This document shows positions 1 to 10,385 of a DNA stretch of 10,385 nt, in pieces. The DNA lies in UHGV virus genome UHGV-0113374. The stretch is one strand, 5' to 3'. Below the pieces are notes generated by a model. That model did no database searches and was not told the origin of the DNA. It saw only the letters and a program-made list of their open reading frames with translations. Made by a program: the position numbers and the translations under genes. The stretch is from a virus. Each line of letters begins with the position of its first letter. Within the stretch, counting starts at the first letter, position 1.

Positions 1-57
1 ATTCGTTCGTAATCTTCATCAGTAAAACTTGCGATTATTTGCGATATTTCACGCTTA

Positions 58-165
58 TCATTCAGAGTCAGAATCATCATCTTTATCCTGTTCTTTGTGC
101 TGATTGAGCATTTTGTTCATCTGACGAATGAATTCTTCGTCTGACCATGTATCCGCAATACTCAT
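58..165 (-). CDS. hypothetical small acidic protein (35 aa, MSIADTWSDEEFIRQ...DDDSDSE)
   Basis: ATG at 165-163 overlaps the stop of the upstream ORF (ATGA coupling); stop at 60-58; below the ORF-track size cutoff; weak SD. Confidence 0.3.
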   Translation of the reverse strand: MSIADTWSDEEFIRQMNKMLNQHKEQDKDDDSDSE

Positions 166-326
166 TGCTTAACGACCTTAATCAGTTGAGTTACCTCAAT
201 GATGTCCTCGCATAAATCCGAGTACTGAAATGGGCCGCAGTTGTGAGAGTTAGTGCGTCTGGCGAAAGCCATTCTTCTAAGCTCTTTCAGGGCTTCTTCC
301 AGTTCCTCGTAAGTTGGTTTTTTCAT
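162..326 (-). CDS. hypothetical protein (54 aa, MKKPTYEELEEALKELRR...)
   Basis: ATG at 326-324 overlaps the stop of the CIII-like ORF (ATGA); uninterrupted 54 codons; occupies the position of kil in lambda-type pL operons but I do not recognise the sequence. Confidence 0.4.
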   Translation of the reverse strand: MKKPTYEELEEALKELRRMAFARRTNSHNCGPFQYSDLCEDIIEVTQLIKVVKQ

Positions 327-493
327 GGCTGTACCTTTTGATTCAGAAACTCAACAAGACGATCCAGCAAGCTCTTAACGCGAGGTTGTTTAAAGTCTGC
401 TCCGGTTAAAATATTTTTTCGTGAATGCTGTACCGATAAAATCGGGTTGAAAGGGCGAACCGATGCCGCCCCTGCAATAGCGAACTGTTGCAT
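323..493 (-). CDS. cIII: CIII-like small protein (56 aa), putative FtsH-inhibitor family
   Basis: AAGGAG SD about 6 nt upstream of ATG 493-491; N-terminus MQQFAIAG resembles lambda CIII MQYAIAG and a central LLDRLVEFLNQ region resembles the CIII amphipathic core; sits downstream of ea10 as in lambda. Confidence 0.4.
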   Translation of the reverse strand: MQQFAIAGAASVRPFNPILSVQHSRKNILTGADFKQPRVKSLLDRLVEFLNQKVQP

Positions 494-568
494 AGGATGC
501 TCCTTCTGTTTGATTGCATAACGAAAACGCCTCGAGTGAAGCGTTATTGGTATGCGGTAAAGCCGCGC

Positions 569-937
569 TCAGGCGGCTTTGATAGTCATATCATCTGAAT
601 CAAATATTCCAGATGTGTCGATATCGGTAATTCTTATTCATTCACTACCATCCATTGGAGGCCATCCTTCCTGACCATTTCCATCATTCCAGTCGAACTC
701 ACACACAACACCATATGCATTTAAGTCGCTTGAAATTGCTATAAGCAGAGCATGTTGCGCCAGCATGATTAATACAGCATTTAATACAGAGCCGTGTTTA
801 TTGAGTCGGTATTCAGAGTCTTACCAGAAATTATTAATCTGGTGAAGTTTTTCCTCTGTCATTACGTCATGGTCGATTTCAATTTCTATTGATGCTTTCC
901 AGTCGTAATCAATGATGTATTTTTTGATGTTTGACAT
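569..937 (-). pseudogene. ea10: ea10-like gene interrupted by two in-frame stop codons (TAA at 823-821, TGA at 640-638)
   Basis: Frame from ATG 937-935 reads MSNIKKYIIDYDWKASIEIEIDHDVMTEEKLHQINNFW*DSEYRLNKHGSVLNAVLIMLAQHALLIAISSDLNAYGVVCEFDWNDGNGQEGWPPMDGSE*IRITDIDTSGIFDSDDMTIKAA*; protein-like sequence continues across both stops; no ORF of 60 aa or more in the supplied track here. Confidence 0.55.
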
Positions 938-954
938 CTGTTCATATCCTCACA

Positions 955-985
955 GATAAAAAATCGCCCTCACACTGGAGGGCAA
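955..985 (-). terminator. putative intrinsic terminator inside the pL operon
   Basis: Plus strand GCCCTC-acactg-GAGGGC hairpin (966-983) preceded by AAAAAAAT, i.e. hairpin then U-run on the minus-strand transcript. Confidence 0.4.
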
Positions 986-1078
986 AGAAGGTTTCCAATA
1001 ATCAGAACAAGTCGGCTCCTGTTTAGTTACGAGCGACATTGCTCCGTGTATTCACTCGTTGGAATGAATACACAGTGC

Positions 1079-1291
1079 TTATTCGCGAGCTTTGAGCATG
1101 GCATCAGCAATAAAGTAGGCATCATCTGCTAATTCTTTGTACTGTGGTGAATTCTGTCCACCACCAAAGGAATGTCCGTCCCATCTGCGCACTATTGCTG
1201 CCATAGCCTTAGCAGCGAAGTAATCACGTAATGTCGCATCACTTGCCATTTCTGGGCGTTTGATATCTGCTTCATAAAACTCGCACATCAT
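1079..1291 (-). CDS. hypothetical protein (69-70 aa)
   Basis: ORF track; two consecutive ATGs at 1291-1286 overlap the stop of the upstream ORF; GGAGGTGA SD immediately upstream. Confidence 0.6.
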   Translation of the reverse strand: MMCEFYEADIKRPEMASDATLRDYFAAKAMAAIVRRWDGHSFGGGQNSPQYKELADDAYFIADAMLKARE

Positions 1292-1566
1292 TCACCTCCC
1301 AGGGCCTTGCTGATGGCTGCCTTGGCTCGTTTGTATTCGGTTAACTCTCTGCCCCCTTCGTCATGCTCGTAAAGGAAGACAAGCTCTTGCAGTGCTTCAA
1401 GCAAATCAGGAGCTGCTGCTATCAGTAGCGCATCCTCCCTTTCATTTCTTGTTGCTGCTTCAATGTATGTGTCACCAATCGTCACACCATGGAACGTAGT
1501 CATCATCTCGTTGACGTTTCTAACCGTGTACTTCCATTTACCAGGCGTACCCTTAAACTCTTTCAT
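1288..1566 (-). CDS. hypothetical protein (92 aa from ATG; track ORF extends to GTG at 1572)
   Basis: ORF track 1288..1572; ATG at 1566-1564 has GAGGTGG SD at proper spacing, GTG at 1572 does not. Confidence 0.6.
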   Translation of the reverse strand: MKEFKGTPGKWKYTVRNVNEMMTTFHGVTIGDTYIEAATRNEREDALLIAAAPDLLEALQELVFLYEHDEGGRELTEYKRAKAAISKALGGE

Positions 1567-1582
1567 ATCCACCTCTGTTGTT

Positions 1583-1614
1583 TATGCCAAAAATAAAGGC
1601 CGACTATGCGGCCT
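1583..1614 (-). terminator. putative intrinsic terminator between two pL-operon genes
   Basis: Plus strand AGGCCG-actatg-CGGCCT hairpin (1597-1614) preceded by an A-rich run (CCAAAAATAA), giving hairpin plus U-tract on the minus-strand RNA. Confidence 0.4.
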
Positions 1615-1781
1615 TAAAATCCTGAATATTCGCGAAGAGATTCGATAATTTCCTCGCAGTCGATAAGTAGTTCGTCAGGTTCATCTTCTCGATTTTTAAG
1701 TGCCTCAATGTTCCCAGCTAACTGGCGAAGCATCATTGCTTGCCATTCAGGGTCGAAGCTGTCTGGTATTTCAATTTCCAT
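1614..1781 (-). CDS. hypothetical acidic protein (55 aa, MEIEIPDSFDPEWQAMMLRQ...)
   Basis: ATG 1781-1779 preceded by GAGGTGA SD; 55 codons to TAA at 1616-1614; below the track size cutoff. Confidence 0.5.
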   Translation of the reverse strand: MEIEIPDSFDPEWQAMMLRQLAGNIEALKNREDEPDELLIDCEEIIESLREYSGF

Positions 1782-1924
1782 ATTTCACCTCAAATAAGTT
1801 GTTTGCTGCGAAAGTAAATACGCTTAAGTTACCTGTTATTTATCCCACCAAGTTCCGTATCTATCTATCCAGTTACACCAATCGTCAAACCCCAGCGATT
1901 TTTGTTTGCCGCTTCGATATTTGG

Positions 1925-2107
1925 TCAGCGTACCTCTACTCCTGATGCGCCTCCATCGGGGTCAGGCGACCCATTAAAAGACTTTCTGTGCTGAATTTCG
2001 TAACGAAGCGTCTTAATCGAAACGTCCACGGCATCGGCAAAACTGATGCCTTCTTCATTGGCCAGTTCCTGAACTACTCTTTTCAGTTCATTGTCCAAAT
2101 TTTCCAT
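1925..2107 (-). CDS. hypothetical protein (60 aa from ATG; track ORF starts at upstream GTG 2131)
   Basis: ORF track 1925..2131; internal ATG at 2107-2105 preceded by a GGGGTGAGGG SD-like run. Confidence 0.5.
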   Translation of the reverse strand: MENLDNELKRVVQELANEEGISFADAVDVSIKTLRYEIQHRKSFNGSPDPDGGASGVEVR

Positions 2108-2182
2108 ACCCTCACCCCTTTGTTTATTCACCGCAGGCCACTCGACCCGCTCGATTCGTTCTGTGCGTAATGCTTGCGCCGA

Positions 2183-2320
2183 TCAGACACCCCAAACTCT
2201 GAACCACCAACGAAGAAACATGACGACTGGCGGGGTAGACAGAAGAATGGCCGCAGTGATAAGCAGACCCAAAATGACCCCCTGCACTACGAACGGGAGT
2301 TTTTCATACAGTTTTTTCAT
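2183..2320 (-). CDS. small hydrophobic membrane peptide (45 aa, MKKLYEKLPFVVQGVILGLLITAAILLSTPPVVMFLRWWFRVWGV)
   Basis: ATG 2320-2318 with AAGGAG SD 5 nt upstream; one predicted transmembrane helix; below track cutoff. Confidence 0.5.
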   Translation of the reverse strand: MKKLYEKLPFVVQGVILGLLITAAILLSTPPVVMFLRWWFRVWGV

Positions 2321-2322
2321 GG

Positions 2323-2661
2323 CTACTCCTTAAGAAGGCGCTCAAGGAATGCGCCATTACAGTCAATTACATCGATGATCTCTTTGGCTAATGAATCGAT
2401 ATCGTCGCTCGATTCGAAGTCATCCTGTGGGATGTAAAAGCCACCCTCAGTTTTAAACATAATTTCCTTGACGGTTAATGCTGCAACCTCATACATAAAG
2501 CCATAAACAATGCGTCGAGGGGTGTTATACCTGAGTCCGAGGATCTTTAATTTTTCTGACTCCTGAGTCAGCTGGTCGTATGCCTTTACCAGCTCCGCTA
2601 TCAGTCCCTTTTTCAGCTCACCACGCAGTACGTACATCCCGTTAGCCGTTTTATTTTCCAT
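2323..2661 (-). CDS. hypothetical protein (112 aa from ATG; track ORF starts at GTG 2664)
   Basis: ORF track 2323..2664; ATG at 2661-2659 overlaps the stop of the upstream Zn-ribbon ORF (TGATG), suggesting translational coupling. Confidence 0.6.
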   Translation of the reverse strand: MENKTANGMYVLRGELKKGLIAELVKAYDQLTQESEKLKILGLRYNTPRRIVYGFMYEVAALTVKEIMFKTEGGFYIPQDDFESSDDIDSLAKEIIDVIDCNGAFLERLLKE

Positions 2662-2825
2662 CACCGAACCTCACTCGCTGTTACTTTGAAATATTGCCGC
2701 CGGGCATCGCGTATCTTCTCCAGCTCGCAGTTCTTCGCTGACTGGTGATACTTGCTGATGTGGCAGACCGGAGTGCGTGGATCGAAGTCACGACCGCATA
2801 CCGGGCACTTGATGCTGTTCTTCAT
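2661..2825 (-). CDS. small zinc-ribbon-like protein (54 aa, MKNSIKCPVCGRDFDPRTPVCHISKYH...)
   Basis: ATG 2825-2823 with GAGGTGG SD, just 3' of the N stop; CPxC...C.H spacing; the track ORF 2661..2882 starts at a TTG inside N, so the internal ATG is preferred. Confidence 0.55.
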   Translation of the reverse strand: MKNSIKCPVCGRDFDPRTPVCHISKYHQSAKNCELEKIRDARRQYFKVTASEVR

Positions 2826-2833
2826 GGGCCACC

Positions 2834-3160
2834 TCAGATTAATGCGATGGATTTGCCCTTCGTTTTCTGGCGACCAACACAAGTCACACCCATTTCACTG
2901 CGTGGCTTGCTGTACCATGTGCGCTGATTCTTGCGCTCAATACGCTGCAGGTTGCTTTCAATCTGTTCGTGGTATTCAGCCAGCACCGTAAGGTCTATCG
3001 GATTCAGTGCGCTTTCTACTCGTGATTTCGGTTTGCGATTCAGCGAGAGAATAGGGCGGTTAACTGGTTTTGCGCTTACCCCAACCAACAGGGGATTTGC
3101 TGCTTTCCATTGAGCCTGTTTCTCTGCGCGACGTTCGCGGCGGCGTGTTTGTGCATCCAT
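2834..3160 (-). CDS. N: N transcription antitermination protein
   Basis: 108-aa product MDAQTRRRERRAEKQAQWKAANPLLVGVSAKPVNRPILSLNRKPKSRVESALNPIDL... matches lambda N including the arginine-rich boxB-binding N-terminus; AGGAG SD upstream; nutL upstream. Confidence 0.9.
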   Translation of the reverse strand: MDAQTRRRERRAEKQAQWKAANPLLVGVSAKPVNRPILSLNRKPKSRVESALNPIDLTVLAEYHEQIESNLQRIERKNQRTWYSKPRSEMGVTCVGRQKTKGKSIALI

Positions 3161-3428
3161 CTGGATTCTCCTGTCAGTTAGCTTTGGTGGTGTGGTGGCT
3201 GGTAGTCTAGCTCCAGCTTGTTGAGTCTCATTCGGAGGGGTATAACCGGCACCCCAGCGATTTTTCCATGCGACAACGTGCGCGTTATGGCGGCCTTATC
3301 GCCCGCGGCTCCCCATCTCGTCCACGCTATTGCTAGCGTTGGGAGCGCTTCACCGCTCAACAGTAGGTAAGCACTTGCCAGTGACTAGCTGGCTTCACCA
3401 CACCCCAAAGCCTTCTGCTTTGAATGCT

Positions 3429-3459
3429 GCCCTTCTTCAGGGCTTAATTTTTAAGAGCA
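3429..3459 (-). promoter_or_regulatory. nutL (boxB GCCCTGAAGAAGGGC plus boxA-like TGCTCTTAA on the minus strand)
   Basis: Plus strand gcccttcttcagggc (3429-3443) and ttaagagca (3451-3459) are reverse complements of lambda-type boxB and boxA; located between pL and N. Confidence 0.8.
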
Positions 3460-3498
3460 TCACCTTCATGGTGGTCAGTGCGTCCTGCTGATGGCTAG

Positions 3499-3527
3499 AT
3501 AATCACAAATTGTGTTCGTGCTGTCAA
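3499..3527 (-). promoter_or_regulatory. pL promoter (-35 TTGACA, 17-bp spacer, -10 GATTAT on the minus strand)
   Basis: Reverse complement of 3522-3527 is TTGACA and of 3499-3504 is GATTAT; overlaps the OL sites; upstream of nutL and N. Confidence 0.6.
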
Positions 3528-3562
3528 CACGAAATGTGATTGTTTTTATCACAACACGTGTT
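3502..3562. promoter_or_regulatory. OL operator: three 15-bp repressor sites (3502-3516, 3526-3540, 3548-3562)
   Basis: Sites atcacaaattgtgtt, aacacgaaatgtgat (reverse orientation) and atcacaacacgtgtt fit ATCACA-N3-YGTGTT; centre spacing 24 and 22 bp; same motif as at OR. Confidence 0.6.
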
Positions 3563-3596
3563 TTCATTGATTTTTAAGGTAATTTAATTTTCTTTG

Positions 3597-3636
3597 GGCA
3601 ACAAAAAACCCGCCGAAGCGGGTTTGATGTTTTTAA
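3597..3636 (-). terminator. intrinsic terminator downstream of cI (hairpin flanked by A-run and T-run)
   Basis: CCCGCCGAAGCGGG hairpin at 3609-3622 flanked by AAAAAA on one side and TTTGATGTTTTT on the other; lies just 3' of the cI stop. Confidence 0.6.
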
Positions 3637-3648
3637 GTGGCTGGTATA

Positions 3649-4290
3649 TCAGGAGAATTTCATCATCATCTGCACTGCTACGCCGATTATCTTGCAGTTG
3701 CCGTCGATTGGGATCAACGGATAGGCAGGGTTAAGCCCTTTCAGGTATTTGTTACCGCCATCAATGATTAGCTTCTTGAACGTGGCTTCATTAGCATCTG
3801 TCAGCTTCGCAACTACCAGGCTTCCATTAACGGCTTCCTTTCCAGTGTCGAACAGAACCAGCATACCCTCAGGAACGCTAAGGCCGGTAGGAGCTGTCAT
3901 TGAGTCGCCCTGAACCCTGAGCCAGAAGGCGTCACCGACAACGTGACAATCTGATTCATACCACTCATCCACTGCCTGAGGGTTGTACGGCTCTACGGCC
4001 TCACTCCATGCACCTGCGCTAACCCAGCTAATCAACGGAAACTTTTCCCCTGGCTTGTATTGTCCCTGATAGTTGTCGCCAAAAAGCAGTTCTGCCGGAG
4101 CGACGCCCAAAGCTTTAGCTATTACCTCTGCGTCATCAACACTAACGCTTCTGGTTCCTGATTCATAGTTGCCGATCCGAGATTGTGAAGCCCAGCCGCA
4201 AAGCTCCGCCAGAGCCTTCTGTGAAAGCCCTTTATCTTCCCGTAATCGCTTGATACGCGCGGCGATAGTTTCTGTTCTGTTCATGCGCAT
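3649..4290 (-). CDS. cI: CI-type prophage repressor (N-terminal HTH, C-terminal LexA-like S24 autopeptidase)
   Basis: 213-aa ORF; HTH region LSQKALAELCGWASQSRIGNYESG; Ala-Gly cleavage site in VSAGAW; GDSM serine motif and downstream Lys; C-terminal domain closely resembles P22 C2 and lambda CI. Confidence 0.9.
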   Translation of the reverse strand: MRMNRTETIAARIKRLREDKGLSQKALAELCGWASQSRIGNYESGTRSVSVDDAEVIAKALGVAPAELLFGDNYQGQYKPGEKFPLISWVSAGAWSEAVEPYNPQAVDEWYESDCHVVGDAFWLRVQGDSMTAPTGLSVPEGMLVLFDTGKEAVNGSLVVAKLTDANEATFKKLIIDGGNKYLKGLNPAYPLIPIDGNCKIIGVAVQMMMKFS

Positions 4291-4295
4291 TTTAT

Positions 4296-4357
4296 ATCAC
4301 ATTCCGTGGTTTAAGGCTTTACACGATTTGTGTTGACTATCAATCACAATATGTGTT
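4296..4357. promoter_or_regulatory. OR operator: three 15-bp repressor sites (4296-4310, 4320-4334, 4343-4357)
   Basis: atcacattccgtggt, tacacgatttgtgtt and atcacaatatgtgtt; centre spacing 24 and 23 bp; overlap the pR -35 and -10 and the putative pRM, mirroring lambda OR3-OR2-OR1. Confidence 0.6.
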
Positions 4358-4361
4358 TAAT
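4333..4361 (+). promoter_or_regulatory. pR promoter (-35 TTGACT, 17-bp spacer, -10 TTTAAT)
   Basis: TTGACT at 4333-4338 and TTTAAT at 4356-4361, about 35 nt upstream of the cro ATG. Confidence 0.55.
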
Positions 4362-4394
4362 AAAGACTGAGTGAACTAGCTCTTAAGGAAACCT

Positions 4395-4610
4395 ATGAAC
4401 AACATTGCCAACGAACGGAAAAAGCTTGGCATCACTCAATCTGCGTTAGCAGGCGCGTGTGGCTGGAACCAGTCCCGCTTAGCTAACTACGAGTCAGGTA
4501 TCCGGACTCCAGATTTAGAGTCGTGCCGTCGCCTGGTAAAGGCGCTGAATAAATTGGGGAGCAAGACAACGCTAGATGGCTTGTTCCCGCCGGAACACAA
4601 AGCCGCTTAA
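4395..4610 (+). CDS. cro: Cro-type repressor (HTH, 71 aa)
   Basis: AAGGAA SD then ATG 4395; HTH LGITQSALAGACGWNQSRLANYESG nearly identical in its recognition helix to CI; divergent from cI across OR. Confidence 0.8.
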   Translation: MNNIANERKKLGITQSALAGACGWNQSRLANYESGIRTPDLESCRRLVKALNKLGSKTTLDGLFPPEHKAA

Positions 4611-4618
4611 GACATTCC

Positions 4619-4650
4619 CGCTCTTACACATCCCAGCCCTGAAAAAGGGC
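4619..4650 (+). promoter_or_regulatory. nutR (boxA CGCTCTTA, boxB GCCCTGAAAAAGGGC)
   Basis: cgctcttacacatcccagccctgaaaaagggc directly after the cro stop; matches the lambda nutR arrangement. Confidence 0.8.
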
Positions 4651-4673
4651 ATCAAATTAAACCACACCTATGG

Positions 4674-4695
4674 TGTATGCATTTATTTGCATACA
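4674..4695 (+). terminator. tR1-region hairpin (TGTATGCA-tttatt-TGCATACA)
   Basis: Perfect 8-bp inverted repeat between nutR and cII, in the position of the lambda rho-dependent tR1; no U-tract, so not an intrinsic terminator. Confidence 0.4.
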
Positions 4696-4729
4696 TTCAA
4701 TCAATTGTTATCTAAGGAAATACTTACAT

Positions 4730-5008
4730 ATGCAACTTACAAGTACTCGCAAGAAAGCGAATGCAATTACAAGCAACATCCTGAATCGAATTGCTGTACG
4801 TGGTCAGCGAAAGGTTGCCGACGCGTTAGGGATTAATGAATCGCAAATTTCGCGATGGAAAGACAGCTTTATCCCAAAGATGGCCATGCTTCTGGCTGTT
4901 CTTGAATGGGGAGTTGTTGATGATGAGATGGCGAGACTTGCTCAGCAGGTGGCATCGATTCTCACAAAAGAAAAACGCCCAGCTGTTGGTAGCAGTCTGG
5001 ACGCTTAA
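4730..5008 (+). CDS. cII: CII transcriptional activator
   Basis: 92-aa product from ATG 4730 (AAGGAAA SD); ...ESQISRWKDSFIPKMAMLLAVLEWGVVDDEMARLAQQVASILT... is closely similar to lambda CII; the track ORF 4670..5008 starts at an upstream alternative codon. Confidence 0.9.
   Translation: MQLTSTRKKANAITSNILNRIAVRGQRKVADALGINESQISRWKDSFIPKMAMLLAVLEWGVVDDEMARLAQQVASILTKEKRPAVGSSLDA
4753..4766 (-). promoter_or_regulatory. putative CII-binding site of a pRE-like promoter (TTGC-N6-TTGC on the minus strand)
   Basis: Plus strand gcaattacaagcaa is the reverse complement of TTGCTTGTAATTGC, located in the first codons of cII as pRE is in lambda. Confidence 0.4.
4963..5003 (-). terminator. oop-like antisense terminator at the 3' end of cII
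   Basis: Minus-strand RNA would fold CGUCCAG-(14-nt loop)-CUGGGCG followed by UUUUUCUUUU; positioned like the lambda oop RNA terminator. Confidence 0.4.
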
Positions 5009-5042
5009 GCACACTGTGTTACGCCAAGTAACAGGAGTAATT

Positions 5043-5219
5043 ATGCCAGGACAAACCAAGCAAGTAAACACCGGCATAAAGGCCGGTGACAAGTTCGAAA
5101 CCGTATATCCATTTATCTTCGTATGCACAGATTATCAGTCTTATGACGGCAACGTGCATACCGATGAGCGCTGGATTGGCGGTTGTCACAAAAATTATGA
5201 GCCAGCCGATTGTGGTTGA
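5043..5219 (+). CDS. hypothetical Cys-containing small protein (58 aa)
   Basis: ATG 5043 preceded by AGGAG SD; the track ORF 4836..5219 is an upstream extension overlapping cII. Confidence 0.5.
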   Translation: MPGQTKQVNTGIKAGDKFETVYPFIFVCTDYQSYDGNVHTDERWIGGCHKNYEPADCG

Positions 5220-5442
5220 TCAGTGTTTTTACACCGCTGATGCTGAAGGAAAGAGAATTCTTGAGGTTCTGGCAGTGGTGGAAATGCCAGGCAACTGGCA
5301 GCGCAGAATCATTTATTCGTGCCACCTCATAGAGCCTGAAGGCAAGGAGAGGAAAGGAAGGAAGGCTTACACAGTCACCGAATCAAGGTTTTTAAAAATG
5401 TCTACTGGTTACTTCGCTGATTACGAAGTAGAGGAGGCTTAA
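5197..5442 (+). CDS. hypothetical protein (81 aa from ATG 5197; start uncertain, track ORF begins at GTG 5086)
   Basis: ORF track 5086..5442; no candidate start has a strong SD; ATG 5197 overlaps the end of the preceding ORF, which could give coupling. Confidence 0.4.
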
Positions 5443-5588
5443 TGACAAAACCACTCAGTCCTTACCAGGACAAAATTCACAAACACATACTACGTGATCG
5501 CTTCCTGTCCAGCTTCAAGCAGCCTGGTCGATTCCGGGCTGAGTTGGAAAAAGTGAAGCTGATGCAGAAGGAGAAAGGTCATGAGTAA
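5442..5588 (+). CDS. hypothetical small basic protein (48 aa)
   Basis: GAGGAGG SD then ATG 5442, overlapping the upstream stop (TAATG); ends 8 nt inside the initiator gene; below track cutoff. Confidence 0.35.
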
Positions 5589-6441
5589 TCTTGCAACCGT
5601 AACACATTTAAGGCCTTCACAACGGCCTGTGGAGCGTCGTGTGGCAGAAGTTGAAGATGGTTATACCCGTCTTGCAAATGCCCTGTATGAAGAGCTTATC
5701 GGCGCAGATTTAACGAAAAATCAGAGCAAGGTTGCCCACGCCATATGCCGTAAAACATACGGCTACGGTAAAAAGATGGATCGCATCTCTGATAGTCAGT
5801 TAGCTCAAATTACCAGGCTGCCAAGACAGAAGGTAAACAAGGCCAAGAATGAGCTTATCGCGATGAAGGTTATCCTTCGCGAAGGCCAGCAAATCGGGCC
5901 TAACAAGAACATCGAGGAATGGCAAATCGAAGGGTGTCACTACTCTGGTGATAATGTCACCGCATTGGTGACAAAAAGTGTCACCAAAACGGTGACAGCG
6001 CTGTCACCAAAACAGGGACACACAAAAGAAACTATTACAAAAGAAAAAAGAAATAATAAAAACACTATGTCCGAAAGTGTTCGGACGGAGTGTGAAAAAT
6101 CACCTGACCGTCACGAAGAAACCGACAAGGCATTCGAGGAAATATTCTGGTGTGCAGGCATGCGGAAAGCCGGGAAGAAAAACGCAGCTTCGGCATTCAG
6201 AACACAGTTCAGGGAATGGCGTAAAACTACCAGGGGTACGGCAAGCGAGTTTGCCACGATGCTGGCAGAAGACATCGCATGCAGGAATGGTAAGCAGTTC
6301 GGATTCGACAGGTTGTTACCATCGAGCTACCTGAACGGTCAGCGCTGGAACGACGAAAAGCCAGAAACCATTCAACCACAATCCAAACCATCATCCGCAA
6401 TCACCGTATCGAAAACTGGCTACGTGTTTTTCGACAGGTGA
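5581..6441 (+). CDS. replication initiator, lambda O-like N-terminal origin-binding domain with an unrelated C-terminal domain
   Basis: 286-aa ORF; N-terminal [56 protein letters not shown]...GPNKNIEEW resembles the lambda O N-terminal domain; iterons lie inside the coding sequence. Confidence 0.8.
5935..6020. repeat. four 19-bp origin iterons (5935-5953, 5955-5973, 5979-5997, 6002-6020)
   Basis: tgtcactactctggtgata, tgtcaccgcattggtgaca, tgtcaccaaaacggtgaca, tgtcaccaaaacagggaca; each has TGTCACC/GGTGACA dyad symmetry; 20-24 bp periodicity. Confidence 0.7.
6021..6066. other. A-rich tract next to the iterons (putative origin unwinding element)
   Basis: cacaaaagaaactattacaaaagaaaaaagaaataataaaaacact immediately 3' of the fourth iteron, as in lambda ori. 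Confidence 0.5.
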
Positions 6442-6444
6442 ACC

Positions 6445-6552
6445 ATGAAATCAAAAATCAAATCGCTACTGGTCGCTGGTTATAACCACGGCTGGTTAAG
6501 TATTTCGTTTGTCGATTTCTGGTTTAAAAATCTCAATCTGAGGGAATCATGA
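6445..6552 (+). CDS. possible small ORF (35 aa) bridging the initiator and helicase genes
   Basis: AGGTGA SD then ATG 6445; stop overlaps the helicase ATG (ATGA); hydrophobic; could equally be untranslated leader. Confidence 0.25.
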   Translation: MKSKIKSLLVAGYNHGWLSISFVDFWFKNLNLRES

Positions 6553-8429
6553 CGCCAAGTGAACTTAGCGACCTGCTTTGGGCGCAGGTTGACAGGGTGG
6601 CTCCGCACCTGTTGCCAAACGGCAAGAAAGAGGGGCATGAGTGGGTTGCCGGTAACGTCAACGGTGACAAGGGAAACAGCCTTAAGGTCAACCTTAGCGG
6701 CAAGAAAAAATGGGCTGATTTCGCTGAGGGAGACGGCGGTGACATGCTTGATTTGTGGATGGCATGTCGTGGAATTAACCTGCATCAGGCTATGCAGGAA
6801 GCGAAAGCATTTCTCGGTATCAAGGATGACGATCACCATTTCGATGCCAGACGTGAGAAGAAATTCTCCAGACCTGATCGCAAGAAAATCGCCCGCTACG
6901 TTACCAGAACAGAATCCCATCTTGAGTACCTGCAATCGCGTGGCATATCGCCAGAAATCGTAAAGCGCTACGAGGTTGTCAGCGGCAAGGTGTGGAATGG
7001 AGAGCGAGAACTGGATGCTCTGGTGATTCCGTACAAACGCGATGGTGAGTTGTTGCAGGTCAAGCGAATCAGCACTGAGCGCCCGGACGGGAAGAAAGTC
7101 ATTATGGCAGAAGGTGATTGCGAACCTTGTCTGTTCGGATGGCAGGCTCTGGACGCTGGCGTGAGGGCGGTTGTACTTTGCGAAGGCGAAATTGATTGTA
7201 TGAGCTATGCGCAATACGGCATCTCGGCGTTATCCGTGCCGTTTGGTGGAGGGAAAGGCGCTAAGCAACAGTGGATTGAGTTTGAGTATCACAACCTCGA
7301 CAGGTTTGAGGAAATATTCATCTCGATGGACGTTGATGATGTTGGTCGTGAAGCCGCAAGGGAAATCGCAAGCCGACTCGGTGAACATCGTTGCCGTCTT
7401 GTTACTCTGCCGTACAAAGACATCAACGAATGCCTGATGAACGGTGTTACCGAGGATGAAATCTGGCAGTACATCGGCACGGCATCCTACTTCGATCCTG
7501 AAGAACTCTACAGTGCGCGAGAGTTTTACCAGGACACTATCAACGCTTTCTACGGCAAGCAGCAGTATCTGTTTAATCCACCGTGGGAATCTCTGGCAGA
7601 TAAATTCCAGTTCCGTGAGGCCGAGTTGACGCTGGTCAATGGTGTGAACGGTCACGGAAAAACGGAGGTTGTCGGGCATATGGCACTTGAGGCAATGCGT
7701 CAGGGTGTGAAGACATGCATCGCGTCACTTGAGCTGAAGCCTGGTATTCTCCTTAAGCGCCTTACCCGTCAGGCGACGTGCTGCAAGATGCCGCCAGTGC
7801 TGGAAATTGACTCTGCATTTAAATTTTATGACGAAAGACTTTGGGTGTTTGGCCTGACCGGAACGGCGAAAGCCGACAGGCTGATCGAAATATTCGACTA
7901 CGCTCGCCGCCGATACGGCATCCAGTTATTCATCATCGACAGCCTGATGAAATGCGGCATAGGTGACGATGACTATAACGGGCAGAAAGCATTTGTTGAC
8001 TCGATTTGTGACTTCAAAAACAAAACAAACTCCCACGTCATTCTCGTTACTCACTCCAGAAAAGGAGACAGCGAAGAAAAACCAACCGGGAAAATGGACG
8101 TAAAAGGCTCTGGAGCGATAACAGACCTGACAGACAACCTTTTTATCATCTGGCGTAACAAGGCTCGCGAGAGAGCGTTACAGAGAGTTCAGAGTGGTGA
8201 AAAGATGTCAGAGAAGGACGAACAGCTACTGGCATCTCCGGCATCTGTTTTGATGCTTGAAAAACAACGTAACGGCGAAGGTTGGGAAGGTGGTGTCCCG
8301 TTGTTCCTTGACGAGCAATCGCACCAGTTCCTGCAACTTGAATCAGGATCGCCATATAGCTACATCGCCAATATGCCGAAATCGGAATATGACGAGGCGT
8401 GGCGACAGGAAAACGTGACGGAGTATTAA
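6549..8429 (+). CDS. bifunctional DNA primase-helicase (TOPRIM primase domain fused to DnaB-type SF4 helicase domain)
   Basis: 626-aa ORF with GAGGGA SD; TOPRIM-like VVLCEGEIDCMSYAQYG and MDVDDVG; Walker A GVNGHGKTEV; Walker B LFIIDSLMK; ILVTHSRKG motif; N-terminal region has primase Zn-ribbon-like spacing but lacks the Cys ligands. Confidence 0.85.
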   Translation: MTPSELSDLLWAQVDRVAPHLLPNGKKEGHEWVAGNVNGDKGNSLKVNLSGKKKWADFAEGDGGDMLDLWMACRGINLHQAMQEAKAFLGIKDDDHHFDARREKKFSRPDRKKIARYVTRTESHLEYLQSRGISPEIVKRYEVVSGKVWNGERELDALVIPYKRDGELLQVKRISTERPDGKKVIMAEGDCEPCLFGWQALDAGVRAVVLCEGEIDCMSYAQYGISALSVPFGGGKGAKQQWIEFEYHNLDRFEEIFISMDVDDVGREAAREIASRLGEHRCRLVTLPYKDINECLMNGVTEDEIWQYIGTASYFDPEELYSAREFYQDTINAFYGKQQYLFNPPWESLADKFQFREAELTLVNGVNGHGKTEVVGHMALEAMRQGVKTCIASLELKPGILLKRLTRQATCCKMPPVLEIDSAFKFYDERLWVFGLTGTAKADRLIEIFDYARRRYGIQLFIIDSLMKCGIGDDDYNGQKAFVDSICDFKNKTNSHVILVTHSRKGDSEEKPTGKMDVKGSGAITDLTDNLFIIWRNKARERALQRVQSGEKMSEKDEQLLASPASVLMLEKQRNGEGWEGGVPLFLDEQSHQFLQLESGSPYSYIANMPKSEYDEAWRQENVTEY

Positions 8430-8528
8430 ATGACCATCTACATCACTGAGCTAATAACAGGGGCTATTTACACAGTGGCCCTTTTTTATTGGATTAAGAA
8501 CGAGGGGGATCCTGATGGACACCGTTAA
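8430..8528 (+). CDS. possible small hydrophobic peptide (32 aa)
   Basis: ATG directly after the helicase stop; MTIYITELITGAIYTVALFYWIK...; overlaps the start of the next ORF; weak support. Confidence 0.25.
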   Translation: MTIYITELITGAIYTVALFYWIKNEGDPDGHR

Positions 8529-8718
8529 CGGAATGTGTTCAGACGCACCGCGTGCCAAAAAATGTAAATGCGGAAAATCACCGACAATATTTGACATGGA
8601 GAGCGGGTGCCAAATCTACTGCGCTAACCACGCCGCTGTGGCGGCCGCGAATTATCGCAGTGCGGTAACGGAGTGGAATAACCTGAAATCTGTTAGAGAG
8701 GGAAGTCATGAATCTTGA
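8515..8718 (+). CDS. hypothetical Cys-rich small protein (67 aa, CxC...C-x3-C)
   Basis: ORF track; GAGGGGGA SD before ATG 8515; cysteine pattern KKCKCGKSPTIFDMESGCQIYCANH. Confidence 0.55.
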   Translation: MDTVNGMCSDAPRAKKCKCGKSPTIFDMESGCQIYCANHAAVAAANYRSAVTEWNNLKSVREGSHES

Positions 8719-8890
8719 CGAGCAAGATGCACAAACTATTAGCTCATACATAAGGGCATCAAGACCAGATTACAAAGGTCCGGTATTCGTAGATTTATCT
8801 CGCCTTGAGGAGATTTACATGTGGGAAGCAAAGCTACGTACGCATTTTTTTATTCGTAAGATGACTAGCAACATTACAAAACCAATGTAA
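8708..8890 (+). CDS. hypothetical protein (60 aa)
   Basis: ORF track; GAGGGAAG SD before ATG 8708; overlaps the previous ORF by 11 nt. Confidence 0.5.
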   Translation: MNLDEQDAQTISSYIRASRPDYKGPVFVDLSRLEEIYMWEAKLRTHFFIRKMTSNITKPM

Positions 8891-8904
8891 CTGGAGAGGT
8901 GAAT

Positions 8905-9120
8905 ATGAGCACACTCGCAGACCTTATTCATGCCGATATGGCGGAAGATGGAGCAAGGCGTAATAGGTACTGGAAATCATCAAGCCTTCCAGTTTGTGAA
9001 AGATTCAACCACAGGCCAAAACCAAAACGTAGCCGGCGAGACAAAGTGTTGAAAAAACTCATGCAAATTAACATGGCTGGTTTTGTCAGATTCGTGAGTG
9101 AAACGACTAACGGGGATTGA
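8905..9120 (+). CDS. hypothetical basic protein (71 aa from ATG 8905; track starts at GTG 8899)
   Basis: ORF track 8899..9120; GGAGAGG SD favours ATG 8905; basic stretch RPKPKRSRRDK. Confidence 0.5.
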   Translation: MSTLADLIHADMAEDGARRNRYWKSSSLPVCERFNHRPKPKRSRRDKVLKKLMQINMAGFVRFVSETTNGD

Positions 9121-9121
9121 T

Positions 9122-9475
9122 ATGGACGAATCAAGAAAGTCTTTCGAGCAATGGGCATCAAAGCAATTCAATATCTCAGTAGAGGAAATTGTTAATAAGC
9201 GAATGCTGGGTGATTACCTGCACAACCCAGACTTACATAATGCATGGCAAGCATGGATAGATAGCAGGGCGGCAATAGAAATTGAGCTACCAAAGCCTCA
9301 TGCACATCTTATATGGATTCAGGCTGGTCATGCGCCTGACGATTATTGGGATGATGTGGCGGTGTCATATAGCGAAAAGGATAAATGCTGCGACGGTTCA
9401 GACCGCTATCCTGTGCATGCTGGATGGGAAATTGAAGAGGTTCTTCGCGCCGCTGGAATCAAAGTGAAGGAGTGA
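9122..9475 (+). CDS. hypothetical protein (117 aa from ATG 9122; track starts at GTG 9098)
   Basis: ORF track 9098..9475; ATG 9122 follows the upstream stop by 1 nt and has a GGGGA SD-like run; GTG 9098 has none. Confidence 0.55.
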   Translation: MDESRKSFEQWASKQFNISVEEIVNKRMLGDYLHNPDLHNAWQAWIDSRAAIEIELPKPHAHLIWIQAGHAPDDYWDDVAVSYSEKDKCCDGSDRYPVHAGWEIEEVLRAAGIKVKE

Positions 9476-9479
9476 GTAT

Positions 9480-9734
9480 ATGCCATTTATAAAATTAACC
9501 ATGCAATGCAGCATCTATCAGCCACCAAGCACAGGCGTGATAGAAAGCACCAGAAGTGCATATGAGCCCTTGTACGTTAACTCTGACAACATCGAAACCC
9601 TATTTGAGGCCGGGATTACGATTGTAAGAATGGCAAGTGGTGAGCGGTTCGATGTTATTGAGAAACCAGAAGCTATTTTGGCGTTAATTAATCCATGCGT
9701 GCAGAAGGTGAGCAATGAGGAAACTAACGTTTGA
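9480..9734 (+). CDS. hypothetical protein (84 aa)
   Basis: ORF track; GAAGGAG SD before ATG 9480; overlaps the ninB start by 20 nt. Confidence 0.5.
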   Translation: MPFIKLTMQCSIYQPPSTGVIESTRSAYEPLYVNSDNIETLFEAGITIVRMASGERFDVIEKPEAILALINPCVQKVSNEETNV

Positions 9735-10155
9735 ACTAAGAAGCCCCATTCATCAGCAAAACGCTATTCACGCGATACAGCAAATTCTTCCAGACCCAAC
9801 CAAACCAATCGTAGTAACCATTCAGCAACGCAACCGCAGCTTAGACCAGAATCGAAAGCTTTGGGCTTGCCTTGGTGACGTCTCTCGTCAGGTTGAATGG
9901 CATGGTCGCTGGCTGGATGCAGAAAGCTGGAAGTGTGTGTTTACCGCAGCATTAAAGCAGCAGGATGTTGTTCCTAACCTTGCCGGGAATGGCTTTGTGG
10001 TAATAGGTCAGTCAACCAGCAGGATGCGTGTAGGCGAATTTGCGGAGCTATTAGAGCTTATACAGGCATTCGGTACAGAGCGTGGCGTTAAGTGGTCAGA
10101 CGAAGCGAGACTGGCTCTGGAGTGGAAAGCGAGATGGGGAGATCGGGCAGCATGA
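9715..10155 (+). CDS. ninB: NinB (Orf) recombination-associated protein
   Basis: 146-aa product [146 protein letters not shown] is near-identical to lambda NinB. Confidence 0.9.
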
Positions 10156-10325
10156 TGCGATGTTATCGGTGCGGTGAATGCAAAGAAGATAACCGCTTCC
10201 GACCAAATCAACCTTACTGGAATCGATGGTGTCTCCGGTGTGAAAGAACACCAACAGGGGTGTTACCACTACCGCAGGAAAAGGAGGACGTGTGGCGAGA
10301 CAGCGACGAAGTATCACCGACATAA
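10152..10325 (+). CDS. ninD: NinD-like small Cys-rich protein (57 aa)
   Basis: ATG 10152 overlaps the ninB stop (ATGA); [57 protein letters not shown]; the track ORF starts at an upstream alternative codon at 10092. Confidence 0.7.
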
Positions 10326-10385
10326 TCTGTGAAAACTGCAAATACCTTCCAACGAAACGCTCCAGAAATAAACGCAAGCCAATCC
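10292..10385 (+). CDS. ninE: NinE-like protein, 5' portion only (runs off the window end)
   Basis: AAGGAGG SD then GTG 10292; translation (V/M)[30 protein letters not shown] resembles the lambda NinE N-terminus. Confidence 0.5.

Follow-up and report, generated by a model that had tools for sequence, protein, structure and literature searches.

Does a 45-codon open reading frame (ORF) in the early-left operon of a lambdoid prophage encode a genuine protein and, if so, what might that protein do for the phage? The question is raised by positions 2183-2320 of UHGV virus genome UHGV-0113374, a stretch of 10,385 nucleotides referred to below as the window, whose minus strand encodes there a product of 45 aa (MKKLYEKLPFVVQGVILGLLITAAILLSTPPVVMFLRWWFRVWGV). 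An initial annotation, made from the letters alone, had presented this product as an unannotated single-pass membrane peptide of the pL operon and had likened it to Kil-type division inhibitors, host-toxic peptides or superinfection-exclusion factors. The ORF itself and the strong Shine-Dalgarno (SD) sequence reported with it, AAGGAG five bases 5' of the ATG, are confirmed by the sequence. Taken alone, such an ORF is uninformative, because the window contains 114 ORFs of at least 30 aa; it is its conservation that exceeds chance.

The window comes from a lambdoid prophage and covers its immunity, early-left and replication region (Table 1), with Cro, CII, an O-type replication protein, a Toprim/AAA primase-helicase and NinB encoded on the plus strand. 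On the minus strand, a pL-like promoter, a lambda-type nutL and the antiterminator gene N all lie upstream of the peptide gene, so that its proposed location in the pL operon holds; the boxB of the window is identical to that of lambda nutL. From the tight spacing or overlap of successive genes, the peptide gene is the fourth in a chain behind N. Consensus scans detected neither promoter-like nor terminator-like sites on either strand between N and the ORF, and no promoter-like site on either strand downstream of pL (1700-3498), the latter being a weak negative that comes from a consensus scan only; no Rfam family was found in the window. The peptide gene is also downstream of a pL-like promoter in the related loci L014 and L015, and its expression from pL is very probable.

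Table 1. Features of the window, in minus-strand order, followed by the frameshift alleles of the peptide gene in related loci
Feature	Position	Strand	Basis or remark
CI-type repressor gene	3649-4290	minus	Peptidase_S24 and HTH
pL-like promoter	3499-3527	minus	TTGACA-17-GATTAT; promoter-consensus scan
nutL, lambda-type	3429-3462 (approx.)	minus	boxA-like TGCTCTTAA, then boxB GCCCTGAAGAAGGGC; minus-strand reading, stem-loop found
Antiterminator gene N	2834-3160	minus	PF11438 N36, E = 1.6e-26
Zinc-ribbon gene, 54 aa (CxxC...H...H)	2661-2825	minus	Stop overlaps start of 112-aa gene (TGATG)
Orphan gene, 112 aa	2326-2661	minus	TAG (2325-2323) just outside; 2-nt spacing to peptide ATG permits translational coupling
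Shine-Dalgarno AAGGAG	2326-2331	minus	5 nt 5' of peptide ATG, inside last codons of upstream gene
Small membrane-protein gene, 45 aa	2183-2320	minus	ATG 2320-2318, TGA 2185-2183; ORF list and sequence
Predicted membrane-spanning helix, codons 10-28	2237-2293	minus	Invariant G14xxxG18 at 2267-2281
G5 run (CCCCC on plus strand), codons 13-15	2278-2282	minus	Frameshift hot spot
STPP kink and amphipathic Trp/Arg helix (PVVMFLRWWFRVW), codons 28-43	2192-2239	minus	Best-conserved part of peptide
3' linker with SD of next gene	2108-2182	minus	Kept in L014 and L028
Acidic gene, 60 aa, 3' of peptide gene	1925-2107	minus	Accompanies peptide in window lineage only
cIII-like gene	323-493	minus	phrog_550; ends string of small genes after N
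G5 to G4			PDP110P2 (L004), IMG/VR contig L020
G5 to G6			MEI008 (L001), ETEC4091 (L003)
G6 plus four more bases (+5 nt at G-run)			elppa10 (L002), in 21-nt duplication allele
1-nt deletion, CCCCGCC to CCCCCC			L026, L027
G4 to G3 near C-terminus			L028

The zinc-ribbon protein encoded directly after N is C2H2/C2HC-like and falls into phrog_20899, of unknown function. Its gene is annotated by PGAP in elppa10, the equivalent stretch being left blank in MEI008 and ETEC4091 (L001 4564-4735), and its homolog in L014 was overlooked by the gene caller though the stop codon of that homolog overlaps the start of the peptide gene (ATGA). For the 112-aa protein, only near-identical homologs were found, and no usable fold search was possible because its single-sequence AlphaFold2 model was too poor (pLDDT 53.5). 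Guilt by association through this protein thus fails, since it is an orphan too.

The best phage match to positions 1779-2914 is Wanchaivirus PDP110P2 (Hendrixvirinae; 99.4%), and a scaffold from a human-gut metagenome (L024) is 99.7% identical to the window across 7.9 kb. Further downstream on the minus strand (572-937), a DUF2528 gene (PF10800 / phrog_646) is interrupted by two in-frame stops in an otherwise intact frame, a TAA at the position of Ser39 in its relatives and a TGA at that of Gly100. Both stops are common to the near-identical scaffold L024, the copy of PDP110P2 being intact; the gene is a pseudogene in the lineage of the window's prophage.

A protein search with the peptide retrieved twelve tiny proteins, and copies 78-84% identical at the protein level occur in four early-left contexts (L005, L014, L015/L016 and L017). 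Between the window and these divergent copies, third codon positions account for 22-28 of the 29-38 nucleotide differences, with pS of 0.65-0.82 versus pN of 0.07-0.13 (for L014, 0.65 and 0.074, dN/dS ~0.05). Synonymous sites are near saturation between lineages and the peptide is nonetheless kept, a pattern of substitution by which purifying selection in the proposed frame is demonstrated. All three sense frames are open in the window lineage, as are antisense frames in the window, and both the two alternative sense frames and the antisense frames encounter stops in L005, L014, L015 and L017, so that the peptide frame is the only one open across all homologs. The plus-strand ORF at 2091-2333 was tested directly, because it shares wobble positions with the peptide frame; like the antisense ORF at 2174-2437, it was rejected as a gene on account of stops in the homologs. 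An AAGGAG, AGGAG or AGGA stands 5-7 nt 5' of the start in four unrelated contexts, the SD-like AGGAG/AGGA being kept in L005, L015 and L014 despite unrelated upstream sequences. On these comparative grounds, we consider it almost certain that a genuine protein-coding gene occupies positions 2183-2320.

Similarity between lineages starts at the SD/ATG and stops after a short 3' linker; the upstream neighbour may be the 112-aa gene, the zinc-ribbon gene or a divergently oriented sieB, which the peptide gene adjoins in L015 and L016, and there are seven downstream neighbours, all mutually unrelated. From these limits of similarity and the differing neighbours, we conclude that the peptide gene is a mosaic module that stands alone and has an SD of its own in each context. 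A two-component toxin-antitoxin system with a conserved partner gene was also considered and was rejected, on the grounds that no two of the seven downstream neighbours are related.

The 3' linker is a mosaic boundary, because it is conserved with L014 and L028 although their downstream genes are unrelated. This linker (…CACAGAACGAATCGAGCGGGTCGAGTGGCCTGCGGTGAATAAACAAAGGGGTGAG) is located at 2108-2182 in the window, at 5139-5200 in L014 and at about 1660-1700 in L028, and a second type (TAGCAAATCGGTTACGGCGCGTTAATTAACTTATGAGGT…) is common to L005, L015, L016 and L017; both look like boundary sequences used in recombination. In L015 (about 5030-5075) and at the equivalent place in L016, CTGTAGGGGTAT is found twice, some 30 nt apart, just 5' of the peptide gene and beside the divergent sieB. 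These copies could be operator-like or promoter-associated repeats, and the peptide is apparently the first ORF in the pL direction in these two loci. More generally, the accessory region between N and cIII of related prophages harbors sieB, ral, Nmad5 and HNH genes.

The family has no described relatives. Among complete E. coli genomes, four of 5,426 match, three of the four covering the whole locus; viral contigs provided three near-identical loci, and no copy turned up when 185,579 species were scanned with one genome each. Only the clusters of the peptide family itself came back when a profile was run against 1.84 billion representative proteins, and a PDB profile search yielded a chance hit only (E = 1.5). 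A K-12 prophage gene such as ydaG/ydaF was considered as a counterpart and discarded, the divergent DNA matching only two E. coli genomes, neither of them K-12. In the literature, we found no small membrane protein specifically described at this position of lambdoid phages. The best explanation for these searches is an orphan family that would be limited to lambdoid prophages of enterobacteria. It is an uncharacterised new family of a known kind, the small phage membrane proteins.

The description of the peptide as unannotated proved accurate for part of the record. In three RefSeq genomes of E. coli, all with a frameshifted ORF, PGAP annotates nothing at the locus, but intact 45-aa and 52-aa alleles are deposited at NCBI as 'hypothetical protein [Escherichia coli]' (e.g. 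EDY0011870.1, WP_306163137.1). Intact alleles do get called by gene callers, and the remark that the ORF escapes the usual size cutoff was thus overstated. A cluster at 90% identity (P0013, P0017, P0015; 68-aa representative) places the 45-aa peptide together with the 60-aa protein encoded downstream, to which it is unrelated; such an artefact of clustering can hide the peptide from cluster-level searches.

The predicted product displays the features of a helical membrane protein. Its Kyte-Doolittle hydropathy over 19 residues culminates at 2.41 for residues 10-28, in agreement with the single hydrophobic membrane-spanning helix proposed at the outset, and the Trp/Arg-rich tail is equally apparent, the nonapeptide RWWFRVWGV containing three Trp and two Arg. 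AlphaFold2, run with a nine-sequence family alignment, predicted helices at residues 2-28 (pLDDT about 90) and 30-43 with a break at T29/P30 and a mean pLDDT of 84. The invariant positions of the alignment include G14, G18, S28-T29-P30-P31 and V33-M34-F35-L36-R37-W38-W39-F40; substitutions are mostly in residues 2-27 and are conservative. In the C-terminal helix, R37 and R41 are on one face (muH 1.12), and we read this amphipathic helix, as modelled, as the probable interfacial and functional end of the peptide. The charge balance, about +2 on the N side and about +2 on the C side, would fit either orientation. That the product is an integral membrane peptide is highly probable.

Somewhat surprising for a gene with such a history is how often it is broken in related prophages. 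At least five independent frameshifts were identified within its 138 nt (Table 1). When close relatives are compared, all indels but one lie in the peptide gene, the exception being a 3-nt difference at the edge of the L007 homology, and the flanking 342-nt and 183-nt genes are free of frameshifts; at a uniform rate, the probability that four frameshifts all fall within 138 of 663 nt is ~0.002. Apart from the G5 run, the module contains no G/C run of five or more, and a mutational hot spot therefore accounts for part of this clustering. In the divergent lineages there is no such run, nor are the alternative frames conserved, so that a conserved programmed frameshift and dual coding are both rejected; the frames behind the G-run, considered as a second coding sequence, are closed there. 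In an exact look-up, 217 contigs had the 6-G product and 16 had the 4-G product, as against 129 + 19 contigs for intact 45-aa products (19 carrying the exact peptide of the window) and 248 for the intact 52-aa product, these counts reflecting sampling and not lineages or independent events.

The 52-aa product corresponds to the commonest allele, in which an in-frame tandem duplication of 21 nt (TGCGGCCATTCTTCTTATCAA) adds seven residues to the membrane-spanning helix. It is carried by L006-L013, L018 and L019 (peptide gene at about 5001-5159 or 4001-4156) and travels with the 112-aa and 60-aa genes, at ~99% identity, across differing immunity and replication modules. A single-pass helix of 19-26 residues can accommodate such a lengthening; that the commonest allele has it points to a loose structural constraint or to a partly disabled product. 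In L026 (about 1689-1710) and at the equivalent position of L027, the ATG of the downstream 60-aa gene is changed to ATA and gene callers choose an upstream GTG, a second lesion in the module that carries the CCCCGCC deletion.

These frameshifts bear on whether the gene is of any cost to its host. Slippage in G/C runs and neutral decay of repressed prophage DNA could produce them, rather than selection against a toxic product, and the recurrent frameshifting in lysogens is the sole hint, drawn from allele comparison, that the peptide might be costly. The only record with the gene in the phage collection, PDP110P2, which is a phage isolate or a predicted prophage, has the 4-G frameshift, and this is weakly consistent with dispensability. 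Purifying selection over long periods, together with frequent loss from lysogens over short ones, is the pattern expected if an accessory early gene benefits the phage but is neutral or costly for the carrier cell.

The explanation of function that we favor overall, and to which we would give an even chance, is that of a single-pass inner-membrane early peptide acting as an accessory effector on the host envelope; that this effector is costly to the host is a possibility somewhat short of even. The peptide would be a delayed-early product of the N-antiterminated pL transcript, translated probably by re-initiation after the upstream gene with the help of its own strong SD. It would consist of four parts: a basic N-terminus (MKKLYEKLP), a membrane-spanning helix of ~19 residues with GxxxG, the STPP kink, and the Trp/Arg amphipathic helix, which should sit in the membrane interface. 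During lytic development, it could dock through the GxxxG helix, its partner being either the peptide itself or an inner-membrane protein of the host, or else perturb the bilayer through the interfacial Trp/Arg helix. Such an effector would aid the phage, while probably being dispensable for plaque formation and neutral to costly for the lysogen.

The functional guess made at first is plausible in outline, but the analogy with Kil that was drawn in it does not survive comparison. Lambda Kil, which has no predicted transmembrane segment, acts on FtsZ/ZipA (PMC3961180). The two products are alike in size (47 aa for Kil, PF06301, versus 45 aa here), in belonging to an N-dependent early-left operon, in being non-essential and in being plausibly harmful to the host, but they do not match in sequence, and Kil overlaps cIII whereas the peptide gene is located two to four genes after N. 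Kil is a soluble or peripheral peptide that prevents the FtsZ ring from assembling, with filamentation as a result. Moreover, in related prophages with the peptide, a canonical Kil gene is present separately, beside cIII. Because of the missing PF06301 match, the lack of a transmembrane segment in Kil and this separate Kil gene, we conclude that the peptide is not Kil. In the window itself, two minus-strand ORFs (162-326 and 58-165) are found at and beyond the end of the cIII-like gene; the ORF overlapping this end, at the position of kil in lambda, is not PF06301 Kil and belongs to phrog_32687, of unknown function (E = 6e-44). The prophage of the window may, to judge from these assignments, be devoid of a canonical Kil or encode another peptide at that position.

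Other small proteins provide parallels as well. MgrB, AcrZ, MgtS and Blr are small single-pass bacterial regulators in which a basic end and a conserved tail, both short, flank a single membrane-spanning helix. The peptide resembles them in size and architecture, and action through helix-helix contact would be expected of it as well, given its GxxxG; it differs in having no homology to them and in being phage-borne and early-lytic, where they are chromosomal and stress-regulated. In lambda CIII, an inhibitor of FtsH, it is an amphipathic helix at the inner membrane that is responsible for activity. Like CIII, the peptide is a small accessory product of the pL operon with an amphipathic helix; unlike it, the peptide is predicted to span the membrane, and the two share no sequence similarity and are encoded in the same prophages.

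These parallels lead to the foremost alternative, which overlaps our preferred reading: a membrane-anchored inhibitor of division or of another inner-membrane machine (divisome, FtsH or a transporter), similar in function to Kil or to small regulators like MgrB and AcrZ but unrelated to them. The early-left neighborhood of cIII, itself an FtsH inhibitor, and of Kil is in its favor, the invariant GxxxG suggests helix-helix docking, and the juxtamembrane helix is so well conserved that a specific partner seems more likely than general membrane damage. Against this, the seven-residue duplication in the helix of the commonest allele would be odd for precise docking and Kil is already encoded by related prophages. 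We rate this more specific proposal as unlikely, if still worth entertaining.

Superinfection exclusion, or the blocking of DNA entry at the inner membrane in lysogens or during early lytic growth, is a somewhat less probable alternative. HK97 gp15, from an HK97-like phage, and T4 Imm are inner-membrane exclusion proteins, gp15 being a moron with its own expression signals that is active in lysogens. P22 SieA is likewise a phage inner-membrane exclusion protein (PMC10883804), and PMC11436027 has HK97 gp15 among its references. The peptide shares with gp15, Imm and SieA a phage origin and a predicted inner-membrane location; it is a small protein of an HK97-like/lambdoid phage, encoded in the accessory region between N and cIII, and its proximity to sieB in L015 and L016 fits the same idea. 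However, it has no homology to these proteins and no PADLOC or Pfam match, the scan revealed neither a promoter-like nor a terminator-like site belonging to the gene itself, and its layout, with translation coupled to other pL genes, should leave it silent in a repressed lysogen, unlike exclusion genes of the moron type. Frequent loss in lysogens is also unexpected for a function that protects them.

The frameshift alleles invite a bolder proposal, namely that the peptide is a conflict gene: an early-membrane effector directed at a specific host inner-membrane machine and harmful if leaked in lysogens, with the G5 tract as a contingency switch set off (G4/G6) in prophages and on (G5) in phage populations. 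The G4, G5 and G6 alleles do occur in ~99% identical backgrounds, but the divergent lineages lack the tract, which is short. We hold this proposal to be improbable. Were it true, a lambdoid phage would possess a toxic early gene subject to phase variation.

Much the same data could be taken in the opposite sense, the sequence being non-functional in this lineage, as a fortuitous ORF or as a decaying relic conserved through recent ancestry or through an RNA/DNA element. Some 40% of public contig observations are frameshifted, the prophage of the window already contains the DUF2528 pseudogene, and the closest phage record is frameshifted. This is nevertheless very improbable in view of the near-saturated synonymous sites with the peptide preserved, the closure of the alternative frames in divergent copies, the SD motifs retained in unrelated contexts and the intact copy of the window.

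Least tenable is a type I toxin, a hydrophobic killer peptide restrained by an antisense RNA: in size and hydrophobicity the peptide recalls the single-helix products of 20-50 aa of this class (Hok/Gef, Ldr, TisB, Ibs, ShoB), some of which have charged or aromatic flanks, and its recurrent inactivation is compatible with toxicity, but it is embedded in a polycistronic phage operon with coupled starts, no antisense-RNA arrangement, promoter-like site near the ORF on either strand or Rfam family in the window accompanies it, the mosaic junctions at the gene borders leave no space for a conserved antisense gene, and none of the known small-toxin families in Pfam (E <= 0.1), PHROGs, NCBIfam or PADLOC, in which the peptide is without any match, corresponds to it. 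Both the type I toxin and moron-type exclusion are thus disfavored by the lack of own or antisense signals, as far as consensus scans can detect them.

No part of phage genomes is less well characterised than their small proteins, and in lambdoid phages the segment between N and cIII is known to harbor functions in host takeover, anti-restriction and exclusion. The locus also holds a lesson for annotation, having been skipped by PGAP where the G-run is out of frame. The peptide is a cleanly defined and evolutionarily validated orphan, for which nature provides on/off alleles (5-G versus 4-G/6-G) as well as an allele with a seven-residue helix duplication. If it does have a specific membrane target, it would be a new small-protein inhibitor for the toolkit; otherwise, it would be one more accessory gene of these phages.

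Follow-up and report, generated by a model that had tools for sequence, protein, structure and literature searches.

A lambda-like Escherichia coli prophage replication module predicted to combine a lambda-O-type initiator and origin, a tiny conserved gene and a T7 gp4/Twinkle-type primase-helicase

A replication module that consists of an O homologue plus a primase-helicase has been described by Casjens and co-workers in phages ES18, epsilon34 and STMP5/17 (PMC10307801, PMC2629481). According to PMC10307801, the O homologue of this module is accompanied by a primase-helicase where a DnaB-like helicase is otherwise found. In phage P22, the O-like initiator is encoded by gene 18 and its C-terminus is specific for its partner; the next gene, gene 12, encodes a phage SF4 helicase that replaces host DnaB (PMC8022706). 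With regard to primase-helicases, T7 gp4 and plant Twinkle use a zinc finger to recognize the template (PMC10557236). In animal Twinkle, the primase domain is altered and primase activity is absent (PMC3610141).

We analyzed a stretch of 10,385 nucleotides from the virus genome UHGV-0113374; hereafter, the window means this whole stretch. Judged from its sequence, the window belongs to a lambda-like E. coli prophage and carries a replication module of the ES18/epsilon34/mEp043 type. The module is made up of three genes, namely a lambda-O-type origin binder, a tiny conserved gene and a T7 gp4/Twinkle-type primase-helicase, which replaces lambda P. The features are as follows.

5581..6441, plus strand: initiator gene, 286 aa, lambda-O-like (ORF list; Pfam Phage_rep_O; identity to lambda O)
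5638..5922, plus strand: predicted winged-helix origin-binding N-domain of the initiator, aa 20-114 (Pfam Phage_rep_O)
5935..6020, no strand assigned: four 19-bp palindromic iterons, TGTCACC-N5-GGTGACA (repeat finder, pattern search)
6021..6061, no strand assigned: A-rich (A/T-rich) tract, putative DNA-unwinding element (sequence; alignment to the lambda A/T-rich region)
6062..6093, no strand assigned: inverted repeat to the right of the A-rich tract, 14-nt arms and 4-nt loop (86% complementary)
6106..6366, plus strand: C-terminal three-helix domain of the initiator (C-domain), aa ~176-262 (AF2; representative-cluster search)
6445..6552, plus strand: 35-codon gene, MKSKIKSLLVAGYNHGWLSISFVDFWFKNLNLRES (PHROG 21848; conservation in diverged loci)
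6549..8429, plus strand: primase-helicase gene, 626 aa, T7 gp4/Twinkle family (Pfam, PHROG, sequence and fold matches)
6549..6818, plus strand: cysteine-free zinc-ribbon-like N-domain of the primase-helicase, aa 1-90 (AF2; alignment of relatives)
7173..7436, plus strand: TOPRIM core, aa 209-296 (Pfam Toprim_2, E=3e-12)
7611..8330, plus strand: SF4 RecA-type helicase domain, aa 355-594 (Pfam AAA_25/DnaB_C; alignment to T7 gp4)

The order of the three genes is the same in ES18 (gp59-gp60-gp61), epsilon34 (gp50-gp51-gp52), mEp043 and Sf101. At the DNA level, mEp043 and Sf101 are 99% identical to the window across 97% of the region. For ES18, identity to the window reaches 95% over the C-domain and 97% over the N-terminus of the primase-helicase. 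The module type is also known from many Shiga-toxin (Stx) phages. Because it has previously been described in phages, the observation is real but ordinary: the gene content is not new and the remaining novelty would be mechanistic. As in ES18, the initiator with the C-domain, the 35-aa ORF and the gp4-like primase-helicase lie between cII and the nin region in the window, and the position downstream of cII is also that of the lambda module.

An earlier note on this DNA had placed the initiator and primase-helicase genes at 5581-6441 and 6549-8429, and both genes were found there. The start of the initiator gene overlaps the stop of a DUF2740 ORF upstream, and its counterparts in mEp043 and Sf101 (99% DNA identity) are annotated as 'DNA replication protein O'. 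Phage_rep_O (PF04492) matches aa 20-114 of the initiator over the full profile (1-95) with an E-value of 1.2e-37, and BLASTP gave 49% identity to lambda O over about aa 1-157. Thus, the lambda O-type N-terminal domain claimed in the earlier note is present.

The window shares with lambda not only this N-domain but also an origin within the initiator gene, in which four iterons, an A/T-rich tract and a palindrome are arranged in the lambda geometry; the arms of the iterons differ from those of lambda. The iterons start at 5935, 5955, 5979 and 6002. The resulting spacing of 20/24/23 bp is that of lambda ori, and in an alignment to NC_001416 they stand in register with the lambda iterons annotated there. 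The pattern search gave 6 matches as compared with 0.01 expected. The window differs from epsilon34 and ES18 in the iterons and in the N-terminal half of the initiator: these phages possess lambda-type iterons together with a lambda-type N-domain (PMC2629481), whereas the iterons of the window read TGTCACC...GGTGACA. The A-rich tract at 6021-6061, where the AT skew reaches its maximum (0.365), is likely the DNA-unwinding element, and the inverted repeat at 6062-6093 is kept in epsilon34. From these features, iteron binding and origin unwinding are predicted as the functions of the initiator. The earlier note made no mention of the intragenic origin (iterons at 5935-6020).

The A-rich tract doubles as the mosaic joint of the two halves of the initiator. 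DNA similarity to the window begins at about 6008 for epsilon34-type phages and at about 6057 for Stx phages. The Stx phages of the phi24B/Min27 type, whose regions are probably the 'Eru5' of PMC8951638, encode an HTH_36 protein and a primase. The N-terminal half of their initiator is HTH_36, whereas that of the window is Phage_rep_O. Their C-domain is about 96% identical to that of the window, and their primase-helicase shows 97-99% DNA identity from position 6057 onward. In other words, the N-terminal half, which confers specificity, is exchanged: epsilon34 has iterons and an N-domain of the lambda type, Stx phages have HTH_36, and the A-rich tract is where the halves are joined. The C-domain is not separated by this exchange from the 35-aa gene and the primase-helicase (see also PMC2629481).

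The apparent gap of 107 nt between the initiator and primase-helicase genes is filled by the 35-codon gene at 6445-6552, which was overlooked in the earlier note. This gene begins 3 nt past the initiator stop, and at its other end the stop codon shares the sequence ATGA with the start of the primase-helicase gene; through it, the primase-helicase gene is coupled translationally to the initiator. It corresponds to ES18 gp60 and epsilon34 gp51, and it is annotated in epsilon34 and LMessi. In a scan that included the loader families, the 35-aa ORF matched PHROG 21848 alone (E=4e-26). The 35-codon gene is under purifying selection. Its reading frame is open and exactly 35 codons long in 18 of 18 diverged loci, the other two frames are closed in 17-18 of the 18, and dN/dS is 0.24. 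The 35-aa protein is a candidate accessory factor.

As the earlier note had stated, a P-like helicase loader is missing: when all ORFs of the window were compared with Pfam, PHROGs or both, there was no match to a P-like or DnaC-like loader. Lambda P itself matches PHROG 109, to which no window ORF belongs. The module differs from that of lambda in that the C-terminal half of the initiator is unrelated, P is absent and a primase-helicase is encoded instead, so that the capture of host DnaB would be unnecessary.

The 626-aa protein matches PHROG 239 ('DNA primase/helicase') with an E-value of 1e-171, and it is annotated under this name in mEp043, SEN22 and Oslo. In sequence comparison, T7 gp4 was matched with an E-value of 2.7e-23 and Twinkle with one of 6.5e-14, and aa 192-539 align continuously to T7 gp4. 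When the predicted fold was searched by Foldseek, Twinkle (5.9e-21), T7 gp4 (9e-20) and the ZBD+RPD of Aquifex DnaG (9e-11) were matched, and the alignments span most of the protein (608-620 columns for Twinkle and 438 columns for Aquifex DnaG). The architecture, in which a ZBD-like domain, an RNA-polymerase-TOPRIM domain, a linker and a RecA-helicase domain follow one another, is shared with T7 gp4 and with mitochondrial and plastid Twinkle. Domain searches on both proteins, as proposed in the earlier note, found Phage_rep_O in the initiator and Toprim_2 with AAA_25/DnaB_C in the primase-helicase. The fusion of TOPRIM with a helicase therefore stands; however, the helicase belongs to the gp4/Twinkle branch of SF4 and is not DnaB proper. 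This point also separates the window from P22, because the helicase of P22, gp12, is of the DnaB kind and lacks a primase, whereas the window protein is nearest to gp4/Twinkle and has TOPRIM in its chain. T7, in turn, lacks an initiator that binds iterons, and its DNA is copied by a polymerase of its own.

The TOPRIM acidic residues E212/E214, D261/D263 and D291 align with their counterparts in T7 gp4, and all five are invariant in 28 relatives. The helicase motifs comprise Walker A (G365-T372, with K371), E395, Walker B (D464) and H502; K371, E395, D464 and H502 are likewise invariant across the 28 relatives. An invariant lysine, K519, is located at the position of R522 in T7 gp4, the residue that serves as arginine finger there; this replacement counts against the explanation that we prefer below. 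R536 nearby is also invariant. The TOPRIM and helicase motifs are intact, and both primase and helicase activities are predicted.

In its strands and glycines, the N-domain of the primase-helicase follows the pattern of primase zinc ribbons, and the cysteines are missing at the ligand positions. AF2 confidently predicted a beta-ribbon with strands at aa 26-28, 31-34, 45-48, 55-57 and 62-64 together with two helices (pLDDT 82-92), and the domain contains a conserved motif, W55-x-D57-F-A-x-G-x-x-G64-D65. Neither Cys nor His was found at the zinc-ligand positions of the window protein itself and of 27 relatives, and no zinc-ribbon model of Pfam matched the N-terminal 204 aa at E<=10. Thus, the claim that the N-terminus is Zn-ribbon-like without cysteines holds well. 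The Cys-less motif is also present in homologues from Pseudomonas phage AF, AcaML1, VarioGold and Wolbachia WO; the cysteine-free ribbon-like N-terminus is thus conserved well beyond enterobacteria. In contrast, T7 gp4 has a Cys4 zinc site (CxxC...CxxC). Animal Twinkle resembles the window protein in that its zinc ligands are missing, but its primase domain is altered (PMC3610141) whereas the window protein keeps all TOPRIM acidic residues. Because the zinc ribbon has no ligands and because of the Twinkle precedent, the primase activity of the window protein is not assured.

The remaining part of the module is the C-terminal half of the initiator. The earlier note held that this half is unrelated to the P-binding half of lambda O, and all comparisons agree: BLASTP gave no significant similarity to lambda O beyond aa 157, the hhalign probability between the two C-termini was 0.1% and their PHROG family sets are disjoint. 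The C-terminus of P22 gp18 is also unrelated to it (hhalign probability <1%). AF2 predicted helices at aa 176-192, 199-217 and 221-235 with pLDDT values of 94-98. An exhaustive representative search showed that the C-domain is carried by 367 representative clusters, in which F185, R235, G241, Y250 and D258 are invariant. It has no Pfam match and no Pfam model. Two names pointed to DnaT: RAST annotates the homologue in Fraca as 'Primosomal protein I', and PHROG 9327 bears the label 'primosomal protein'. The link to DnaT was dropped because a profile search of all PDB sequences with the C-domain gave no relative (the best hit, E=3.1, was unrelated).

Downstream partners of the C-domain were counted in 44 diverse genome loci, with one genome per species. 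A word-index homologue search with the C-domain returned almost solely fragments of near-identical proteins, and a scan of viral contigs (80 near-identical loci) was unsuited to co-occurrence; the latter was replaced by the representative search and the one-genome-per-species scan. A gp4-like primase-helicase was found downstream in 21 of the 44 loci, a DnaB-like helicase in 5 and a DnaC-like loader in 3, and in about 15 neither a helicase nor a loader was detectable. Phages Skulduggery, PVA1 and D65 fit this picture, as their C-domain likewise goes with a DnaB-like helicase, a DnaC-like loader (the case of Skulduggery) or nothing recognizable. Furthermore, the homologous primase-helicase of Pseudomonas phage AF is preceded by an O-like initiator from which the C-domain is missing. 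These results weaken the proposal of the earlier note that the C-domain recruits the primase-helicase. Because the downstream partners vary or are absent, and because of the phage AF exception, the C-domain cannot count as an adaptor dedicated to the primase-helicase. From the comparison of these loci, we regard it rather as a general module of initiators, the partner specificity of which would vary between subfamilies.

An alternative is that the C-domain does a job common to all its initiators without touching the primase-helicase, which would load itself. At the melted origin, the C-domain might hold the DNA or open it; other possible jobs are oligomerization of the initiator and binding of a host factor. 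Self-loading, of which gp4-type rings are capable, would take place once the origin is opened and activated by transcription, possibly with help from the 35-aa protein. The occurrence of the C-domain with four kinds of downstream partner, none being counted as one of them, fits this alternative, as do the AF initiator and the richness of the C-domain in conserved basic residues (K196, K199, R235 and R255). In one locus, moreover, the primase-helicase is 93% identical to that of the window and the C-domain just 66%; because these identities differ, any co-adaptation of the two would be loose. Nevertheless, fold comparison of the C-domain gave no DNA-binding match, and in the close subfamily (C-domain identity of at least about 52%) the primase-helicase is directly downstream in 20 of 20 genome loci despite exchange of the N-terminal half. 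Such linkage is the classical pattern of the lambda O-C/P and P22 gp18-C/gp12 pairs. The linkage is always seen in this close subfamily only, accompanied by the 35-aa gene; direct linkage to the primase-helicase also occurs in phages Fraca, LMessi and ValSw3-3 and in a Proteus prophage. The co-divergence test does not discriminate, because the correlation of identity with that of the primase-helicase is similar for the C-domain (rho 0.65) and the N-domain (rho 0.62). Altogether, we regard this alternative as rather unlikely.

The loci without a helicase or loader gene bear on another alternative, since these relatives, which have the same C-domain family, must use the helicase or loader of the host. 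Host DnaB could be the origin helicase and be recruited directly by the C-domain. The phage primase-helicase would then either play an auxiliary part, in priming, in restart or late in replication, or its primase would be inactive and it would act solely as a helicase. Lambdoid modules with O only have been documented (PMC12315714), and the cysteine-free ribbon together with the Twinkle precedent permits a primase-dead reading (PMC3610141). However, the TOPRIM acidic residues and helicase motifs are invariant among relatives that are 61-95% identical, and the primase-helicase gene occupies the exact place of P and gp12, to all appearance coupled translationally via the 35-aa gene. In addition, the primase-helicase of Stx phages carries a LAGLIDADG intein of 342 aa in its Walker A motif. 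Inteins in such motifs are typical of essential genes. We therefore consider a host-DnaB origin helicase improbable.

The explanation that we prefer, with a probability of roughly 60%, is that the phage uses its own primase-helicase on a lambda-type iteron origin, to which the enzyme is tethered by the C-terminal region of the initiator, the 35-aa protein or both. Binding of initiator dimers to the iterons would distort the adjacent A-rich tract, and rightward transcription from pR may assist this distortion, as in lambda. The primase-helicase would then assemble on the opened strand as a ring, tethered as above, and would unwind the DNA and prime for host Pol III. This would bypass DnaB and DnaC of the host as well as any loader of the P type, and probably DnaG too. 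In terms of gene content, the independence from host DnaB and DnaG that the earlier note had proposed is plausible. A stronger version is tentative: the 35-aa protein, alone or with the C-domain, may deliver the ring to the iteron origin, the cysteine-free primase may be active, and replication free of host DnaB, DnaC and DnaG may hold for all lambdoid and Stx prophages of this class. In the literature, we found no report on the dependence of this module type on host dnaB or dnaG, no interaction experiment on the initiator and primase-helicase, and no primase or helicase assay for the window's protein.

If the bypass of DnaB, DnaC and DnaG is true, prophages with this module would escape the host controls that act on lambda. 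The bypass would also bear on the induction of Shiga-toxin phages and on the coupling of a phage helicase to host Pol III. The mechanistic questions raised by the module are how a gp4-type ring is loaded at an iteron origin, what roles the three-helix domain and the 35-aa protein play, and whether a ribbon without zinc can direct priming.

In the window, about 1.2 kb of extra small ORFs, which are absent from mEp043, separate the primase-helicase gene from ninB. The module is widespread: among 5426 complete E. coli genomes, 637 contain it, as do many Stx2-converting phages.

The window spans the immunity-to-nin part of a lambdoid prophage and contains the following features.

2834-3160, minus strand: N
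within the window, minus strand: cIII
3649-4290, minus strand: cI
4395-4610, plus strand: cro
4670-5008, plus strand: cII ORF
5442-5588, plus strand: DUF2740 ORF (48 aa), between cII and the initiator gene
5581-6441, plus strand: lambda O-like initiator (286 aa)
6021-6061: A-rich tract, after the iterons
6062-6093: inverted repeat with 14-nt arms, after the iterons and A-rich tract
6445-6552, plus strand: 35-aa gene, product MKSKIKSLLVAGYNHGWLSISFVDFWFKNLNLRES
6549-8429, plus strand: primase-helicase (626 aa)
8515-9734, plus strand: block of five small ORFs, about 1.2 kb between the primase-helicase gene and ninB
9715-10155, plus strand: ninB

The mechanically called cII ORF encodes 112 aa and its Phage_CII match (Pfam) begins only at aa 21. 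The true start is probably the ATG at 4730 (MQLTSTRKK...), because this agrees with the 93-aa cII annotated in phage mEp043. The DUF2740 ORF is named 'tail protein' in PHROG 1913 and RefSeq; this name is very unlikely to be correct because the ORF occupies a conserved early-right operon position, as P22 orf48 does. The five small ORFs match PHROGs 6308, 21123, 1785, 343 and 8458, whose functions are all unassigned or doubtful. Because only 78 nt separate the primase-helicase gene and ninB in mEp043, we regard this block as a mosaic insertion.

Phages mEp043 and Sf101 match 97% of the segment 5400-8500 at 99.1% identity, and parts of the segment recur across 282 phage records and 637 of the 5426 complete E. 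coli genomes. In matching records, the initiator is annotated as 'replication protein' or 'DNA replication protein O' and the primase-helicase as 'toprim domain-containing protein' or 'DNA primase/helicase'. The epsilon34 gp50 protein, which in its N-terminal region shares 94% identity with lambda O aa 17-148, has been described as a likely origin binder by its homology to lambda O (PMC2629481). 'O-only' lambdoid modules are documented (PMC12315714), and gp4-like fusions of DnaG with a helicase are recognised as a variant that recurs among phages (PMC4889955). The module in the window is of an already described type, which the earlier note read correctly, and its gene content is not new. Our literature search found no experiment that asks whether this module needs host dnaB, dnaC or dnaG, or whether its initiator and helicase make contact. 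The points of interest are the 35-aa gene, the role of the widespread three-helix initiator domain and the activity of a primase with a zinc-less ribbon.

The initiator possesses a full-length Phage_rep_O domain at aa 20-114 (Pfam, E=1.2e-37) and is 49% identical to lambda O across aa 1-157, as the lambda O-type N-terminal domain proposed earlier would have it; nothing significant was found between the two proteins beyond aa 157. Inside the initiator gene, four palindromic 19-bp iterons (TGTCACC-N5-GGTGACA) lie at 5935, 5955, 5979 and 6002, and a search with the iteron pattern gave 6 matches against 0.01 expected. These iterons are in register with the annotated lambda iterons, with identical spacing (20/24/23 bp) and a common AAAAC centre, but their arms differ. 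The origin appears to be lambda-type with another specificity.

A predicted disordered linker (aa 120-165), encoded where the iterons and the A-rich tract lie, joins the N-domain to the C-domain (aa ~176-262). In the AF2 model from a 118-sequence alignment, aa 176-256 form three helices and a short fourth with pLDDT 94-98. The C-domain has no Pfam model and no sequence relative in the PDB. Its hhalign probability against the C-termini of lambda O, P22 gp18 and the phage AF initiator was below 1%, and the PHROG families matched by the C-termini of the initiator, lambda O and P22 gp18 are disjoint. Thus, the C-terminal half is indeed unrelated to that of lambda O, as had been claimed. When 1.84 billion representatives were searched exhaustively with HMMER, the family comprised 367 clusters at E<=1e-3, and in each the domain closed a protein of some 230-420 aa. 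The conserved residues are F185, F189, W190, G193, K196, K199, F206, F224, L228, D231, R235, G241, F242, P247, Y250, L251, N252, R255, W256 and D258. Among the 118 sequences, the domain is preceded by DNA-binding domains of several kinds, namely HTH_36 (19/118), Phage_rep_O (12), DUF1376 (12), DnaD_N (7), Lin1244_N (4) and others. The C-domain is a portable module of replication initiators.

The primase-helicase carries Toprim_2 at aa 209-296 and an AAA_25/DnaB_C helicase domain at aa 355-594 (Pfam), and matches PHROG 239 'DNA primase/helicase' (E=1e-171). The fusion of TOPRIM and a DnaB-type helicase described in the earlier note therefore stands, but the closest relatives among all PDB sequences are T7 gp4 (E=2.7e-23, with a continuous alignment across aa 192-539) and Twinkle (E=6.5e-14). 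A Foldseek search with the AF2 model (mean pLDDT 72) gave Twinkle (5.9e-21), T7 gp4 (9e-20) and the Aquifex DnaG ZBD+RPD (9e-11). Aligned with gp4, the protein has its TOPRIM acidic residues (E212/E214, D261/D263 and D291) and its helicase residues (Walker A K371, E395, Walker B D464 and H502) in place, and all are invariant in 27 relatives of 61-95% identity. At the position of T7 gp4 R522 (DLRGSGA), which we take to be the arginine finger, there is an invariant lysine, K519 (MDVKGSGA, codons 516-519, window 8094-8105); the nearby R536 is likewise invariant. This subfamily may thus have a trans-acting finger different from the one in T7.

The confident AF2 model of residues 1-90 (pLDDT 82-92) has five short strands flanked on each side by two helices. 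The motif G-x-E-W-x-x-G-N-x-x-G-x-x-G-N-S-L-K-V-N-L-x-G-K-x-x-W-x-D-F-A-x-G-x-x-G-D-x-L-D-L-W resembles a primase zinc ribbon in the rhythm of its glycines and strands and has neither Cys nor His at the ligand positions, in contrast to T7 gp4, which has CxxC...CxxC; the ribbon-like spacing without cysteines had been correctly noticed. Local decay as the cause is ruled out, because the Cys-less motif is also kept in homologues from Pseudomonas phage AF, Acidithiobacillus phage AcaML1, Variovorax phage VarioGold and Wolbachia phage WO. The ribbon is a conserved zinc-less domain variant. Plant Twinkle uses its zinc finger to direct template recognition (PMC10557236). Animal Twinkle, in which the primase domain is altered, is reported to have helicase activity only (PMC3610141), whereas the window protein keeps all TOPRIM catalytic residues.

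No window ORF matched lambda P (PHROG 109), DnaC-like or other loader families, in agreement with the earlier note. The 107-nt stretch between the initiator and primase-helicase genes, however, holds the 35-aa gene, which that note missed. Its start lies 3 nt past the initiator stop codon, its own stop overlaps the start of the primase-helicase gene as ATGA, and translational coupling links it to the genes on either side. The product matches PHROG 21848 (E=4e-26), and its counterparts (epsilon34 gp51, ES18 gp60, g341c and LMessi) are all annotated as hypothetical protein. In 18 of 18 diverged loci (primase-helicase 56-100% identical), the ORF is open with exactly 35 codons, and an AGYNHG core is conserved. 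Because the length is fixed, pairwise dN/dS is 0.24 and the other two frames contain stop codons in 17-18 of the 18 sequences, the ORF is a genuine gene under purifying selection, which makes this a three-gene module. From its gene position, the 35-aa protein is a candidate accessory for helicase delivery. In five otherwise near-identical prophages (L013, L016, L031, L037 and L078; locus ~5497-5988), a 491-bp insertion separates the 35-aa gene from the start of the primase-helicase. In E. coli NZ_LR536431 (H39), the match is split in two and a NUMOD4-motif HNH endonuclease is annotated under it. The insertion looks like a free-standing homing endonuclease inside the module.

The earlier note proposed that the C-domain recruits the primase-helicase. 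We scanned one genome per species (48 loci) and classified the downstream genes in 44 by BLASTP to reference proteins, plus Pfam for some. Where the C-domain is ~52% or more identical to that of the window, the primase-helicase is directly downstream in 20 of 20 loci, all Enterobacterales, decaying copies in Arsenophonus and Symbiopectobacterium included; the same holds for one distant Chryseobacterium locus. The next gene encodes a DnaB-like helicase in 5 of the remaining classified loci and a DnaC-like loader in 3, and in about 15 nothing could be recognised within 3.5 kb, the neighbours being Rha/ANT, DUF1367, Dam or NusG-like genes. Annotated phages Fraca, LMessi and ValSw3-3 combine the C-domain with the primase-helicase, in Skulduggery the C-domain initiator comes with a DnaC-like loader, and in PVA1 and D65 it comes with neither primase-helicase nor loader. 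In Pseudomonas phage AF, a homologous primase-helicase directly follows an O-like initiator without the C-domain. At one locus, L101, the primase-helicase is 93% identical to that of the window and the C-domain only 66%.

In epsilon34-type phages, the same right half follows lambda-type iterons and N-domain from about window 6008 onward, and in Stx phages it follows an HTH_36 N-domain from about 6057; both joints fall at the fourth iteron or within the A-rich tract. Across them, the C-domain, 35-aa gene and primase-helicase travel as one block (also PMC2629481). This mosaic arrangement in the close subfamily is the classical one. The observation in the earlier note is confirmed and its interpretation partly supported: linkage is complete in the close subfamily, but partners vary in the wider family and the phage AF initiator lacks the domain. 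We read the C-domain as a general initiator module whose partner varies, and its contact with the primase-helicase in the close subfamily is plausible. The 35-aa protein and the C-domain are equally good adaptor candidates.

In L104, L111 and L112 (Symbiopectobacterium and Arsenophonus endosymbionts), the primase-helicase is split into several short ORFs, and in L111 and L112 the initiator is fragmented too; these are the same module in decaying prophage copies of insect endosymbionts. Surveys of Stx phages have reported replication regions that combine HTH_36 proteins with primases (PMC8951638). In Min27 (L003, 4108-5133), phi24B, Stx2a_F403/F451 and Xuzhou21, the primase-helicase contains a 342-aa insertion exactly within Walker A (GHGK / ACPLNEP...VATHN / TEVVGH). 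Because it has two LAGLIDADG-like motifs, we regard it as an intein with a homing endonuclease. A frameshift or sequencing error also breaks the Min27 gene near aa 512-515, giving 'P' and 'ORF31'.

Follow-up and report, generated by a model that had tools for sequence, protein, structure and literature searches.

The segment at 5935-6063, possibly extending to 6093, is most probably (we would put this at about 90%) the origin from which a lambdoid phage or prophage starts theta replication. It is organized like ori-lambda and situated in the linker-coding part of the initiator gene. This judgement rests on sequence comparison, in which all defining features of a lambda-type origin that can be tested on sequence were found. 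The window, by which we mean the whole stretch of 10,385 nt that was analysed, represents the early part of the genome of a lambdoid phage, or of a prophage of that kind, as judged from its open reading frames and Pfam matches, and its early-right genes follow in the order cI, cro, cII, O, primase-helicase and NinB:

3649-4290, minus strand, cI-like repressor
4395-4610, cro
4670-5008, cII
5581-6441, plus strand, O-type replication initiator, an ORF of 286 aa with Pfam Phage_rep_O; the origin lies inside it
6549-8429, plus strand, fused primase-helicase of 626 aa, Pfam Toprim_2 and AAA_25
9715-10155, NinB

The initiator gene and its domains

The initiator matches Pfam family Phage_rep_O (PF04492) over aa 20-114 (E = 1.2e-37), and its gene has 99.1-99.7% identity with those of vB_EcoP-720R6, mEp043, Sf101 and SEN22. 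Identity of the N-terminal domain is 53% to lambda O, 51% to P22 gp18, 59.5% to phiEt88 and 68.6% to the protein of Proteus phage vB_BPM-V3 (Proteus V3). The parts of the gene and of the origin are as follows:

5638-5922, plus strand, predicted N-terminal origin-binding domain, aa 20-114 (Pfam span)
5821-5871, plus strand, putative recognition-helix segment, aa 81-97, from co-variation with iteron class
5935-5953, ITN1, TGTCACTACTCTGGTGATA, degenerate, two mismatches to TGTCACC-N5-GGTGACA
5955-5973, ITN2, TGTCACCGCATTGGTGACA, no mismatches, perfect arms
5979-5997, ITN3, TGTCACCAAAACGGTGACA, no mismatches, perfect arms, A-tract at the centre
6002-6020, ITN4, TGTCACCAAAACAGGGACA, degenerate, two mismatches
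6007-6053, patch near-identical in the window, lambda, ES18 and PhiR12_1, with mosaic junctions on both sides
6021-6063, A-rich tract, presumed DNA-unwinding element, from composition, conservation and frozen synonymous sites
6062-6075 and 6080-6093, 14-nt inverted repeat just past the A-rich tract on its right side, candidate right-hand origin element
6115-6354, plus strand, initiator C-terminal domain, aa 179-258, helical in the AF2 model, with a presumed role in helicase recruitment

The N-terminal domain may adopt a winged-helix fold, a helix-turn-helix followed by a beta-hairpin wing, with which the predicted secondary structure is compatible. In the AF2 model (24-sequence alignment) its pLDDT is below 50, and at that level of confidence helices are placed at aa 71-77 and 82-94 and strands at 98-101 and 104-107, so that helix 82-94 is followed by a beta hairpin. 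PDB sequence searches, made with the protein and with a 12-sequence profile of the N-terminal domain, returned no significant match; the top match of the profile search, itself non-significant, was the winged-helix regulator 2d1h (E = 0.55). Assignment of aa 82-94 as the recognition helix, which is based on this low-confidence model together with co-variation, is tentative since pLDDT is so low in the domain and no solved homologue was found. Residues 108-178 are unstructured in the model (pLDDT about 33), which fits a linker with a sequence dictated by the DNA. Helices of the C-terminal domain (aa 179-258) have pLDDT of 78-87, and the DNA encoding this domain is 93-96% identical to that of ES18, epsilon34 and g341c.

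Four palindromic iterons in frame within the initiator gene

The original prediction was of four iterons TGTCACC-N5-GGTGACA spaced by 20-24 bp inside the initiator ORF. All four are present; perfect arms are limited, in this copy, to ITN2 and ITN3. Start-to-start distances are 20, 24 and 23 bp, within the stated range, and the array begins at initiator codon 119, right after the Phage_rep_O domain, and is in frame within 5581-6441. The pattern with up to three mismatches occurs six times in the 10.4-kb window against 0.34 occurrences expected; none of 200 shuffles yielded six matches, and four of the six lie within 86 bp. The arm consensus holds for its core, TGTCAC-N7-GTGACA, which is conserved, and not for position 7 of the left arm, which is C or T among relatives; in ITN2 most of them have T there. 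The sequence of ITN1, degenerate as it is, is retained in most members of the iteron class. The right arm of ITN4 resembles that of lambda ITN4, and near-identity to lambda and ES18 starts at the ITN4 centre.

Two other interpretations of these palindromes were considered and rejected. They are not operators of the repressor, as palindromes in the cI-cro intergenic region (4290-4395) are of a different type, ACAC...GTGT. A promoter and terminator scan called minus-strand 'terminators' at the iterons and at the 6069-6086 hairpin; these are artefacts, since palindromes in this place adjoin a T-run complementary to the A-rich tract, and no leftward transcription unit is evident. An Rfam scan of the entire window matched no family and thus gave no hint of a structured RNA.

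The lambda architecture with a different iteron sequence

Anatomy of the lambda and Stx phage origins and the mechanism of lambda initiation have been described (PMC7466680). Ori-lambda, like the origins of 434, 21 and Stx phages, also lies within a Phage_rep_O initiator gene, just past the part coding for the N-terminal domain, with four 19-bp dyad-symmetric iterons spaced by 20, 24 and 23 bp and bearing central A-tracts, an adjacent A-rich tract of ~40 bp and an inverted repeat to the right (PMC7466680). To compare the iteron register, we extracted 16 O genes and anchored them on the right by the A-rich motif. The set comprised the window, PhiR12_1, Proteus V3, Citrobacter Omnitron, Midgardsormr38, phiEt88, Pocitis76, CurroJimenez, lambda, ES18, P22, Yersinia 21.09, mEp213, PhiR26_1, Gifsy-1 and PAJU2. 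In all 16, palindromic iterons occupy the same place in the gene, directly to the left of a CACAAAAGA...ACAAAAGA tract, with arms that are specific to the class:

ATCCCTC/GAGGGAT: lambda, ES18
TTTACC/GGTAAA: P22
TTAGCC/GGCTAA: mEp213, Yersinia phage 21.09
TGTCTCC/GGAGACA: Pocitis76, CurroJimenez
TGTTACC/GGTAACA: phiEt88, Midgardsormr38
TGTCACC/GGTGACA: window, PhiR12_1, Proteus V3

Most of the enterobacterial O genes have four iterons that align to those of the window without gaps, a few copies being shifted or degenerate; PhiR26_1 and Gifsy-1 have more than four. The spacing of lambda is found in most of the 16 genes, and with the A-rich tract as anchor the iterons of the window, lambda and ES18 share their register. 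An origin 'similar to lambda' is annotated as rep_origin at the equivalent spot in the GenBank records of ES18 and P22. The prediction that the architecture is that of ori-lambda is thus borne out by register, by spacing and by the 47-bp patch at 6007-6053, as is its statement that the iteron sequence is another one (TGTCAC/GTGACA versus ATCCCTC/GAGGGAT).

In plasmids, iterons have dual roles, in replication and in regulation. It is conceivable that the sites described here bind the initiator and yet are mainly regulatory, acting in copy control by titration or handcuffing, in autoregulation of O or in interference with related phages, and a precedent is given by plasmid-borne lambda ITN3-4 plus oop, which inhibit rep-lambda phages (PMC3349717). 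We consider this very unlikely, as the sites are positional homologues of ITN1-4 in the proven origin of lambda and are joined to a conserved A-rich tract, and a pattern scan of the window revealed no second iteron cluster. Besides, a regulatory side-role would come on top of origin function and not in its place.

Distribution of the probable origin among phages and bacterial genomes

Returning to the origin reading, close copies of the segment are common. IMG/VR yielded 369 stretches with a confirmed relative of the N-domain, the 80 best loci being essentially identical to the window; ITN3 is unaltered in 79 of the 80 and differs at its first base in the remaining one. A 200-bp segment covering the origin was found in 181 of 5426 complete E. 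coli genomes (~3%). The isolated phages mEp043, Sf101, SEN22 and vB_EcoP-720R6 have a 99% identical O gene followed by the same primase-helicase. Since they carry a module 99% identical to that of the window, we infer that the module works.

The same distribution bears on whether the origin, although genuine in type, is inactive in this particular copy, for example in a decaying prophage. Some of the prophages in those E. coli chromosomes may be defective, and the best single phage record spans no more than 44% of the window; such coverage is typical of a mosaic. Both the initiator and the primase-helicase ORFs are intact, however, and the origin segment differs from that of the isolated phages by one base, which is in ITN2 and makes it a perfect palindrome. 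Inactivity of this copy is considered very unlikely.

Selection at the DNA level

The effect of selection was assessed in 12 diverged genes of the iteron class, from Pantoea, Pseudescherichia, Leclercia, Citrobacter, Klebsiella, Proteus and metagenomes, with N-terminal domains that are 73-91% identical in amino acids. Third-position variation was scored in amino-acid-invariant codons only. Third positions vary in 56 of 62 such codons of the N-terminal domain and in 9 of 10 of the C-terminal domain, compared with 2 of 14 in the iteron linker and 1 of 6 in the A-rich tract. Synonymous variability is thus about 90% in both domains versus 14-17% in the iteron and A-rich segment (3/20 against 65/72 elsewhere; Fisher's exact test, p = 2e-10). 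Positions that do vary belong to the centres of the iterons or to the spacers that separate them; invariant or nearly so are the arms TGTCAC and GTGAC, the ITN4 centre CAAAAC and the tract CACAAAAGAAACTATT.CAAAAGAAA. Because synonymous third positions are frozen there, the comparison indicates purifying selection on the DNA of the iterons and the A-rich tract.

That the repeats are a mere by-product of the repeated linker peptide NVTxxVTxxVTKTVT, having no role in cis, might be argued from their being in frame and encoding a VT-rich, low-complexity linker predicted to be unstructured, but the chance of this is close to nil: the frozen synonymous sites exclude a repeat that is purely coding, as does conservation of the DNA register across classes with unrelated peptides (e.g. 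IPQNEGKSPKTRDKTSLK in lambda), and every unit is palindromic at the DNA level, a property that a repeated peptide does not call for.

Iteron arms follow the N-terminal domain of the initiator

The original prediction attributed a distinct specificity to the initiator, and comparison supports this. PhiR12_1 is identical to the window up to nt 473 of the gene (window 6053) except for one base in ITN2, an identity that spans the N-terminal domain, the four iterons and most of the A-rich tract; beyond this point it continues with the lambda C-terminal domain and then lambda P. What PhiR12_1-5 have in common with the window is only the N-terminal half and the iterons. ES18 is the opposite case, as it matches the window from about 6007 on, through the A-rich tract, the inverted repeat, the C-terminal domain and the primase-helicase, and differs in having the N-terminal domain and iteron cassette of lambda type. 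In this respect gp59, ori and gp61 of ES18, and likewise epsilon34 and g341c, share the right-hand part of the module with the window. Since PhiR12_1 and ES18 are natural domain swaps, it follows from them that the iterons go with the N-terminal domain. Proteus V3 combines the iteron and N-domain class of the window with a DnaB-like helicase; despite its diverged N-terminal domain (66-69% identical) and different partner, the TGTCAC/GTGACA arms are kept. In hybrids of lambda with phi80 and with 82 analysed in the 1970s-80s, the N-terminal part of O was reportedly found to determine ori specificity, and its C-terminal part the specificity for P.

Within the N-terminal domain, the window and Proteus V3 agree fully over aa 81-97, whereas all other iteron classes of the protein alignment have another sequence in this segment, which there contains ISRSKANIAK, LSRQNVNKAKK, LPVKRCNEAKLE, MAPTKCSTAK or IHHTHVCTAK; the lambda equivalent, which also differs from the window, reads LPVKRCNEAKLELVRM. 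The 120 database homologues that share the C-terminal domain fall into two classes, in which helix segment and linker peptide are perfectly linked: LPRQKVNK is always paired with the VT-rich linker NVTxxVTxxVTKTVTxxSPK, and LPVKRCNE with the lambda-type linker IPQNEGxSxKT. Finally, the iteron array is present in 14 of 50,697 phage records, exactly those that carry the N-domain class of the window (13 with an N-terminal domain at least 99% identical, and Proteus V3). Across these comparisons the arms co-vary with the N-terminal domain and not with the C-terminal domain or the helicase partner, and aa 81-97, with which they also co-vary, would be the specificity determinant.

The A-rich tract and the right-hand inverted repeat

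An A-rich tract of roughly 45 bp had been predicted to follow the iterons, and it measures 43 nt (6021-6063), with 30 A (70%), 5 T and 8 G+C, i.e. 81% A+T; GC content falls to 17.5% at this place. Its CACAAAAGA...ACAAAAGAAA motif is common to 14 of the 16 O genes, with close variants in the other two, Gifsy-1 and PAJU2. The 47 bp from the ITN4 centre through the A-rich tract (6007-6053) have three mismatches to lambda, and resemblance between the window and lambda around the origin is confined to them. This patch, in which half of ITN4 is joined to the A-rich tract, shows where modules have been exchanged and is likely a crossover site between those for origin recognition and those for helicase recruitment.

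The bounds first given for the origin, 5935-6066, hold for the iterons and the A-rich tract and leave the inverted repeat at 6062-6093 largely outside. As single-stranded DNA this repeat folds with dG = -11.9 kcal/mol (z = -7.5). It is common to the window and ES18 and weakly kept in more distant relatives: one pair of the stem is either T-A or C-G in 11 of the 12 relatives, most of which are mismatched elsewhere in the stem, and their folding energies are -2.4 to -7.4 kcal/mol. The type of palindrome found at this place differs with the class of helicase partner. Thus ATGTCCGAAAGTGTTCGGAC goes with the primase-helicase (window, ES18) and TCGTCAGAGAATTCTGGCGA with lambda P, and with DnaB-type helicases (P22, mEp213, phiEt88 and others) there is a C-run/G-run palindrome that lies in rare codons for Pro and Gly. 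It might be proposed that lambdoid origins are tripartite and doubly modular, with iterons matched to the N-terminal domain, a universal A-rich patch and a right palindrome matched to the helicase partner; 6062-6093 would then be a cis element for entry of, or priming by, the ES18-type primase-helicase. We regard this extension as doubtful. The association of palindrome and partner is confounded by linkage of the palindrome to the start of the region coding for the C-terminal domain, and any role of the right-hand palindrome is speculative since it is weakly conserved within the window's own class.

The helicase partner and a possible course of initiation

The protein encoded at 6549-8429 is equivalent to ES18 gp61, which is annotated as 'putative primase/helicase; similar to phage T7 gene 4'. 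Its Toprim_2 match is clear (E = 3e-12), the AAA_25 match of 28.0 bits is just above the curated cut-off of 27, and DnaB_C, with 23.8 bits, is below its cut-off. In ES18 and nine diverged contigs, the C-domain class of the window always precedes a protein of 597-629 aa with Toprim and AAA_25 or DnaB_C, and the lambda C-terminal domain is paired with P in PhiR12_1, so by this comparison the type of helicase partner tracks the C-terminal domain of the initiator. The P-binding C-terminal domain of lambda O is unrelated to that of the window, and lambda uses P with host DnaB where the window has a fused primase-helicase of Toprim plus DnaB-like type. Because of the constant pairing with this C-domain class, it is likely the phage's own primase-helicase, and not host DnaB via P, that is loaded at the origin.

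By analogy with lambda, initiation would proceed here as follows. Rightward early transcription via cro and cII would lead to synthesis of the O-like initiator, and dimers of its N-terminal domain would bind to the four dyad-symmetric iterons, beginning with the inner ones, so as to bend or wrap the DNA into an O-some. On supercoiled DNA the strain imposed by the O-some may open the adjacent A-rich tract, after which the C-terminal domain, presumed to recruit the helicase, would bring in the fused primase-helicase encoded directly downstream.

Relation to known origins

Clustered initiator-binding repeats beside an A/T-rich unwinding element are also characteristic of plasmid origins such as those of pSC101, R6K, RK2 and P1. 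Plasmid iterons, however, are direct repeats to which Rep binds as a monomer, and they are found outside the rep gene, often together with DnaA boxes, whereas those of the window are palindromes inside the initiator coding sequence. Origins within the initiator gene, with own iterons for each specificity, are established for lambda, P22, L (PMC8022706) and Stx phages (PMC7466680). In gene 18 of P22 and of phage L, class-specific repeats are likewise followed by an A-rich tract (PMC8022706); P22 iterons are of the TTTACC...GGTAAA type and L has 11-bp repeats, and a DnaB-type helicase (gene 12) serves as partner, unlike in the window.

The TGTCAC iteron class appears not to have been described before. 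None of the 14 phage records with the array has a rep_origin annotated under it, the O coding sequence being the only feature listed, literature searches by motif and by the phage names mEp043, Sf101 and SEN22 brought up no account of an origin of this class, and no origin is mentioned in the genome paper of Sf101. As a principle, such origins are well known from lambda, P22, L and ES18, and the current view of lambdoid replication is unchanged. Practical value of the result is modest: rep_origin can be annotated in phages of the mEp043, Sf101, SEN22 and 720R6 type and in ~3% of the complete genomes of E. coli, and the set of paired O-type initiators and iterons gains a further specificity class. 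The classes TGTCACC, TGTTACC and TGTCTCC are only one or two bases per half-site and a few residues in one short protein segment apart, and such related arms form a natural series for studying how the DNA specificity of an initiator changes.

Mosaic junctions and the palindrome beside the A-rich tract

The window, lambda, ES18 and PhiR12_1 are nearly identical over a 47-bp patch (6007-6053), made up of half of ITN4, the last of the four palindromic iterons in the O initiator gene, and the A-rich tract that follows. Since mosaic junctions in the O gene flank this patch on both sides, it looks like a crossover point at which cassettes of N-domain plus iterons and of C-domain plus helicase have been exchanged.

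Directly to the right of the A-rich tract lies a palindrome:

Window, 6062-6093
ES18, 3059-3090
P22, about 1670-1700
Lambda, about 1670-1700

Across these sequences the type of palindrome varies with the helicase partner. With a primase-helicase it reads ATGTCCGAAAGTGTTCGGAC, and with lambda P it is TCGTCAGAGAATTCTGGCGA; DnaB-type helicases go with a C-run/G-run palindrome, CCCCCTAAAGGGGG being one example, that is composed of rare Pro and Gly codons. The right-hand palindrome may serve the origin in a partner-specific way, or its match with the partner may simply come from being linked to the point where the C-domain begins.

Iteron variation and neighbouring classes

The closest other iteron classes, in a comparison that drew on Citrobacter Omnitron, Midgardsormr38 and phiEt88, are 1-2 bases per half-site away from the TGTCACC of the window (TGTTACC, TGTTCCC or TGTATCC), and the same classes carry a few residue changes at amino acids 81-87 of the initiator, in its putative recognition-helix segment (SRSKANI versus PRQKVNK in the window). 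Taken together, these differences amount to a natural series of switches in specificity. Within the window's own array, arm position 7 of ITN2, the second iteron (5955-5973), is C, which makes this iteron a perfect palindrome; of the 80 IMG/VR loci that are near-identical, almost all have T at this position, as do the near-identical phage records (13/13).

Two iteron-like sites lie outside the array:

3930-3948, lone site CGTCACCGACAACGTGACA with 2 mismatches, within the cI-like repressor gene
6651-6669, weaker site with 3 mismatches, within the primase-helicase gene

Both are probably due to chance. Phage mEp043 has the O class of the window, but its repressor gene differs.

Region between cII and O

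Just beyond the end of cII, a GC-rich hairpin with a T-run is followed directly downstream by a promoter-like site:

5040-5088, minus strand, with the promoter-like site TTTACT-17-CATAAT

The hairpin and promoter-like site recall the lambda oop/pO layout, but no Rfam family matched. The gap between cII and O (5009-5580, about 570 bp) contains extra small ORFs, none of which is matched by Pfam. At this place mEp043 lacks them, having only a DUF2740 ORF that overlaps the start of O, and the segment looks like a moron-like insertion into the early-right operon.
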